Under the pieces are notes generated by a model. It searched no databases. It was given only the letters and a program-made list of their open reading frames with translations, and was not told where the DNA came from. This document shows, piece by piece, positions 1-64,000 of a stretch of 64,000 bases of DNA; the first letter of the stretch is position 1, and each line of letters starts with the position of its first letter. Origin of the DNA: Thermoanaerobaculia bacterium (GTDB lineage Bacteria > Acidobacteriota > Thermoanaerobaculia > Multivoradales > UBA5704); the NCBI GenBank assembly GCA_035996875.1, contig DASYJD010000054.1, forward strand, positions 16,837 to 80,836, written 5' to 3'. The position numbers and the translations under genes are program-made.

Positions 1-194
1 TCTTCTCGGACCCCGATGCCAAAGTCTCGACCCAGTACGGCTCGGTGATGGAGTACAACGGCGCCAAGCTGGCGGCCCGCAATACCTTCATCGTCAACCC
101 GCAGGGAAAGATCGCCAAGGTTTTCACGGGCGTCAAACCGGCCACCCATAGCGAAGAAGTGCTGACTGCCCTGGCGAGCCTCCAGGCTCATTGA
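1..194 (+). CDS. Peroxiredoxin (BCP/PrxQ-like), 3' end only
   Basis: The frame starting at nt 3 reads FSDPDAKVSTQYGSVMEYNGAKLAARNTFIVNPQGKIAKVFTGVKPATHSEEVL, a typical BCP C-terminus (R-x-TF-x-x-x-P-x-G-K-I). TGA at 192-194. Confidence 0.8.
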   Translation, partial: FSDPDAKVSTQYGSVMEYNGAKLAARNTFIVNPQGKIAKVFTGVKPATHSEEVLTALASLQAH

Positions 195-228
195 CGGAGT
201 GAGGATAGGAAGGGCGGGTCTGGGGCTC

Positions 229-437
229 GCCCCCACAGGCGTTAACTTTGCTCAGAGTTTCCCCCACCCAAGACCCTCATCACCCCGGCCCTCTTCTCCC
301 GACCGCCCCGCCCCCCGCGCCGGGAGAAGAGGGAGAGCAGTGGGGACGCCCCAGGAGTACCCCTCTCCCGGGGCGGTGGTTGGGGCGGTCGGGAGAAGGG
401 CAGGGGTGAGGGTCTTGGGCGGGGGCGTATAACTTCC
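229..437. repeat. Family A intergenic palindromic repeat (REP/MITE-like)
   Basis: Contains CCCAAGACCCTCATCACCCCGGCCCTCTTCTCCC...GGGAGAAGAGGG and the inverted GGGGTGAGGGTCTTGGG. Starts with CCCACAGGCGTTAACTT. The core recurs at 9 loci in the window. Confidence 0.85.
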
Positions 438-464
438 CCGACGCGGCGCTGTATCATCCCGTCC

Positions 465-917
465 ATGAGTGAAGGTCAATTTCGATTCGCCTTTTTCACC
501 CCGGCCTACGACACGACGGTCGCGTTCTACCGCGACGGGCTGGAGCTTCCGGTGTTCGAGACGTGGGATCGCAACGCCGAGGATCGCGGCACGATCTTCC
601 AGGCGGCCGCGGGGCTCATCGAGGTGATGGCGTTGCCCAGCGGTGGGGCGGGCGACCTCTGGGACTCCCGGCCTCCGCAGGGCGCGTTCATGGTGATCGA
701 GGTGGCGGAGATCGAGGCGCGGTACAGCCGGGCTGTCGAGAAGGGACTGCCGGTCAGCCAGGAGCTGAAGGATCAGAGTTGGGGCCATCGGAGCTTCTGC
801 GTCCGCGATCCCAACGGCCTCACCCTCTATTTCTTCCAGGAGCTGGACCGCGCGATCAAGTCTTTACCAGACACCACGTCGTCATACAGCGAAGATTCTG
901 AACGTTGGTCGTCTTGA
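465..917 (+). CDS. VOC/glyoxalase family protein
   Basis: N-terminal TVAFYRDGLEL, then IEV, and C-terminal WGHRSFCVRDPNG, typical of VOC proteins. Confidence 0.85.
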   Translation: MSEGQFRFAFFTPAYDTTVAFYRDGLELPVFETWDRNAEDRGTIFQAAAGLIEVMALPSGGAGDLWDSRPPQGAFMVIEVAEIEARYSRAVEKGLPVSQELKDQSWGHRSFCVRDPNGLTLYFFQELDRAIKSLPDTTSSYSEDSERWSS

Positions 918-1476
918 TCGGATCGGCAAGCGAGGCGCCGAGCTCCTGGGTGAGGGCGAGGAGCATCTCCTCGTCCACGAGGAAGCGGTCGCTGCCGTCC
1001 GGCAGGCGGTAGCGCCGGTTGCTTAAGGGGCGGATTCTCGTTTCGATTCCGATGCTGGAGGCGAGGCGCGCGAAGAAGAAGCCCCCGGGGCGGAGCACCC
1101 GCCACATCTCCCGCAGCATGGCGTGGAATTGAGCCTCGTCGCGGGAAAAATGGAGCACGGCACTGCTGATCACGACATCGAAGCTCTGATCGGCAAACGA
1201 CATCGATTCCACGGGCTCTACCCGGAAGCTTTCCGCTGACAGACTCGGAGCCCAGCGGCTGGCGAGATCACGCACCGCGAGGATGGCTTCCCGGGAGGCG
1301 TCCACGCCGTGGACGTCATAGCCGCTGCGCAGGAGGTAAACGAGGTTGCGGCCACTTCCGCAGCCGGCGTCCAGGATCGACATCCCGGGACGGATTCTCT
1401 CCCGAAGAATCTGATCGAAAAGGTAGATGTCGATGTCGCCGAACCACTCACGGAGGGGAATGTCAGTCGCTCTCAT
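856..1476 (-). CDS. Class I SAM-dependent methyltransferase (TehB-like)
   Basis: Motif I ILDAGCGSGRN, plus FDVVISSAVLHF and VLRPGG. The ATG at 1476 overlaps the stop of the upstream gene (ATGA). Confidence 0.85.
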   Translation of the reverse strand: MRATDIPLREWFGDIDIYLFDQILRERIRPGMSILDAGCGSGRNLVYLLRSGYDVHGVDASREAILAVRDLASRWAPSLSAESFRVEPVESMSFADQSFDVVISSAVLHFSRDEAQFHAMLREMWRVLRPGGFFFARLASSIGIETRIRPLSNRRYRLPDGSDRFLVDEEMLLALTQELGASLADPIKTTNVQNLRCMTTWCLVKT

Positions 1477-2747
1477 CGGGCCCCACCCATCGCAATCAAC
1501 CGCCAATCCCCGATCGCCAGCTCGCGCATGGCGAACTGGTAGATGACGACCTTCTTGCCGGCGAGGCGGTCGTTGCCTGTGGCAAGGTCCTGGGCGAGGC
1601 GCTGGCGGGTGTTGAGGGCGCCACCGCTGTTCAGGGCGAGACGGTCGACGGGGCGTCCCAGGTAATAGGAGAGCTGCTCGGCGAGGCCGGCTCCGGTGCC
1701 CCAGCCGAGGTCGCTCTGCGAGTAGATGTTGGTGAAGCTGTCGCCGAGGATCAGGACGGCGGACTTCGGATCAGCCCTCCATTGGGTCCCCTCGGCGGTC
1801 TCGACGCGCTGGATCGTCGCCGTCTCCAGCTCCTTGAGCGGGTGAGCCGGAGGCAAGGTGAGGAGGACCGCGAGGTCGCCGGTGTTCGAGACGTTCTGTG
1901 TCTGCCGGAAGTAGCCCGCTCCCGTGGAGGGGCCGAGACCGCCAAGAGCGCGGACGCGCTCGGCGAGTTGGCGCGCGACGAGGTCCATCGCCTGCGGCGT
2001 CCAGTGGGTGTCGGTGCGGAGGTATTGCGGCTGGCCGTGAGCGGCCTTCTCCTGCGCGAGCAGGGGAGAGGGATCGAAGACCTGGAGTCCGGCGGTGCTG
2101 AGCCGGCGGACGAAGTCCGGCCAGGAGGGGTTCTCCAGCGGCGTCGGCACCGCTCCCGACGCCAAGCCCTCGGGCTCGATCATCGGCTTGAGCGGCGTGG
2201 GCACCACTAGGAGCGCGATGCCGTGCCGGGCGAGTTGGCGCTGGAAATCGATCAGGGCGGGGAGCGGATCGGGCTGCGGGCCGTTCTCCCAGCCGGGGCC
2301 GCCGAGTCTCCGGGCCTTGAGGACGCTGGGCTGCAGGAAGGGGAAGCCGGTCACATATTGCACGTCGGGCGTGTAGTAGAGCCAGCGGTCCCGTCCCAGG
2401 TAAACCTTTTCATTGCCGACGCCGAGCGCGGTCAGCACGCGCTGCATCCGCGGCAGCAGGGCGGCGCCCAGCCAGGACTTCCTTTCGAGGCCGTCTTCGA
2501 GCTGATGCATCTGGCGCAGGAGAGCGTAGCTTCCCGCGATCCAGCCATCCTGGCGGGCGACAGACCCCACAGCCGTGAGCGAGCTCGGGGTGACGCCGGT
2601 GTTCGAGGCTCTCCCGGTCAGCACGTCGACGAGCGGCACTGTCGCGATCACAACCAGGAAGACTGCGATCAGCACCCACGCCAAGGATGGCGAGATGTCG
2701 GTGTGGCCGATCTCGATCTTGGCGATGCGCTCGCGTTCGGAGTCCAT
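1473..2747 (-). CDS. AlgJ/AlgX-like SGNH O-acetyltransferase
   Basis: N-terminal TM helix; YLGRDRWLYY; YLRTDTHWTP (D-x-H-W); LILGDSFT. Lies directly downstream of the MBOAT gene. Confidence 0.8.
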   Translation of the reverse strand: MDSERERIAKIEIGHTDISPSLAWVLIAVFLVVIATVPLVDVLTGRASNTGVTPSSLTAVGSVARQDGWIAGSYALLRQMHQLEDGLERKSWLGAALLPRMQRVLTALGVGNEKVYLGRDRWLYYTPDVQYVTGFPFLQPSVLKARRLGGPGWENGPQPDPLPALIDFQRQLARHGIALLVVPTPLKPMIEPEGLASGAVPTPLENPSWPDFVRRLSTAGLQVFDPSPLLAQEKAAHGQPQYLRTDTHWTPQAMDLVARQLAERVRALGGLGPSTGAGYFRQTQNVSNTGDLAVLLTLPPAHPLKELETATIQRVETAEGTQWRADPKSAVLILGDSFTNIYSQSDLGWGTGAGLAEQLSYYLGRPVDRLALNSGGALNTRQRLAQDLATGNDRLAGKKVVIYQFAMRELAIGDWRLIAMGGAR

Positions 2748-2762
2748 GATCGTTTCTATCGC

Positions 2763-4220
2763 CTAGAAGATGAAATAGATGAACGGGTTATAGCCTTGAG
2801 TCGCCATCGCTGCGAGAGCGACTCCGAGGAGGGCGAGGCAGGCCAGTGCCTTGGGCCATGTCAGCCTGCGCGTCCAGTCCCAGGTCTGTGGAGCGCCCCA
2901 GGCGATCAGGGCCGCGAGAGCGAGTGCCATTAAATCGTAGGGACGGCGGATCAGCCCGCCGATCAAGGCCGCTCCGCCTGTCGTGCTACCAAGGCCCGCC
3001 ATGCTCCCCAGATACCGCAGGGAGCTCGCGAGATCGGGCGCGCGGAAGAAAACCCAGGCGATGAGGACGATGAAGAAGGTCAGCGCGACGCGGCCCACGT
3101 GCGGCAGATTTCGATACCAGCTCTTCTTGCCGAAGGCCCGTTCGAGCGCCAGCCAGCCGCCGTGAATTGCTCCCCAGATTACGAACGTCCAGGCCGCGCC
3201 GTGCCACAGGCCGCCAATCAGCATGACGAGCGCCAGATTGATGTAGGTGCGCGTCTCGCCTTTGCGGTTGCCGCCCAGCGGAATGTAAAGGTAGTCGCGC
3301 AGCCAGGTGGAGAGCGACAGGTGCCAGCGGCGCCAGAAATCGGTGATCGAGTCCGCCTTGTAGGGCGAGTCGAAGTTCTTGGGAAACATGAAGCCGAGCA
3401 TCAGCGCGAGGCCGATCGCCATGTCGGAGTAGCCGCTGAAGTCGTAATAAATCTGGAAGGCGTAGGCGAAGAGGCCTTGCCAGGCGTCGAGCGCGCCGAG
3501 CGAGGCGGCGCCGAAGGTGGTGTCCGCGATCTTGCCGCAGGGGTTGGCGAGCAGCACTTTCTTCGCCATTCCCAGGCAGAAGAAGGCGACGCCGCGCGCG
3601 AACTTCTCGCTGGTGATCGTGCGGTTGACGAGCTGGTCGGCGATCTCCGAAAAGCGGATGATCGGCCCCGCCACGAGATCGGGGAACATCGATTCGAAAC
3701 AGAAGAAGTCCACGAGGTTGCGCATGGCCCGCGCGTCGCCGCGGTAGACGTCGATGGCGTAACTCATGCTTTTGAAGGTGTAGAAGCTGATGCCGAGTGG
3801 CAGGACGACCCGCATCACCGAATCGAGCCGCAGGCCGGTGAGGCCGAGCGCCCCAATCAGCGCGTCGTAGCTGTCGACCGTAAAGTTGAAGTACTTGAAG
3901 AAGCCGAGCAGCAGCAGGTTCGCGGTGATGGAGACGGTGAGAATGGTTTTCTGCGACCGGCTGCGCGCGCCGCCGGGTGCGAGCACCGGCAGCTCGCCGC
4001 GCCAGGGCCGGCGGAAGCCGCCGGTCAAAGCCAGGCCGCAGAAATAATCGATGAAGGTCGAGGCCATCAGCAGCGGAATGAACGCCACGTTGGCCCAGCC
4101 GTAGAAGACGAAGCTGAACAGCGTGAGGACGAGGTTCTTCGCCCGCCGTGGCGCCAGGAAGTAGGCGAGCAGGGCGAGCGGCAGGAAGTAGTAGACGAAG
4201 AGGTGGGAGCTGAAGACCAC
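2763..4220 (-). CDS. algI: MBOAT family O-acyltransferase, AlgI-like
   Basis: MVFSSHLF, LPLGISFYTF, QIYYDFSGYSDMAIG, NFDSPY, FWRRWHLSLS, GLWHGA, FIYFIF C-terminus. Confidence 0.92.
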   Translation of the reverse strand: MVFSSHLFVYYFLPLALLAYFLAPRRAKNLVLTLFSFVFYGWANVAFIPLLMASTFIDYFCGLALTGGFRRPWRGELPVLAPGGARSRSQKTILTVSITANLLLLGFFKYFNFTVDSYDALIGALGLTGLRLDSVMRVVLPLGISFYTFKSMSYAIDVYRGDARAMRNLVDFFCFESMFPDLVAGPIIRFSEIADQLVNRTITSEKFARGVAFFCLGMAKKVLLANPCGKIADTTFGAASLGALDAWQGLFAYAFQIYYDFSGYSDMAIGLALMLGFMFPKNFDSPYKADSITDFWRRWHLSLSTWLRDYLYIPLGGNRKGETRTYINLALVMLIGGLWHGAAWTFVIWGAIHGGWLALERAFGKKSWYRNLPHVGRVALTFFIVLIAWVFFRAPDLASSLRYLGSMAGLGSTTGGAALIGGLIRRPYDLMALALAALIAWGAPQTWDWTRRLTWPKALACLALLGVALAAMATQGYNPFIYFIF

Positions 4221-4242
4221 GATCTATCCAACTAAGAGAGGC

Positions 4243-6846
4243 TCACCCGCTCGTCGGGTCGTAGAAGAGCGGTGAAGAGCTGGCGCCGAGGTCGTTCGAG
4301 AGATAGATGCTCTCGAGCTGCCCGTTGCCGCTGAACGGCTCCAGCGTCAGCGGCACCGAGGCGCCCTTGGGAGGCGTGAGCGTCTCGCCGTCGAGGATCA
4401 CCCAGCGAGCGACCCGGATCGTTGGCCCCGTCACGGTGCCGGCGACCACGCGGTCCAAGCGATACTCGCAGGCGGCGAGCGCCTGGCGGTAGGGCGCGAT
4501 CTCGTCGAGCGTGGGGATGCGCGAGCAACGCTGGAGCGTCGCGAGCACCTGGGGCTGCGGCACGGCCTGCCGGCGGGCTCGCTCGGTGGCGTAGCGGCGG
4601 GCGTTCTCCGCCGCCTCGTCCAGACCGATCAGGCGGTCGTAGATCGCGAGCCCCTCGACGACACCCTTCCATCCCGCGCCGATCTCCAGGGCGCCGGGCT
4701 TCCAGAAATAGAAATCGCCCTGCCACGCGTCGTCGTCGAGAACCTTGGCTCCGTTTACATAAACCACCCGGCGGCCCGGGCCGTAGGCGGCGATCACGTG
4801 AACGGCTTGCCCGGCCACGAGCTTGCCGAAGCGGGCCGCCGGCCCCGCCGTCTTGTTGTGCAGCAGGCGCCAGACGAGGGCGTCGCCCTGCTGCGCCAGC
4901 TCCAGGAGGGGCGTGCCCTTGTAGCGGCCGAAGGAGAAAATCGCCCCCGAGGTTGCGGGCGCCGCCTCGGCGGGCGTGAGCGTCAGCTCCAGGGTGATCT
5001 CGTTGCTCTTTTCGGCCAGCTCGACGAGGCTCTTGCCCGCCTGCTCCTCGGCCTGGAAGGCGCCGTCGCCCACCAGCAGCATGGCGTGGTCGTGGTTCAG
5101 GCGCGCCCGGCCGTGAGGCTTCACGGCGTAGGTGCGGTCCGCGGCCTGCGAGGGATCGGGCACCAGGTTGGGCTGATCGGCCGCCGCCCACAGCAGGATG
5201 AGGCTCTTGCGGTCCACCGGCCAGTGGGGCGGCGGGATTTCGAGATCGGCCGGCACGAGGGCATTGGGCCGCTGCGCGCGGTCGACGATCCCTTCGAGGT
5301 GGAGGCGGTCGCCGGTCGTGAGGTCGGCGGCGAGAGTCACCTCCAGGCTCCGGCCGTCCGCGCCGATCTTGGTTTCCGTCACCTGCTTCCCCGAGGCGAG
5401 ACGCGCCTTCGCTCCGCCCGGAGCGGCGGCGACCGGCTCGTCGAAGGTGACGAGGATTGCCCGTCCCTGGCGCACCTCGGCCTTCAACGCCTTCGGCGGC
5501 TGGGCCGGCAGCACGGTCACCCGGCCGCGCAGGATCTCGCCGCTCTTTGCTTTTGCGGACACCGCGAAGCTCCCTGGCTTCTCGTAGGTGTGCTCGCCGC
5601 GGGCCGGGGCCGGCGGCGTGCCGTCGCCGAAGTCCCATTGAGCCTCGGGGCCGGGCTTTGAGTCCGGCAGTCGGACGTGGAACGGCGCTTCGCCGAACGT
5701 CCGCCCCAGGGGGAGCGGCTCGACGTGGACGTCCGGATAGCGGTCCGGAGTCGGCGCGGAGGTGTACTTCAGCGGCTGGCCGAGGACGTCCATGGTGGAC
5801 GGATCGACCTCGGCGACGAAGATGTCGTAGTTCCCTTTTTCGTGATCGTGCTCGTTGGGCGAGGCCCCGAAAGCAACGAGCGCCGAGCCGTTCGACAGCA
5901 TGGGGAAGTACATGTAGGCCTGGGCGCCGAGGCGCGGATCGTTCTTCTCGAACAGCGTCTTCTGGGTCCGCGTGGCGAGATCGAACGCCCGCAGGGGGCC
6001 GCCGGCTCCCGCCATCCAGATCCCCCAATGGCCGTCGTCGGAGAAGTAGGGCTCGCAGCCGCCGAAAGGAGTGCGCTCGGTGACGGCGCGGCGCGCGGCG
6101 TCATACAGGGAGAAGGTCGGCAGCCCGGTGGTCGCATGGGTCCGCGTGCGGTTCACCAGCCAGCCCTTGCCCTCGCTGCTGGGGCCGGCCAGCTTCTCCT
6201 TCGTGCCCTTGGCCAGATCGAGGAGGATGGCGTTGCCTTCCGGGTCGACGTATTGCAGCAGGTTGTCGCCGTGCCAGATGGCGGAGCGGTGGCCGCGGCT
6301 GTAGGTCTGCGCCGCCTCGGCGACGACGCGGTCTCCCTTGCCGTCGATCCCGATCAGGCGGAGCTTCCCCTCTTCGGGATCGGCAGCGTACTTGAAATTG
6401 CTGAGGCTCAGGTAGGCGACGCTCTTGCCGTCGGGGGCGATATGGGCGCAGCAGTGCTCGTGGCCGGACTCGTCCGGCGAGAGCTGGTGCAGGCCCGAGC
6501 CGTCCAGCCGGCGGGTCCAGATGCGCCAGGGTCCGGAGCGGTTCGACTCCCAGACGAGGAAGCCGTCGCCCAGCCGGGCGTAGTCGGGGGAGGAGACCTC
6601 GGGACCCGCGGGTGCCGCCGGGCGTGCGTCGGTGCTCGGATCGAGCCCGTGCAGAAGGGCCCTCACCGAGTCATGGTGAGTGTGGGCCCACCAGGCGACA
6701 GCCGCGAGGGCGGCGGCTACGACGCCGAGCCACCACTGCTTGCGGGATCTCTTGGGATTGGACGAAGTCATGGGAAGTCCGAGGCGACCTTCTTCAGCCG
6801 GCTCCGGCGGCGGGTGAGTGTATCCGGGGGGCCGCGGGAGGTTCAA
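4243..6846 (-). CDS. Membrane-anchored multidomain protein: TolB/PD40-like propeller, PKD, Ig-like, LamG-like
   Basis: N-terminal TM; WESNRSG and PDGKSVAY (PD40-like); WDFGDG...HTYEKPG (PKD); ITLELTL...RVVYVNG...WKGVVEGLAIYDR (LamG-like). The start may be MTSSNPK, 75 nt further in. Confidence 0.7.
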   Translation of the reverse strand: MNLPRPPGYTHPPPEPAEEGRLGLPMTSSNPKRSRKQWWLGVVAAALAAVAWWAHTHHDSVRALLHGLDPSTDARPAAPAGPEVSSPDYARLGDGFLVWESNRSGPWRIWTRRLDGSGLHQLSPDESGHEHCCAHIAPDGKSVAYLSLSNFKYAADPEEGKLRLIGIDGKGDRVVAEAAQTYSRGHRSAIWHGDNLLQYVDPEGNAILLDLAKGTKEKLAGPSSEGKGWLVNRTRTHATTGLPTFSLYDAARRAVTERTPFGGCEPYFSDDGHWGIWMAGAGGPLRAFDLATRTQKTLFEKNDPRLGAQAYMYFPMLSNGSALVAFGASPNEHDHEKGNYDIFVAEVDPSTMDVLGQPLKYTSAPTPDRYPDVHVEPLPLGRTFGEAPFHVRLPDSKPGPEAQWDFGDGTPPAPARGEHTYEKPGSFAVSAKAKSGEILRGRVTVLPAQPPKALKAEVRQGRAILVTFDEPVAAAPGGAKARLASGKQVTETKIGADGRSLEVTLAADLTTGDRLHLEGIVDRAQRPNALVPADLEIPPPHWPVDRKSLILLWAAADQPNLVPDPSQAADRTYAVKPHGRARLNHDHAMLLVGDGAFQAEEQAGKSLVELAEKSNEITLELTLTPAEAAPATSGAIFSFGRYKGTPLLELAQQGDALVWRLLHNKTAGPAARFGKLVAGQAVHVIAAYGPGRRVVYVNGAKVLDDDAWQGDFYFWKPGALEIGAGWKGVVEGLAIYDRLIGLDEAAENARRYATERARRQAVPQPQVLATLQRCSRIPTLDEIAPYRQALAACEYRLDRVVAGTVTGPTIRVARWVILDGETLTPPKGASVPLTLEPFSGNGQLESIYLSNDLGASSSPLFYDPTSG

Positions 6847-8059
6847 CCCGGCCGCGGAGGAAGCTCGCCGCTTCGCGGGCGATTCGCCGGTTGCCGGCCA
6901 CCGTGTAGTGCTGATCCCTGGGGAAGAAATCCACTTCGCCGTGGCGTAGCGCGTCCGAGAGGATCGGAGTGAGGTCGAGCGCCAGCACGCCGCAGCGCGC
7001 CAGCACGCCCGAGAAGATCTCGTTCGGCAGCGTGCGATCGGCCTGCGACGGAGCGAGGCCGAGCTTCCGTAGCGCGCCGTTCCACTCGACGTCGTCGGCT
7101 TGGAGCTTCGAGGGGAGAAGCAGGGCCACCACGACCGAGTGATCGGCCTGGGCGAGTGTGAGGAGACGGCGGATCGCCGCCTCCGAAGCGATGCCGCCCT
7201 GCTCTGCCCGCGGCCGGTTGCGCGGATCGTAGAGGGCCATCTCCTCCCGCAGGCCGCGGATGGCCGAGGGCTCGGGCATGTGGAGCGTGCGCCGGATCGT
7301 GCGGTCGACCGGCGCGGGCAGCGAGTACTTGACGAGGGCGAAGAGCTGGGAGTGCTGGTAGAGCCAATGGAAGAGGGAGGAGCGGCTCAGCTCGGCCTTG
7401 TCCAGCAGCTCGCCGTGGGAGACGAAGGCGGGCGGCCGGTCCGGAGCGGCGTCCTGCAAGTCGTTGCCGGTGAAGATGCCGAGGACGATGACGGTGGGGT
7501 GGATCTTCCGGCCGTACTGCTCGAACCAGCGCACCTCGTCGGGAACGCCGTAGCCGCCGATGCCGGCGTTGATCCCTTCCGCGGGGACGCCGCGGCGGGT
7601 GAGCTCGGCGGCGAGCTGTGCCGGGAAGGCGTCCTGCTCCTCGACGCCCATACCGAAGGTGAAGGAGTCGCCCAACACCAGTACGCGCTGCACGCCGGGC
7701 CGGCCGGGGCCGACCTCGGGGCCGCGGATACCGAGTTGGTTGACCCGCACCTGGGTGGTGAACTCGGCGAAGTTGCCCAGCACGCCTCGTAACCCCGGCT
7801 TCATGCGGTGTCCGACCTTGGGATCGACGACGTAGAGCCCCGGCGAGGCGTAGAAGGCCGGCTGAGGCCAGAAGGCCCGCACAGCAATCTCGGCCAGGGC
7901 GACGAAAGCCAGGGCGATCAACAGGAGGAGTGCCAGGCGCTTGCGGGGGGATGGCTTCTCGGTAGCGATGGGCAAAAGCCTATCCCGAAGGCGACTCTGT
8001 GTCACGGCCCGCGGAGAGTAGTTAAGATAACCCTCCGCACCCGCTTCCGGGTGCCCCAA
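6794..8059 (-). CDS. SGNH/GDSL hydrolase family protein
   Basis: VLVLGDSFTFG, INAGIGGY, GND, DQHY (D-x-H) and an N-terminal TM. The true start is probably downstream of 8059 (near 7980). Confidence 0.75.
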   Translation of the reverse strand: MGHPEAGAEGYLNYSPRAVTQSRLRDRLLPIATEKPSPRKRLALLLLIALAFVALAEIAVRAFWPQPAFYASPGLYVVDPKVGHRMKPGLRGVLGNFAEFTTQVRVNQLGIRGPEVGPGRPGVQRVLVLGDSFTFGMGVEEQDAFPAQLAAELTRRGVPAEGINAGIGGYGVPDEVRWFEQYGRKIHPTVIVLGIFTGNDLQDAAPDRPPAFVSHGELLDKAELSRSSLFHWLYQHSQLFALVKYSLPAPVDRTIRRTLHMPEPSAIRGLREEMALYDPRNRPRAEQGGIASEAAIRRLLTLAQADHSVVVALLLPSKLQADDVEWNGALRKLGLAPSQADRTLPNEIFSGVLARCGVLALDLTPILSDALRHGEVDFFPRDQHYTVAGNRRIAREAASFLRGRVEPPAAPRIHSPAAGAG

Positions 8060-8070
8060 CTCGGGAGGTC

Positions 8071-8289
8071 ATGATGCGAAAGGTCAGCCTGGTTCTTCTC
8101 GGCATCGCAATGGTCTTCATGGCGAAGGCATCGACGGCGGCGCTCAATGTCTGTCCCCAGCCGCCGGTGACCTCGTGCCAGACCTGCTTCCTGCATACCG
8201 TTCCGCCCACGCAGAGCGTTCAGTCCTGCACGCTGTTCTGCCAGAACGGAGTCCTGCGGCGGGTGTGCGCGGCCTGCGGCGAGTGCTGA
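8071..8289 (+). CDS. Small secreted Cys-rich protein (72 aa, 8 Cys)
   Basis: GGGAGG RBS, signal-peptide-like MMRKVSLVLLGIAMVFMAKASTAA, then C-x7-C-x2-C-x13-C-x3-C-x8-C-x2-C-x2-C ending at the C-terminus. Confidence 0.65.
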   Translation: MMRKVSLVLLGIAMVFMAKASTAALNVCPQPPVTSCQTCFLHTVPPTQSVQSCTLFCQNGVLRRVCAACGEC

Positions 8290-8413
8290 CCTACCGACGG
8301 TGGTCCCCTCCGGACCGCGGTTTCGTTTTCGTGGGGTCAGGACTACCGTGGGTAGCCCAGGTCCTCAGCCCCGGCGGCCAGCCGGTGGACCTGCCCGATT
8401 CCACCGGACCCCA

Positions 8414-8656
8414 CCGGCCCAACGGGTCGGGAGATCCAAGCCCAGGGCCAAGGCCGAAGGCCGACGCCCTGGGAAAAAGGGCACCCCATCCTCCGTGCGG
8501 CCTGTAAGGTCGCGAGAGCTTTCCCAACCGGGGCCCTCCAACGCCGGACCAACGGTCTCGCGACCTTTCAGGCCGCACCGCGTTGTCATCTCTCCACCCA
8601 GGGTATCGGCCTGCGGCCTTGGCCCTGGGCTCCGTTCTCCCGGCCCGTTGGGCCGG
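8414..8656. repeat. Long imperfect palindrome (~240 bp), REP-like family C
   Basis: Nested inverted arms: CCGGCCCAACGGG/CCCGTTGGGCCGG, CCCAGGGCCAAGGCCG/CGGCCTTGGCCCTGGG, GCGGCCTGTAAGGTCGCGAGA/TCTCGCGACCTTTCAGGCCGC. Confidence 0.8.
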
Positions 8657-8676
8657 GCGGGCCGGCACCGCCAACG

Positions 8677-8706
8677 TTGACATGGCATATTTACGTTCAA
8701 TAGAAT
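8677..8706 (+). promoter_or_regulatory. Near-consensus sigma70 promoter
   Basis: TTGACA (8677-8682), an 18-nt spacer and TAGAAT (8701-8706), in an AT-rich patch upstream of the island genes. Confidence 0.7.
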
Positions 8707-8821
8707 GAATGAGATACATTTTTTTCACCGGTAGCCTGAGCAGGCGTGGAGGCTGTCGCGAAGGCTTTGGGGACCAGACGGATACAGTTGATCTTGCGGT
8801 TAGCGTTGAGGTTTAGCCACA

Positions 8822-9331
8822 ATGAAATGGCCATCTAAGACTGAACGTGAACGGTGGGAGATAGGCGAGTTCCTCGATATTTACCGCCGTCTTCCGCACG
8901 GCCTAGACTTGGAGCTGATGGAGGAACGAGATAAACCCGACTTCTTCGTCCAAGAAGTTGGAGGGAATCGTAGATTCGGCGTGGAGGTAACTTCTGTCTA
9001 CCTGAACGATAGGAGTGTACCTGACGCTCACATGAACGATTCCTTCGACTGGCTGAACCTTCAGTGCGATCGTGAACAACTAGAGTTGTACGAGAGCCGG
9101 TTGGCTCAGGCGGTAGGAGAAAAGGTCGCGCTCGCCAAGCGAGAATACGATACTCGCTATCCGCTTCTCCTGTCGGTCTATGTGAACGAGTACATCTCGA
9201 AGTTCATCACCAAAGATCGGTGGTACAAGTTCAGACAGGATCATAACGTTTTGCTTGGAAACACCGACCCCTTCATAGAAGTGCTATTCTGGAATCTCCC
9301 GAACAACGGAGCATTCAGCATATGCTCCTAG
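8822..9331 (+). CDS. Hypothetical protein, possible PD-(D/E)xK nuclease fold
   Basis: AT-richer ORF with KPDFFVQEVGGNRRFGVEVT (PD...E-x-T). Confidence 0.65.
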   Translation: MKWPSKTERERWEIGEFLDIYRRLPHGLDLELMEERDKPDFFVQEVGGNRRFGVEVTSVYLNDRSVPDAHMNDSFDWLNLQCDREQLELYESRLAQAVGEKVALAKREYDTRYPLLLSVYVNEYISKFITKDRWYKFRQDHNVLLGNTDPFIEVLFWNLPNNGAFSICS

Positions 9332-9347
9332 CACGAGGAAAAGCTAG

Positions 9348-9668
9348 ATGTTGACACTTGATTCTCACGATCTGGCACTGGTGGAAGTTGCCCGTGCAGC
9401 GATGAGATCGGCGATCGCTCAAGCGAACAAGCCTAGCGCGGTGGCCAAACGTATAGCAGCGGAAGCAATGAAGCACCGAAACAGAGGCAGAAGGGCGGCA
9501 ATCTTGCGCCATCCATTTAGGGGAATCTGTGAGGCAAGCAGACTGCCTCTCGACCAGAGAGACGCAGTGCTCGATGAACTCGACCCTGCGAAGGGTTACA
9601 CCGGCGAGGTGCGCTGGGTGTGTCCCAAGGCTAACAACAGCGAAAGGCGCAGTTGCGGAAGCTGCTAG
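9348..9668 (+). CDS. Small hypothetical protein, degenerate HNH/His-Me-finger-like C-terminus
   Basis: CEASRLPL...DELDPAKGYTGEVRWVCPKANN resembles the D-R-I-D-x-x-K-G-Y...N-V-x-W-V-C-x-x-x-N HNH-like pattern. Stop lies 3 nt before the attC-like site. Confidence 0.55.
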   Translation: MLTLDSHDLALVEVARAAMRSAIAQANKPSAVAKRIAAEAMKHRNRGRRAAILRHPFRGICEASRLPLDQRDAVLDELDPAKGYTGEVRWVCPKANNSERRSCGSC

Positions 9669-9671
9669 GTC

Positions 9672-9733
9672 GCATAACACAGGGCCTCAACCGGACAGCA
9701 CCGGTTCGCGGTGCCGGTTAGGTAGCGTTATGA
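9672..9733 (+). mobile_element. Integron attC-like recombination site
   Basis: R'' GCATAAC (RYYTAAC type), L'' CTCAAC, stem CCGG-ACAGCACCGGTTCGCGGTG-CCGG, L' GTTAG, R' GTTATGA (GTTRRRY-like). About 62 bp, placed between a stop codon and the next gene. Confidence 0.75.
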
Positions 9734-9761
9734 GGTCAGGGGCTTGCGGGTAACTATCGAC

Positions 9762-10508
9762 ATGAGTGAAATCCTGGAGAACGCACTCGACTCACTTCGT
9801 ATGGCTGTCGGGCACTACAGTGACCAAGAGTTGGAAACGGCAGACAAGTGGGCAATTCTCGAGATGTTCCACGCAATAGAACTGCTACTTAAGGAGCGGC
9901 TACATCGCGAGCATCCACTCTTCATTTACAAGAACATCGACCAGAAGATTGAAGACGATTCGCTCACAGTTGGACTTCGAGAGATCTTGGTTCGTTTTGT
10001 GAACTTAGGCGTTGACATTCCAGCACAGTACCAGAAGATACTTCAGGATCTCCAGAAGCGGCGGAATCGGATCGAGCATCATCGGTTCGTGCCAGCGGAG
10101 AGCCACCAGCATGTACTTGGCGAGGCCCTAAAGTTCATCTCCTACTTCCTGGTGGAACATCTCGAAGAAGAACTGGAGAGTCATCTCCCGGCAGCGCTGT
10201 TCGAGGAGGTTAAGGGTCTTGTGCTCAGCTATGAAGATCTCGTTCACCGTGCGGAGGTTGATGCGGAAGCTGTTCTCCGGCGTTTCGGTCCGAAAGATAG
10301 ACCCGAGATCGAGATCGCAGTATGTCCTGAGTGCGGCAACAGAACACTTGTAATTGGAGCAGGTGAAGACGATGATAAGTGCTACTACTGTGACGAGGAT
10401 GTCGAGGTATGCGCCTGTTCGGAGTGTGGGACCTACCTTGCTCCCGATGAACTGATCGGCACTGGCATTTGCCAGAACTGCTTTAACTACAAGATGGAGC
10501 GTGATTAA
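9762..10508 (+). CDS. HEPN-domain protein with C-terminal zinc ribbon
   Basis: ENALDSL...HAIELLLKERL N-terminus; RNRIEH (R-x4-H HEPN motif); four CxxC pairs (CPEC, CYYC, CSEC, CQNC). Confidence 0.75.
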   Translation: MSEILENALDSLRMAVGHYSDQELETADKWAILEMFHAIELLLKERLHREHPLFIYKNIDQKIEDDSLTVGLREILVRFVNLGVDIPAQYQKILQDLQKRRNRIEHHRFVPAESHQHVLGEALKFISYFLVEHLEEELESHLPAALFEEVKGLVLSYEDLVHRAEVDAEAVLRRFGPKDRPEIEIAVCPECGNRTLVIGAGEDDDKCYYCDEDVEVCACSECGTYLAPDELIGTGICQNCFNYKMERD

Positions 10509-10525
10509 TGCTAGCGTTTTTGATC

Positions 10526-10547
10526 GCCTAACTTGTGAGCTAAAGCG
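10526..10547 (+). mobile_element. Possible truncated attC (left half only)
   Basis: GCCTAAC followed by TTGTGA-GCTAAAGCG, 17 nt after the HEPN stop. No matching GTTAGGC was found downstream. Confidence 0.35.
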
Positions 10548-10583
10548 AGTCCCTGGCAGTGACCTGAGGCCGGTCGGGAGCCG

Positions 10584-11317
10584 CTACTCGATCATGGACA
10601 GCAGCTCAGTAAGATCCGAAGCCAGACCAAAGTGATGGGCGTCCAACTCCCTGTTTCGTTCCACTGCGCCGTCTCGCAATACCTCCTCATATGCGCGCAA
10701 CTGAAACTCGACAATCCGGTTGCCATAGACGATTCCAGCGACACTCAGTCCGCCATCATCTCTGGCAGCGAGCAATGGCGCTCCACTTAATCCACTGGGG
10801 CAGGCGAAGCTAAGGCCGTAGTTAACGCCAAACGGGCGAGGCACGAGCCCATCAAAGTCGGCTCCTCCCCAGTTGGTTCTCACATGGCCACGAAAAAACA
10901 TCTTCTCGATTCTGACCAAATTGCGACCCCCTTCTTGGTGCTTCGCTCCAGAGAAGGGGAATCCGTAACTCGCTGCCGGGTCGCCGAGTTCAAGGCGTTC
11001 TGGTCCCAGCACCATCGGTGTGGCGAAGGTCGGAGCTTTCTCCCGCAAGAAGATGGCAATCGCCAAGTCGGCACTTGATGATAATCGAAGCCACCCCAAG
11101 TGTGCTTAGAATTGTTGGACAGGTCACCGATTCCTACTACGCCGCCTTGGGAGTCCACATCGACAACGTGCCGCGCGGTCACAAAAGCCACGTGCCTTCC
11201 GTGTTCTACGAAGAAGCCAGTGCCCAGGAAGTCCCCATCTCTGGTACGCAGTTCCTGCGCCGCGCCCTTCGTGTGGTAGCGGAACACAGGGAACACCGCT
11301 CGCTTGATGTCGCTCAT
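10584..11317 (-). pseudogene. Trypsin-like serine protease split by a 1-nt frameshift
   Basis: 5' frame MSDIKRAV...GTGFFV...VTARHVV (His). 3' frame SADLAI (Asp)...GLSGAPL (Ser). Restoring one C in CATCAAGT near 11075 gives YHPSADLAI. Confidence 0.75.
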
Positions 11318-11390
11318 GCCCTCATTATCCCTGACCGCCCCATCCACCTCCCAAGGAGAGGGAAACCCGGCTGGGGCGGACTTGCGGTTC

Positions 11391-11460
11391 TCCCTCTTCT
11401 CCCGGCAAGGTGGTGGAGGGGGTCGGGAGAAGAGGGCCGGGGTGATGAGGGTCTTGGGCT
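11391..11460. repeat. Family A repeat, reverse half copy
   Basis: CCCTCTTCTCCCGG...GGGAGAAGAGGGCCGGGGTGATGAGGGTCTTGGG. Confidence 0.85.
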
Positions 11461-11496
11461 AGGGCGCTCTGAGCCACGCCGTGCTACCTTTTTCAA

Positions 11497-12219
11497 GTGT
11501 TTCTGGACCTCCTCGCCGCCTTTCTCCCGGCGCCCGAGCGCGACGCGCTCGTCCGCCGTGGCGCCGAGCCCGCCCACTGGTCTTTCGTCCTGGGTCTTCT
11601 GGAGCTTTTCCTGGGCGTCAAGCTGCTGCTCGACAGCGCCTTGGCCTTCGATCAGGTGCAGAGCGCGGCCATTGCCACGCATCTGCTCGAGAAGGTCGAT
11701 CCGCGCGCGCTCAACAGCTTCGAGGCCAAGCTGGCCGTCACCGAGAGCGGGGCAATCATCTGGCTGGCGTGGGTGGTGCGGCCCACCACCTGGCTCCTGG
11801 CCAGCCTGCCGCTGGTGGGGATCGCGCGGCTGGTGGCCTTCGCCGCCACCGGCGATGCCTTCGGCGAACCTTTCGTCTGGCTGGTGTTGCGGGCGAGACA
11901 GCTCCTGGCGATTCCTGTCCGCTCATTCCGCGGCCGTCTCCGTTTCGGGCCCGAGCGGCCGGACCGCGTGGAGAGCGAGCCCGGGTGCGATCTGGTGGTG
12001 CTGAGCGGACGGCCCAAACCGGAGTGGAACGAGCTCGTGAGCCTCGAGATCGGCGGCCGGTTCTACCGTCTTCTCCGCACCGAGGAACGCCAGGACCGCG
12101 GCTGGTCGGCGATGGCCTACCTGCTGAGGGAGGCCGAGCCCAATGAAGTCCTCCGCGGCCTGCTGCGCTACGATCCTCCCGGGCCGGTTGCAAGCGCCGG
12201 CCCAGGAGGCCTGAAATGA
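11497..12219 (+). CDS. Hypothetical membrane protein
   Basis: 240-aa ORF with several hydrophobic segments and GC-rich codon usage. Its stop overlaps the next start (ATGA). Confidence 0.7.
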   Translation: MFLDLLAAFLPAPERDALVRRGAEPAHWSFVLGLLELFLGVKLLLDSALAFDQVQSAAIATHLLEKVDPRALNSFEAKLAVTESGAIIWLAWVVRPTTWLLASLPLVGIARLVAFAATGDAFGEPFVWLVLRARQLLAIPVRSFRGRLRFGPERPDRVESEPGCDLVVLSGRPKPEWNELVSLEIGGRFYRLLRTEERQDRGWSAMAYLLREAEPNEVLRGLLRYDPPGPVASAGPGGLK

Positions 12220-12674
12220 GCACAAGAGCTTTCTTCCAACTCTCGGCAGTTTTGAGTCTGATCGCCCTACTCGGCTGCGCCGTGCCGTCGCCCGCGGCCG
12301 GCCAAACGCCGGGCAAGGGCGGAGAGGGGATGACACCCATGGATGCTCTGGAGGGGAAGACCTGGACCCTGGTGCAATTCGACGATGGGAGCCTGGCTCC
12401 AGCCGAGCGCGCGATCACCGCGGTCTTCGGGGGCGGAAAAGTCTCCGGCTCCGGCGGCTGCAACCGCTACTCGGCCAGCGTGACTTCCTCGGCGCCGGGA
12501 GCACTCAAGGTGGGCGCGATCTCGGCCACCAAAATGGCCTGCATGGGGGCGGCCGGTACCAACGAGCAGCGTTACTTCGCGGCGTTGGAGAAGGTCGAGA
12601 GTTTCGCGCTCGAAGACGGACGGCTGGTGCTGAACCCGGGCAAGATGGTCTTCAAAGCCGGGGCGCCCCCTTGA
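12216..12674 (+). CDS. META-domain (HslJ-like) lipoprotein
   Basis: Lipobox LLGC; W-x-L; GKVSGSGGCNRY; ATKMAC. Confidence 0.85.
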   Translation: MSTRAFFQLSAVLSLIALLGCAVPSPAAGQTPGKGGEGMTPMDALEGKTWTLVQFDDGSLAPAERAITAVFGGGKVSGSGGCNRYSASVTSSAPGALKVGAISATKMACMGAAGTNEQRYFAALEKVESFALEDGRLVLNPGKMVFKAGAPP

Positions 12675-12736
12675 AGAAAACTGCCCGGCCCCACCTCGGG
12701 GCCGGGCAGACTCGATCGAAGCTTTTTACGGAGTCC

Positions 12737-13513
12737 CTACGGAGTCTCCGCCACGCCGACGGTGTAGGAGCCTCCGGAGCCCGTTCCCCCGTCGATCCGT
12801 ATGAAGTATTGCCCGGCGCCGAGGGTCCAGGGGCCTCGGGCGTCGGCGGCCAGCAGCGTGCCGTCCTCATCATAGAGACCTGCGGCGAGGTCCGAGGCTC
12901 CGGCGACGCTGATCGTCACGGCCGTCTCGGCGTCGAGGGTGAGGGAGAAGACGTCCTGGTCGGTCGCCGGCGAGATCTCTCCCGTCTGTTCCTCGCCCAG
13001 GGCGGTCTCCGTGGCGCAGAGGAAGCTGTCGCCGTGATCATCCTGCGGTCCGAAGCTGCAGACGTCGAAGAAGGTGGCCTGCACCCTCAGGTTGCCTGTG
13101 GCCTCGGTGGGCGGCGTCACCTGCACGCAGTGCACGCCCGGCTGGACCACCAGAGTCAGCGGTTGATGCACTGTGCCGAGCGTGCCGCCATCCTCGAGCA
13201 CGGGCTCGCCGGATTCCGGATCGGCGGCATAGAGCGCTCCCTGGACATCGGAGCCCTCCCCCGACAGCACCAGGATTCCCGGCTGATCGATCATGATCTT
13301 GAGGATGTCGCCGTCCCACTCGTCAACCTTCTTGGTGGTCGAGGCGGTCGCGGCATTGGCGAGCGAGACGCCGCCGCCCGAGGATTGGAGCGCCGCCGTA
13401 CAGTTTTCGAAGGGCTGAGCGCCGGCGGCGGAAACAGACCCGCTGCCCAGCAGAAGGAGGAGCAGACCTGCGAGCCCGAGCGATTCTTGGGGGAATGCGA
13501 ATTTCGTGAACAT
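12737..13513 (-). CDS. Secreted protein with pre-peptidase C-terminal (PPC)-like domains
   Basis: Signal-like LAGLLLLLLGSGSVSA; DDHGDS motif; GEISPATDQDVFSL; GQYFIRI...GSYTV. No catalytic domain recognised. Likely start MFTKFAF at 13513. Confidence 0.7.
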   Translation of the reverse strand: MFTKFAFPQESLGLAGLLLLLLGSGSVSAAGAQPFENCTAALQSSGGGVSLANAATASTTKKVDEWDGDILKIMIDQPGILVLSGEGSDVQGALYAADPESGEPVLEDGGTLGTVHQPLTLVVQPGVHCVQVTPPTEATGNLRVQATFFDVCSFGPQDDHGDSFLCATETALGEEQTGEISPATDQDVFSLTLDAETAVTISVAGASDLAAGLYDEDGTLLAADARGPWTLGAGQYFIRIDGGTGSGGSYTVGVAETP

Positions 13514-13787
13514 ACACTGGTCCCTTTCAGGCCAAAATGGCCCCAAAACGTGAATCGGTTTAAGGTTTTGGGATGTCCCCCGTCGGGGACTTTGCCGATC
13601 GGCCCGTGAGGCGTCCCATGCTCGCCTCAGAGAGGGAGTAACGGGATGTTTGGGGAGATTGGCGGGATTCCGGCGCGGTTTGTGGTGAAAACGAATCACG
13701 CATCGTGACAAGGACCGGGCACTCGCCCGACTGTTCGGCGCCTGAACGCGACAGATTTCTCGCCTCTCCCGAAGGTTGGGCAACGCC

Positions 13788-13890
13788 TGCCCCCACGAGG
13801 GCGACGGCTGCCCCCGCGAGGGCCACGGCTGCCCCTACCGGGGCCACGGTCGGGGGAGCGGTTCCCCCCGCGAGGGCGATGACCGCCCCG
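13788..13890. repeat. Degenerate 21-bp tandem repeat (3-5 units)
   Basis: CTGCCCCCACGAGGGCGACGG / CTGCCCCCGCGAGGGCCACGG / CTGCCCCTACCGGGGCCACGG. Confidence 0.6.
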
Positions 13891-14581
13891 ATGGGGCGTC
13901 GGCGCACCTCCCGGGGGCCAACGCTGCCCTCAGTTCGAGAATGACTCGCCTCCGCTGGGCGACATCGACATTCAAGCGGGAGAAAGCACGAATCTCCCTG
14001 GGTCAAAGCCGCTCCGGGTCAGGCGAGCCGCGCGATCCCGCAAGGCAAGAGGGATTTCCCTTCGTGAAGATCCTGTGTGGGGTGGAAGCCGTTCGAGCGA
14101 GCCGAAGAGCCTTCTGTGAAAAAAAGGGCGATCCCTGCTTGCGGGCAGGAACCGCCTTTGAGAATTGGCGCCATCGGGGACGATCAGGTCCCCTCGGCTG
14201 GTCCCGTTGTCTACAGGGAGACGCGATTTTCCGGCGAGTTGGGGGTCATGCGCGGCGCGGAGAGCAAGGCCTGAAGTGGCCGGTGACCTTTAGATTTAGG
14301 GCCACGGAAGAGGCGGAGCCAGCAGGAGAATGCGATGCGGTTCAAAGCGGAGGAGTAGGAGGGGCGCGGGCGACAGCTCCAGGAGACTGAACCGCATGTC
14401 CGTCCGCGGACTCGAGTCGCCCGGACGGCCCTCAGGTGATGAGCCGGAGATTCCGCCGCCGTGGCGACTCCTCCTCCTCCGGCCATCCCTGCCCGGCCTC
14501 CTCGCGCGGCCTGTCTGCCGGAGAGCTGGAGCTTTGCTCTACGTGCGGTCGGCGCTCGCAGGGGTACTTGTGGAAGTCGTG

Positions 14582-15421
14582 TCAACCTTCGATCACGAAG
14601 GCTTGGGGCATTTTTCTGGTTGATGAGGTGATCAAGTGGCTCCAGGTGCCATTGGCGTTTTTCTTGGAGAGTTGGGCCACGGTAGAGCCGTCTAGCTGCA
14701 TGATTTGGTCCTCAGGGCAACCCTTAGCTTTGAGAATGTTCACTGCCTCTGCCTGGGTCAAGCTCGTAGAAGTAAGAAAGATGACGGTTCCGAAGCCTTG
14801 GTTGTAAGGATTGGCTAACCCTACGTAGTTTCGGCCAAGCCTCGTAGTGGGGCTTTTAGGAAAGCTAGGTTTTAGACCAAGAACCACATCTGGGGCAAGG
14901 ATGGTACTGTTGAACGCCGCCAAGCTAAATGAACTAATGTAGGCCCTTTTCTCCTGGTCACGAATCGTCAACATGAGAAGATCGTTTGTTCCTTCAGCAG
15001 CACTGCAAGCAAATCCATAGGTTGCCCTCCAGGTGTTGACGCGTAGAGGAAATGCGGGGCGCCCGTTATCGTCGTGAAAGCTACCAGAAACCACTACGGA
15101 AGCTGCGTTTGCAGCGCTTTTCTGAGTGAAACCGGCGACGTTCATTGCTTCAAAACGATTGACCCATCCACGGCATCCATTAGTGCCAACATCCTGAGGT
15201 CCCGTACCCAGGATTGGCTTGAGGTGTGCGCCGTTCATCAGGTGAACAGTCGTTGTGTAGGTTGATGCGTAGCCTGTTACGGTTTCTAGGATTACTTTAG
15301 GTTGGGTAGTCGTTTTTTCCTGGAAATCAGCTTGGTCCTGAGCTGGAGCAGCGTAAACCGCCATGAGCAAAAGACCCAATACTACGGGCGCCGCGACCAC
15401 CCGCAAGGTAACTCTTGACAT
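14582..15421 (-). CDS. AT-richer secreted hypothetical protein, C-terminus resembling phosphodiester glycosidase (NAGPA) family
   Basis: Signal peptide ending VYAAPA; LTQAEAVNILKAKGC...IMQLDGSTVAQL resembles the A-x-N-L-D-G-G-G-S family motif. Confidence 0.6.
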   Translation of the reverse strand: MSRVTLRVVAAPVVLGLLLMAVYAAPAQDQADFQEKTTTQPKVILETVTGYASTYTTTVHLMNGAHLKPILGTGPQDVGTNGCRGWVNRFEAMNVAGFTQKSAANAASVVVSGSFHDDNGRPAFPLRVNTWRATYGFACSAAEGTNDLLMLTIRDQEKRAYISSFSLAAFNSTILAPDVVLGLKPSFPKSPTTRLGRNYVGLANPYNQGFGTVIFLTSTSLTQAEAVNILKAKGCPEDQIMQLDGSTVAQLSKKNANGTWSHLITSSTRKMPQAFVIEG

Positions 15422-15698
15422 CTTGCGCCTCGATTTCTTTTCTTGTTCCTCAGTTAATAGATATTTCTCGCCGCCAGCAGGCGGCGAGGGTTCTGGGCGG
15501 ATTCCATTCCCTTACAGAGCAACAGAGAGGCCTTTCTCCCTGCCTCTTCGTCCCTGCCGCCCATTCCGTCCTATCCATAAACGCGAGATTCTTCGAGCGT
15601 AGGGACCATGGTCCGGCTTGCCCGCCAGCCAGAGCTTGAAGTAAGTTATCTGATGCCCTGGAAGGTTCCTACAAGGGGAGAGGGGAGCCTCGATTCCT

Positions 15699-18600
15699 AT
15701 GCATTCCAAATGCTGGGTCCTTATTTGCCTTCTGGCTCAGGCGGCTGCGCCGATGGCCGCCCTCTCAGGCCCTCGCGGCCACTCGTCAGAGGGTACAGCG
15801 GAGCTCAGCGGAATCATCGTGGATGAGGTCGCGCCTGGCTCAGAGATCGAGAAGGCAGGCCTCCGGGCTGGGGACGTGCTGCACCGTTGGGAAAGGCTGT
15901 CTTCACCTCCCGCGAATCCAGAGGCGGCTCAGGGTGTGCTCTCTTCCCCTTTCGATTGGATGTGGCTCGAGGTCGAGCAGGCATACCGGGGTTCGGTGGT
16001 CCTGTACGGTGAAAGGAACGGTGAGCCAAGGGAGTGGCACGTTGCCGCTGGTGAATGGAACGTCCACTTCAACTCCGAGCGGCGCGGCCGGTCGAGAGCT
16101 CGCCCGATCCTTACGTCTCGGAACGCTGCTCTCTACGAGCAGGGCCAACGCCGGATTCGGCGGCGAAAGCTGAGCGAAGGAATAGCAGGCTGGCGACGGT
16201 TGGCCGCGGAGGTCCCGCATCAACAGGGCGATCCCGTTCGGTGCTGGCTGCTGCTGCGCATCGGTGAGGTCTGGGGTGAAGCCGGTAACTGGCCGCGAGC
16301 CCACGAGGCCTTTCAAGAGGCGGCCCAATGGGCCCGGGACAATCGGACCCAGGTATTTATCTGGGAAGCCCTCGGCAAGAGTCTGGAGTACCAGGGCCGA
16401 TTCCGCGAAGCAGAGGACTGCTATCGGGCTGGGCTCACGATTCGGCGGGCGACGGAGCCCAGCAGCCTTGGCCTTGCCCGGAGCCTGCATCAGATCGCCT
16501 CTCAAGAAGTGAGTTTGGGAAACCTGGATGAAGCCAAGGAGGGGTTTGATCAGGCGCTCGCTCTTCGGGCACGCTGGGCACCGGGGAGCTTCCTTGAGGC
16601 GGACAGCCTTCATTCTCAGGGCTTCATCGCGGCCGAACGTTCCGATCTCGAGGGCGCAGAGCAGTTTCTCAAGCAAGCGGTGGCGATCCAGGAACGGCTC
16701 GCCCCCGACAGCTTCTGGATGGCCTTCAAGTTGGAGGGCTTGGGAGACATCTACTCGCTTCGAGGGGACCTCGAAGTGGCGGCACGTCATTTCGAGAGGG
16801 CGCTGGTCATCCGGCAGCGGCTGGTGCCAAACGGCGAGTCCGTAGCCACTGCGCTCATTCGGCTAGGGCGTCTGAAGCTCGACCAAGGGCGGTGGGCGGA
16901 AGCGCGGGCTCTCTTCGAACAAGCGCTGGTCATTCTTCAACGGGTTTTTCCCCGGCATCTCATGATTGCCGCGGTCCTCAACGACTTGGGAGATGCGGCC
17001 CGGGCCGCGGGAGAGCTTGGCCGCGCTGAGACTTCCTATCGACGCGCCCTCGTCCAGTTTTCCGAAGTCGCCCCGGAACGTCCCTGGACGGCGCACAGTT
17101 GGAGCGGATTGGCCGAGGTGGAAACCCGACGGGGGAACTGGAAGGACGCGCTCGTCAACTATCAGAAAGCTCTCGCGATCTATCGGCGCGTGGGCCCCGG
17201 GAGCGACGGCGAAGCCCGCACTCTGGCCGGCCTGGGCCGTATCGCCTGGCGCACGGGCGACTTGAAGCAGGCATCCAGCCGCCTCCACGAGGCGATCCGG
17301 GCCCTCAATGCACAGGTTGGGAGGCTGGGAGGCTCGGAGGATGTAAAGTCAGAGTTCCGCTCTCTCCGGCGCAGGGTCTACTTCGACGCCGCTGCAGTCG
17401 AGCTGGAGTTGGGCCGGAACGAAGAGGCTTTCAACATCCAGGAATCCGCTCGCGCCCAGGGCTTCCTCAGCTTGCTCGCAGCTCGCGATCTCAGTGTCTC
17501 CGACGGGATTCCGCCTGAGCTGGAGGAGGAACGGCGGCGGGTAGGACGCCAGTTCCGGAAAGCGCTTGCGTCTCTCAATTCGATCTCGCCTGGCAAACAG
17601 GACTCCGCGGACGAAGCCTGGCGCAAGCTTCCGATCCTGCGCGAGCAGTTGGACGCCATCTCCCAGCGTGTCCGCAAGCTGTCTCTTCGGCCATCGGCCT
17701 TGCACTTTCCTCACCCCCTGCTCGCAAGCGAGGTCGCCCATGAGCTGGATCCTGGAATGAAAGTCCTTGCTTATCAGGTCGGCGAGACCGCCACTCAGGT
17801 CTTTGTGCTCTCCGGGGACGGACACGTCGCGGCTTTCAGACTTCCAATCGGGGCAGGCGATCTTCAGCGAGAGGTCGAGGGCTTTCGCGCCGTCACGGAG
17901 AACCAGCTCGTTTTCGGAAGTCAGGCGGCCCTGAGACCATTGCGCCAGCTCTACCGGTCCCTCCTGCAACCGGTGGAACCCCTCCTCAATGGCGCTGGCC
18001 GAATTCTGATTCTGCCGGATGGCCCGCTCCATGCCGTGCCCTGGGCAGCCCTGGTTCGCGAGTTGCCGGCCCAAGACCCGCCAAAGGATAGGGACTGGCA
18101 GTTCTTCGTGGAGTGGAAGCCCTTCGCGGTCGCTCTCTCGGCAACCGTCTGGGCCGAGCTGAAGCACTCGCGCGGAAGACCTAACTCGGACTGGAAGGGA
18201 GAACAAGCCGCACTTGGAGGTTCGGTACTACCGATTGCTGCCTTTGGCGATCCTGTTTTTCGACTCGATCCTGAGCCGCTTCCACTTGCCAGCGCGCGGC
18301 TGGTAGGAGCTGTTGGTCGGGGCCTGGCTCTCTCCCCTCTACCATTCTCCCGCCGAGAGGTTGAGAGCATTGCTCAGATCTTTCCCGGGCAGGTTGCGGC
18401 TTTCCTCGGTTCAGAAGCGACCGAGGAACGTGCAAAGAGCCTCCCCAGGGGTACGCGAATCGTCCATTTCGCGACTCATGGCTTTGCCGACGAGCGCTTT
18501 CCAATGAACTCGGGCCTGATGCTCACGACTCCGGATCTCACGGATGAGCATGCAGAGGATGGCTACCTTCAGGCATGGGAGATCTTCGAGCGAGTGCGTT

Positions 18601-18944
18601 TGGACGCTGATCTCGTGGTTCTCTCCGCATGCGACAGCGGGCGAGGAAGGGAGATCGGCGGAGAGGGGCTGCTCAGCCTTACAAGAGCGTTCCAGTTTGC
18701 AGGCGCGAGAGCCGTGGTGGCGTCGCTTTGGCAGGTGGCAGATGAGGGCTCGTCGGATCTCATGACGCGCTTCTATCGCCACCTCAAAAACGGAGCTGCG
18801 GTTGCGGACGCTTTGCGAGAAGCTCAGCTCGAGATCGTCGCTCAGATCCCCTGGGTCCGAGACTCACAGGGAGAAAAGCGCGAAATGGATCTTTCGAGGG
18901 ATTTCGTCTGGTCTGCATTCGAGGTGTTCGGCGACTGGCAGTGA
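15699..18944 (+). CDS. PDZ-TPR-CHAT (caspase-like) protease, probably exported
   Basis: Signal-like N-terminus; PDZ-like GIIVDEVAPGSEIEKAGLRAGDVL; many TPRs; LLILPDG-like ILILPDGPLHAVPWAAL; catalytic IVHFATHG and LVVLSACDSG; WSAF tail. Confidence 0.9.
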   Translation: MHSKCWVLICLLAQAAAPMAALSGPRGHSSEGTAELSGIIVDEVAPGSEIEKAGLRAGDVLHRWERLSSPPANPEAAQGVLSSPFDWMWLEVEQAYRGSVVLYGERNGEPREWHVAAGEWNVHFNSERRGRSRARPILTSRNAALYEQGQRRIRRRKLSEGIAGWRRLAAEVPHQQGDPVRCWLLLRIGEVWGEAGNWPRAHEAFQEAAQWARDNRTQVFIWEALGKSLEYQGRFREAEDCYRAGLTIRRATEPSSLGLARSLHQIASQEVSLGNLDEAKEGFDQALALRARWAPGSFLEADSLHSQGFIAAERSDLEGAEQFLKQAVAIQERLAPDSFWMAFKLEGLGDIYSLRGDLEVAARHFERALVIRQRLVPNGESVATALIRLGRLKLDQGRWAEARALFEQALVILQRVFPRHLMIAAVLNDLGDAARAAGELGRAETSYRRALVQFSEVAPERPWTAHSWSGLAEVETRRGNWKDALVNYQKALAIYRRVGPGSDGEARTLAGLGRIAWRTGDLKQASSRLHEAIRALNAQVGRLGGSEDVKSEFRSLRRRVYFDAAAVELELGRNEEAFNIQESARAQGFLSLLAARDLSVSDGIPPELEEERRRVGRQFRKALASLNSISPGKQDSADEAWRKLPILREQLDAISQRVRKLSLRPSALHFPHPLLASEVAHELDPGMKVLAYQVGETATQVFVLSGDGHVAAFRLPIGAGDLQREVEGFRAVTENQLVFGSQAALRPLRQLYRSLLQPVEPLLNGAGRILILPDGPLHAVPWAALVRELPAQDPPKDRDWQFFVEWKPFAVALSATVWAELKHSRGRPNSDWKGEQAALGGSVLPIAAFGDPVFRLDPEPLPLASARLVGAVGRGLALSPLPFSRREVESIAQIFPGQVAAFLGSEATEERAKSLPRGTRIVHFATHGFADERFPMNSGLMLTTPDLTDEHAEDGYLQAWEIFERVRLDADLVVLSACDSGRGREIGGEGLLSLTRAFQFAGARAVVASLWQVADEGSSDLMTRFYRHLKNGAAVADALREAQLEIVAQIPWVRDSQGEKREMDLSRDFVWSAFEVFGDWQ

Positions 18945-18987
18945 AGCATTCGTTCTGAACTCCTTGGTATCAGTCATTACCGTGTCC

Positions 18988-20238
18988 TTACTCATGCGGC
19001 GGCCGGCTCTTGGCTCCTGGGACGATTTCGATCACGTGCTCGCGGACCAGGTGCAATTTCCCGCTTTCCTTGCGGAAGAGGCGCAGTCGATAGTTGCCCG
19101 GCGGCACGAGCACGGCCGGAAGACCCAGCCGCACCTCGCCGATTCCGTAGGCTCGGAGTCCCTTCTGGACGAAGACCTGCTTTCCTGAACGCAGTTCGGA
19201 GACTTCGATCTGGAACTCCGTTCCAGCCGGATCGTTCACCGAGAGCATCAACACCAGATGGCTGACCTCGGGGCCGACCGTGAGTTTTTTCGTCCCCCGT
19301 TGGACGTCAGCGGACTCGAGAACCGCAAGCATTGGGTTCTTGACGTCGGTCGTCTGCCGCAGCTTCGCGAGCCTCGCCTCGAGCTCCGCCATCTGCGCCC
19401 GGTGCTCGGACACCAGCCGCGCCCGATCTTCGCCGGCTTCCTTGAGCCGCGCCTGGTATTGGGCTTCGAGCGCCGCTCGGCGAGCCTCCAACTCCGAGAT
19501 CGCTTGACGTTGAGCCGCCTCGCTCGCCGCTACCGCGGCCCGCAAACCGGCGATCTCCTTTCCCTGCCGCCACCAGAGGAAGCCGCTCGCGGCCCCGAGC
19601 GTCACGAAAGCGAGGACGGCCGCCCAGCGCATCCAGGCCCCGCGCCGCGCGGACGTTAGGGGTTCAGTCGGGCGCCGGGTTGGGAAGGGAAGTGCTGAGC
19701 TCGGGCTTGCAGAGTCGGTGGAGACCCGCGCTTCGAGCTTGCCGGCCGCGGGCCGCACGACGTCTTCGATCCAGTCCTGATACTCGGGGTCTTCCTCGGT
19801 CTCCTGTTCGCTGAAGGTGCCGACCGGCCGACCGGCCGCGAGGGCCTGCCATCGGGAGTCGGCGCGGGCCAGCGCCTCCAGTGGCAAGGTGCCGAGGAGA
19901 GTGGTTGCGCCGAGGTCACGCTCGCTCGCCCAGACCGCGAAACGGCAGCGCAGGGTGAGCGAGCCGACCTCGGGGCCGGTGACCGCGACGTCGCCGGAGC
20001 CCACCAGCGGGTTGACGTCGGCCACCACCAGCAGTCGCCGCTCGGTCTTACCTTCCTCCCGCAAAGCCGCCCAAGCCAAGCGCGGCTCGCCAAGCTCCGG
20101 GAGGGTCAGCACTTGACCGGCGACGACGGGGCCAGAACTGGCGGGCTCGTCGCCGTGCGGGCTCTGCGCTTGCTCCCAGGCTTTCGCTGCTTGCCGAGTC
20201 TCCTGCCAGAGGCCCGACGGCATGGTCTCGTCCGTCAT
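18988..20238 (-). CDS. Single-pass membrane protein with coiled coil, putative anti-sigma/CHAT partner
   Basis: Cytoplasmic N-domain, TM WAAVLAFVTLGAASGFLWW, coiled coil, then a beta-rich C-domain (PPGNYRLRL). Translationally coupled to the upstream gene. Confidence 0.7.
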   Translation of the reverse strand: MTDETMPSGLWQETRQAAKAWEQAQSPHGDEPASSGPVVAGQVLTLPELGEPRLAWAALREEGKTERRLLVVADVNPLVGSGDVAVTGPEVGSLTLRCRFAVWASERDLGATTLLGTLPLEALARADSRWQALAAGRPVGTFSEQETEEDPEYQDWIEDVVRPAAGKLEARVSTDSASPSSALPFPTRRPTEPLTSARRGAWMRWAAVLAFVTLGAASGFLWWRQGKEIAGLRAAVAASEAAQRQAISELEARRAALEAQYQARLKEAGEDRARLVSEHRAQMAELEARLAKLRQTTDVKNPMLAVLESADVQRGTKKLTVGPEVSHLVLMLSVNDPAGTEFQIEVSELRSGKQVFVQKGLRAYGIGEVRLGLPAVLVPPGNYRLRLFRKESGKLHLVREHVIEIVPGAKSRPPHE

Positions 20239-21470
20239 AACTGCGCCTCCCTAGGCTTCCGTGAGCTCGCACGAAAGCGGGCGATCTCGCCGTCCAGCCG
20301 CTCACAGCACCCTTTGAAGAAGGTTTTCAAGGTGCCGATCAGCTCGCTCAAGCGTTCCCGCGGGATCTTGAGGTGCTCGGAAAGACGACGAAAGGAGGGT
20401 AGCTGATCTTCGTCTTCTCCGCTTCCCTTTTCCAGGGTCTCGCCTTCCTCGGTCGCAAAAGCGCGCAGGAACAGGAGAACCCGGCGCAGATAGTCACGGG
20501 TGCGCTTGGACGCCGGGTTCGCCTCGATGGTGCCATCGACACAGTCGATCAGCTTGGCGAATCGATCCGCCGCGATCATTTGGGCCTCGAAGGCCGGCTC
20601 GAAGTGGCGCCGCAGACGACGAAAGCCTCGCGCGTCCTCGTCGTCTGGCGGCGGATCCTCGGCAGGCGCGAGCAGTGCCGCCCAGCGCCGGCGCACGTCC
20701 GCTTTGAGCGGTGTGATCAGGTCCCCGAAGCGGAAGGCCGCGACCCTCGCGAGCTCCAACTCGGCGAGACGCCTTGCTAGCTCCTCGACGAGCCGTTGCT
20801 TGTCCGCCCGGGAAGCCGTCACCAGATCTGGTAGCAGCTCGTCATTCCACCGCTGAACGATCGGGACGAACGTTTCCGGTTTGGCCAGGTCGGCGGACGG
20901 CGCCCACTCGCCGACCACCAGGACCGTGGAGCTGCCGATCTTTGCGGAGCTGGCCATGACCGTGAGGTCTCCGGCCGCCACGGCGTGGCGCACAGCAAGG
21001 GATAGCACCTCGAACAGGCGAGCGCCAAGACGGTCGTGCAGCCGCTGGCGGTCGTGCAGGAAGTGGCGGATCGAGGCGACAACCACGCCCTCAATGTTGG
21101 CCTTGGAGAGCGTCTGGGCCTTCAGGGCAGGGAAGCGCTCGACGAAGACGTTGCGGTAGGCCTCGGCCAGGAGATCCTCGAACGGCCCGCCCCGGCCGGT
21201 CGCCTCCCACCAGCCACGAAAGCCGTAGATCCCTAGCCACTGCGGTAAGCCCTGGCTCAGCGACCGGCGGCGCAGTTCTTGGCGGACGGCTCGTCCGAAC
21301 GCCGACCACATCACCGAAGTCAGGGCAGCCTCGGGCTCATGGCCCGGCTCCCAGTCCCTCACGAAGCAGGTGAAAGGCTCTGGCGCCGCATCCACCCCGA
21401 GGCTGTCGTCCTCTTGGAGCTCCGCCATAGTGGCCAAGGCCTCGCCTTCCGGTCGTTCCCGGCTGCTCAT
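20235..21470 (-). CDS. Atypical long sigma-70/ECF-like protein (411 aa)
   Basis: FEDLLAEAYRNVF...IRHFLHDRQR is region-2-like. LPSFRRLSEHLKIPRERLSELIGTL is a C-terminal HTH. A large insert separates them. Confidence 0.55.
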   Translation of the reverse strand: MSSRERPEGEALATMAELQEDDSLGVDAAPEPFTCFVRDWEPGHEPEAALTSVMWSAFGRAVRQELRRRSLSQGLPQWLGIYGFRGWWEATGRGGPFEDLLAEAYRNVFVERFPALKAQTLSKANIEGVVVASIRHFLHDRQRLHDRLGARLFEVLSLAVRHAVAAGDLTVMASSAKIGSSTVLVVGEWAPSADLAKPETFVPIVQRWNDELLPDLVTASRADKQRLVEELARRLAELELARVAAFRFGDLITPLKADVRRRWAALLAPAEDPPPDDEDARGFRRLRRHFEPAFEAQMIAADRFAKLIDCVDGTIEANPASKRTRDYLRRVLLFLRAFATEEGETLEKGSGEDEDQLPSFRRLSEHLKIPRERLSELIGTLKTFFKGCCERLDGEIARFRASSRKPREAQL

Positions 21471-21530
21471 TCACCCCTCCGATCGCAGGCTTTTATCCCG
21501 CGCGATGCCGGTTGCACCTAATACCCCCTA

Positions 21531-22418
21531 TCAGCGAAAGATCACACAGGAGAAAAGGGCGATCAAGGATAGGGAAATCATCAGTGCATTGCCTGTCATG
21601 ATGCCTGCTCTCGCACTTGAAGCGAAATAGCACTGAATCTTGTCTCGATCAGAGAGTGCTCCCAAGCCAAAAGCGAAAATGCTTGCGACAACCGGTATAC
21701 ATAGAAACATGGGTAAATACCACCAGGCGATGGATCGATATAGGACAGCCGTGCCCACCATGAAGGAAGCTGCTGCCAAATACCGGCCAAATAGAAGAGA
21801 CCGTCTTACCCCGAGAGCGACGGTTGTGTTGTGGACTCCGGCCTCAGAATCGGCATCTATGTCTCGGATCATCGCGATCAAGTTACAGGCCGACAAGAAT
21901 AATAAAAGGAAGGTAAGATTGAGTAGAGATATATTGGGATTATGGGGCAGGCCTCCATGAGACGCCGTGATCTCGAGAGGTGCCATGTAAGGAAGAATTA
22001 CGAAGGAGAAGCCGAGCGATACCAAATCGAGGACCGGCTTGGTCTTTAAGTGAATATTGGGAATTGAGTAAAGAAGCCCAAACAGCAGGGTGCCGGCAGT
22101 GCAGATGCGAGCACCTCCGTAAAACCCGAGAGCCAGGCCCAATGTCGAGAGCGAGGAGACCATGATGCTTGTTGCGCGCCCCGAAATTTCAGAGGGTATG
22201 CGATCGAGTCTTTTGGCGTTCATCCCTTTGTCGGCATACTCATTCAGGATAAAAGCCGCTATTGAGATTAGCAGCAATCCTATACCAGTGGATGCATAGC
22301 ATCTTCCCGGAGGATGATAGAGGGAGCCCTGGTCGAGAATCCCATAGAGAAAGGAGACCACGATCGTGGGCTGCTCAGACAGCCTCATTGCCTTGAAGAT
22401 GACCCGCAGCTTAGTCAT
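21531..22418 (-). CDS. UbiA family prenyltransferase (AT-richer)
   Basis: Multiple TMs; LNEYAD and IRDIDADSEAGVHNTTVALG Asp-rich motifs; LHLK-like HLKTKPVLD. Confidence 0.8.
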   Translation of the reverse strand: MTKLRVIFKAMRLSEQPTIVVSFLYGILDQGSLYHPPGRCYASTGIGLLLISIAAFILNEYADKGMNAKRLDRIPSEISGRATSIMVSSLSTLGLALGFYGGARICTAGTLLFGLLYSIPNIHLKTKPVLDLVSLGFSFVILPYMAPLEITASHGGLPHNPNISLLNLTFLLLFLSACNLIAMIRDIDADSEAGVHNTTVALGVRRSLLFGRYLAAASFMVGTAVLYRSIAWWYLPMFLCIPVVASIFAFGLGALSDRDKIQCYFASSARAGIMTGNALMISLSLIALFSCVIFR

Positions 22419-22541
22419 GGAGTCGGCCCTCCTGGTGTCGACCTGGCACAAACGGATTGCCTGTATGCAAGAGACGCGAGATCGCGACCGCCCAGGGATC
22501 AGGAACACCGCATCCCCTCTCTGCTACAATCCTCTCTGCCC

Positions 22542-23108
22542 ATGCCCCCCACCGACCCTGAGGTCACGGAGCTACTCCACTCCTGGAGCCGCGGCGATGC
22601 TGCGGCCCTGGAGCGGCTTGTGCCTCTGATCTTCGAGGATCTACGCCGTATGGCCCGCCGGCATCTGCGGGGCGAGCGGGACGGACATACGCTCGCGCCG
22701 ACAGCCCTGGTCCATGAGGTCTACCTGAAGCTCATGGAGCAGCGGTCGGTCGAATGGCAGAACCGAGACCAGTTCTTCGCCGTCGCGTCCCGGATCATGC
22801 GGCGGGTCTTGCTCGACTATGCCAAGGCCCGCGGCACGGCCAAGCGCGGCAAGGACGTGGTCAAGGTCCCTCTGGAAGAGGCGTTCGACGTGGGGCAGGA
22901 GCAAGAGGTGGATCTTCTCGACCTCGGCGACGCTCTGGAACGGCTGGGCGAGCTTGATCCGCGGCAGCACCGGATCGTCGAGCTCAAGTTCTTCTATGGC
23001 TTCGAGCACGAGGAGATCGCCGAGCTGCTCGGCATCTCGGTCACCACCTGCAAGCGGGAGTGGAAGGCGGCGAAGCTGTGGCTTCTACGCGAGCTGAGCC
23101 GGAAATAG
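22542..23108 (+). CDS. ECF sigma factor, TIGR02999-type (kinase-associated)
   Basis: EVTELLHSWSRGD, TLAPTALVHEVYLKL, WQNRDQFFAVASRIMRRVLLDYA, EIAELLGISVTTCKREW. Confidence 0.9.
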   Translation: MPPTDPEVTELLHSWSRGDAAALERLVPLIFEDLRRMARRHLRGERDGHTLAPTALVHEVYLKLMEQRSVEWQNRDQFFAVASRIMRRVLLDYAKARGTAKRGKDVVKVPLEEAFDVGQEQEVDLLDLGDALERLGELDPRQHRIVELKFFYGFEHEEIAELLGISVTTCKREWKAAKLWLLRELSRK

Positions 23109-23252
23109 CAGAGCTGCCGCGCTCGTGACACGAACGCCCGGCGTTTTTCGCGTCTTTGAGAGGGTGTCTGAAGCAGCGATTCCGTCCGGGTGTCTCCACA
23201 TTGGATTGAGAGAGCCCTTTTTCAGACACCCTGGTCTTCACATGGAAGGAGC

Positions 23253-25736
23253 ATGGTGACGCCCGAGCGTTGGGGGTTGGTCAAGGCGGTGCTGGACGGC
23301 GCGCTGGAGAAGAGGCCCGGCGAGCGGGCGGCGTTCGTGGCCACGGCCTGCGGGGAAGACTCGGAGCTGCGAGGGGAGGTGGAGTCGCTCCTCGAATTCG
23401 AGGAGGGGAGCGCGGGCTTCATCGAGGAGCCGCTCTTCGGCCGTTTCGCCGGCGGGCTCGAGGGGCTCGCGGAGGGCCAGCGCGTCGGTCCCTATCGCGT
23501 GGTGCGGGAGATCGGCCGGGGGGGCATGGGGGCCGTTTACCTCGCCGCTCGGGCGGACGAGGAGTTCGATCAGCGGGTGGCCCTCAAGCTCGTGGGGACG
23601 GGCTCGGCGACGGAGATCGTCCGCCGGTTCCGGGCCGAGCGCCAGATCCTCGCTCATCTCGATCATCCCAATATCGCCAAGCTGCTCGACGGCGGCACGG
23701 CGGAGGACGGCCGCCCTTACTTCGTCATGGAGTACGTCGAGGGGCGACCCATCGACGAGTACGCCGGCAAGCTGCCGCTTCGCGAGCGGCTGGCCCTGTT
23801 CCGCGAGGTGTGCGCGGCCGTCCACTTCGCCCATCAGAACCTGGTGGTCCACCGGGATCTGAAGCCGGCCAACGTCCTGGTCACCGCGGACGGCGTTCCC
23901 AAGCTGCTGGACTTCGGCATCGCCAAGCTAATCGATCCCGGCGGCACCGATCCCGGCCTCTCGGAACTGGGGCTGCGGCCGATGACTCTCCAATACGCGA
24001 GCCCGGAGCAGGTCGGGGGAAAGCTCATCACCACGGCGAGTGACGTCTACGCGCTGGGCGTGCTCCTCTACGTCCTGCTCACCGGCCGCTCGCCCTACTC
24101 GACTGCGGCGGACGACCGCGCGGCGCTGGAGCGGGCCATCACCCAAGGGGAGACGGTTCGGCCGAGCCAGGCCGCGGAACGCCGGGAGGACGCCCGCCGC
24201 CTGACGGGAGACCTGGACACTCTCGTCTTGCGGGCCATGGATTTGAAACCGGAGCGGCGGTACGCCTCGGCGGAGCAGCTCGCGGCGGACGTCCAGCGGT
24301 ATCTCGATGGCCTGCCGGTGCTGGCCCGCAAGGACACGGCGGGCTACCGGCTGAGCAAGTTCGTCCAACGCCACAAGCTGGGAGTCGCCGCGGCAGCGGC
24401 CGTGTTGCTGCTGATCCTGGGGTTCAGCGTCACCGTGACCCTGCTGCTGAAGAAGGCCGAGAGAGAGCGGGACCGGGCGGAAGCGGTGTCAGGGTTTCTG
24501 GTGGATTTGTTTACCAAGGCCGACCCGGACCGGTCCCGCGGGGAGACGATCACCGCCCGAGAGGTTCTGGACCGGGGTCGCAAACAGATCGCCGGGGATC
24601 TTGAAGCGGCGCCGGAAACGCGGGCGGCTTTGATGGAGACCATGGGAAGGGTGTATCGCAGTCTGGGTCTGTACGATCAGGCTGGACCTCTGCTGGAGGA
24701 TTCACTGCGCCTTCGCCGGCAGATTCGCGGCACGGACCCACTGGACGTGGCGGCGAGCGAGATCAACCTCGCCCTGACTCTCCAGGAAGGCTCCAAGAGG
24801 CGTGACGACGCCGAGCCGCTCATCCGAGAGGCTCTGGAGATCTATCGCCGGCAGGGCGCCACCGCGGATCGCAACTACGCGGCGGGGCTGAACAACCTTG
24901 GTGGGCTTTTGAAAGATCGAGGGGATTACGCGGCTGCCGAGCCGATATTCCGCGAAGCCTTGCGACTTAAGCAGAAGATCCTGGGGGCCGACGAGGATGT
25001 GGCGACGGCCTACAACAATCTAGGAAACGTGCTCTATGCCAAGGGTGATCTCGCTGGGGCCGAACCTTACCTGAGGCAGGGTCTGGCGATGCGCCGGAAG
25101 CTCCTGGGTTCCGAGCCCCATCCCGAGATGGCCACAAGCCTCAATAATCTGGCGTCGCTGTTGGAGGCGAAAGGAGAGCGGGCCGAGGCCGAGAAGCTCT
25201 ATCGCGAGGTTCTGGCGATGCGCCGAAAGCTTTTCGACGGACGCGGCCCCAAAGTGGCGCAGAGCCTCAGCAATCTCGCCTTCATCCTCCTGGCGGAGGG
25301 GCGCCCGGCGGAGGCGGAGCCGTTCACCCGTGAGGCGTTGTCGATCGAGTCGGAGCACCCCTCACCAAAGAACCGCGCCGTATTCCTGCGGCAGCTTGCT
25401 GCGGCGCTGGCGGGCCAGGGAAAGGGGCGGGAGGCGGAGTCGGCGGCGCGAGAGGCGCTTGCGATCTTCCGCACGGCAAAGATGAGTTGGCGGGTCGCGG
25501 ACGGGGAGAGCGTTCTTGGGGGAAGCCTCGCGGCCCAGGGACGCTTCGCGGAGGCCGAACCGTTGTTGCTCGGCAGCTATCGGATTCTCAAAGCGGATCC
25601 CGGCGAGGGCGCTCAGTACGCCCCCGCGGCTCTGGCGCGGATCATCAATCTATATACCGCCTGGGGGCGGCCGGACCGCGCTGCTCCTTGGAGGGCTCTC
25701 GCGGGTTCGCCCTCGCCTAGGTCTTGGACGCGGTGA
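23253..25736 (+). CDS. Membrane Hanks-type Ser/Thr kinase with extracytoplasmic TPRs
   Basis: IGRGGMGAVY, VALK, HRDLKPANV, DFG, YASPEQ, SDVYALG; TM at LGVAAAAAVLLLILGFSV; TPRs with SLNNLA. Confidence 0.92.
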   Translation: MVTPERWGLVKAVLDGALEKRPGERAAFVATACGEDSELRGEVESLLEFEEGSAGFIEEPLFGRFAGGLEGLAEGQRVGPYRVVREIGRGGMGAVYLAARADEEFDQRVALKLVGTGSATEIVRRFRAERQILAHLDHPNIAKLLDGGTAEDGRPYFVMEYVEGRPIDEYAGKLPLRERLALFREVCAAVHFAHQNLVVHRDLKPANVLVTADGVPKLLDFGIAKLIDPGGTDPGLSELGLRPMTLQYASPEQVGGKLITTASDVYALGVLLYVLLTGRSPYSTAADDRAALERAITQGETVRPSQAAERREDARRLTGDLDTLVLRAMDLKPERRYASAEQLAADVQRYLDGLPVLARKDTAGYRLSKFVQRHKLGVAAAAAVLLLILGFSVTVTLLLKKAERERDRAEAVSGFLVDLFTKADPDRSRGETITAREVLDRGRKQIAGDLEAAPETRAALMETMGRVYRSLGLYDQAGPLLEDSLRLRRQIRGTDPLDVAASEINLALTLQEGSKRRDDAEPLIREALEIYRRQGATADRNYAAGLNNLGGLLKDRGDYAAAEPIFREALRLKQKILGADEDVATAYNNLGNVLYAKGDLAGAEPYLRQGLAMRRKLLGSEPHPEMATSLNNLASLLEAKGERAEAEKLYREVLAMRRKLFDGRGPKVAQSLSNLAFILLAEGRPAEAEPFTREALSIESEHPSPKNRAVFLRQLAAALAGQGKGREAESAAREALAIFRTAKMSWRVADGESVLGGSLAAQGRFAEAEPLLLGSYRILKADPGEGAQYAPAALARIINLYTAWGRPDRAAPWRALAGSPSPRSWTR

Positions 25737-27486
25737 GCACCGCTCTATCGCGCAGCTTGCCGGCGGCGGGGGAGAGCGGGGCATTGGTGAGGATCTTGTT
25801 GATCCGTTCCATGGCTTTCACGGAATCGCCCATGCTCTGGTAGAGCACCACCTCACCGTAGAGGTTGTCGGCGAGGACGTTCAGGCGCTCGATCACGGGC
25901 ACCACGTAGGGACCGTCCGGGTAGCGGCGCAGGTACTCGGAGCCGTTGGTCAGGTCGTCGTAGCTCTTGGCGATGGCGGCCAGACGGTCGCCGGCCACGT
26001 GCTTGAGGTCCGGGTCCTTGTCCTGCTCGGCCATCTGTTGCAGGGCGGCCAGCTCCTGGAGAGTCGGCGCCAGGTTGCGCAGACCGGCGCGGGCGCGCTT
26101 GCCCTCGGTGCTGTCCGGAGCCGCTTCCCACGACTTCAGATACTGGGTCACGGCCTCGGTGCGGTTGCCCAGGCGGCTGTCGGCATCGCCCAGGGCGAGG
26201 GCCACCTCGGGCACTTTCGGCGAATCCGGGAAGTTGCTGAGGAACGCCACCAGGAAGGAGGTCTCGTAGACTCCGCCGCCCAGCGTCTCGAGGGCCCGCG
26301 GATAGAGCTCCTTGCGCTTGGTCTCGAGGTCGGCGATCTCGCCTTCCACCACCGGCACCAGGTTGCCCTTCGGATCGAGGGTCTTCAGGTCCGCCAGCTC
26401 GGTCTTGTAGAGCTTCACCACCGCGCCGTAGTCGCGGGAGAGAAGGGGCCGGGTGAGCTCGTCGTCCCGCCGCTTGTGGAGCTTCTCCAGGCGCAGGCCG
26501 TCCGCGAGCTGGCCCGCCGGCCAGGTGGCGAGCATGGCCCGCTTGAGGAACGCCACCTCCGGCTCGGCGGGCTTCTTGCGCGCGACATAGTTGCTCAAAA
26601 TGCCCTGGGTGCGCTTGCGGAAATCGTCCGCCGAAGGCTTGCGCGGGTCGATCGCCCAGGTGCCTTTGCGCGCCTCGGCGGAACGCACCCGCTCGTCCCC
26701 GAAGGGGTGGGTCTGCATGTAGCCGAACTCTTTGATCTGCGGCAGCCGGTCATTCATCAGCACCCAAAGACGGCGGGCGCCGTCCGGGTTGTAGCCGGCC
26801 GCGGCGGCGAGGCGCTGGCCTTCCTTGTCCGCCTCGTCCTCCTGCTCCCGGCTGTAGCTGCGCAGCAACAGCTCGCTCACCACCAGGCTCGCCGCCGCGG
26901 CGCCCTGCACCAGGTTGCCGCCGTTGTCGTAGCCATAGCCGACGCGCGGATCGTAGGGCGTATTGGGGGCGGTTTGCCGGCGCTGCGACTCGCCGATGAG
27001 GACGCCGGCCACCAGCAGGTTGCCGAGGATGCTCATCAGCGTCGCCTTGCGCTGCATCTTGATCGAGTGCTCGTTGATGACGTGGCCGATCTCGTGGCCG
27101 AGGACGTTGGCCAGCATGTCGTCGTCGAGTCCCAGGTCCAGCATGCCGGTGGTGATGAAGATCTGGCCGGCCGGCAGGGCGAAGGCGTTGGGCTCCGTCA
27201 TCTTGACGATGCCGAAGACGAACGGGTACTTCACGAATTCGGATTGCTGGGCGAGCTCATAGGCGATGCGGTTGACCCGTGAGACGTCGGCCGCGGTATC
27301 GCGCGTGCCGTATTGCTTGGCAGCCTCGACGGCCGCCTTCAGGCTCTCCTCGAAGAGCTTCGGGTCGGCGATGCCCGGGAAGGCCTGGGGTGCCGCCGGC
27401 CGCGGGGCCTGGGCCAGGACCGGAGCCGCGGCATAGACGATAAGGAGAAGGACCAGGGCGGAGGATACGATGCGTCGGTAGTTCAT
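25717..27486 (-). CDS. M48 family zinc metalloprotease (BepA-like) with C-terminal helical repeats
   Basis: Signal peptide; PNAFALPAG; LGHEIGHV; YSREQEDEAD; THP. Confidence 0.85.
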   Translation of the reverse strand: MNYRRIVSSALVLLLIVYAAAPVLAQAPRPAAPQAFPGIADPKLFEESLKAAVEAAKQYGTRDTAADVSRVNRIAYELAQQSEFVKYPFVFGIVKMTEPNAFALPAGQIFITTGMLDLGLDDDMLANVLGHEIGHVINEHSIKMQRKATLMSILGNLLVAGVLIGESQRRQTAPNTPYDPRVGYGYDNGGNLVQGAAAASLVVSELLLRSYSREQEDEADKEGQRLAAAAGYNPDGARRLWVLMNDRLPQIKEFGYMQTHPFGDERVRSAEARKGTWAIDPRKPSADDFRKRTQGILSNYVARKKPAEPEVAFLKRAMLATWPAGQLADGLRLEKLHKRRDDELTRPLLSRDYGAVVKLYKTELADLKTLDPKGNLVPVVEGEIADLETKRKELYPRALETLGGGVYETSFLVAFLSNFPDSPKVPEVALALGDADSRLGNRTEAVTQYLKSWEAAPDSTEGKRARAGLRNLAPTLQELAALQQMAEQDKDPDLKHVAGDRLAAIAKSYDDLTNGSEYLRRYPDGPYVVPVIERLNVLADNLYGEVVLYQSMGDSVKAMERINKILTNAPLSPAAGKLRDRAVLTASKT

Positions 27487-27587
27487 GGCCGTCCCCTCAT
27501 AACGTCAGCAGCAAGCTTAGCTCACCGGATGGGCTCCCGACATGACAACACGAGCCGGGGGGAGAAAAACTCCCGGGGCCCTCGTCA

Positions 27588-27696
27588 CCCATAGGCGCTA
27601 ACTTATCTGAGAGATCCCCCACCCCAAGACCCTCATCACCCCGGCCCTCTTCTCCCGACCCCTCCCACCCCCCTCACCGGGAGAAGAGGGAGAGGT
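27588..27696. repeat. Family A repeat with CCCATAGGCGCTAACTTA end
   Basis: Terminal motif followed by the core CCCAAGACCCTCATCACCCCGGCCCTCTTCTCCC...GGGAGAAGAGGG. Confidence 0.85.
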
Positions 27697-27730
27697 TGGT
27701 CTGAAGACAGGTGTGGTAGCGTCTCGCGCC

Positions 27731-28015
27731 ATGAGTGACCTGACCATCGAGGTGAAGACCAGCAAGTCCTCCATGGGGGAGATCCGGCCGGCGCTCGACT
27801 CCGCGCTCAAGGAGGCTTTTCCGGGCGGCATGCTGAAGTGGCACTGGGAAGAGGATGTCATGCACCTTTCCGGGCCAGGGGCCAAGGCCACCATCGTCCT
27901 GGAGAACGGCCTGCTGGTCGGCAAGGCCCATCTCAAGCCCCCCGCCAACCTGATGAAGCCGGTGATCGAGCAGAAGATCGCCGCCGTGATGAAGAAGGCC
28001 GCCGAGCCCGTCTGA
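27731..28015 (+). CDS. Polyhydroxyalkanoic acid system-like small protein
   Basis: About 94 aa; LKWHWEEDVMHLSGPGAKATI...KPVIEQKI resembles the PHA granule-region family. Confidence 0.6.
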   Translation: MSDLTIEVKTSKSSMGEIRPALDSALKEAFPGGMLKWHWEEDVMHLSGPGAKATIVLENGLLVGKAHLKPPANLMKPVIEQKIAAVMKKAAEPV

Positions 28016-28030
28016 TCCGCGGCGCGAACC

Positions 28031-28864
28031 GTGCCCGCATTCCCAAGCCCCTACTCCGCCCTGATGCACCACGGCAAGCTTGCCGGCGAGGAGCCCTGGC
28101 TCTTCCGTAGCGAAGGCCTGGACTGGCGCTGGCACTCCTGGGGCGATCTGGCCCGCCAAGCGTCTGCCTGGGCCAGCCATTTCGCCGGCCGTCCCCCGGC
28201 CTCCCGCGTTGCCTTCCCCTACCGGCCTGGACTTGAAGCGATCGCTCTCGACTTTGGAATTCAGGGTGCTGGACTGGTTTCCATGCCCATGAGCGGGGAA
28301 TCCGTCCCGGAGCCCGAGGACCCCCTCCCAAGACCCTCATCACCCCGGCCCTCTTCTCCCGACCCCTCCCAACCCCCCTCACCGGGAGAAGAGGGAGAAC
28401 AGCAAGACCGGCCAAACACGAGTGGGGCTGTGGTTCTGATCGAGGGCTCCGCGGTCGAACTGAGCGCGGTGGAGCTCATGGCGATGGCGGAGCGGATCCA
28501 GGGGGAGATCGCTCCGCCTCGGCGGGCCGGGGAACGAGAGATCGTGGTCCTCGGCGGAGCTTTGGAGGCGGTGGAGGAGCGGGCGATGTGGGCCTGGGCT
28601 ACGGTGGCGGGGGCCGCGGTGGCCCTGGAACCTGCGCCGGAGCTGCGGATCGCCACCGCAGCCTGGGTTCGTCCGACGGTGTTTCACGGCACGGCGGAGG
28701 AGATCGCCATGCTGCGGAGGTGGGCGGAGACGAAAAAGAGGCGCGGCCTTCCCTTCGGGCGGCTGCGGACGGTGCTGGTGACGGGTGGCGAGCTGGGGGA
28801 AGAAGAGGCGGCGGTTTGGCGGGATTTGGGAGTGAGGGTGGGGAGGGTGACCCATAGGCGATAA
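28031..28864 (+). CDS. Truncated AMP-binding-domain-like protein with an in-frame repeat insertion
   Basis: WRWHSWGDLARQA, RVAF, IALDFGIQGAGLVSMP, VRPTVFHG and FGRLRTVLVTGG resemble an acyl-CoA synthetase N-domain. The C-terminal catalytic domain is absent. Confidence 0.55.
   Translation: MPAFPSPYSALMHHGKLAGEEPWLFRSEGLDWRWHSWGDLARQASAWASHFAGRPPASRVAFPYRPGLEAIALDFGIQGAGLVSMPMSGESVPEPEDPLPRPSSPRPSSPDPSQPPSPGEEGEQQDRPNTSGAVVLIEGSAVELSAVELMAMAERIQGEIAPPRRAGEREIVVLGGALEAVEERAMWAWATVAGAAVALEPAPELRIATAAWVRPTVFHGTAEEIAMLRRWAETKKRRGLPFGRLRTVLVTGGELGEEEAAVWRDLGVRVGRVTHRR
28327..28403. repeat. Family A repeat copy inside a CDS, translated as PRPSSPRPSSPDPSQPPSPGEEGEQQ
   Basis: Same core as the intergenic copies, with no stop in the host frame. 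Confidence 0.85.
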
Positions 28865-29070
28865 CTTTGACGCTTCGGAGCGCGCCCCCGCCCAAGACCC
28901 TCATCACCCCGGCCCTCTTCTCCCGCCCCCTCCGCACCCCCCTCACCGGGAGAAGAGGGAGAACAGCCGGCATGGATAACGAGGACGAGGGAAAACGCCC
29001 CAGAGGTACCCCTCTCCCGGTGAGGGGGGTGCGGAGGGGGCGGGAGAGGGGCAGGGGTGAGGGTCTTGCC
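28851..29070. repeat. Family A repeat, full palindromic form
   Basis: CCCATAGGCGATAACTT end, core, and inverted GGGGTGAGGGTCTTG. Confidence 0.85.
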
Positions 29071-29118
29071 GCAGAGCGGCATAAACATGGTATATAGGGC
29101 GCGAGAGGAGAGTCACCG

Positions 29119-30567
29119 ATGTCCGAGAACGCCACTCTGGAAGCCCCACCGCCCGCTCCGCTACGGCCGCCGAACACCGCGTCGGCTTTGGAGGAGATCG
29201 CCGAGCGTGCCGATACCGTCTGGACCCGCGAGTCCGGCCGGCCCGCCAAGACGACCGTCTCCGACCGCCGCGAGCTGAAGGGGCCTCACGGCCGGATCGC
29301 CATCGTCGACGGCTGCCGCACGCCGTTCGTCAAGTCCGGCACCGACTTCCAGGGCATGGACGTCATCGATCTCGCGAGTATCGCCGCCGCCGAGCTGATC
29401 GCTCGCCTGGCCATCGACGGCAACGAGATCGACCTCTCCGTCTTCGGCGTCGTGGTGCCGGCCCTCCATGCTCCGAACCTCGGCCGCGAGGTGGTCTTCC
29501 GCACCTCGCTGCCCTGGAACATCCCCGGGGTGACGGTGAACCTCGCCTGCGCCTCCTCGACTCGGGCGATGACCTTCGGCGCCGAGGCCATCCTCACCGG
29601 CGAGGCCGAGGTCGTGCTGGCCGGCGGCGCCGAGTCGCTGTCCAACGTTCCCATCCAGTTCTCGCGCAAAGCGGCGAAGACGTTCATGGAGCTGTCGCGC
29701 GCCAAGACGCTGCCGCAGAAGGTCGGCATCCTCTCGAAGCTCCGCCCGGCGGACCTGGCGCCGGTGGCGCCGGCCATCGCCGAGTACACGACCGGCCAGT
29801 CGATGGGCGAGTCGGCGGAGAAGATGGCGAAGGAGAACGACATCTCCCGCCGTGCTCAGGACGAGATCGCCCTCCTCTCGCATCAGCGGGCCGCCGCGGC
29901 CACCGAGGACGGCCGATTGACGGCGCAGATCGCCCCGGCCTTCCCGCCGCCCCGCTACGACAAGGCGGTGACCCGCGACAACGGCATCCGCGGCGACTCC
30001 TCGCTGGAGGCGCTCGCCAAGCTGAAGCCGGTGTTCGACAAGCGCTACGGCAGCCTCACGGCCGGCAACTCCAGCCCGCTCACCGATGGCGGCTCCGCCG
30101 TCCTCCTGATGAGCGAGGAGAAGGCCAAGGCCCTGGGCTATACGCCCCTCGGCTACATCCGCTCCTACGCCTTTACCGCGCTCAACCCGGGCGACCAGCT
30201 CCTCCAGGGGCCGGCCTACGCCGCGCCGGCCGCATTGGACGCGGCGGGCCTGAAGCTCGGGGACGTGGATCTGGTGGAGATGCACGAGGCGTTCGCGGCA
30301 CAGATCCTTTCCAACATGAAGGCTTTCGCCTCGAAGAAGTTCGCCGAGCGCGAGCTGGGCCGGTCCGACCCCATGGGCGTCATCGACTTCGAGCGCTTCA
30401 ACGTCACCGGCGGCTCGATCGCCATCGGCCACCCCTTCGGCGCCACCGGCGCCCGCGTCGCCACCCAGCTCCTCTACGAGCTTCGCCGCCGTGGCCAGAA
30501 CCTCGGCCTGCTGACGGTCTGCGCGGCCGGCGGCGTGGGATTCGCGATGGTGGTGGAGCGGGAGTAG
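29119..30567 (+). CDS. fadI: Acetyl-CoA C-acyltransferase (thiolase), FadI-type
   Basis: RTPFVK, VNLACASS (catalytic Cys), NSSPLTDG, EMHEAFAAQ, GHPFGATG, CAAGG. Confidence 0.88.
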   Translation: MSENATLEAPPPAPLRPPNTASALEEIAERADTVWTRESGRPAKTTVSDRRELKGPHGRIAIVDGCRTPFVKSGTDFQGMDVIDLASIAAAELIARLAIDGNEIDLSVFGVVVPALHAPNLGREVVFRTSLPWNIPGVTVNLACASSTRAMTFGAEAILTGEAEVVLAGGAESLSNVPIQFSRKAAKTFMELSRAKTLPQKVGILSKLRPADLAPVAPAIAEYTTGQSMGESAEKMAKENDISRRAQDEIALLSHQRAAAATEDGRLTAQIAPAFPPPRYDKAVTRDNGIRGDSSLEALAKLKPVFDKRYGSLTAGNSSPLTDGGSAVLLMSEEKAKALGYTPLGYIRSYAFTALNPGDQLLQGPAYAAPAALDAAGLKLGDVDLVEMHEAFAAQILSNMKAFASKKFAERELGRSDPMGVIDFERFNVTGGSIAIGHPFGATGARVATQLLYELRRRGQNLGLLTVCAAGGVGFAMVVERE

Positions 30568-30572
30568 GAGCG

Positions 30573-31739
30573 ATTCCCTCTCCACTCTCCGGAACGTTCG
30601 TCGTCGATCTCTCCCGTCATCTCCCCGGGCCGCTCGCCGGCCGCCTGTTGTCGGATCTCGGGGCTCGGGTGGTGAAGGTGGAGGAGCCGGCGCTGGGCGA
30701 TCCGGTGCGGCTTTCGCCACCGGTGCGGGAGGGGGTGGGTGCGCTCGGGGGAATCCTGCTGGCGGGAATCGAAAGCGTGGCGCTGGACCTCAAGGACCCC
30801 GGCGCCCGCGAGGTGCTGGAGCGGCTGCTGGCGCGGGCGGACGTGCTGCTGGAGAGCTTTCGCCCCGGCACGCTGGCGCGGCTGGGCTTCCCGCCGGAGG
30901 AGCTGCGGCGGCGTTTTCCGGGCCTCGTGATCTGCTCGCTGACTGGCTGGGGGCAGACGGGTCCCTACAAGGCCCGGGCCGGGCACGACCTCACCTATCA
31001 GGCGGCGGCGGGGACTCTGGCGTCCACGGTCGCGATGCCGGCGGTGCCGGTGGCGGACCTCATCGGCGCCTGGAGCGCCGTCACCGCCATCCTGGCGGCC
31101 CTGTTGGAGCGGCAGCGGACGAGGCAGGGGCGGTGGATCGACGCCTCACTCTACGACGCCGGCCTGCACGCCAATCTCGTGGCCTGGGCCGTGGAGGTGG
31201 GAGGCGCGAAGGGTGTGGGCGAGCCACTCCCCTTGACCGGCGCCCTTCCCTGCTACGACATCTATGAAACGGCGGACGTGCGGGGGCTGGCCCTCGGAGC
31301 CCTGGAGCCGCATTTCTGGCAGCGCCTCTGTCAAGCCGTGGGCCGTAGGGATCTCGTGCGGCGGCAGTACAACGCCTCGCGGCGGGTGCGCCGGCAGGTG
31401 AGGGATCTGTTCCGCAGCCGCACTCTGGCGAAATGGATGGAGATCCTGGGCCGCGAGGACATCCCGGGCGAGCCCATTCTCTCCGCCGCCGAGGCGCGCG
31501 CCCATCCCCAGGCGCAGGAGCGAGCCGTCCTTTCTTCGGGTCCGGACCATTTGCCCCGCGTCGCCTTCCCGGCCCGCTTCGACGGCGAGCGCCCCCGGCC
31601 AGGCGGCCATGTCCCCGAGCTTGGAGAGCATACGAAAGCCCTTCTCGCCGAGCTCGGCGTGCCGCGGGACGTCGAGACCTCCCCCGGCGTCGGCCGCCGC
31701 TTCAGCCTCAAGCGCTGGCTGCGGACGGTGCTTCGGTAG
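30573..31739 (+). CDS. CoA-transferase family III (CaiB/BaiF)
   Basis: PLSGTFVVDLSRHLPGP (in frame upstream of the listed ORF), LGARVVKVE, ADVLLESFRPG, GHDLTY, ADLIG. Start is apparently ATT at 30573. Confidence 0.85.
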   Translation: MPSPLSGTFVVDLSRHLPGPLAGRLLSDLGARVVKVEEPALGDPVRLSPPVREGVGALGGILLAGIESVALDLKDPGAREVLERLLARADVLLESFRPGTLARLGFPPEELRRRFPGLVICSLTGWGQTGPYKARAGHDLTYQAAAGTLASTVAMPAVPVADLIGAWSAVTAILAALLERQRTRQGRWIDASLYDAGLHANLVAWAVEVGGAKGVGEPLPLTGALPCYDIYETADVRGLALGALEPHFWQRLCQAVGRRDLVRRQYNASRRVRRQVRDLFRSRTLAKWMEILGREDIPGEPILSAAEARAHPQAQERAVLSSGPDHLPRVAFPARFDGERPRPGGHVPELGEHTKALLAELGVPRDVETSPGVGRRFSLKRWLRTVLR

Positions 31740-31787
31740 ACTTCGCAAAGGCGTCATCCTTCCAGAGTCTTCGACGGCACCTCCTCC

Positions 31788-31984
31788 CACCCAAGACCCT
31801 CATCACCCCGGCCCTCTTCTCCCGACCCCCTCCTCCCCCTCACCGGGAGAAGAGGGAGCAAGGCAAGAACGCCCCAGGGGTACCCCTCTCCCGGGGAGGT
31901 GGATGGGGTGGTCGGGAGAGGGGCAGGGGTGAGGGTCTTGGGCGGGGGGAACCTCTGAGACACTTTAAGTTAGCGCCTATGGGG
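31788..31984. repeat. Family A repeat ending TAAGTTAGCGCCTATGGG
   Basis: Core, inverted core, and the reverse complement of the terminal motif. Confidence 0.85.
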
Positions 31985-32115
31985 CGATGCGGTGACGTGA
32001 TTGGAATGGTGGCGCCCGTAGTCGGCGGGCGAGACGAAATTCAACGGTGCCGTGATTCGGATCGGACGTCGCCCGGAGGCGGCCCCTGTACAATGCGCCT
32101 TCGGATGATCTCCCC

Positions 32116-33489
32116 ATGCTCCTGACCCTTCGCACCACCCACACCCCGGCCACCGACCTCGGCTATCTCCTCCACAAGCACCCGGACAAGATTCAGACGT
32201 TCGAGCTGGCCTTCGGGAAAGCCCACGTCTTCTACCCGGAGGCCACGGAGACGGAGTGCACGGCCGCGCTGCTGCTGGACGTCGATCCCGTGGAGTTGGT
32301 GCGCGGCGGGGGGACGCAGATCGACCAGTACGTCAACGACCGACCCTACGTTGCCTCGTCCTTTCTCGCCGTGGCGATCGCCCGGGTGCTGGGAACGGCG
32401 CTCGGCGGACGGTGCCCGGCCCGGCCGGAACTGGTGGAGATGGCCATCCCGCTGGAGGCACGGCTGGCGGCGCTGCCCTGCCGCGGCGGCGAGGGACTGC
32501 TGCGCCGGCTCTTCCAGCCGCTCGGCTACGAGGTGAAGGCGGATAACCCTCTTCTCGATCCCAAGTTTCCATCCTGGGGTGCGAGCCGCTATTTCACCGT
32601 GACGCTGCGCGCCACCTGCCGGCTGCGGGACCTTCTGTCTCATCTCTACGTCCTGATCCCGGTGCTCGACGACGACAAGCATTACTGGGTCGGCGATCCC
32701 GAGGTGGAGAAGCTCGTGCGCCGCGGCGAGGGCTGGCTTTCCACGCACCCGGAGCGCGAGACCATCACCCGGCGCTACCTGCGCCACCAGCGGAGCCTCG
32801 TGCGTTCGGCCATCTCGCAATTGACCCAGGACGAGCCGGAGATCGAAGAGCGCGCCGAGGCCCGGGACGCCGAGGAGGCTTCGCTCGAGCGCCCGCTGCG
32901 GCTCCACGACTTCCGGCTCATCGCGGTGGCCGACGTGCTCCGCGAGATCGGTGCCCGCCGGGTGCTCGACCTCGGCTGCGGCGACGGCAAGCTGCTGAGG
33001 GTCCTCGCGGACGAGCCGCAGTTTGTGGAGATCGCGGGCCTGGACGTGGACTCCCGCTCGCTCTCTTACGCCCGCGAGCGGCTGGACCGCCTGCCCCCGG
33101 CGCAGCGATCCCGGTTCCGATTGCTCCACGGATCTCTGATGTACCGCGACGCCCGGCTGGAGGGCTGGGACGCCGCCGCTCTCGTCGAGGTCGTGGAGCA
33201 TCTCGATCCGCCCAGCCTCGCCGCCTTCGAGCGGGTGGTGTTCGAGTTCGCCCGGCCGGGTACGGTCGTCCTCACCACGCCCAACGCCGAGTACAACGTC
33301 CGCTGGCCCACTCTGCCCGCCGGCCAGTTCCGCCACCGCGACCACCGCTTCGAGTGGACGCGCAGCCAGTTCCACGCCTGGGCCGATGAAATCGCAGACC
33401 GCTACGGCTACGCCGTGCGCTACCTGCCGGTCGGCGGCGACGACCCCGAAGTGGGACCGCCGACGCAGATGGGGATCTTCACGCGGTGA
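32116..33489 (+). CDS. hen1: Bacterial Hen1, 3'-terminal RNA ribose 2'-O-methyltransferase
   Basis: MLLTLRTTHTPATDLGYLLHKHP, YVNDRPYVASS, VLDLGCGDGKLL, EVVEHLD, RHRDHRFEW. Coupled to pnkp (GTGA). Confidence 0.93.
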   Translation: MLLTLRTTHTPATDLGYLLHKHPDKIQTFELAFGKAHVFYPEATETECTAALLLDVDPVELVRGGGTQIDQYVNDRPYVASSFLAVAIARVLGTALGGRCPARPELVEMAIPLEARLAALPCRGGEGLLRRLFQPLGYEVKADNPLLDPKFPSWGASRYFTVTLRATCRLRDLLSHLYVLIPVLDDDKHYWVGDPEVEKLVRRGEGWLSTHPERETITRRYLRHQRSLVRSAISQLTQDEPEIEERAEARDAEEASLERPLRLHDFRLIAVADVLREIGARRVLDLGCGDGKLLRVLADEPQFVEIAGLDVDSRSLSYARERLDRLPPAQRSRFRLLHGSLMYRDARLEGWDAAALVEVVEHLDPPSLAAFERVVFEFARPGTVVLTTPNAEYNVRWPTLPAGQFRHRDHRFEWTRSQFHAWADEIADRYGYAVRYLPVGGDDPEVGPPTQMGIFTR

Positions 33490-36035
33490 ACCTCTCCCTC
33501 CCCGAGCTTTCCCTTGTCATCCTCGTCGGCCCCTCCGGCTCCGGCAAGTCGACGTTTGCCCGCCGGCATTTCCTGGCGACGGAAGTGCTGTCTTCCGACT
33601 TTTGCCGGGGACTGGTTTCCGATAGCGAGACGGATCAATCGGCGACCGCGGACGCTTTCGCGGTGCTGCACACGATTGCCGGCAAACGCCTGCGCCGCGG
33701 CCGGCTCACCGTGGTCGACGCCACCAATACACAGCTTGAAGCGCGCAAGGCGTTGGTGGAGGTCGCCCGCGAGCACTATGTGCAATGCGTCGCGATCGTC
33801 TTCGATCTGCCGGAGGAGGTGTTGGTGGCCCGCAACCGCGAGCGGCCGGACCGCCAGTTCGGCCCCCATGTGCTGCGCAATCAGCGGAGCCAGCTCCGGC
33901 GCTCGATCCCCGGGCTTCAGAAGGAAGGATTTCGTCATCTCTGGGTGCTCCGCTCTCCCGAGGAGGTGGACGCGGTCACGCTGGAGCGCCGGCCTCTGTG
34001 GCCGGACCGGCGGTCCGACCGTGGACCGTTCGATTTGATCGGCGACATCCACGGCTGCGGCGACGAGCTCGAGGAGCTGTTGGCGGGCCTCGGCTACGAC
34101 CCGGACGAGGCGGGCGTCCCGCGTCATCCCGCGGGGCGCAAGGCGGTGTTCCTCGGCGACCTCGTGGACCGCGGGCCGCGGGTCGTCGACGTGCTCCGCA
34201 CCGTCATGGGAATGGTGGCGGGCGGCTCCGCCCTCTGCGTGCCGGGCAACCACGACGTGAAGCTCCTCAAGTGGCTGCGGGGCAAGAACGTCCGCGTGGC
34301 CCACGGCCTTCAGCAGTCGATCGACGAGCTCGAGGCCGAGACTCCCGGTTTCCGTTCCGACGTGGCCGCATTCCTCGACGGCCTGGTGAGCCACTACGTC
34401 CTCGACGATGGCCGGCTGGTGGCGGCCCACGCCGGCCTCAAGGAGGAGATGCAGGGGCGCGCCTCGGGCCGGGTGCGCGATTTCGCCCTCTATGGCGAGA
34501 CCACGGGCGAGATGGACGAGCTGGGCCTTCCCGTGCGGGCCGACTGGGCCGCTGGCTATCGCGGCGCGGCTCACGTCGTCTACGGCCACACGCCGGTGGC
34601 CGAGCCGCAATGGCTCAACCGCACGATCAACCTCGACACCGGCTGCGTCTTCGGGGGCCGGCTCACGGCTCTGCGCTGGCCGGAGCGCGAGCTGGTTTCC
34701 GTCGCGGCCCGGCAGGCCTACACGGGGCCTCCCCGGCCGTTCCTCCAGCCGGCGGCCTCCGGCCTCACCGCTCAGCAGATCGACGACGACGTGCTCGACC
34801 TCGACGACGTGGTGGGGAAGCGGCGGGTGACCACCCGGCTTGGCGGCAACGTCACCCTGCGCGAGGGGAACGCGGCGGCGGCCCTGGAGGTGATGAGCCG
34901 TTTCGCGGCGGATCCCAAGTGGCTGATCTATCTGCCGCCCACCATGTCGCCCGCCGAGACCAGCCAGCAGCCCGGAACCCTCGAAGCTCCCGCCGAGGCT
35001 TTCGCCTACTTCCGCGCCGAAGGCCTCGAAAAAGTGATCTGCGAGGAGAAGCACATGGGCTCGCGGGCGGTGATCGTCCTCTGCCGCGGCGAGGAGGCCG
35101 CCCGGCGCCGCTTCGGCCTGCGGCCGGGCTCGGGAGGCGGTCTTTGCTACACCCGCACGGGCCGGCGGTTCTTCGACGATCCGGCGCTGGAGAAGGCCCT
35201 GCTCGGCCGGGTGCGCGATGCAATGGACGCGACCGGGCTCTGGCAGCGGCTGGAAACGGACTGGGTGTGCCTGGACTGCGAGCTGATGCCGTGGTCCGCC
35301 AAGGCGCAGGAGCTGCTGCGCAATCAATATGCCGCCGTGGGTGCCGCGGCCCGCATGGCATTGCCCAAGGCGATCGCCCGCCTTGCCGAGGCGGGCGCGC
35401 GCGGGCTCGACACGGCCCCACTGCTGGCTCGGTACCGCGAACGCTACGAGCTTTCCGGCCGTTTCGTGGAGGCCTACCGCCGCTACTGCTGGCCCGTGAA
35501 CGGGCTCCGCGATCTCAAGCTCGCGCCCTTCCATCTGCTGGCGAGCGAGGGCGCCGTCCATCTCGACCGCGATCATCTCTGGCACATGGAGACGCTGGCG
35601 GAGCTCGCCCGCGCGGATGAGTCGGGGCTGATCCTCGCCACCCGCCACCGCACCGTGGACCTCGCCGATCCCGCGAGCGAGGCCGAGGCGACCCGCTGGT
35701 GGGAGGAGATGACGGCGGAAGGCGGTGAAGGAATGGTCGTCAAGCCCCTCGCCTTCGTGGCTCGCGGCCGGCGCGGCCTCGCGCAGCCGGCCGTCAAGTG
35801 CCGGGGCCGTGAGTACCTGCGGCTCCTCTACGGCCCCGACTACACGATGCCCGAAACCCTGGAGCGGCTGCGCCGGCGGGGGCTCGCTGCCAAGCGCTTC
35901 CTCGCACTGCGGGAATTCGCCTTAGGGATGGAAGGCCTGGAACGCTTCGTCCGCCGCGAGCCCCTGCGCAGCGTCCACGAATGCGTCTTCGGCGTCCTCG
36001 CGCTGGAGAGCGAGCCGGTCGATCCGCGGCTGTAG
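33486..36035 (+). CDS. pnkp: Polynucleotide kinase-phosphatase-ligase Pnkp
   Basis: Kinase GPSGSGKS; phosphoesterase IGDIHG, GDLVDRG, GNHD; ligase EEKHMGSR, EGMVVKP, KCRGREYL; ESEPVDPRL C-terminus. Confidence 0.95.
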   Translation: MNLSLPELSLVILVGPSGSGKSTFARRHFLATEVLSSDFCRGLVSDSETDQSATADAFAVLHTIAGKRLRRGRLTVVDATNTQLEARKALVEVAREHYVQCVAIVFDLPEEVLVARNRERPDRQFGPHVLRNQRSQLRRSIPGLQKEGFRHLWVLRSPEEVDAVTLERRPLWPDRRSDRGPFDLIGDIHGCGDELEELLAGLGYDPDEAGVPRHPAGRKAVFLGDLVDRGPRVVDVLRTVMGMVAGGSALCVPGNHDVKLLKWLRGKNVRVAHGLQQSIDELEAETPGFRSDVAAFLDGLVSHYVLDDGRLVAAHAGLKEEMQGRASGRVRDFALYGETTGEMDELGLPVRADWAAGYRGAAHVVYGHTPVAEPQWLNRTINLDTGCVFGGRLTALRWPERELVSVAARQAYTGPPRPFLQPAASGLTAQQIDDDVLDLDDVVGKRRVTTRLGGNVTLREGNAAAALEVMSRFAADPKWLIYLPPTMSPAETSQQPGTLEAPAEAFAYFRAEGLEKVICEEKHMGSRAVIVLCRGEEAARRRFGLRPGSGGGLCYTRTGRRFFDDPALEKALLGRVRDAMDATGLWQRLETDWVCLDCELMPWSAKAQELLRNQYAAVGAAARMALPKAIARLAEAGARGLDTAPLLARYRERYELSGRFVEAYRRYCWPVNGLRDLKLAPFHLLASEGAVHLDRDHLWHMETLAELARADESGLILATRHRTVDLADPASEAEATRWWEEMTAEGGEGMVVKPLAFVARGRRGLAQPAVKCRGREYLRLLYGPDYTMPETLERLRRRGLAAKRFLALREFALGMEGLERFVRREPLRSVHECVFGVLALESEPVDPRL

Positions 36036-36090
36036 GGGCCCTCCGTTTGCGTTCCCCAACGAACCGGAGCTAAACTTTCACCTTAAGGTC

Positions 36091-36378
36091 ATGGCTCTAA
36101 CCCACGAAGATGTAAAGAAAATCGCCACCCTGGCCCGGCTCCGGTTCACCCCGGAGGAAGAGGTGCGGCTCACCGCCCAGCTCGCCAAGATCGTCGACTA
36201 CATCGACCAGTTGCAGGCTTTCGAGATCGCGGACGTGGATCTCGGCTCGCGCGGCGTGCAGGAGGCCGAGGACCTGACGGCGCCTTGCCTGCCCCGCGAG
36301 AAGTTCCTGGCCAACGCCCCGGCGTCGCTCGACGGGTTCCTGCTTGTGCCGGAAGTGAAGGGCGGCGGCGATGCCTGA
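36091..36378 (+). CDS. gatC: Asp/Glu-tRNA amidotransferase subunit C
   Basis: VKKIATLARL, IVDYIDQL, LANAP...GFLLVPEV; immediately upstream of gatA. Confidence 0.9.
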   Translation: MALTHEDVKKIATLARLRFTPEEEVRLTAQLAKIVDYIDQLQAFEIADVDLGSRGVQEAEDLTAPCLPREKFLANAPASLDGFLLVPEVKGGGDA

Positions 36379-37858
36379 AATGTGGGAGCTTTCGGTGGAG
36401 GAGATCGCCGGCAAGGTGCGGGCGCGCGAGGTGTCGGCGTCCGAGGTTCTGGAATCGTGCCTGGCCCGGACGGCGCGGGTGGAGCCCCTGGTGGCCGCTT
36501 ATCTGGAGATCTTCGCGGACGAGGCCCGCGAGCGGGCGGCGGCTCTCGACCGGCGGATCGCGGCGGGGGAGGATCCAGGGCCGCTCGCCGGCGTGCCGGT
36601 GTCGCTCAAGGACAATCTCAGCCTCGAGGGCCACGCTCTCACCTGCGGCTCGCGCATCCTCACCGGGTACGTTGCCCCGTTCACAGCCACCGCCGTGGAG
36701 CGGCTGCTGGCGGCGGGCGCCGTGCCCGTGGGCCGCAACAACATGGACGAGTTCGCCATGGGCTCGTCGTGCGAGAACTCGGCCTACCAGCTCACCCACA
36801 ACCCATGGGACCTGGGCACCGTGCCGGGCGGCTCCAGCGGCGGCCCTGCCGCGGCGGTCGCCGCCGGCAGCGTTCCCCTCTCCTTCGGGTCGGACACGGG
36901 CGGCTCCATCCGCCAGCCGGCCGCGCTGTGCGGCGTCGTCGGGGTGAAGCCCACCTATGGCCGGGTCTCCCGCTACGGCTTGGTGGCGTTCGCTTCGTCC
37001 ACCGATCAGATCGGCCCCATCGCCCGCACCGTGCGCGACTCCGCCCTCGCCTTGGAGGTGATCGCCGGCGCCGATCCGCGTGACGCCACCTGCTCCACCG
37101 AGCCGGTGGGGAGCTACCTCGCGGCCATCGAGCAGGGCATCGCCGGGCTGAAGGTGGGAGTGATCCGAGAGATCGATCCCACGGCCTTGAGCGCCGCCGC
37201 GGCCCGCAACTGGCAACAGTCTCTCGACCGGCTGTCCGCAGCCGGCGCCGAATTGGTCGAGGTCTCGCTGCCGAGCCTCGACGCCGCCATCGCCGTCTAC
37301 TACGTCATCGCCACTTCGGAGGCGAGCGCCAACCTCGCCCGTTTCGACGGCGTGCGCTACGGCCGCCGGGCGGCGGATGCGGACAACCTGATCGATCTCT
37401 ATTTCGACAGCCGTAGCGAGGGCTTCGGGCCTGAGGTCAAGAGACGCATCATGCTCGGCACCTTCGCCCTTTCCTCCGGCTACTACGACGCCTATTACGG
37501 CCGCGCCCGCGGCGTCCTGGAGCACATGCGCGGCGAGCTGACCGCGGCGTTCGAGAAGGCCGACGTGGTGGTGACGCCCACCACGCCCACGGTCGCCTTC
37601 CGCCTAGGAGAAAAGGTGGACGATCCGCTCGCCATGTACCTCTCGGATATTTTCACCACGCCAGCGAGCCTCGTGGGGCTGCCGACGGTCGCCGTTCCCT
37701 CGGGCGCGGACGACGGCGGCCTGCCGCTGTCGCTCCAGATCATGGGCCGTCCCTTCGCCGAGGCCACGGTCTTCCGCGTCTCGCGAGCCTTCGAGCGCGA
37801 GGTGGGTTGGAGCGTCGCGCCGACTTTCCGAGAGGCCGGGGGGGCCGAGGCCCACTGA
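36371..37858 (+). CDS. gatA: Asp/Glu-tRNA amidotransferase subunit A
   Basis: LKDN, NMDEFAMGSS, PGGSSGG, GSDTGGSIRQPA, NLARFDGVRYG, RRIMLGTFALSSGYYDAYY. Confidence 0.95.
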   Translation: MPEMWELSVEEIAGKVRAREVSASEVLESCLARTARVEPLVAAYLEIFADEARERAAALDRRIAAGEDPGPLAGVPVSLKDNLSLEGHALTCGSRILTGYVAPFTATAVERLLAAGAVPVGRNNMDEFAMGSSCENSAYQLTHNPWDLGTVPGGSSGGPAAAVAAGSVPLSFGSDTGGSIRQPAALCGVVGVKPTYGRVSRYGLVAFASSTDQIGPIARTVRDSALALEVIAGADPRDATCSTEPVGSYLAAIEQGIAGLKVGVIREIDPTALSAAAARNWQQSLDRLSAAGAELVEVSLPSLDAAIAVYYVIATSEASANLARFDGVRYGRRAADADNLIDLYFDSRSEGFGPEVKRRIMLGTFALSSGYYDAYYGRARGVLEHMRGELTAAFEKADVVVTPTTPTVAFRLGEKVDDPLAMYLSDIFTTPASLVGLPTVAVPSGADDGGLPLSLQIMGRPFAEATVFRVSRAFEREVGWSVAPTFREAGGAEAH

Positions 37859-37863
37859 CTCCT

Positions 37864-39636
37864 ATGCGCTGCAATCCCCGCCACGGCGCTGCCTTCGCCG
37901 AGCTGTCCCTGCTGGCCGTCCTCCTTGGATTCCTGCTCGCCGTTCCCTGCGCCGCTGCAACGTCTGCTGCCAAGGCCGGCCCGGTTCGCGTCGCGTTGGA
38001 GGACGGCTTGGTCGCCACCCTTACCGAAGATCGCGGCATCTTCGTCGAGGCGATTCCGAAGCGCGGCGAGGGGCTGACCCTCTTCGCTCGCCGCCTGTGT
38101 GGCGACTCGCGCTTGGCGCCTCAGGTGGCCGAGGCCAACGGCGGCGAGACGAATCTCCTCGCGGGCATCCGCTACGCCGTCCCCTTTACGATGCTCACCA
38201 AGGACTTGCAGCTCAAGGCCGTGAAGGCGCTGTTCGCCGAGGATCAGGGCATCGCCGAAGGCTGGCGCCACAAAGTGCGGGGAACGGGAGTGATGCAGCG
38301 GGAGAGCCTCTGGCGGGTGGCCGAGTGGTTCACCGGCACGGGCGAAAACTTCCGCGCCATCCGCGAGTACAACGAGCTGCACGACGAAGAGATGGCGAAG
38401 GGCACGACCCTCACCATCCCCTCCGAGCTGCTGCTGCCCGCCTTCCGCACAGCCCTGCCGGTACCGGAGCGGCCGTTCCTCCTGGATTACGGGGTGGACA
38501 AGGACGGGGATTACGCGATCTATCGGCTGCGGCCTCACGAGGCGCTCTACTCGGCGGTCGTGGTGCGTTTCACGGGCCGTGTCTTCGCCCACGACGTGAA
38601 TGCCCTGGCGGAGCAGATCGCCCACCGCAGCGGCATTTCGGACGTCACGGCCATTCCCGTCGGCTTCCGGGTGCGCATTCCCTTCGATCTGTTGCAGCCC
38701 GAGTTCCTGCCCGAAGGGCATCCCAAGCGCAAGGAGTACGAGGCGAGCCTGCGCGCCAGCGCCCAGTTCAGCAACCAGGTGAAGGCCCGGGGCCTCGGCG
38801 GCATCCAGGTGATCCTGGACGCGGGCCACGGCGGTCTCGACATTGGCGCCAGCCAGGGCGGTGTCTGGGAGAGCCTCTACGTCTACGACATCGTGATGCG
38901 GGTCAAGCGCGTGCTGGAGAGCCAGACGGCGGCGCGCGTCGAGGTCACCACCCGCGACGGCGGCGACTTCCACGTGCCGGACGTGGACGTGCTGCCCTTC
39001 TCGCGCGGCCACGCCGTGCTCACCACACCGCCATACCCCATCGCCGACTCCAAGATCGGCGTCAACCTCCGCTGGTACCTCGCCAACAGCCTCTTCCGCC
39101 GCACCGTGGAGACGGAGAAGGATCCGCAGAAGGTGGTTTTCCTCTCCATCCACGCCGACTCGCTCCACCCGTCGCTGCGCGGCGCCATGGCCTACATTCC
39201 GGCCGCCGACATGCGCGACGAGAGCTACGGCAAGACCGGCCCGGTCTACGCCCTGCGCAAAGAGGTGCAGGAGAGCCCGCGCGTCGTCTTCCCCCGCGAC
39301 CAGAGGGTGGAGAGCGAGGGCCTCTCGCGCGAGCTGGCGAAGCAGTTGGTGGCCGCCTTCCAGACCGGCGGTCTGCCCGTCCACCCCTTCAGCCCGGTGC
39401 GCGACAAGATCATCCGCGAAGGCAAGGAGTGGGTGCCGGCGGTGCTGCGCTACAACTCGATCCCCGCCAAGGCGCTGCTGGAAGTCTGCAACCTCAACAA
39501 CGACCAGGACCGCAACCTCCTCCAGACCCGGGCCTACCGCCAGCACGTCGCCGAAGCCGTGGTGCGAGGCCTCCTCGCCTACTATGGTCAGGGCGCGGTC
39601 CTGCCGGGTCAGATGATGGCGGAGACGGCGAAGTAG
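37864..39636 (+). CDS. N-acetylmuramoyl-L-alanine amidase (Amidase_3) with long N-terminal region
   Basis: Signal peptide; VILDAGHGG; FLSIHAD; LLEVCNLNN. The N-terminal region has degenerate LysM-like segments. Confidence 0.8.
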   Translation: MRCNPRHGAAFAELSLLAVLLGFLLAVPCAAATSAAKAGPVRVALEDGLVATLTEDRGIFVEAIPKRGEGLTLFARRLCGDSRLAPQVAEANGGETNLLAGIRYAVPFTMLTKDLQLKAVKALFAEDQGIAEGWRHKVRGTGVMQRESLWRVAEWFTGTGENFRAIREYNELHDEEMAKGTTLTIPSELLLPAFRTALPVPERPFLLDYGVDKDGDYAIYRLRPHEALYSAVVVRFTGRVFAHDVNALAEQIAHRSGISDVTAIPVGFRVRIPFDLLQPEFLPEGHPKRKEYEASLRASAQFSNQVKARGLGGIQVILDAGHGGLDIGASQGGVWESLYVYDIVMRVKRVLESQTAARVEVTTRDGGDFHVPDVDVLPFSRGHAVLTTPPYPIADSKIGVNLRWYLANSLFRRTVETEKDPQKVVFLSIHADSLHPSLRGAMAYIPAADMRDESYGKTGPVYALRKEVQESPRVVFPRDQRVESEGLSRELAKQLVAAFQTGGLPVHPFSPVRDKIIREGKEWVPAVLRYNSIPAKALLEVCNLNNDQDRNLLQTRAYRQHVAEAVVRGLLAYYGQGAVLPGQMMAETAK

Positions 39637-39654
39637 GCGCTCCGAGCGGCCGCC

Positions 39655-39735
39655 CCCACCCAAGACCCTCATCACCCCGGCCCTCTTCTCCCGCCCCCTC
39701 CGCACCCCCCTCACCGGGAGAAGAGGGAGAACAGC
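39655..39735. repeat. Family A repeat, half copy
   Basis: CCCAAGACCCTCATCACCCCGGCCCTCTTCTCCC...GGGAGAAGAGGGAGAACAGCCGG. Confidence 0.85.
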
Positions 39736-39783
39736 CGGCGTTCCCCGCCCGCGTCGGCGGTCGGATTACCTCGTAAGGCGCCT

Positions 39784-39863
39784 GGACGACGCGTCGACGG
39801 CCAAACATCTCGAAAGACCTTCGCTTGGATCACGCGTCGACGGTCCAATGCCTCGAAAGACCT
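39784..39863. repeat. Two imperfect direct repeats, ~43-nt period
   Basis: GGACGACGCGTCGACGGCCAAACATCTCGAAAGACCT and GGATCACGCGTCGACGGTCCAATGCCTCGAAAGACCT. Confidence 0.6.
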
Positions 39864-39870
39864 ACCCAAG

Positions 39871-39908
39871 GTAGAGACGCCCACGGGGAACCCCGTGGGG
39901 CGTCTCCG
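39871..39908. repeat. Family B REP (GTAG-type palindrome)
   Basis: GTAGAGACGCCCACGGGG-AA-CCCCGTGGGGCGTCTCC. Confidence 0.85.
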
Positions 39909-40012
39909 AGGGCGGCGACATCGTCCCCAATTGCTCAGACGTTTCCGCGGGCGCCCTCCCTCTTCTCCCGGCGGGGGGGCGCCGCCTGACCCTGGAGAAT
40001 AGGAGCCAGACT

Positions 40013-40335
40013 TTACCGATCTTCGGGCCCAAAGATTCTGTCGAGATCCCGAGCGGAGTGCACGACGCGCAAGATGTCCACCAGATCACCGGAGAGCCTG
40101 TAGAAGACCACGTGCTTTTCGAACTTCGGGATCGGCCAGGAACGGACGTCCTTCAGCTCTGGATGGAGGAACTCGCGGGACCTGCCGATCTCCGGGAAGG
40201 AATGGAGGCGATCGAAAGCTGCCTGAGCCGCATCCAAGAAGCGGAGAGCGGCGTTGACGCTGTCCTGTGCGATGTGGAGAGCCTGTTCGTCGAGATCGCT
40301 CTCGGCCAGGGGCGAACGACGACGCGGCGGCTCAC
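40013..40335 (-). pseudogene. parE: RelE/ParE-family toxin with a 1-nt frameshift near the start
   Basis: GTG at 40335 (overlapping the antitoxin TGA) reads MSRRVVVRP. The conserved LAESDLDEQALHIAQDS...FPEIG...HVVFYR...ILRVVHSARD is in another frame. One extra C in the C-run joins them. Confidence 0.78.
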
Positions 40336-40580
40336 CTCTTGGATGCCGTCTGGCGCACGCGCTCACGCAGCCGGTCCCAGTCGGCCGGCCTCATCTCGTC
40401 CGCCTCAGCGTCAAGAGCCGCCAGCAGCTTACCCTCGAGCTGCACCCGGTCTCTGCGGTCCTGGGCCTCGCTCAACAGAAAACGGATGTAGTCGCTCAGC
40501 GAAGGGTATCCACGGAGGGTCGCCTGCTCCTCTGCAAAGTCCTTGAGGTTGTCTGGTAGCGAGATGTTGAGGGTGGTCAT
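40332..40580 (-). CDS. parD: ParD-like ribbon-helix-helix antitoxin
   Basis: MTTLNISLPDNLKDF...GYPSLSDYIRFLL...LEGKLLAAL. Confidence 0.8.
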   Translation of the reverse strand: MTTLNISLPDNLKDFAEEQATLRGYPSLSDYIRFLLSEAQDRRDRVQLEGKLLAALDAEADEMRPADWDRLRERVRQTASKR

Positions 40581-40677
40581 GGCGTTCAGTCCTTGAGCCG
40601 AGCGTAGGGAACCATGCCGATCGTGTCAAGCCGTGCTCTTCGGGCAAACACCCTCCTCTCCAATACAATCTTCATCA

Positions 40678-42206
40678 ATGTCCCCAACACCACCCGCGCC
40701 GCCGACCGGGGGACCGCCCCACGGTCTTCATCTCCTACAGCCACCTCGACGAGCCGTGGAAGGACCGCGTCGTCACGCACCTGAAGGTTCTTGAACCGGA
40801 GGGCGTGCTCGAAGTCTGGCACGATCGCCACATTGCTGGTGGGGACGACTGGCTCGCCAAGATCCAAGAGGCCATGGACCGCGCGTCGGTGGCCGTACTC
40901 CTCATCTCGGCGGACTCTCTCGGCTCGACGTTCATCCTGGAAAATGAGATCCCTTACCTCCTCCAGCGCCAGAAGACAGACAGAATCAGGATCATCCCAG
41001 TGATCGTCCGTCCCTGTTCCTGGGCGCGGGTGACTTGGTTGTCCCCGATTCAGTGCCGGCCCAAGGACGGCCAACCTCTCTCTGGAGGGACGGAGTATCA
41101 AGTGGAAGAGGCTCTGACCGCCTTAGCTCTGGAAATCCAGGATCACCTCAGCACCGCGCCAAAGCCTCCCCGGCTCGGCCCAGTCCTCAGGCTCGACCTC
41201 GGCCGCCTACCTACGAGGGGCTCCGAATTCGTAGGCCGCGAGGCCGAGTTGGACCATCTCGACGCGGCCTGGGGCGACCCAAAGACTCACGTAGTAACCC
41301 TCGTTGCCTTCGGTGGCGTCGGCAAATCCACCCTTGTGAGCCGCTGGCTCGGTCGCCGTTCCGCCACGGGTTGGCCCGGCGTCCGTCGCGCCTTCGACTG
41401 GTCCTTCTACAGCCAGGGCACGGAGGAGCGCGTCACCTCCGCCGATCGCTTTCTCGACCACGCCCTGCGAGTGCGGAGACCTTCCGCGAGGCCGAGGCGA
41501 AGCAGGCGGAGTGGCAACCTGAGACGCCGCAGCTCTACTCACTACAAGGTTATCGATACTGCGACCTGCTGCTGAGTCGGGCGGAGCCGGAGGACGGAGC
41601 CGGGCTGGCGGGGCTCGCGGCAAACCCAGAGCAGGCGCGGCGGTTCCGCGAGGCGTGCCAGGAGGTGCGGGAGCGGGCAAAAGAGTCGATCAAGATTACT
41701 GAGCAAAATAGTTGGCTCCTCGACATCGCTCTCGATCACCTAGCCCTGGGCCGGGCCCACCTCGGCTTGGCCTTGACCGCTCCTCAACCGCCGACACCTG
41801 ACGAGGACGCTAAGGACGAGTTCGCCCGATCTGCGGAACACCTAGAACGCGCCGTGGAAGGTCTACGGCAGGCAGGGACTGAGGATCAGCTCCCCCTTGG
41901 TCTCCTAGCCGAGCCGCCCTCCGACGCCTCCGGGGCGACTATGCCCGCGCCTCTGCCGACCTGGACGAGGCCCTGGAGATCGCCGAGCGCGGCTCGATGC
42001 GCCTCTTTATCTGTGACGGCCACCTCGAGTGGGCACGCCTTTGCCTCCAGCAGGAGGACACCGAGGCCGCCCGGCCGCACGTGGCCACGGCCCGGAAGAT
42101 CGTGGGCGAGACGGGCTACGGGCGGCGGGAGCGGGAGGTGGGGTGGTTGGAGCGGAAGTTGGCGGGCGAAGGGGGTGATCGGGCCGGGGCTGTCGCCCCG
42201 GCGTAG
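40678..42206 (+). pseudogene. Degraded TIR - P-loop NTPase - TPR (NLR-like) gene
   Basis: TIR: VFISYSH...VWHDRHI...AVLLISADSLGSTFILENE. NTPase: FVGREAEL, AFGGVGKS. Abrupt junction near 41470 into a TPR tail (LDIALDHLALGRAHL, GYGRREREV). Frame changes near 40710, 41470 and 41910. Confidence 0.75.
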
Positions 42207-42336
42207 ACGTCCCGCCTTCCAGGGCCTGCGGTCGATATCGTGGAGGGGCTGGGAGCGTCTCTACCCACCTCCGTCCAGCATTTTCTGGCTGACGCGCAGG
42301 CTCTCCTCGGAATGGCGCCCTTGAAGGGGATTTGAA

Positions 42337-42383
42337 GCCGGATTCATCCGGCGCCGCTCCTAGTCCCGGCATTTATGCCCGGG
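42337..42383. repeat. Two short palindromes (REP-like)
   Basis: GCCGGATTCATCCGGC and CCCGGCATTTATGCCCGGG. Confidence 0.45.
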
Positions 42384-42396
42384 CTGCGGTCGCGAC

Positions 42397-42768
42397 AGCA
42401 GCCATTGCTCTGGCTTAAGCAGCCATTGCTCTGTCTTGAGCAGCCGTTGCTCCGGCTTAAGCAGCCGTTGCTCTAGCTTGAGCAGTCGTTGCTCCGGCTT
42501 GAGCAGCCATTGCTCTAGCTTGAGCAGTCGTTGCTCTGGCTTAAGCAGTCGTTGCTCTGTCTTGAGCAGCCGTTGCTCCGGCTTGAGCAGTCGTTGCTCT
42601 AGCTTGAGCAGTCGTTGCTCCGGCTTGAGCAGCCATTGCTCTAGCTTGAGCAGCCGTTGCTCCGGCTTGAGCAGCCGTTGCTCCAGCTTGAGCAGCCGTT
42701 GCTCCAGCTTGAGCAGTCATTGCTCTGGCTAGAGCAGTCGTTGCTGTCTCGGGAGCAGTCGCTGCTGC
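42397..42768. repeat. 21-bp tandem repeat, 17 full units plus a partial
   Basis: Consensus AGCAGYCRTTGCTCYRGCTTR at an exact 21-nt period from 42397. No spacers. Confidence 0.92.
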
Positions 42769-42816
42769 CACATCCGCCGCCGGCCGGTTCGCCGGTTGGA
42801 CCGTCGCCGCCGATCC

Positions 42817-42859
42817 GGAGACGCCCCACGGGGTTCCCCGGGGGCGTCTCTACCTTGGG
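42817..42859. repeat. Family B REP
   Basis: GGAGACGCCCCACGGGGTTCCCCGGGGGCGTCTCTACCTTGGG. Confidence 0.85.
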
Positions 42860-43020
42860 GGAAAGTCTTCGAGAGTTGGGGGAGTCTCGTGAGTTTCAGG
42901 GGGAGTCCCTCTGGGGGCGGGCGTGCTACCCTGAACTTATTGAAGCTCTTCGGGAACTTTTCGCGGCCTCCGGGCGTCTATCAGAACAGGGCGCAGGTCA
43001 CTCAGCCCTGGGAGGACTCG

Positions 43021-43614
43021 GTGGGCGTTGCCACGGTGTACCCAGCAGTCAGTCAGGATGTCGCCCTCGACGTCGAGCTCGTCGAGCGCCATCGCTGCGG
43101 TGACCTGCATGCGTTCGACGAGGTCTACGCGCGGTTCGGCGAGATGGTCTACAACCTCTCCCTGCGCCTCGCCGGCAACCGCGAGGAAGCCGCGGACCTC
43201 ACGCAGGAGGTCTTCCTGCGCATCTACCGGCATCTCGGTAGCTTCGGGGGCCGTTCGACTCTCAAGACCTGGGTGTTTCGCATTGCCATCAACCACTGCC
43301 GCGACCGGCTGTCGCGTCACGTCCCCCCCATGCAGTCGATCGACGAGGACCCCGGGGAGGGAATGGGCGTGGTGCTGGCCGATCCGGCTCGCGGACCGGA
43401 GGAGCTGGCGGTCGCCGCCGACGAGGGCCGCCGGGTCATGGCGAGCCTCTCCCGGCTGCCCCAGGTATTTCGCGAGGCGGTGGTGTTGCGGGACCTTGAA
43501 GGGTTATCCTATGAGGAGATTGCTGAAGTGCTCGGAGTTCGTGTGGGCACGGTCCGTTCGCGGATCGCACGCGGCCGGGAGCACCTGCGGCACCTCCTGG
43601 AGAAAGGGCTATGA
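43021..43614 (+). CDS. ECF sigma factor (RpoE/SigW-like)
   Basis: GGAGGA RBS then GTG; EAADLTQEVFLRIY, TWVFRIAINHC, LRDLEGLSYEEIAEVLGVRVGTVRSRIARGR. Confidence 0.92.
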   Translation: MGVATVYPAVSQDVALDVELVERHRCGDLHAFDEVYARFGEMVYNLSLRLAGNREEAADLTQEVFLRIYRHLGSFGGRSTLKTWVFRIAINHCRDRLSRHVPPMQSIDEDPGEGMGVVLADPARGPEELAVAADEGRRVMASLSRLPQVFREAVVLRDLEGLSYEEIAEVLGVRVGTVRSRIARGREHLRHLLEKGL

Positions 43615-44360
43615 GTCATCACGTTTCCACTGAGGACCTTTCGACCTACCTCGACTCCGAGCTCGGGTATGCCGAGGTCGCACCCCTCGAAGCTCATTGC
43701 GCGTCGTGCGCCGATTGCGGCTCGCGCCTCGCTTCGATGCGGCGGGTGGTCCACGGCCTCGGCAGCATCCATCGCGCGGAGCCGCCGGCGGCCTTGCGAC
43801 ATCAGATCCGGCGGGAGGTGCAGACGGCGCCGCCGGTCAGCGGTTTCGCCCAGAGGATCGGGTGGGCCTTCGAATCGCTGCGCATCCTTCTCTTCCCCGT
43901 CAGGCCGACGCTGCGCGCCTCGGCCGCCTTCGGCCTCGCCGCGGTGGCGGGCCTCTTCGCCGTCAGTCACGGCATGGGCGACGCCTTCCTGCGTGCCGAC
44001 GATCCCCAGCCCCGCCAGCCCATCGAGATCGTCGAGACTCACCTGGGAGAGCCGCTGGCGTTGCCGCCGCAGACCACCAGCGAGGTCGCCGGCCGCAAGT
44101 TCATCTGGACGGACGCCGGCTGGGTGCAGCGCGGTCTCGAAGGCGAGACGCCGGAGACCCGCCTCGACGCCCACAGCCCCCAGGGCAAGGCGCTGCTGAC
44201 CAAGTGCTCGGGCCTGCAGTTCCTGCTCGAAGACGGCTCGGCCGTCGTGCTGCGCTACAACCTGGAGACGGTGGAGATCCGCAGCATTCCGCCGGTGACC
44301 CGCATCCTGAGCTCCGGGCCCCAGCCGGGACGGGGTCATGTGCCGTCGGTGTCGGCGTAG
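43611..44360 (+). CDS. ZAS (zf-HC2) anti-sigma factor
   Basis: HVSTEDLSTYLD...HCASCADC; single TM; coupled to the sigma gene (ATGA). Confidence 0.85.
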   Translation: MSHHVSTEDLSTYLDSELGYAEVAPLEAHCASCADCGSRLASMRRVVHGLGSIHRAEPPAALRHQIRREVQTAPPVSGFAQRIGWAFESLRILLFPVRPTLRASAAFGLAAVAGLFAVSHGMGDAFLRADDPQPRQPIEIVETHLGEPLALPPQTTSEVAGRKFIWTDAGWVQRGLEGETPETRLDAHSPQGKALLTKCSGLQFLLEDGSAVVLRYNLETVEIRSIPPVTRILSSGPQPGRGHVPSVSA

Positions 44361-44378
44361 GAGGGCCTGACCCTCTGA

Positions 44379-44762
44379 ACCCATAGGCGTTGACTTGGTC
44401 TGAGAGGTCCCCCCAATCCCCTCATCACCCCGGCCCTCTTCTCCCATCGCCCTCCCCCCAACCGGGAGAAGAGGGAGAACAGCCAAGAGCAAGCAATGCC
44501 GCCTTTTTTGGCGCTCCCCTCTCTCCCGGCCGGGGGGAGGGCGATGGGAGAGAGGGGTTGGAGGAGTGAGGGTCTTGGGCGGGGGAAGCTCCAAGACCAA
44601 GTTAAGTTAGCGCCTATGGGGTGGTCGGGAGAGGGGCAGGGGTGAGGGTTTTGGGAGGGGGGATCTCTGAGGCGGCAAAGTCAGCGCCTATGCACCCTCC
44701 CTCTTCTCCCGGTTGGGGGGAGGGCGATGGGAGAAGAGGGCCGGGGTGATGAGGGGTCTTGG
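44379..44762. repeat. Composite family A element bounded by inverted terminal motifs
   Basis: CCCATAGGCGTTGACTT...AAGTTAGCGCCTATGGG (44379-44620), then a second partial unit ending GTCAGCGCCTATG and a reverse core. Confidence 0.85.
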
Positions 44763-44773
44763 CTTTTGGCCCC

Positions 44774-46843
44774 CTACACCCAAGGCTCGATCTTCTCGAT
44801 CGTCCAGTCCTCGCCCGTAATCCCGACCACCTCTCCCGGTTTCTTCCCCAGCAGCTCCTTCGCCAAGTCGGACTCGTAGGAGATCACGTCCTCCTCGGGT
44901 TTGCTTTCCCAGGGGCCCAGGATGGTCATGATCCTCGTGCCGCTCGGATTGCGGAGGTGGAGGCGCGAGCCGATGCGGGCTTCGGAGATGTCGGTGCCCT
45001 CGGTCTCGATGATGCGGACGCGGGCCAGCTCGGCGTTCAAGGAGATGGCTCGGGCATTGAGGTACTCGTGGCGCTGGCGAGCGGACTTGTATTCGAAGTT
45101 CTCGCGCAGGTCGCCCATCGCGCGGGCCTCTTCGATGGCTTTGCGGTTGGCCGGAATGTCCACGGAGAGAATCTGCTGCAGCTCGGCGCGCTTGGCCGTC
45201 ACCGAGTCCGGCGTGGCGTAGAGGGGCGGCGGGCCGCTCTCCTTCCGCAGGTTCTGGAAGCGGAGATGGATGGCGTTGACCAGCGCCTCGCGCTGGAAGG
45301 GTTCGAGGTTCGAGGCGCGCTGGATGGCGTCCTCAGCCTGCGCGGCCTGGTCTTCTGTGAGATGCGGCAGCAGGCGGGGGAGCGTGCTGCCCGACTCGGC
45401 CAAGATCAGCAGCCGCACGCGGAAGGTGGCGAACTCGTCCCGGTTGAGGACGGTGAGGATCTGTTGCAGCAACCGCAGGGCGTTGCGGGTGCGCAACGCC
45501 TCGTCCACCGCCGCCCGCTCGGCGATCCAGGTGAAGGCCGCCGGGTTGCGGTGCGGCTGGGCCAGCAGGCTATCGAGGAAGCGCTCCAGCTCTTTGGGCG
45601 CGCCCTGGGCCAAGCCTTCGGAGAGCAGATCGAGCGCCCGCGGGTCCAACTCTCGGGTCATGGCGTCGCGGTAGAGGGCGGGCCAGTCCTCCCGGCGCTC
45701 GCGCACCATGACGTAGGCCCGCTCGCGCAGCAGACGGTCTTCGATGCCGGCGAAAACCCGCTGCGCCTGCCCTTCCAGGAGATCCTCGGGCGACCAATCG
45801 AGGTCGTTGGCGACTTTCGAGCCGCTGCGCTCGATAGCGAACCAGATCTCGAACGCGAGGCCGGGATCGGCGTCCATGGTGTTTTCGGCGACCAGGGCGA
45901 GGTTCTCCGCCATCTTGTCGCGCAGGCCGGCGTCGCGCGCGCCTTCGCGCTTCAGCCGCTCGATCTTGCGCCGCGGCGAGGCCTTTTCGAAAGCCTTCCA
46001 CACGGAATCCATGGCGTCGCCGCTGCTCTCGGCCCAGTGATAGGTCTGGCGCGCGCCGGTGCCGCTCGCCACCACCTGCGCGTGCTTGCGGGCCGCGCCC
46101 CACCAGGACGTCCACTGCGACTCGGCGACGATGCCCGCCAGGATGTCGCGCACCTCGCCGGCGGTCAGCGCCCGGTCGTAGCTCTGAAGGGTGAGGTGCA
46201 GCAGTGTGGGCGGCGTCATCGCCTTGAGCTCCGCAGGATGCTCCAGCTTGCGCCGCAGCACGTGCGCCACGGCGAGCGGGCGCAGCAATTTGGGCGCCGC
46301 CTTGAAGCCCACCGTCAGGCCGCGGATCTTTTCGAAGTCCACCTTGAAGCTTTCGAGCCCCAGGTTGGCCTCCACCACCCGGCCCACGCCCTTGCCCTCC
46401 ATCGCCACCACGGTGCCGACGTCGAAGGCGAGCAGCCCTTCGAGGCGCTCGACCTTCTCCCAGGTCTTGGGAATGTCGGTCGTGGCCTTGTGCAGTCCCA
46501 CGGCCTCGGACAGGGCCTTGTAGGTGGAACGGTCGCCGTAGAGCTTGCCGAGGGTGGAGGAGACGGTGGGATGGAGCTTTTCGGCGGGGACGAAGATGGC
46601 GCCGACGCGTTTGAGGAGCTGCAAACGGATCGCCCAGCGGCCGCTCTCGCGGAGCTGATCGTCCAGAAGCTCGAGCAGGGAGGCCGCGCGCGACTCCTCG
46701 CCGGAGCCGATGAGAGCGCGGGCTACGCCCACGAAGTAGTCGAGATTCGAAGGATCTTTTTCGAGCTCAGACAGCCACTCGCCTTCGAGAGAGTCGAAGT
46801 CGCCCTTCGACAATTGGTTCTGTGTTGTTCGTGTGATCGTCAT
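44774..46843 (-). CDS. greA: GreA/GreB-family elongation factor with ~500-aa N-terminal extension
   Basis: C-terminal IEEARAMGDLRENFEYKSARQR, ARIGSR, ILGPWES...ISYES-D-LAKELLGKK. Confidence 0.8.
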   Translation of the reverse strand: MTITRTTQNQLSKGDFDSLEGEWLSELEKDPSNLDYFVGVARALIGSGEESRAASLLELLDDQLRESGRWAIRLQLLKRVGAIFVPAEKLHPTVSSTLGKLYGDRSTYKALSEAVGLHKATTDIPKTWEKVERLEGLLAFDVGTVVAMEGKGVGRVVEANLGLESFKVDFEKIRGLTVGFKAAPKLLRPLAVAHVLRRKLEHPAELKAMTPPTLLHLTLQSYDRALTAGEVRDILAGIVAESQWTSWWGAARKHAQVVASGTGARQTYHWAESSGDAMDSVWKAFEKASPRRKIERLKREGARDAGLRDKMAENLALVAENTMDADPGLAFEIWFAIERSGSKVANDLDWSPEDLLEGQAQRVFAGIEDRLLRERAYVMVRERREDWPALYRDAMTRELDPRALDLLSEGLAQGAPKELERFLDSLLAQPHRNPAAFTWIAERAAVDEALRTRNALRLLQQILTVLNRDEFATFRVRLLILAESGSTLPRLLPHLTEDQAAQAEDAIQRASNLEPFQREALVNAIHLRFQNLRKESGPPPLYATPDSVTAKRAELQQILSVDIPANRKAIEEARAMGDLRENFEYKSARQRHEYLNARAISLNAELARVRIIETEGTDISEARIGSRLHLRNPSGTRIMTILGPWESKPEEDVISYESDLAKELLGKKPGEVVGITGEDWTIEKIEPWV

Positions 46844-46928
46844 AGGGGAACTTGAAGATACCAGATTCTAAGCCCAAGACGATGGAACGAGGGCACGAAG
46901 GGGCGCCGACATCCTCTAAGCTACCTCC

Positions 46929-47681
46929 ATGGCCGACCCGACTGACCTCGAGCCTGAGCTCGCGCGCCGCCTGCGCGAGGCCGGCTCCGAGGAGCTGACG
47001 GCCCTCGTCCGCGAGCATGCGAACGAGCTCGATCCGCAGGCGGTCCGCCAAGCGCTGCGCAATGCTCACTGCACGACGGAGGCGACGGAGGAGATCGCGG
47101 CCCAGGTCCGCCTGCTCTCTTTCTATGAGGTGCGGCGCGATCTGGCCATGCATCCCCGCACGCCGGAGATCCTCGCTCTGCGCTTCGTGTCAGGCCTCTA
47201 CTGGCGCGACCTGCTGGCCCTGGGGTGCGACACCCGGCTGCGTCCTACTCTGCGGCGGGCGGCGGACCTTCAGCTCGGCGTACGGCTGCCGCAACTGGCG
47301 CAGGGGGAGAAGGTGAGCCTGGCGCGGCGAGCCAGCGCGGGCGTCCTCTCGCAGCTTCGCTACGATCCCAGCCCGCGGGTGATCGCCGCCGTGCTCGACA
47401 ATCCCCGCCTTACCGAGATGCTGCTGGCGCCGGTGGTGGCTCGCGTCTCGACGCCGCCCACGGTGCTGGCGCTGATCGCCGGCGACCGCCGCTGGGGCGT
47501 GCGCTATCCGCTGCGGGTCGCCCTGGCCCGCAATCCCGCGACTCCGGTGGAGATCGCCTGGCGTATCCTGGGCACGCTGAGCCGGATGGACCTGCAACCG
47601 GTGGCCTCGGATCCGCGGTGCTCCGAGCCGGTGCGGCAGCGGGCGCGCGTTTTGCTCAGAGAACTGCCAGGAGCAACTTGA
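46929..47681 (+). CDS. Hypothetical helical-repeat protein (leucine-rich-variant-like)
   Basis: LAMHPRTP, VLDNPRLTE and LARNPATP repeats. Confidence 0.75.
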   Translation: MADPTDLEPELARRLREAGSEELTALVREHANELDPQAVRQALRNAHCTTEATEEIAAQVRLLSFYEVRRDLAMHPRTPEILALRFVSGLYWRDLLALGCDTRLRPTLRRAADLQLGVRLPQLAQGEKVSLARRASAGVLSQLRYDPSPRVIAAVLDNPRLTEMLLAPVVARVSTPPTVLALIAGDRRWGVRYPLRVALARNPATPVEIAWRILGTLSRMDLQPVASDPRCSEPVRQRARVLLRELPGAT

Positions 47682-47888
47682 GGCGCTCCGTAGAGCTTAC
47701 CGTCGATAAATTTGACCCCGGGAGAGCTGCCGCGTACAGTTGTAAGTCGCGTGCCAAAAAACGTGTCCAGTCGAAAAAGCGTTCCCACCCGCGAGACCGA
47801 TCCGGCCGCCGGTCCCGACAGCGTATCGGGGGCTGGCGGCGCCAGCATCAAGCGCAATAATCGCCAGCCGCCTTGGGAGAAGGAAGCC

Positions 47889-48689
47889 GTGCAAAACGAA
47901 TCCAGCTCCTTCGGCGACTGGTTGCGTCGCCAGCGCGAAATGCGCGAGATCAGCCTGCGCGACATCGCGGACCGCACCAAGATCAGCCTGCGCTATCTCG
48001 AAGCCATGGAGGCCGACCGCTTCGACCTCCTGCCCGCCGCCGTCTTCGCCAAGGGTTTCCTGCGCGAATACGCCCGTTACGTCGGGCTGTCGCCGGACGA
48101 CGTGGTCAATCACTATCTTTCCGTCAATCATCCGGAGGAGCAGGAGCCCGCGGCCAAGGACGACAAGATCCGGCCCAAGCCGCGGCCGATCGATCCCGGC
48201 CAGCCGTCGGTGCGGCGCAACTGGAGCTCCGGTCTGCTGCTCGCCCTGGTGGCCCTGGTCCTCCTCGTTCTGGTGGGGCTCGCCGTCTGGTTCGTGGACC
48301 GGCGCCACGAGTCGCCGGCAAACTCGCGGCAGGCGCCGCCGGGCGTCGTGGTGCCGCCGGCTCCGGCCCCCAAGCCGGCCGTGGCGCCGGCCGCTCCGCC
48401 GCAGCCGAGCGCCCCGTTGCAGGTATCCCTCGATTTCACCCAGGACTGCTGGGTCGAGGCGGTGATCGACGGCAAGAACCGCTCTTCGGAGCTGAGGGTG
48501 CAGGGCGAGTCCCTGCAGCTGGAGGCAGAGAAGAGCATCGTGCTCACCCTCGGCAACGCCGGGGCCGTCGAGGTGCAAGTGAACGGCTACCCTCTCGACC
48601 TGGGCAAGAAGAAGGGTGACGTGGTGCACGATCTGCTGATCGACCTCAACACCGTCCAGGCCCTGAAAGCGAAGAAAGAGACCCGCTGA
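47889..48689 (+). CDS. RodZ-like HTH - TM - DUF4115 protein
   Basis: FGDWLRRQREMREISL...YLEAMEAD...FAKGFLREYARYVGL; TM; CWVEAVIDG...LTLGNAGAVEVQVNG. Confidence 0.85.
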   Translation: MQNESSSFGDWLRRQREMREISLRDIADRTKISLRYLEAMEADRFDLLPAAVFAKGFLREYARYVGLSPDDVVNHYLSVNHPEEQEPAAKDDKIRPKPRPIDPGQPSVRRNWSSGLLLALVALVLLVLVGLAVWFVDRRHESPANSRQAPPGVVVPPAPAPKPAVAPAAPPQPSAPLQVSLDFTQDCWVEAVIDGKNRSSELRVQGESLQLEAEKSIVLTLGNAGAVEVQVNGYPLDLGKKKGDVVHDLLIDLNTVQALKAKKETR

Positions 48690-48691
48690 CC

Positions 48692-49708
48692 GTGGCTGGC
48701 AGCATGTCGTCGATTCTCGAGCAGATCCGCTCGGGAAATCATCAGCTTCAACTCCTGGCCGCCGATGGTGTGCTGCCGCTGCCGCCGGAGGAGCTGATCC
48801 CCCTTCAGGTCGAGCTGGCGCAAGGCGAAGATTCCGAGGTGGCATTGCGCGCCAAGGCGAGCCTGCGGACGACGGACGTCCGCCTGGCCGGTTCGTTCCT
48901 CGAACGGACCGCCGGGAACAAGGTGCTGGCCTGGTTCGCCGAGGAGGCCAGCCATCCGGTGCTCATCGAGGCCATCCTCCGCCGGCGCGACACGCCGCGT
49001 CTCCTGCTCACCCGGCTGGCCCGCCGCCTTCCTCCCGACCTGCAGGAGCTCCTCCTGCTGCGCCAGGACGCCATCGTCGAGCAGCCGGCGATCCTCGAGG
49101 CGCTGGAGGAGAACCCCGAGGTCTCCACCTACACCCTGCGGCGCATCGCCGAGTACCGCGAGCACCTGCTGCCGCGGGAGCGCACCCCGGTCGTGCGCGC
49201 CCCCGCGGCTCCGGAGGAGATGGACGAGGAGGAGCTGGCGGAGGCGATCGAGGCGGCCCGCGAGCTTCCGGCTCTGGGCGAGCTGGAGCCCGAGAGGACC
49301 AAGCTCACCGAGGGGCAGATCCGCATGCTCCCCGTGCCGGCCCGCCTGAAGCTCACCCGCGGCGCGCCGCGCACCCTGCGCAGCATCCTCCTGCGGGACT
49401 CCAACGTCCAGGTCGCCACCTCGGTGGTCATCAACAACGCTCTCTCCGATCAGGAGGTGGAGCAGATCGCCTCCAGCCGGACGGTGGTCGAGGAGGTGCT
49501 GATTCTGGTGGCCCGAAGGCGCGACTGGGTCGGCAAATACAACATCATGAAGGCACTGGTGGCGAATCCACGAACGCCGACGGGCACGGCCCTGCGCCTG
49601 GTGCCCCGGCTGGTGGTGCGAGACCTCCGCGATCTCGGCCGGGACCGGAATATTCCGGACGCGATACGCTCGACAGCCTTGCGTTTGTATAGAATCAAGC
49701 AGAAATAA
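48692..49708 (+). CDS. Conserved hypothetical helical-repeat protein
   Basis: RLKLTRGAPRTLRSILLRDSN, ALVANPRTP, RDLRDLGRDRNIP; similar in style to 46929-47681. Confidence 0.75.
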   Translation: MAGSMSSILEQIRSGNHQLQLLAADGVLPLPPEELIPLQVELAQGEDSEVALRAKASLRTTDVRLAGSFLERTAGNKVLAWFAEEASHPVLIEAILRRRDTPRLLLTRLARRLPPDLQELLLLRQDAIVEQPAILEALEENPEVSTYTLRRIAEYREHLLPRERTPVVRAPAAPEEMDEEELAEAIEAARELPALGELEPERTKLTEGQIRMLPVPARLKLTRGAPRTLRSILLRDSNVQVATSVVINNALSDQEVEQIASSRTVVEEVLILVARRRDWVGKYNIMKALVANPRTPTGTALRLVPRLVVRDLRDLGRDRNIPDAIRSTALRLYRIKQK

Positions 49709-49717
49709 GGACTCACG

Positions 49718-50377
49718 ATGGCCAGGGACTTCTACGCCGTCCTCGCTCTCTCACGGAGCGCCAGCGAGGACCAGATCCGGCAGCGCTTCCGCGAGCTAGC
49801 CCGTATCCGGCATCCCGACCGGTTCAGGGGCCAGGAGAAGGTGCGCGCCGAAAAGGACTTCCAGGAGATCACCGAGGCCTTCAACGCCCTCGTCGACCCG
49901 AACCGCCGCCGCCGCCACGACGCCGACCTGGTGCGCCCGGAGGAGCAGAGCGGCACCGATCCGCGGGAGCTCTTCCGCGTCTATCTGCAGCGCGGTGTGA
50001 AGGCCTACAAGGAGAAGAACTACCTGGAGGCGGCCAGCAACTTCGACCTAGCGACCCAGACGGACTCCCGCAACGCCCAGGCCTGGCACCATCTGGCCCA
50101 GGCCTGCAGCCAGAACAAGAGCTGGCTGCCCAAGGCCGTGGCCGCCATCGAGAGGGCCTGCGCCCTGGAGCCCATGAACGGGGCCTATCTGAAGCAGGCC
50201 GGCCGCATCTTCACCCTCACCGGCCAGACCGACGAGGCCATTCAGTATTACCGCAAGGCTCTTCAGTGGGGGGACGACGATCCCGCCGTGCACGCGGCCT
50301 TGAACGAGCTGATCCGCGCCACCGCCTCTGCCGCCGCTCCCGCCCGCCGGAGCCTGTTTGGAAGGACGGGCGAATGA
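49718..50377 (+). CDS. J-domain (DnaJ) plus TPR protein
   Basis: DFYAVL...HPD...FQEITEAFNAL...YD-like; C-terminal TPRs. Confidence 0.88.
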   Translation: MARDFYAVLALSRSASEDQIRQRFRELARIRHPDRFRGQEKVRAEKDFQEITEAFNALVDPNRRRRHDADLVRPEEQSGTDPRELFRVYLQRGVKAYKEKNYLEAASNFDLATQTDSRNAQAWHHLAQACSQNKSWLPKAVAAIERACALEPMNGAYLKQAGRIFTLTGQTDEAIQYYRKALQWGDDDPAVHAALNELIRATASAAAPARRSLFGRTGE

Positions 50378-51171
50378 CGGCGTTGCGCATCAAGGCCTGC
50401 GGACTGTCCGACGTCGGGCTCACCCGGGCCCACAACGAGGACTATTTCGAGATCGATCCAATGCACCGCCTGTACGTGGTGGCGGACGGCATGGGCGGCC
50501 ACAGCCATGGCGAGGTGGCCTCTCAGATCGCCGTCAACACCATCCGCGATTACGTCGCCAAGACTTCCGACAAGGACACCACCTGGCCCTTGGGCATGGA
50601 CGTCCGCCTGGAGCGCCACTCGAACCTGCTGAAGATGGCGGTGCGCGCGGCGCACGACCAGGTGCTGCGGGCCATCAGCAAGGACGGCTCGCTGTATGGC
50701 ATGGGTACGACGGTGGTGGGGCTGCTGATCGCCGGCCAGACCGTGGCCGTGGCCCACGTCGGCGACAGCCGGGCCTACCGGCTGCGCGGCGACCGCCTGG
50801 AGCAGCTCACCCAGGACCACACCTGGGTCAACGAGCAGGTGGTGGCCGGCTTCCTCTCCAAGGAGCAGGCGCGCTCGCACCCGCTCAAGAACGTCGTCAC
50901 CCGTGCCCTGGGCGGCGAGAGCGACGTGCTGGTCGACGTGCGGGAGCTCGAGGTACGGACCGGCGACCTGTTCCTGCTCTGCTCCGACGGCCTGACCGGC
51001 ATGCTCTCCGACGCCGACATCCGGGACCGCCTCTCCTCCGGCCGCAGCCTGCACGAGATCTGCCGTACCCTCATCAACGACGCCAACGCCCGCGGCGGCA
51101 TCGACAACGTCACCGTCGTGCTCCTCTCCGCCGAAGAGGATGCCGGGCGCGACGGCGACTCGACGCGGTAG
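50374..51171 (+). CDS. PP2C-type Ser/Thr phosphatase (Stp1/PrpC)
   Basis: SDVGLTRAHNED, VADGMGG, GMGTT, HVGDSR, LCSDGL, GGIDNVT. Confidence 0.93.
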   Translation: MTALRIKACGLSDVGLTRAHNEDYFEIDPMHRLYVVADGMGGHSHGEVASQIAVNTIRDYVAKTSDKDTTWPLGMDVRLERHSNLLKMAVRAAHDQVLRAISKDGSLYGMGTTVVGLLIAGQTVAVAHVGDSRAYRLRGDRLEQLTQDHTWVNEQVVAGFLSKEQARSHPLKNVVTRALGGESDVLVDVRELEVRTGDLFLLCSDGLTGMLSDADIRDRLSSGRSLHEICRTLINDANARGGIDNVTVVLLSAEEDAGRDGDSTR

Positions 51172-51181
51172 GGCCCTTCCT

Positions 51182-52282
51182 TTGCGGATCGCAGTCATCG
51201 GCGGTGGCCCCGCCGGGGGCTCGGCGGCCCTCGCCCTGGCCCGCGGCGGCATGGCGGTGGACCTCTACCTGCCGGCCCGTCCCGGCGAGAAACCCTGCGG
51301 CGGCGCGTTGCCGGAGCACGTGCTGCCGCGCCTCGCCGGCTTCGATCCCTCAGCCCTTCCAGCCGTTGTCAGCCCTGGCGCCGTGCTGGAGAACGCCCGC
51401 CGGGGCCGCATCGAGGTGGACCTCCAGGGGATTCGCATCTACCGCCGGCGCGACTTCGACCACGCTCTTTCCGAGGCGGCCGTGACCGCGGGCGCCGTGT
51501 TGCGGCCCGCCAAGGTGGAACGCCTGGAGATGGGGGACAGTGCCGTCCAGGTCACCGCGGCAGGAGAAACCCGGGGCTATGATTGGATCGTGGGCGCGGA
51601 CGGAGCCCGCGGCTTGACGCGCCGCAGCCTGGGGCTGACGCCCGAGGGCGACAGCCTCGGCCTCGGCGGCTCCCTCTCGGGGCTCGCTTGGTACCGCCTC
51701 GTCCTGGCCTTTCCCGGCCTCGCGGATTCCTATCTCTGGATCTTCCCCCGTCCCGGCGGCGCCTCGGTGGGCATCGCCTACACCGCCGGCCGTCTCTCGG
51801 ACGTGGACGCCCGCGCCGCCCTCGACGCCTTTCTCGACCGCCATCTTCCGGCCGGCTGGCGGGACTTGCCGGGCCCCCGCTATCGCTACCCCATCCCCGT
51901 CTTCGGCGCCTGGACTCTGCCGGCTGTGCGCCGCGCATTGGCGAGCCGCGTCCTCCTCGCCGGGGACGCCGCCGCCTTGGCCGACCCGCTCACCCGGGAG
52001 GGAATCCGCTATGGTCTCCTCTCCGGTCTCTGGGCCGCGGAGAGCCTGCTGGCCGGAAACCCCGGAGGATACCCGCAAGTCCTGGCCGCGGAGCTGGCGG
52101 CCGAGTTGGAGAAAGCGGGAAGGGCCAGGGACCTGTTCTTCGAGAGATCGATTGGGCAGTGGATGGTGCCCGCGGCGCGGCTGCACCCGGGAATCCGGAG
52201 GGTGCTCGGAGACCTGCTGGCGTGCCGGCAGCCTTACACGGGACTGCGGAAGCGGTTGGTGCGAAGTCTTTTCTCGGACTGA
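51182..52282 (+). CDS. FAD-dependent oxidoreductase, geranylgeranyl reductase-like
   Basis: IAVIGGGPAG, KPCGG, VGADG, YLWIFP, LAGDAA...DPLTREGI. Confidence 0.85.
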   Translation: MRIAVIGGGPAGGSAALALARGGMAVDLYLPARPGEKPCGGALPEHVLPRLAGFDPSALPAVVSPGAVLENARRGRIEVDLQGIRIYRRRDFDHALSEAAVTAGAVLRPAKVERLEMGDSAVQVTAAGETRGYDWIVGADGARGLTRRSLGLTPEGDSLGLGGSLSGLAWYRLVLAFPGLADSYLWIFPRPGGASVGIAYTAGRLSDVDARAALDAFLDRHLPAGWRDLPGPRYRYPIPVFGAWTLPAVRRALASRVLLAGDAAALADPLTREGIRYGLLSGLWAAESLLAGNPGGYPQVLAAELAAELEKAGRARDLFFERSIGQWMVPAARLHPGIRRVLGDLLACRQPYTGLRKRLVRSLFSD

Positions 52283-52289
52283 CCGCTAT

Positions 52290-52500
52290 CCTGGCTGTTC
52301 TCCCTCTTCTCCCGGTCGGGGGGAGGGCGATGGGAGAAGAGGGCCGGGGTGATGAGGGGTCTTCCGGCGGTACGTCGACGCGCCGCCGACGGCTGTGGTG
52401 TTCACAACCGTCCTCTCCGCGCCGGAGACGCCCCACGGGGTACCCCGTGGGCGTCTCTACCTTGGGACCGGTAGGGAAGAGGGCCGGGGTGATGAGGGTC
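52290..52500. repeat. Family A halves flanking a family B REP
   Basis: Reverse core at 52300-52350; GGAGACGCCCCACGGGGTACCCCGTGGGCGTCTCTAC at 52424-52460; partial core at 52475-52500. Confidence 0.85.
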
Positions 52501-53619
52501 CTATTTCCCCAGCTCCTTCCCGTACTCATACCCCTTGCGGGACTTGAGCTTGAACTCAGGGTTGCTGGTCTTCACGTCGACTTCCTGGAAACCCGACTTG
52601 CCAGCCGGCTGGTTGCTCTCGTAGCTCAGCAGGTAGTAGCCGTTGTTCTCCTTCGCCACCTGGTCGAGCGGCGTCGAGAAGTTGGTGACGTTGAAGAAGT
52701 AGCGGCCGCCGGTGTCCTTCGAAAGGAGGTTGAGCGAGTCGGACAGCGTGTGGTCCACGGCCGGGGGCGTCAGGTCGAGACTGTAGACGGCCACGTTGTT
52801 GTTGTTGAGCGTGCGCACCGTGGGGTTGAAGTAGCGGTCGTCCGGCACGAAGCTGCCGAAGGTGTTCTCGCGGCCGGGCAGGCCGAAGGTGAAGAGCAGG
52901 AGGTTCTTGCGGCCCCGGATGTTGCCGGCGGCGCGGGCGATCTGCTGCATCGCCTCGTAGAGGTTGGGCGTCTTGTCCCGCAGCTCGTTGCCCTTGGGCA
53001 GGCCGGCGAGGAGCGACGGGCCCTTGCCGGCTTGAATCCGCGAGGGGAAGTTCCCCTCCGGATCCGATCCCTTCAAGGCCTCGCCGATGGCGGCCACCAG
53101 CGCCCGTTGGTCGTGGGTGAAGTCCTGCTGCACCTTGAGGCGGGTGTCGAAGGAGACGACCGCCACCCAGTCGTTCGGGAGCAGCTCGCCGTCCACCCAG
53201 CCGCGCGCGCGCTTGGCTGCTTCCATCTGCTGCGAGAGCAGCTGCGGCGCCTCCTGGGCGGTCTCCTTCAGGTCCTGGAAGAGGAGGACGAAGTAGCGGT
53301 CGTCCGTCGCCTGGTCCACCGTCACCCCCTGCTTCGCCAGCTTGGGCGTCGACTCGAGCAGCCGCCGGTTGCTGTAGAAGGTGACGCCGGTCAGCGCCAC
53401 CGGCTTGCCGTTCTCCTTGACCACGAAGTCATTCTTGTCGAGTCCCACGATCACGTTGCCTTTGGCATCCGTGACCAGCACGTCCAGGAGAACCTCGTTG
53501 ACGTTCACTTTGCCCTGGAACTCGGCCTGAGGCTTCTCCGAGTCCTGAGCCCGGGCCGCGCCCACCGCGCTGCAGAGCGCGACGAGAGCGAGCGCCGTCA
53601 TACGTAGGGTTCTTGACAT
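52501..53619 (-). CDS. Secreted VWA-domain protein (Acidobacterial VWFA-related)
   Basis: Signal peptide; VNEVLLDVLVTDAKGNVIVGLDKNDFVVKENGKP; GRKNLLLF; TGGRYF; YYLLSY...KSRKGY. Confidence 0.88.
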   Translation of the reverse strand: MSRTLRMTALALVALCSAVGAARAQDSEKPQAEFQGKVNVNEVLLDVLVTDAKGNVIVGLDKNDFVVKENGKPVALTGVTFYSNRRLLESTPKLAKQGVTVDQATDDRYFVLLFQDLKETAQEAPQLLSQQMEAAKRARGWVDGELLPNDWVAVVSFDTRLKVQQDFTHDQRALVAAIGEALKGSDPEGNFPSRIQAGKGPSLLAGLPKGNELRDKTPNLYEAMQQIARAAGNIRGRKNLLLFTFGLPGRENTFGSFVPDDRYFNPTVRTLNNNNVAVYSLDLTPPAVDHTLSDSLNLLSKDTGGRYFFNVTNFSTPLDQVAKENNGYYLLSYESNQPAGKSGFQEVDVKTSNPEFKLKSRKGYEYGKELGK

Positions 53620-53772
53620 GGCATTTCTCCTTGAGATCGATCCGTTCAGCCCGGACTTGCGGCGTCCGAACGTGTCCTTCCCTTCTCTAGAGAGCAAGGG
53701 ACGGGCCAGCAGTATTCCGCCCGTCCGGCGCCGTTTCGTCCCCCGGAGTGGACGATGCGGCGCTCCTCACTG

Positions 53773-55905
53773 TCACCCGAACCGGGCGTAGAAGCCGCCG
53801 GCCTCGGCCGTCCGGCGCAGCTCGTCGGAGGGCTGGAACCGGTCACCCACGGAGCTCTCCAGCCGCTCCAGCGTGGCAATGATCTGACCCAGGCCCTCCT
53901 GGTCCGCCCAGCGGCAGAGGCCGCCGCGGAAAGGCGGAAAGCCGGTGCCGAAGATGAGCGCCAGGTCGACGTCGGAGGCGTTCCTCGCCACCTTCTCCTC
54001 CAGGCAGCGCGCGGCCTCGTTGACCATGGGGAGCACCATACGGTCGGCAATGAGCTCCGGGTCCGGGTTTTCCACCGTCGGATGGAGGCCCAGCAGGGTG
54101 TAGAGGCTGGGGTCCGGCCCCCTGCGCTCCTTCCCTTCATAGAGATAGAAGCCCTTGCCGTTCTTGGTGCCCAGCCGGCCGGACCCCGGCACCTTGTCGA
54201 GCCAGGCCGGCACCGGCAGGCGGCCACCGAAGGCATTGCGCAGGATGTGGGCCACCTTGGTGGCCACGTCGATGCCCACCTCGTCGGTGAGGGTGATGGG
54301 GCCCACCGGCATGCCCCAGTCGGACATCGTGCGGTCCAGATCCTCCATCTTGTACCCCTCGTCCAATAGCCAGAGGGCCTCGGTGGAGTAGAACATCAGC
54401 AGCCGGTTGACGAGGAAACCGGGCGTATCGCTCACCAGGATGGGCGTCTTGCCGAGCTTGCGGGTGTAGGCGAAGACGGTGTTCACCGCCACCGGATCCG
54501 AGCCCTCGGGGGCGATGACCTCCACCAGCGGCATCTTGCCCACCGGATTGAAGAAGTGCATGCCCACCACCCGGCCGCGCTCCGGAGTCTTGGCACCGAT
54601 GCCGGCGATGGAGAGCGACGAGGTGTTGGAGGCGAGGACGGTGTCCGCCCGCACGTGCTTCGCCGTCTCGGCGAAGACGTCCTGCTTCACCCCGAGGTTC
54701 TCGACGATGGCCTCGATCACCAGATCGGCTCGCGCGAAGCCCGAGAAGTCGAGTGTGGGGAGGAGCAGCGCCATCTTGCGTTTCGACTCCGGGATGCTCA
54801 GTCGGCGGCGCTTCACCTGCTTGTCGAACAGCTCGGCGGCGTGCATCATGCCGGCCGCCAGGGCCTCGTCGCGCACGTCCTTCATGCGCACCGGAAGATT
54901 GGTCTTGTCGGCGATGAGCTGGGCGATGCCGCCGCCCATGACGCCCGCTCCCAGCACCGCCGTGGACTTGATCTTGCGCGGCTCGGCGCCGGGCAGGCCG
55001 GCCTCCTTCTTGGCGTTCTCGGTCAGGTGGAAGACGTGAAGCAGGTTCTTCGAGATCTTCGAGGTCGCCAACTCCGACACCGCCCGCGCCTCGGCGTCGA
55101 AGCCCGCCTTGACGCCCTGCTCGATGCCCACCCGCACCACCTCGATGGCCCGCAGGGGCGCCGGATAGTGCCCGCGGCTCTGCTCCAAGGTCTTCTTGCG
55201 CGCCTGGTCGAAGAGGATCTTCCGGCCCACGGGGTTCTTTTCGAGGAGCATCTCCTTGAAGTCCGTCCCCGCTTCGTCACGATGCTTGCTGCCGAGGTGC
55301 GCGAGAGCGAAGTTCCGCACCTCGTCGAGGAACCGCACATCCGGCAGCAGGGCGTCGACGAGACCGAGCTTGAGGGCCTTGCGGCCGTCCACGGTCCTGC
55401 CGGTGAGGATGAGGTCCAGCGCGTCGGCGATGCCGATCAGGCGCGGCAGGCGGGTGGAGCCACCCCAGCCGGGGAGGATGCCGAGCTGCACCTCGGGAAG
55501 CCCCAGCTTGGTGTCCGGCCGGTCGGATGCCACGCGAAAGGTGGAGGCGAGGGAGATTTCGAGGCCGCCGCCCAGGCAGACGCCGCGGATGGCGGCGACG
55601 GTGGGGAAGGGCAGCGCCTCCCAGGCCGCGAACAGGCGATGGCCCACCCGTGAGCCAGCCTCCGCCTCGACCGGATCGGTCACCCGGGCGATCTCGTCCA
55701 CGTCGGCACCGGCGATGAAGCCCGCGGGCTTGCCTGAAAGCAGGACCAGGCAGCCGATGTCCTGCCGTCCGGCCAGCTCCTGCAGCACCGTCTCCAGCTC
55801 CTGCAGGGCCGTGCGGGTGAAGACATTGAGCTTCTTCTCCGGCGAATCGAACGTCAGGGTTGCCAGCCGGTCGGCGCCGACCTCGAGATGGAAGTTGGAT
55901 GCCAT
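53773..55905 (-). CDS. fadJ: Fatty acid oxidation complex alpha subunit (enoyl-CoA hydratase / 3-hydroxyacyl-CoA dehydrogenase)
   Basis: FIAGAD, LGGGLE, LPEVQLG, VLGAGVMGGGIA, ASNTSSL, GMHFFNP, GTGFPPFRGG. Confidence 0.9.
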   Translation of the reverse strand: MASNFHLEVGADRLATLTFDSPEKKLNVFTRTALQELETVLQELAGRQDIGCLVLLSGKPAGFIAGADVDEIARVTDPVEAEAGSRVGHRLFAAWEALPFPTVAAIRGVCLGGGLEISLASTFRVASDRPDTKLGLPEVQLGILPGWGGSTRLPRLIGIADALDLILTGRTVDGRKALKLGLVDALLPDVRFLDEVRNFALAHLGSKHRDEAGTDFKEMLLEKNPVGRKILFDQARKKTLEQSRGHYPAPLRAIEVVRVGIEQGVKAGFDAEARAVSELATSKISKNLLHVFHLTENAKKEAGLPGAEPRKIKSTAVLGAGVMGGGIAQLIADKTNLPVRMKDVRDEALAAGMMHAAELFDKQVKRRRLSIPESKRKMALLLPTLDFSGFARADLVIEAIVENLGVKQDVFAETAKHVRADTVLASNTSSLSIAGIGAKTPERGRVVGMHFFNPVGKMPLVEVIAPEGSDPVAVNTVFAYTRKLGKTPILVSDTPGFLVNRLLMFYSTEALWLLDEGYKMEDLDRTMSDWGMPVGPITLTDEVGIDVATKVAHILRNAFGGRLPVPAWLDKVPGSGRLGTKNGKGFYLYEGKERRGPDPSLYTLLGLHPTVENPDPELIADRMVLPMVNEAARCLEEKVARNASDVDLALIFGTGFPPFRGGLCRWADQEGLGQIIATLERLESSVGDRFQPSDELRRTAEAGGFYARFG

Positions 55906-55911
55906 GGTCCC

Positions 55912-57696
55912 CTACCCCCCGTGCTTGTCCGCCTCGGCGTACAGCCGGTCGATGACCTCGCCGTATTTCTCGTTGATCACCCGGCGCTTGACCTTCTGGG
56001 TGGGCGTCAGCTCGCCGGTCTCCAGCGTGAACTCGTTGGGCAGCAACTCCCAGGCGACAATCTTCTCGAAGCCCGCGAGGCCGGCGTTGACGTTCTTCAC
56101 CTCCTGCTCGATGAGCACTCGCACCTTCGGATCGCTCACCAGCGTCTCGGGCTTCCCGGCCATGCCTTGCCTCTCCGCCCAGCCCTTGAGGGCATCGAAG
56201 TCCGGCACCAGCAGGGCCGCGAGGAACTTCCGGCGATCGCCGAGCACCACCGCCTGGCTGATGTAGCGGCTGTTCTTCAGCGCGTTCTCGATCGGCGCCG
56301 GCGCCACGTTCTTGCCGTAGGCGTTGATGATCAGCTCCTTCTTGCGGTCGGTGATCCGCAGGAAGCCTTCGGTGTCGATCTCGCCGATGTCGCCGGTGTG
56401 GAACCAGCCTTCGGCGTCGATCACCTCCGCCGTCTCCTTCTCCATGCCCCAATAGCCCTTCATGATGTTGGGGCCCTTGGCCAGGATCTCGCCGTCGTCG
56501 GCGATCTGCACCTCGACGCCGGGGATCGGCTTGCCCACCGTGCCCATCTTCACCGCGTCTTTGCTGTTGACGGAGATCACCGGCGAGGTCTCGGAGAGGC
56601 CGTAGCCCTCGTAAATCGGAACGCCCGCGCCCCAGAAGAACTCGGCGAGCTCGCGCGACAGCGGCGCGCCGCCGGAGATGGCGAAGACGAAGCGGCCGCC
56701 CAGCCGGTCATGGATTTTCTTGAACACCAGCTTGTCGGCCAGGCCGAGCTGAATGCCGAGCCAGCCCGGCGGGCTCTGGTGCTTGAGCCGGTAGGCCAGG
56801 GCTTGACGCCCCACGGCCACGGCCCAGTTGAACAGCCTCTGGCGGATGGGGGAGAGCTGCGCCGCGTTCTCCTGAATCCGCCCCAGCAGCTTCTCGTAGA
56901 CCCGCGGCACCGAGACGAAGACGTGCGGCTTGACCTCCTGAAGGTTCTGCGCCACCAAGGCCACAGACTCGGCATAGGCGATGGTGCAGCCGGTGAGGAA
57001 GTAGCAGTAGTCGACCAGCCGCTCGAAGGAGTGGGAGAGCGGCAGGAAGGTGAGCGCCGTGTAGCGCCCGTCGAGGTTCAGCACCGTGAGCCCCGAGACG
57101 ACGTTCGAGGCGATGTTCTCGTGGGTGAGCATGACGCCCTTGGGCGTTCCCGTGGTGCCGCTGGTGTAGATGAAGGTCGCGAGGTCGCCCGGCTTGACGG
57201 CACGAGCCCGCCGCTCGAAGTCCTCCGCGTCCACGCCGGCCCCGCGGGCGATCAGCGAGTCGAGGGTAATCACTCGCGGGTCGCTCGACTCCCCCTTGAT
57301 GAGGACGAACTGCTTGACGTCCGGAAGCTTGTAGGTCAGCAGACCCTCCAGATGCTTCGGGGTCTCGGCGACCACCACTTTGGCGCCGCAGTTGCCGGCG
57401 ATGTAGCCGGCCTGATCGGGCAGCAGCGTGGGATAGATGGGCACCAGCACGGCGCCGATGCACAGCGTGGCGAAGTCCACCGTCGGCCAATGGGGGCCAT
57501 TCTCCGACATCAGCGCCACGCGGTCGCCGGGCTCGACGCCGATCTCGCGGAGGGCCTTTGATAGCCGCCGTACGCGGTCCACCAGCTCCGCCGTCGATAT
57601 CGGCTGGAAGGTGCCGCCGATCTTCGAGAGCAGGCAGTCCGGCTTGTTGTAGCTCGCCGCCTTCAGGAACAGCTCCGACAAGGTTCTCACCGACAT
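55912..57696 (-). CDS. Long-chain fatty acid-CoA ligase
   Basis: YTSGTTGTPKG, YEGYGLSET, WFHTGD, ITDRKK, TPTQKVKR. Confidence 0.93.
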   Translation of the reverse strand: MSVRTLSELFLKAASYNKPDCLLSKIGGTFQPISTAELVDRVRRLSKALREIGVEPGDRVALMSENGPHWPTVDFATLCIGAVLVPIYPTLLPDQAGYIAGNCGAKVVVAETPKHLEGLLTYKLPDVKQFVLIKGESSDPRVITLDSLIARGAGVDAEDFERRARAVKPGDLATFIYTSGTTGTPKGVMLTHENIASNVVSGLTVLNLDGRYTALTFLPLSHSFERLVDYCYFLTGCTIAYAESVALVAQNLQEVKPHVFVSVPRVYEKLLGRIQENAAQLSPIRQRLFNWAVAVGRQALAYRLKHQSPPGWLGIQLGLADKLVFKKIHDRLGGRFVFAISGGAPLSRELAEFFWGAGVPIYEGYGLSETSPVISVNSKDAVKMGTVGKPIPGVEVQIADDGEILAKGPNIMKGYWGMEKETAEVIDAEGWFHTGDIGEIDTEGFLRITDRKKELIINAYGKNVAPAPIENALKNSRYISQAVVLGDRRKFLAALLVPDFDALKGWAERQGMAGKPETLVSDPKVRVLIEQEVKNVNAGLAGFEKIVAWELLPNEFTLETGELTPTQKVKRRVINEKYGEVIDRLYAEADKHGG

Positions 57697-57877
57697 TTAA
57701 CCCTCCCGCTCCGGTTGCGCCGGCATTGTATCGCACGGGGCCGAGGGCGAAGCTGTGAGACTGGGCGGAGAAGTTACCCCCTAGCGCAAGTTTACCGTCC
57801 GGAGCAACCTTTCTCCCATGGGGAAGGGCTCATCCGGCATTCCGCCGGCTCCCGAGGCCCTCCCCGGAGGAGTCACC

Positions 57878-58165
57878 ATGACTTCGTATCAGTCTCTTCG
57901 CATTGGACTTGTCGCCGCCCTGCTGGTCGTTCTGCTGGCTGTCGCCGCCGTGCCGGTCAACGGCCAGCCGGTCCATTCCTTCCGCCAGCAGGCCGTCCAC
58001 GTTGCCGGATTCGGTGACCGGCTCTGGAATCTCCTGGTTAACCTGTTGCCGCGCGCCTGGCAGAAGGAGGGCATGTCGATCGATCCCAACGGCAGCAGGA
58101 ACGCTGTCAACCCTAACCCTCCCGTCCTGCCGAACGAGGGCGTGACGATCGATCCGAACGGATAG
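57878..58165 (+). CDS. Small secreted precursor-like protein (95 aa) with two EGxxIDPNG repeats
   Basis: GGAGGAG RBS; signal peptide RIGLVAALLVVLLAVAA; KEGMSIDPNG and NEGVTIDPNG, the latter ending at the stop codon. Confidence 0.75.
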   Translation: MTSYQSLRIGLVAALLVVLLAVAAVPVNGQPVHSFRQQAVHVAGFGDRLWNLLVNLLPRAWQKEGMSIDPNGSRNAVNPNPPVLPNEGVTIDPNG

Positions 58166-58178
58166 ACCTAGAGAAAGG

Positions 58179-58208
58179 GGGGCCGGAGCGATCCGGCCCC
58201 TAGTTTTT
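58179..58208 (+). terminator. Intrinsic terminator after the peptide gene
   Basis: GGGGCCGGA-GCGA-TCCGGCCCC hairpin followed by TAGTTTTT. Confidence 0.75.
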
Positions 58209-58297
58209 CCCCATGAGGTGTCACGAAAGAGTACATTCGTGAGACTATGTTGCTTGAGACGGTATCGATTCGAGCTGCTCAGATTGGGAGGTTCGGC

Positions 58298-59569
58298 TTG
58301 GAAGACGCGCATCTGTCGCTGGAGACGTTGGCGAAGTGGCTGTCGGGCGGGTTGGAGCATGAGGATGTGCTGCGATTGGTAATCCCGCATTTCCTGGAGC
58401 GCTGTCCGGCGTGCCGGGAGCGGCGCGAGGAGATCGCGCGCTTGCAGAAGGAAGTGGGCCATTGGAACGAAGAAGTCGTCGTCTTCGAAGGACGGGAGGC
58501 GCCGGAGCTGTGGGCACGGTTGGCGGAGCGCCCTTACGCGGAGCAACTCCAGATGGTGGAGGAGGACGAAGAGCTCCATACCTGGGGTCTCTGCCAGCTC
58601 CTGCTCAAGAAGAGCCGGGAGGCGGTTTTCAGCGATCCGGGCAAGGCCGTGGAACTGGCCAATCTGGCGCTACGCGTCGTCCGCCATCTCGGGGAAGCCT
58701 ACGATTCCAACTGGGTGCGGGATCTACGGGCTCGTTGTTTTGCCTACCTCGGCAACGCCCGCCGGGTCCTGGGTGAGTTGCGCAGCGCCGACGACGCCTT
58801 CGTCAAGGCGGAGCGATGCCTGGCGCTCAGCTCCAGCGGCAATCCGGAGGTGCAGGTGGAGATCCTGGACCTGAAGAGCTCGCTTCGGCGCGCCCAGCGC
58901 CGGCTGGACGAGGCTCTTGAGTTGGCGGATCGCGCTCTGGCGCTTTATCGGGAGCTTGGGGACTGGCATGGCCTTGGAAAGGCGCTGCTACAGAAGGCCA
59001 AGATCTTGGAGCAGGCGGAAGAATTCGATCATGCCGCGCAGGTCCTCGTACAGTCTGCTGAAGAGCTCGATCCCAAAAGCGAGCCCAAGTTGTTCTTATA
59101 CAGTCGCTTCAACCTCGCCGTCTGCCTTCTCCAATCGGGCCAGCCTGCTGAGGCTGAGCGGCTTCTTCCCGAGCTACGCGTGCTCCTTGAGAAAAGCTCG
59201 CAGCCTCTGGATCTCGTGCGCCTCCGGTGGGTCGAGGGAAACGTCCATCTATCTCTCGGCCGGCGCGGCCCCGCCGAAGCCGCCTTCCGCGAGGTTCAGC
59301 GCGAGTTCCTGGAGCGCCACATGGGCTATGACGCGGCGCTCGTGTCGCTCGACCTCGCCCTGCTCTACGCCCAGGAAAACTGCACGGCGGACCTGAAGAG
59401 GCTGGCCGCCGAGCTGATGCCCATCTTCGAATCGCGCGACGTCCACCGCGAAGCCATCGTCGCCCTCCTCATGTTCCAGCGCGCCTGCGAGGAGGAGAAG
59501 CTCACTGTGGATCTGGTGCGGAAGTTCGCGGAGTATCTACGCCGGGAGCGGCGGGAGGGTGGGATGTGA
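58298..59569 (+). CDS. Cytoplasmic TPR protein with N-terminal zinc-finger-like (ZAS-like) motif
   Basis: GGGAGG RBS then TTG at 58298 (the track starts at 58247); HLSLETLAKWL...HFLERCPAC; TPRs (AYLGNARRV, FNLAVCL, YDAALVSLDLA). No signal peptide or TM. Confidence 0.85.
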   Translation: MEDAHLSLETLAKWLSGGLEHEDVLRLVIPHFLERCPACRERREEIARLQKEVGHWNEEVVVFEGREAPELWARLAERPYAEQLQMVEEDEELHTWGLCQLLLKKSREAVFSDPGKAVELANLALRVVRHLGEAYDSNWVRDLRARCFAYLGNARRVLGELRSADDAFVKAERCLALSSSGNPEVQVEILDLKSSLRRAQRRLDEALELADRALALYRELGDWHGLGKALLQKAKILEQAEEFDHAAQVLVQSAEELDPKSEPKLFLYSRFNLAVCLLQSGQPAEAERLLPELRVLLEKSSQPLDLVRLRWVEGNVHLSLGRRGPAEAAFREVQREFLERHMGYDAALVSLDLALLYAQENCTADLKRLAAELMPIFESRDVHREAIVALLMFQRACEEEKLTVDLVRKFAEYLRRERREGGM

Positions 59570-60331
59570 ATCATCAATATCGCCGAACGAAGGTGGTAGA
59601 GACGTCCCTGCCCGTTGCACGATGACCATCGCAGGCCAACAACGTCGGGACGTCTCCGAAGCGGCGAGAGCGGTCCAAACGTTTACAATCGCTGGGCGTC
59701 TCGACGTCACCGGGATCGTAATCAATAGGTTGGGAAATCGGGGAATCTGAATCGAGCCCGCCAACAGGTTTTAAGATCGGGACCTGCCTCCCCGCCTCGG
59801 GTCGTTGTTGGCCTGCGGTCGCTATCGTGAACGGGCTGGAACGTCTCTACGACCTCCGGCGGAGGTTTTCGTAACGCGTCAGGATGCGAGCAGAATCCAG
59901 CCCGATCGGCAAATCCCTGCGGACGACGCGATACCGCTGGGAGGGTGGGATGTGAATCCATCAATATCGCCGACCGAAGGTGGTAGAGACGTCCCTGCCC
60001 GTTTCACGATGACCATCGCAGGCCAACAACGTCGGGACGTCTCCGAAGCGGCGAGAGCGGTCTAAACGTTTACATCGCTGGGCGTCTCGACGTCACCGGG
60101 ATCGTAATCGATAGGTTGGGAAATCGGGAATCTGAATCGAGCCCGCCGGCCGGTTTTGGAGACCGGGAACGGCCTCTCCGTCTCGAAGACGTTCCGCCGT
60201 TGTTGGCCTGCGGTCGATATCGTGAACGGGCTGGAACGTCTCTACGACCTTCGGCGGAGGTTTTCGTAACGCGTCAGGATGCGCAGAATCCAGCCCGATC
60301 GGCAAATCCGGCGGACAACACGACACCGCTG
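59554..60331. repeat. Tandem duplication of a ~385-bp unit containing a GTAG-ended REPIN-like element
   Basis: Units at 59554-59938 and 59939-60331. Each has ~50-nt inverted arms GTAGAGACGTCCCTGCCCGTT...GCAGGCCAACAACG / CGTTGTTGGCCTGC...AACGGGCTGGAACGTCTCTAC (59596-59850 and 59983-60245). Confidence 0.88.
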
Positions 60332-60334
60332 CCA

Positions 60335-60517
60335 GCCACTGTAGAGACGCCTCGCGGGGAACCCCGCGGGGCGTCTCTTCGGAGCCATACCCTCACAGCC
60401 ATCTGGAAGGTTTGGACACTGACCGAATGTGCGCCCCAAACCGTTTCGATTACGGGGAGGGCGACGCTTCGCCGGAGACGCCCCACGGGGTACCCCGTGG
60501 GGCGTCTCTACAGTGGC
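60335..60517. repeat. Inverted doublet of family B REPs
   Basis: GCCACTGTAGAGACGC... and ...GCGTCTCTACAGTGGC are exact inverted ends. Each arm is itself palindromic. Confidence 0.85.
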
Positions 60518-60645
60518 GGCCGCATCTCAGGGGATGGGAGGACTACGCGGCCCTGTACGAGGTGATCGACCCGGAGACTTGGTAGAAGGGAAGGGCTGGC
60601 CTTTCGACCAGCCCTCTCCAATCAGGTGGGACGGAATCCAGCAGC

Positions 60646-62175
60646 CTACTTCCGGGTACGGACCTTGACCACGTTGCTCAACCCCATCGTCTTTCCTGCC
60701 GAATCGATCGCGGTGAGACGGAGGGAGTAAGTGGTGTTGGCCTTGAAACCTCCCACGAGCGTGCCCGTCGGCTCCGGCGACACCGTGCCCAATGGCATGA
60801 AGGTTCCTTTTTGCTGGCACTCGATTCGGAGAGCCATGGTCTCCTCGGGCATATTCGCCCAACGGATCTGGATCTGTGTCCGCGAGGCCGGCGTCGCTGT
60901 GAGCTTGAGAGGCGCCGAGGCCGGCGGCGGCGGCGGCGGCGGCGGAGGGGGAGTCGCCGGCCGGAAGCTGCCGTCACCATAGACCACCGAGGCCGCCAGC
61001 CGGTCGTCGTCGGAGAGCCGCGCCCCCCGGCCGTCGTTGTGGGCCGTTGCTCTCATGACGGCCTGGTCGTCCAGGGAATGGCCGAAGCCCAGACTGTGCC
61101 CCAGCTCGTGAGCGAACACCTCCTCGAGGCCTGAGGGATTGTTGGCGAAGTAGCACTCCGCGCCGTCATTGATCACCACGTTGCCCTCCACCGCTTCGTG
61201 ATAGCTCTTGCCTCGATAGCTGCGGGTATCGGTGTAGTAAAAGGGTCCGCCCAGGCCCAGCAGGCCGCCGGTCCCACATTGGAGGGTGCCGGGAATGTCG
61301 TTCCCTGGATCGTTGAAGATCACGGCGTTGACGCCATCGGGCGTATGCAGGCCACCTTTGGCCGTGGTCGAGCCGGAGTAGTTGTAGCGGATCGTGCTCG
61401 TCGGATCATTACTCCAGGCAGCGAGCGCCGCCTGCAGCCGCGCCACCGACTGCTCTGGGCCGAGTCCCGGCTGGCCGCCGGGATCCATCCGCCAACTGGC
61501 GCTGCCACCGGAATCGAATTTGAACCACCGGATCGGCACACCGTCGGTAGCATTGATCTCAGTGTATTTTTCATAAGGTTTTGACGGAGCTTCGGCCGGC
61601 GCCGCCCGCCAGTAGTCCGCAGCACGCCGGAGTCCCGCAGCCCGGTCCGCGATCCACGCCGTGAAGCGTTCGAGGTCGCGAACGCCTGGCTCTTCGGGCT
61701 CGGTCCCCTCGGTGCGCTGCAGACGGTGTGCTTCCGAAAGGTCGCGAACGGCCATCACGGCTTTTCCCGACCGCTGGGCATGGAACGCTCCCAGCATCAG
61801 GTGAAGGATGCGAAGGTTTCCGTCCGGACCGTGCTCGAGAAAGAGCAGAGCTTGATCGCCGGGCTGAAACTCGGGAGCTCCCCAGATCTTCAGACCCAGG
61901 CCGTCCGCGCGGACGCCTCCGGGCACCCGCACCACCACGGTCGAGCCCGGGAGATCGCCTTTCATCACCTCCTCCACTTCGACCAGGTAGTCCGTCGATG
62001 GCATGCCGGAGACCGGCCCCGGCTCGACGCTCACGATCTTCACCCGGCTCACCACGGCGGCCTGATCCGAAAGGTCGCCATCCGAAATGGAAAGGTAGGT
62101 GGTGGCCGAAGCCGCCGAAGCACCCAGCAGCAGAAAGAAAATCCATGCAAAACTAGCAAGTCTCGTTGCGGTCAT
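60646..62175 (-). CDS. Secreted matrixin/M10-like metalloprotease with prodomain and Fn3-like tail
   Basis: Signal peptide; HELGHSLGFGH zinc motif; AVM Met-turn; Pro linker; FKANTTYSLRLTA. Confidence 0.85.
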   Translation of the reverse strand: MTATRLASFAWIFFLLLGASAASATTYLSISDGDLSDQAAVVSRVKIVSVEPGPVSGMPSTDYLVEVEEVMKGDLPGSTVVVRVPGGVRADGLGLKIWGAPEFQPGDQALLFLEHGPDGNLRILHLMLGAFHAQRSGKAVMAVRDLSEAHRLQRTEGTEPEEPGVRDLERFTAWIADRAAGLRRAADYWRAAPAEAPSKPYEKYTEINATDGVPIRWFKFDSGGSASWRMDPGGQPGLGPEQSVARLQAALAAWSNDPTSTIRYNYSGSTTAKGGLHTPDGVNAVIFNDPGNDIPGTLQCGTGGLLGLGGPFYYTDTRSYRGKSYHEAVEGNVVINDGAECYFANNPSGLEEVFAHELGHSLGFGHSLDDQAVMRATAHNDGRGARLSDDDRLAASVVYGDGSFRPATPPPPPPPPPPASAPLKLTATPASRTQIQIRWANMPEETMALRIECQQKGTFMPLGTVSPEPTGTLVGGFKANTTYSLRLTAIDSAGKTMGLSNVVKVRTRK

Positions 62176-62436
62176 GGGCCCTCTCCTTTTCGAAGCCAAC
62201 TCGTACCAGGATTTTCCCGTCTTGCCGGCAGCTCAGTGCAAGGCCAATGCCTGAATTGAAACCTTTAATTCTGGACGGAGCGCGCGTTTTCGATCCAGAG
62301 TTTGGACACGACGTCCAGACCATGGATACCGACCGGTCGGAGGTCGGAAGGTTTTCGGTCCGCGGCGGCGGAGAGAGACGAGGGGAGTGTAAGGGAAGGT
62401 TTTCGCCGGGCTCGGCGATGCTGCTCTACGGTGTTC

Positions 62437-63471
62437 TCAATGCCGCGAGGTTGCCAGTCGGCCCCAGCGGCCGGCGCGCTGGCCTCGCCGTCGCGAACGG
62501 CCCCGGCCGGGCCAGCGCTCGGCGCGCTGGGCCGGCACCTGCGAGTCGGAGCCTGCGCTCTCGGACTTCCGGGAACGCTTGCCGGCGTTCGCCGTCTTCA
62601 CGCGGTACATCGCCGCGTCGGCGGCGCGCAGCAGATCGGAGAAGCTCAGGCCCTGCTCGGGATACAAGGCGAAGCCGATGCTCGCGCCCAAGCGGATCTC
62701 CCGTCCCTCGATCGAGACCGGGAGCAGGAAGGCGGAACGATAGGCCTCCACCGTGGCCTCGGCTTCCGCGGCATTCATCCCGGGCAGGAAAGCGGCGAAC
62801 TCATCCCCTCCCAGCCGCGCCAGCAAACCCGGCGACGGCGTTTTCGCGGCGAGCCGCGCCGCGATCTGGCGTAGCGCGAGGTCCCCGGCGTGATGGCCAT
62901 AGGTATCGTTGATGGCCTTGAAGCCATCGAGATCGATGGCGACCACCACGGCCGAGCGGCCGCTACGCCGGGCCGCCGCCAGCACCTGGACGGCGTGGCT
63001 CTCGATCCGGCGGCGATTGGCCAAGCCGGTCAGAGGGTCCTGGTGTGCCTGGCGAAGGATCGCCTGCTCACGCAGCTTGCCGCCGGTCACATCGACGTGA
63101 GTGACGACCGCACCGCCCGGAACCGCGGTCAAAGGGGTTGCCGTCAGGACGAACCAGTGCCGCTCCTTGGGCGAGTGGCAGGCGTACTCCTGCTGGAAAT
63201 GGTCGCAGGTTCCTTCCAGGACGGCGCGTAGCCCCTCGAGCACCTGCCGCGCCTCGTCGCAGCTCTGGCCGGCGTGCACCGAGGCCCGGCGGCAGACCTC
63301 CAGGTAATTGACGCCGAAGCTCGTGGGCTTGGTGCTGCCGTTCTCGCGGCCGAAACGCTCCCAGGCCTCGTTGACCATCAGGATGATCCCGTGCCGATCC
63401 AGGACGGCGATCTGTTCTGTCATGGCGTCCAGGACCTGCTGGAGCCAGCGCTCGCCAGATCTTCCATTCAC
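62437..63471 (-). CDS. PAS-GGDEF diguanylate cyclase
   Basis: IAVLDRHGIILMVNEAW (PAS); DPLTGLANRR, DLDGFKAINDTYGH, RLGGDEF. PSPG occupies the RxxD I-site position. Confidence 0.9.
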   Translation of the reverse strand: MNGRSGERWLQQVLDAMTEQIAVLDRHGIILMVNEAWERFGRENGSTKPTSFGVNYLEVCRRASVHAGQSCDEARQVLEGLRAVLEGTCDHFQQEYACHSPKERHWFVLTATPLTAVPGGAVVTHVDVTGGKLREQAILRQAHQDPLTGLANRRRIESHAVQVLAAARRSGRSAVVVAIDLDGFKAINDTYGHHAGDLALRQIAARLAAKTPSPGLLARLGGDEFAAFLPGMNAAEAEATVEAYRSAFLLPVSIEGREIRLGASIGFALYPEQGLSFSDLLRAADAAMYRVKTANAGKRSRKSESAGSDSQVPAQRAERWPGRGRSRRRGQRAGRWGRLATSRH

Positions 63472-63702
63472 GGGAAACTCATCCTCCTCTTCGTCGTCTG
63501 AGATCTGGAGAGCAAGCGAAGTGCCAGTGGCGTTTCCCCTCGCAGCCGCTCCGGCGCCAACGAGCCGAGCCGTCCGGTGTCCAGACGAATCTTCCAGATT
63601 CTGGACGAGCGCTCGCGGTCTCTCCTTTCTGGACGAGGCGTTTTCCGCTGGCGCAGCCTTTGCTCTTACCGGCTGCGGGATTCATTGCGAAAGGAGCTGT
63701 CC

Positions 63703-64000
63703 ATGACCGGAACTGTGGAGGCTGTCTCGACCCAGCCCGATGACGAGGAGCGCCGGATATTCCGCCGTCTGGCTGCCGGCGTACGGGTCCGCTACCAGGA
63801 GGTGCACCTGCGCCGGCCCGAGCGCCAGTACCTTCAGGCCATCGCCGAAGATGTGAGCCTCGGCGGGATGTTCCTCGCCACCTGTCACACCTACCGAGAG
63901 GGCACGCCGATCGAGCTCGAATTTCATCCGCGCGACGAGGGCGGCCCGCCCGTGCGCGCCAAAGCCGTGGTCTGCTGGCGCCGCCGCTGGCGCGAGCCCC
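63703..64000 (+). CDS. PilZ-domain protein, 5' part
   Basis: AAGGAG RBS; MTGTVEAV...ERRIFRR (RxxxR)...EDVSLGGMFL (DxSxGG)...VRAKAVVCW; runs off the window end. Missed by the ORF track. Confidence 0.85.
   Translation, partial: MTGTVEAVSTQPDDEERRIFRRLAAGVRVRYQEVHLRRPERQYLQAIAEDVSLGGMFLATCHTYREGTPIELEFHPRDEGGPPVRAKAVVCWRRRWREP

What the first reader, a model, noticed from the sequence alone, without database searches (positions are those of the whole stretch)
8677..10547. Integrase-less integron cassette cluster (CALIN-like) carrying three nuclease-like genes
Seen: an abrupt drop in GC, a complete attC-like hairpin (GCATAAC...CTCAAC...GTTAG...GTTATGA) 3 nt after a stop codon, and a second GCCTAAC left half after the next gene. 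All ORFs are co-oriented, and there is no tyrosine recombinase in the window. Established: attC clusters lacking intI exist, and cassette arrays are known to carry anti-phage genes. Inference: the cargo (PD-(D/E)xK-like, HNH-like, HEPN-Zn) is a candidate uncharacterised defence set.
Basis: partly seen in the sequence, partly recalled or inferred. Interest (0 to 1): 0.75.

Follow-up and report, generated by a model that had tools for sequence, protein, structure and literature searches.

The report
Orphan integron cassettes without integrase
A low-GC stretch in an uncultured high-GC bacterium is a decaying remnant of an integron array: two gene cassettes, one intact attC site and no integrase. 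This is a common kind of element, carrying one recognisable anti-phage gene and one uncharacterised two-gene module.

Summary
GC falls from about 68% to about 52% at 8677. The hairpin at 9672-9733 is a real attC. A covariance model built from 17 attC sites of unrelated metagenomic loci hits only this site in the 64 kb (35.8 bits, E 8e-7, + strand). Its bottom strand folds with an extrahelical G.

Homology sets the cassette borders. Cassette A (8800-9727) holds ORF1 and ORF2 and recurs as a unit in other arrays. Cassette B (9728 onward) holds ORF3. Its own attC is cut off just after the R'' box GCCTAAC (10526-10532). ORF1 relatives lie in attC arrays, one with a confirmed integron integrase.

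The window has no integrase. With one intact attC, the element is a SALIN by IntegronFinder 2.0 rules, not a CALIN.

The cargo is not one three-gene set. ORF3 is a short relative of HEC-08/PDC-S64 (DUF3644 HEPN plus zinc ribbons), and HEC-08 is a validated anti-phage gene. ORF1 (PD-(D/E)xK-like topology only) and ORF2 (weak HNH-like fold, catalytic His replaced by Glu) have no family match, so their nuclease labels are unproven.

Verdict: a genuine but ordinary kind of element. Moderate interest lies in the ORF1-ORF2 module.

The parts
8677..8706 (+). Sigma-70-like promoter TTGACA-N18-TAGAAT at the exact left edge of the low-GC island. It is the candidate driver of the three cassette genes, which appear to lack promoters of their own.
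   Evidence: 11 of 12 consensus matches, and the only site found in 8300-11600. GC drops at this position. Function is inferred.
8677..8798 (+). Low-GC leader of unknown origin, between host DNA and the first cassette.
   Evidence: No attC fold (z -0.2 and +1.0). No similarity to any fetched locus. No attC-model hit.
8799..8805 (+). Remnant R' core GTTAGCG, which is the left border of cassette A (crossover G|TT between 8799 and 8800).
   Evidence: DNA similarity to L086 and L087 starts at 8799. Relatives read GTTATGC|GTTGAGG at the same place, and in L086 this is preceded by a complete attC. The window has a 1-nt deletion.
8822..9331 (+). ORF1, 169 aa, first gene of cassette A. Unannotated family with alpha-beta-beta-beta-alpha-beta topology.
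   Evidence: No Pfam, NCBIfam or PADLOC hit. 148 clusters in 1.84 billion representatives. AF2 pLDDT 86. Invariant D40, E55, T57, K101, E123. 78 metagenome loci, many with an attC right after the stop.
9348..9668 (+). ORF2, 106 aa, second gene of cassette A. Three helices followed by a Cys4 beta-beta-alpha module.
   Evidence: 23 homologs. Invariant C61, D76, E77, with C92, C103 and C106 nearly invariant. AF2 pLDDT 95. Best PDB fold match is an HNH nicking endonuclease, E 0.75. No Pfam family.
9672..9733 (+). Complete 62-nt attC of cassette A. R'' 9672-9678, L'' 9685-9694 (extra C at 9688, which is the extrahelical G on the bottom strand), L' 9714-9722, R' 9727-9733.
   Evidence: Covariance-model hit of 35.8 bits, E 8e-7. 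Its 5' half is homologous to the attC after ORF2 in L086, L087 and L088.
9762..10508 (+). ORF3, 248 aa, sole gene of cassette B (cassette starts at 9728). DUF3644-type HEPN domain (R101-N-R-I-E-H106) followed by CxxC zinc ribbons.
   Evidence: PADLOC PDC-S64 6.2e-30, DUF3644 5.4e-10, HEC-08 1.9e-6. Pfam DUF3644 is below its cut-off at 23 bits. More than 200 homologs. Invariant R101, N102, E105, H106, C188, C191, C207, C210.
10526..10532 (+). Vestigial R'' box GCCTAAC of cassette B's attC. The rest of the site is missing.
   Evidence: Similarity to L005 ends at 10532. In L005 the same box opens an attC at 862-935 (E 0.0013; sequence). There is no fold or partner arm in the window.
10584..11347 (-). 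Frameshifted trypsin-like serine protease gene inside the low-GC island. Not shown to be a cassette.
   Evidence: Two overlapping ORFs. The hand-joined protein reaches Pfam Trypsin_2 at 33 bits (cut-off 27.6), spanning the junction. The sequence is identical in the Logan contig L003.
11333..11458 (.). Host intergenic hairpin repeat marking the right edge of the island.
   Evidence: Ten or more copies in the window. DNA fold z -2.8 and -3.5.

Best explanation
Window 8677-10547 is an immobilised remnant of an integron cassette array in the chromosome of an uncultured bacterium of about 68% GC. It holds two cassettes in the usual head-to-tail order.

Cassette A (8800-9727) carries ORF1 and ORF2 and ends in a complete 62-nt attC. 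Cassette B (9728 onward) carries ORF3. Its own attC has been cut off just after the R'' box.

No integrase, attI or second intact attC is present. The array can no longer reshuffle by itself. At most, an integrase supplied in trans could act on the single attC.

The genes have no obvious promoters of their own. They are probably read from the strong sigma-70-like promoter at the left edge of the island, in the manner of the Pc promoter of an integron (inferred).

The cargo is two independent modules. ORF3 is a streamlined relative of the validated single-gene anti-phage protein HEC-08. It has a HEPN RNase domain with an intact Rx4H motif and C-terminal zinc ribbons. It most likely works by RNA cleavage with growth arrest on infection (inferred from the family).

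ORF1-ORF2 is an unannotated two-gene module. ORF1 is a likely restriction-endonuclease-fold effector. ORF2 is a small Cys4 protein with a degenerate HNH-like module. The module is most likely another conflict system, either defence or toxin-antitoxin (inferred, weak).
For: attC identity:
- A covariance model from 17 unrelated attC sites hits only 9672-9733 on the + strand, at 35.8 bits and E 8e-7.
- The same model gives 52 hits in 450 kb of ORF1-homolog loci, all on the gene strand.
- On the model-fitted alignment, all 8 L-box pairs show compensatory changes and 0 of 500 shuffles reach the observed covariation score.
- The bottom strand folds with an extrahelical G.

Cassette borders from homology:
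- Window against L086 and L087 is similar over 8799-9716 only. The left end falls at G|TT of an R' box and the right end inside the attC. The neighbours differ (HNH and Mrr_cat in L086, Imm32 in L087).
- Window against L005 is similar over 9748-10532, ending at GCCTAAC.
- L004 carries a weak attC-model hit at 2401-2459 (E 0.07), ending in the same junction GTTATGAGGT just upstream of its ORF3 homolog.

Integron link:
- L081 has a TIGR02249 integron integrase (421 bits, cut-off 265), then two attC sites, then a truncated ORF1 homolog (residues 3-92).
- Integrase fragments lie next to ORF1 homologs in L010-L012, L025, L032 and L040.

Absence of integrase and other attC sites in the window.

Cargo:
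- ORF3: and the HEC-08 mutagenesis in bioRxiv 10.1101/2024.01.29.577857.
- ORF1 domain fused to Schlafen/AlbA_2-HATPase_c_4, a DprA-like domain and a beta-flower domain in other proteins.

Promoter.
Against: - The attC model is my own, not IntegronFinder's attc_4.cm. It was trained on short sites, so long attC sites could be missed.
- The 122 nt left of cassette A and the protease pseudogene on the right are also low in GC but are not cassette-like. The acquired island is therefore larger than the array, and its origin is unresolved.
- No empty site or syntenic relative was found.
- 95 kb of the source contig were not searched for intI.
- Promoter use, ORF3 activity and any function of ORF1 and ORF2 are untested.
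- The ORF1 structure model was lost before it could be searched.
Confidence: 0.85

Rival explanations
1. The hairpin is a chance palindrome, a terminator or a host REP-like repeat, and the island is a generic horizontally acquired region unrelated to integrons.
For: Only one complete site exists, and single attC calls are treated as possible false positives by IntegronFinder 2.0 (PMC9024848). The host genome does carry hairpin repeats.
Against: Covariance-model E 8e-7 with strand specificity. No such site (L stem of 9 bp or more) arose in 100 simulated 64-kb sequences. The site is homologous to attC sites in arrays. The cassette borders fall at G|TT. Relatives lie beside an integron integrase. 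The host repeat is a different sequence.
Confidence: 0.03
2. ORF1, ORF2 and ORF3 form a single three-gene defence system.
For: They are adjacent, co-oriented and probably co-transcribed from one promoter.
Against: An attC separates ORF2 from ORF3. None of the 78 ORF1 loci and none of the four fetched ORF2-homolog contexts (L086, L087, L088/L089, L090) carries an ORF3 homolog. The seven other fetched ORF3 loci have other neighbours. Adjacency is seen only in this contig and its identical Logan copy.
Confidence: 0.05
3. Origin by insertion: an integrase acting in trans inserted a two-cassette circle at a non-att genomic site (attG), as shown experimentally by Loot et al. The downstream attC was damaged later.
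For: SALINs and two-cassette CALINs are frequent and mostly lack nearby intI pseudogenes (bioRxiv 10.1101/2022.09.11.507474). The left junction is a bare G|TT core with no attC arm upstream. The cassettes lie downstream of a promoter, which that paper says is needed for expression.
Against: The 122 nt between the host DNA and the G|TT junction are themselves low in GC and look foreign. The right side of the array ends at R'', not at a hybrid R'. No empty site is available for comparison.
Confidence: 0.25
4. Origin by decay or fragment transfer: the segment is what is left of a larger array. Either it decayed in place after loss of intI/attI and of distal cassettes, or it arrived as a fragment by recombination together with the flanking low-GC DNA and the protease gene.
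For: Signs of decay lie on all sides: a 1-nt deletion in the left R' core, a truncated right attC and a frameshifted neighbouring gene. The low-GC island (8677 to about 11330) is larger than the two cassettes. In L086 the attC sites of this family are nearly identical within one array, which is typical of sedentary chromosomal integrons.
Against: No intI fragment in the window. No further attC remnants.
Confidence: 0.55
5. ORF1-ORF2 is a toxin-antitoxin pair that stabilises arrays, rather than an anti-phage system.
For: It is a compact two-gene cassette that moves as a unit. ORF2 recurs downstream of unrelated partner genes. Toxin-antitoxin cassettes are common in chromosomal integrons (my own knowledge).
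Against: Neither protein matches a toxin-antitoxin family. Most ORF1 homologs occur without ORF2.
Confidence: 0.2

Closest known systems
[quoted passage not shown]
   Same: Cassette genes with an attC, no integrase or attI nearby, in a chromosome. 3400 SALINs and 2961 CALINs were reported in RefSeq genomes, and 1362 of those CALINs have only two cassettes.
   Different: Homology shows two cassettes but only one intact attC. The other two sites survive only as a 7-nt R' core and a 7-nt R'' box, so the element falls between the two software categories. The host is an uncultured high-GC lineage. Its closest MBOAT homolog is only 67% identical, in a Thermoanaerobaculia MAG.
HEC-08 (Hma-embedded candidate 08) and PADLOC PDC-S64
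   Same: N-terminal DUF3644-type HEPN domain with an Rx4-6H motif, followed by C-terminal zinc-finger or zinc-ribbon modules, in a single gene. HEC-08 defence is abolished by mutating the motif histidine. ORF3 matches both PADLOC models and keeps R101 and H106.
   Different: ORF3 is 248 aa, against profile lengths of 305-358. The match to HEC-08 is distant (E 1.9e-6). The strong match to PDC-S64 covers only the HEPN half. Here the gene is carried on an integron cassette rather than embedded in an Hma system.
Streamlined defence cassettes of sedentary chromosomal integrons (Darracq et al., bioRxiv 10.1101/2024.07.02.601686)
   Same: Short, single- or two-gene anti-phage candidates carried as cassettes, including HEPN-only and His-Me/HNH-related proteins.
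   Different: Those systems were found in Vibrio arrays with an integrase and were tested experimentally. Here the genes sit in an orphan remnant, are untested, and were not compared at sequence level with the named systems.
Classical attC sites (for example the aadA-type 60-nt site)
   Same: Same R''-L''...L'-R' layout, the invariant AAC/GTT triplets, an extrahelical base in L'', and a length of 62 nt. L048 and L034 carry sites that I recognise from memory as the classical aadA-type 60-nt attC, and these score with the same model.
   Different: The spacers are 6 nt (R''-L'') and 4 nt (L'-R'), where the training sites have 5 and 6. R' (GTTATGA) mismatches R'' at the last base, as expected for a hybrid junction.

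Membership tests
Integron attC site / gene cassette | Imperfect palindrome R''(RYYYAAC)-L''...L'-R'(GTTRRRY) of 57-141 nt with conserved AAC and GTT | tested here: met
   GCATAAC...GTTATGA, 62 nt, with a 9-bp L stem. R'' and R' each deviate from the strict RY consensus at one or two positions.
Integron attC site / gene cassette | Significant score with an attC covariance model | tested here: met
   My own model from 17 unrelated attC sites gives 35.8 bits, E 8e-7, a full-length match, on the + strand only. IntegronFinder's attc_4.cm itself was not available.
Integron attC site / gene cassette | Extrahelical bases on the folded bottom strand | tested here: inconclusive
   The extrahelical G in the L'' arm is present, and the '' side has two more unpaired spacer bases than the ' side. 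A discrete extrahelical T could not be assigned.
Integron attC site / gene cassette | Site lies just 3' of a co-oriented ORF, and cassette borders fall at G|TT | tested here: met
   The site starts 3 nt after the ORF2 stop. Homology to L086 and L087 starts at 8799/8800 (G|TT).
Integron attC site / gene cassette | Homologous cassettes occur in arrays with an integron integrase | tested here: met
   L081: TIGR02249 at 421 bits (cut-off 265), then two attC sites, then a truncated ORF1 homolog (residues 3-92).
Integron attC site / gene cassette | Recombined by an integron integrase | not testable with these tools
   Needs a conjugation-delivery recombination assay.
CALIN (IntegronFinder 2.0 default) | At least two attC sites clustered | tested here: not met
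   One complete attC in 64 kb. The flanking sites are 7-nt remnants.
CALIN / SALIN | No integron integrase nearby | tested here: met
   Best tblastn E with IntI1 in the window is 0.15. Gene kb upstream show no recombinase. The rest of the contig was not examined.
Complete integron | intI plus attI plus Pc next to the first cassette | tested here: not met
   No intI. The leader 8677-8798 matches no attI region in the fetched integrons. Only a promoter-like site is present.
HEC-08 / PDC-S64 (ORF3) | N-terminal DUF3644-type HEPN domain with Rx4-6H | tested here: met
   PADLOC DUF3644 5.4e-10 and PDC-S64 6.2e-30. R101 and H106 are invariant in 31 relatives. Pfam DUF3644 scores 23 bits, below its 27.6 cut-off.
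HEC-08 / PDC-S64 (ORF3) | C-terminal zinc-finger or zinc-ribbon modules | tested here: met
   C188/C191 and C207/C210 are invariant; C219, C222 and C240 are nearly invariant. Weak zinc-ribbon Pfam hits.
HEC-08 / PDC-S64 (ORF3) | Full-length match to the family model | tested here: inconclusive
   HEC-08 E 1.9e-6 over residues 3-240 against profile positions 18-267 of 358. PDC-S64 second model E 1.5e-5 over 3-243 against 9-270 of 305. PADLOC has no curated cut-offs, and ORF3 is 60-110 aa shorter than the profiles.
HEC-08 / PDC-S64 (ORF3) | Protects against phage | not testable with these tools
   Needs expression and a phage challenge.
PD-(D/E)xK nuclease (ORF1) | alpha-beta-beta-beta-alpha-beta core fold | tested here: inconclusive
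   The AF2 model (pLDDT 86) has H6-23, E30-35, E41-45, E51-59, H84-108, E115-121 in that order. The model was lost before any fold search.
PD-(D/E)xK nuclease (ORF1) | Catalytic D...(D/E)xK motif | tested here: not met
   Invariant D40 and E55 are in place, but the third position is an invariant T57, not K. The invariant K101 lies on the next helix.
PD-(D/E)xK nuclease (ORF1) | Profile match to a known family | tested here: not met
   No Pfam, NCBIfam, PADLOC or PDB-sequence hit. hhalign against an Mrr_cat protein gives probability 0.2.
HNH / His-Me finger nuclease (ORF2) | beta-beta-alpha-metal fold | tested here: inconclusive
   AF2 (pLDDT 95) shows E74-77, E88-91, H93-96. The top PDB match is the Gme HNH nicking endonuclease, but with E 0.75 and TM 0.39-0.44. 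Many HNH proteins appear among weak viral matches, all with E of 0.15 or more.
HNH / His-Me finger nuclease (ORF2) | Catalytic histidine at the end of beta 1 | tested here: not met
   The position is an invariant D76-E77 in all 24 sequences.
HNH / His-Me finger nuclease (ORF2) | Profile match to HNH families | tested here: not met
   No Pfam HNH hit for any of the 24 members. hhalign against the PF01844 protein of L086 gives probability 0.2.

The most novel reading that the evidence does not exclude
The ORF1-ORF2 cassette is a new two-gene conflict module, either anti-phage defence or a toxin-antitoxin-like pair. It would be built from an unannotated restriction-endonuclease-fold effector domain and a small Cys4 protein with an HNH-derived module in which the catalytic His is replaced by Glu. 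The effector domain recurs fused to Schlafen/AlbA_2-HATPase_c_4, a DprA-like domain and a beta-flower domain. The small protein also pairs with unrelated upstream partners.
Probability: 0.3. Interest if true: 0.55.

Novelty: new member of a known kind. Interest (0 to 1): 0.4.

Why it matters
The element shows, base by base, how an integron array decays into an orphan. One intact attC is flanked by a 7-nt R' core and a 7-nt R'' box, and only homology to other arrays reveals these remnants. Software that counts attC sites would under-call the element or skip it.

It also adds to the evidence that cassettes in environmental, non-proteobacterial lineages carry compact defence genes. It puts forward a small, unannotated two-gene module for testing. 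It does not change what is known about integrons.

Tried and rejected
- Looked for a second attC after ORF3 and an attC or attI before ORF1. Folding gives no structure (z from -0.2 to +1.3) and the covariance model gives no hit. Rejected as sites, but kept as homologous remnants.
- Looked for attC sites in the other low-GC islands (14582-15421, 21531-22508). None found.
- Rfam at gathering threshold over the window, and at E of 1 or less over 8250-11600. Nothing relevant. No tRNA genes.
- Searched GTDB genomes with the neighbouring MBOAT protein to find an empty site and the host. The best hit is 67% identical (a Thermoanaerobaculia MAG). None of the 80 loci holds homologs of the right-flank genes or of the island genes, so neither the insertion site nor the host could be resolved.
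- The fold search of the ORF1 model failed because the model was lost on the remote machine.
- PDB profile searches for ORF1 and ORF2 found nothing.
- hhalign of ORF2 against an HNH protein, and of ORF1 against an Mrr_cat protein, found nothing.
- Tested whether ORF2 always follows ORF1. It does not. The pair occurs only in the closest relatives (L086, L087), and none of the 78 metagenome loci holding ORF1 relatives carries ORF2.
- My first attC scan rule was too strict to find the sites in L004 and L005. It was replaced by the covariance model.
Full report
**Source and setting.** The window is part of a 159.5-kb contig from JGI metagenome 3300035671, Ga0372940_0000033. A 2.8-kb Logan contig (SRR11678566) is 100% identical over 8627-11441. 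Background GC is 0.64-0.72. From 8677 to about 11330 it falls to 0.50-0.58. The best genome match of a neighbouring MBOAT gene is only 67% identical, in a Thermoanaerobaculia MAG. No syntenic relative exists among 80 GTDB loci. The host is therefore an unplaced, uncultured high-GC bacterium.

**The observation.** The island holds three + strand ORFs: ORF1 at 8822-9331 (169 aa), ORF2 at 9348-9668 (106 aa) and ORF3 at 9762-10508 (248 aa). It also holds a reverse-strand trypsin-like protease gene split by a frameshift, at 10584-11347. When the two protease halves are joined by hand, the protein passes Pfam Trypsin_2 across the junction (33 bits, cut-off 27.6).

Three nucleotides after the ORF2 stop lies a 62-nt imperfect palindrome. 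It reads GCATAAC-acaggg-CCT-C-AACCGG...CCGGTTAGG-tagc-GTTATGA. As single-stranded DNA the bottom strand folds at -15.1 kcal/mol (z -3.7), with an extrahelical G in the L'' arm. The top strand folds slightly less well.

**Is the hairpin more than chance?** Two tests say yes.

- An ad hoc scan for attC architecture found this as the only site in the window with an L stem of 9 bp or more. None appeared in 100 simulated 64-kb sequences of either composition.
- I took 17 attC sites from unrelated metagenomic loci, aligned them, and built a covariance model with the R-box and L-box helices. With filters off, the model hits the window once, at 9672-9733 on the + strand, full length, 35.8 bits, E 8e-7. 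The reverse strand scores 11 bits, and nothing else in the window has E below 2.

The same model finds 52 sites (E of 0.01 or less) in 450 kb of loci carrying ORF1 homologs. Every one is on the gene strand. On the alignment of 43 hits, the AAC/GTT triplets are invariant. All eight L-box pairs show compensatory changes, and 0 of 500 shuffles reach the observed covariation. This alignment was fitted to the model, which favours the structure.

**Cassette borders.** ORF1 and ORF2 recur together, at 86% and 92% amino-acid identity, in two other arrays with different neighbours. In L086 the order is HNH | ORF1 ORF2 | Mrr_cat | ..., and in L087 it is ... | ORF1 ORF2 | Imm32.

DNA similarity to both loci runs only from 8799 to 9716. 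At the left end the relatives read GTTATGC|GTTGAGG, and in L086 this is preceded by a complete attC of the same family. The window reads GTTA-GC|GTTGAGG, so an R' core with a 1-nt deletion remains and nothing attC-like lies upstream. At the right end the similarity stops inside the attC, whose 5' half is conserved.

Cassette A is therefore 8800-9727, and cassette B starts at 9728.

**ORF3 and its truncated attC.** ORF3 has two close homologs in other contexts. In L004 a weak attC-model hit (E 0.07) ends in the same junction GTTATGAGGT just upstream of the gene. In L005 the gene is followed by its own attC (862-935, E 0.0013), which opens with GCCTAAC. The L005 cassette is also flanked by group II intron pieces.

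Window-to-L005 similarity ends exactly at 10532, the last base of GCCTAAC. Downstream of that point the window has no fold and no model hit. The 'second left half' is thus a real vestige of cassette B's attC, truncated after R''.

**Link to integrons.** ORF1 has 78 relatives in metagenome contigs. Many are followed at once by textbook attC sites, and some stop codons lie inside R''. L081 and L082 carry a full integron integrase (TIGR02249, 421 bits against a cut-off of 265), then two attC sites, then a truncated ORF1 homolog (residues 3-92). Integrase fragments adjoin ORF1 homologs in six more loci.

The window itself has no integrase. The best tblastn E-value with IntI1 is 0.15.

**Classification.** IntegronFinder 2.0 requires two attC sites for a CALIN (PMC9024848). 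Single sites are called SALINs (Loot et al.). With one intact attC and two 7-nt remnants, this is a SALIN by count and a decayed two-cassette array by homology.

**Edges of the island.** The left edge begins with TTGACA-N18-TAGAAT, which matches 11 of 12 consensus positions. This is the obvious candidate promoter for the three genes, but that role is inferred.

Just left of the promoter lies a unique hairpin of about 260 nt (RNA MFE -198.8 kcal/mol, z -13.9). The right edge coincides with a host hairpin repeat present ten or more times in the window.

How the array arrived cannot be decided without an empty site. Three routes remain open: decay in place, transfer as a fragment, or integrase-mediated insertion at a non-att site as shown by Loot et al.

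**Cargo: ORF3.** ORF3 matches the PADLOC models PDC-S64 (6.2e-30 over the N-terminal half), DUF3644 (5.4e-10) and HEC-08 (1.9e-6 over the full length). In 31 relatives R101, N102, E105 and H106 (the HEPN Rx4H motif) and two CxxC pairs are invariant.

DUF3644 was assigned to the HEPN superfamily by Anantharaman et al. (PMC3710099). HEC-08 has the same architecture, and it protects against phage unless the motif histidine is mutated (bioRxiv 10.1101/2024.01.29.577857). ORF3 is 60-110 aa shorter than these profiles. This fits the 'streamlined variants' reported for cassette-borne defences (bioRxiv 10.1101/2024.07.02.601686).

Its relatives also occur outside integrons, next to helicases in Stutzerimonas stutzeri and in IS-rich regions.

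**Cargo: ORF1.** ORF1 matches nothing in Pfam, NCBIfam, PADLOC or PDB sequences. The family is small, with 148 clusters among 1.84 billion representatives.

Its AF2 model (pLDDT 86) has the alpha-beta-beta-beta-alpha-beta order of restriction-endonuclease folds. Invariant D40 and E55 sit at the expected strands, but T57 occupies the place where lysine is expected. The model was lost before it could be searched.

In other proteins the domain is fused to Schlafen/AlbA_2-HATPase_c_4-wHTH, to a DprA-like domain, and to a beta-flower domain. I recognise these partners as typical of conflict systems (my own knowledge).

**Cargo: ORF2.** ORF2 has an AF2 model at pLDDT 95, with three helices followed by a Cys4 beta-beta-alpha module. 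Its best PDB match is an HNH nicking endonuclease, but the match is not significant (E 0.75). Viral matches are likewise weak.

The HNH catalytic His position is an invariant Glu. ORF2 also occurs downstream of unrelated partner genes. 'Nuclease-like' is therefore a lead for ORF1 and ORF2, not a finding.

**Verdict.** This is a genuine orphan remnant of an integron array, which is a frequent kind of element. It carries one recognisable defence gene and one unannotated two-gene module that is worth a simple toxicity and phage test.

Noticed in passing
window 8404-8668: A near-perfect long hairpin of about 260 nt (arms 8409-8522 and 8551-8661). RNA MFE is -198.8 kcal/mol, z -13.9. It is unique in the window, has no Rfam match, has host-like GC, and abuts the left edge of the low-GC island. 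Its identity is unknown.
   Followed up: partly
window 11333-11458, with copies at 267-336, 27623-27693, 28327-28406, 28890-28964, 31790-31913, 39659-39732, 44419-44480, 44697-44755 and 52297-52358: A host intergenic hairpin repeat of 70-126 nt (core CCCTCTTCTCCCG...CGGGAGAAGAGGG), present ten or more times in the 64 kb. It looks like a REP or MITE element. One copy marks the right edge of the island.
   Followed up: partly
window 10584-11347 (-): A trypsin-like serine protease gene (motifs TARHVV, DLAIAIF, GLSGAPL) broken by a frameshift near 11065-11080. The joined protein passes Pfam Trypsin_2. GC is about 56%, so it is part of the foreign island. The N-terminal half weakly matches PADLOC PDC-M35A (E 0.0017).
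   Followed up: partly
window 14582-15421 (-) and 21531-22508 (-): Two further single-gene low-GC islands (about 50% GC): a 279-aa secreted protein and a 325-aa polytopic membrane protein. Neither has an attC site nearby.
   Followed up: no
L005 1-35 and 1508-3031: The ORF3-homolog cassette is flanked by group II intron pieces: a domain-V-like sequence upstream and an RT/maturase gene just after its attC. This resembles the attC-targeting group IIC introns.
   Followed up: no
P0262, P0202, P0173 (relatives of ORF1): The ORF1 domain occurs as the C-terminal module of larger proteins. The N-terminal parts are Schlafen/AlbA_2 + HATPase_c_4 + wHTH, a DprA-like domain, or a beta-flower domain.
   Followed up: partly
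alignment A2 (ORF2 family): Five of 24 members weakly match Pfam PF20304 (Sp-CxC, a small protein of CxC ATPase-based DNA modification systems), with a best E of 0.013.
   Followed up: no
L086 4448-4520 and about 5400-5475: Two consecutive attC sites of one array are nearly identical to each other and to the 5' half of the window's attC. This is the pattern of a sedentary chromosomal integron, which may be the source lineage of cassette A.
   Followed up: partly
L002 1-526 (just outside the window start): A HepT-like / NTP_transf_2 (MNT) toxin-antitoxin pair lies about 9.5 kb upstream of the island on the same contig.
   Followed up: no
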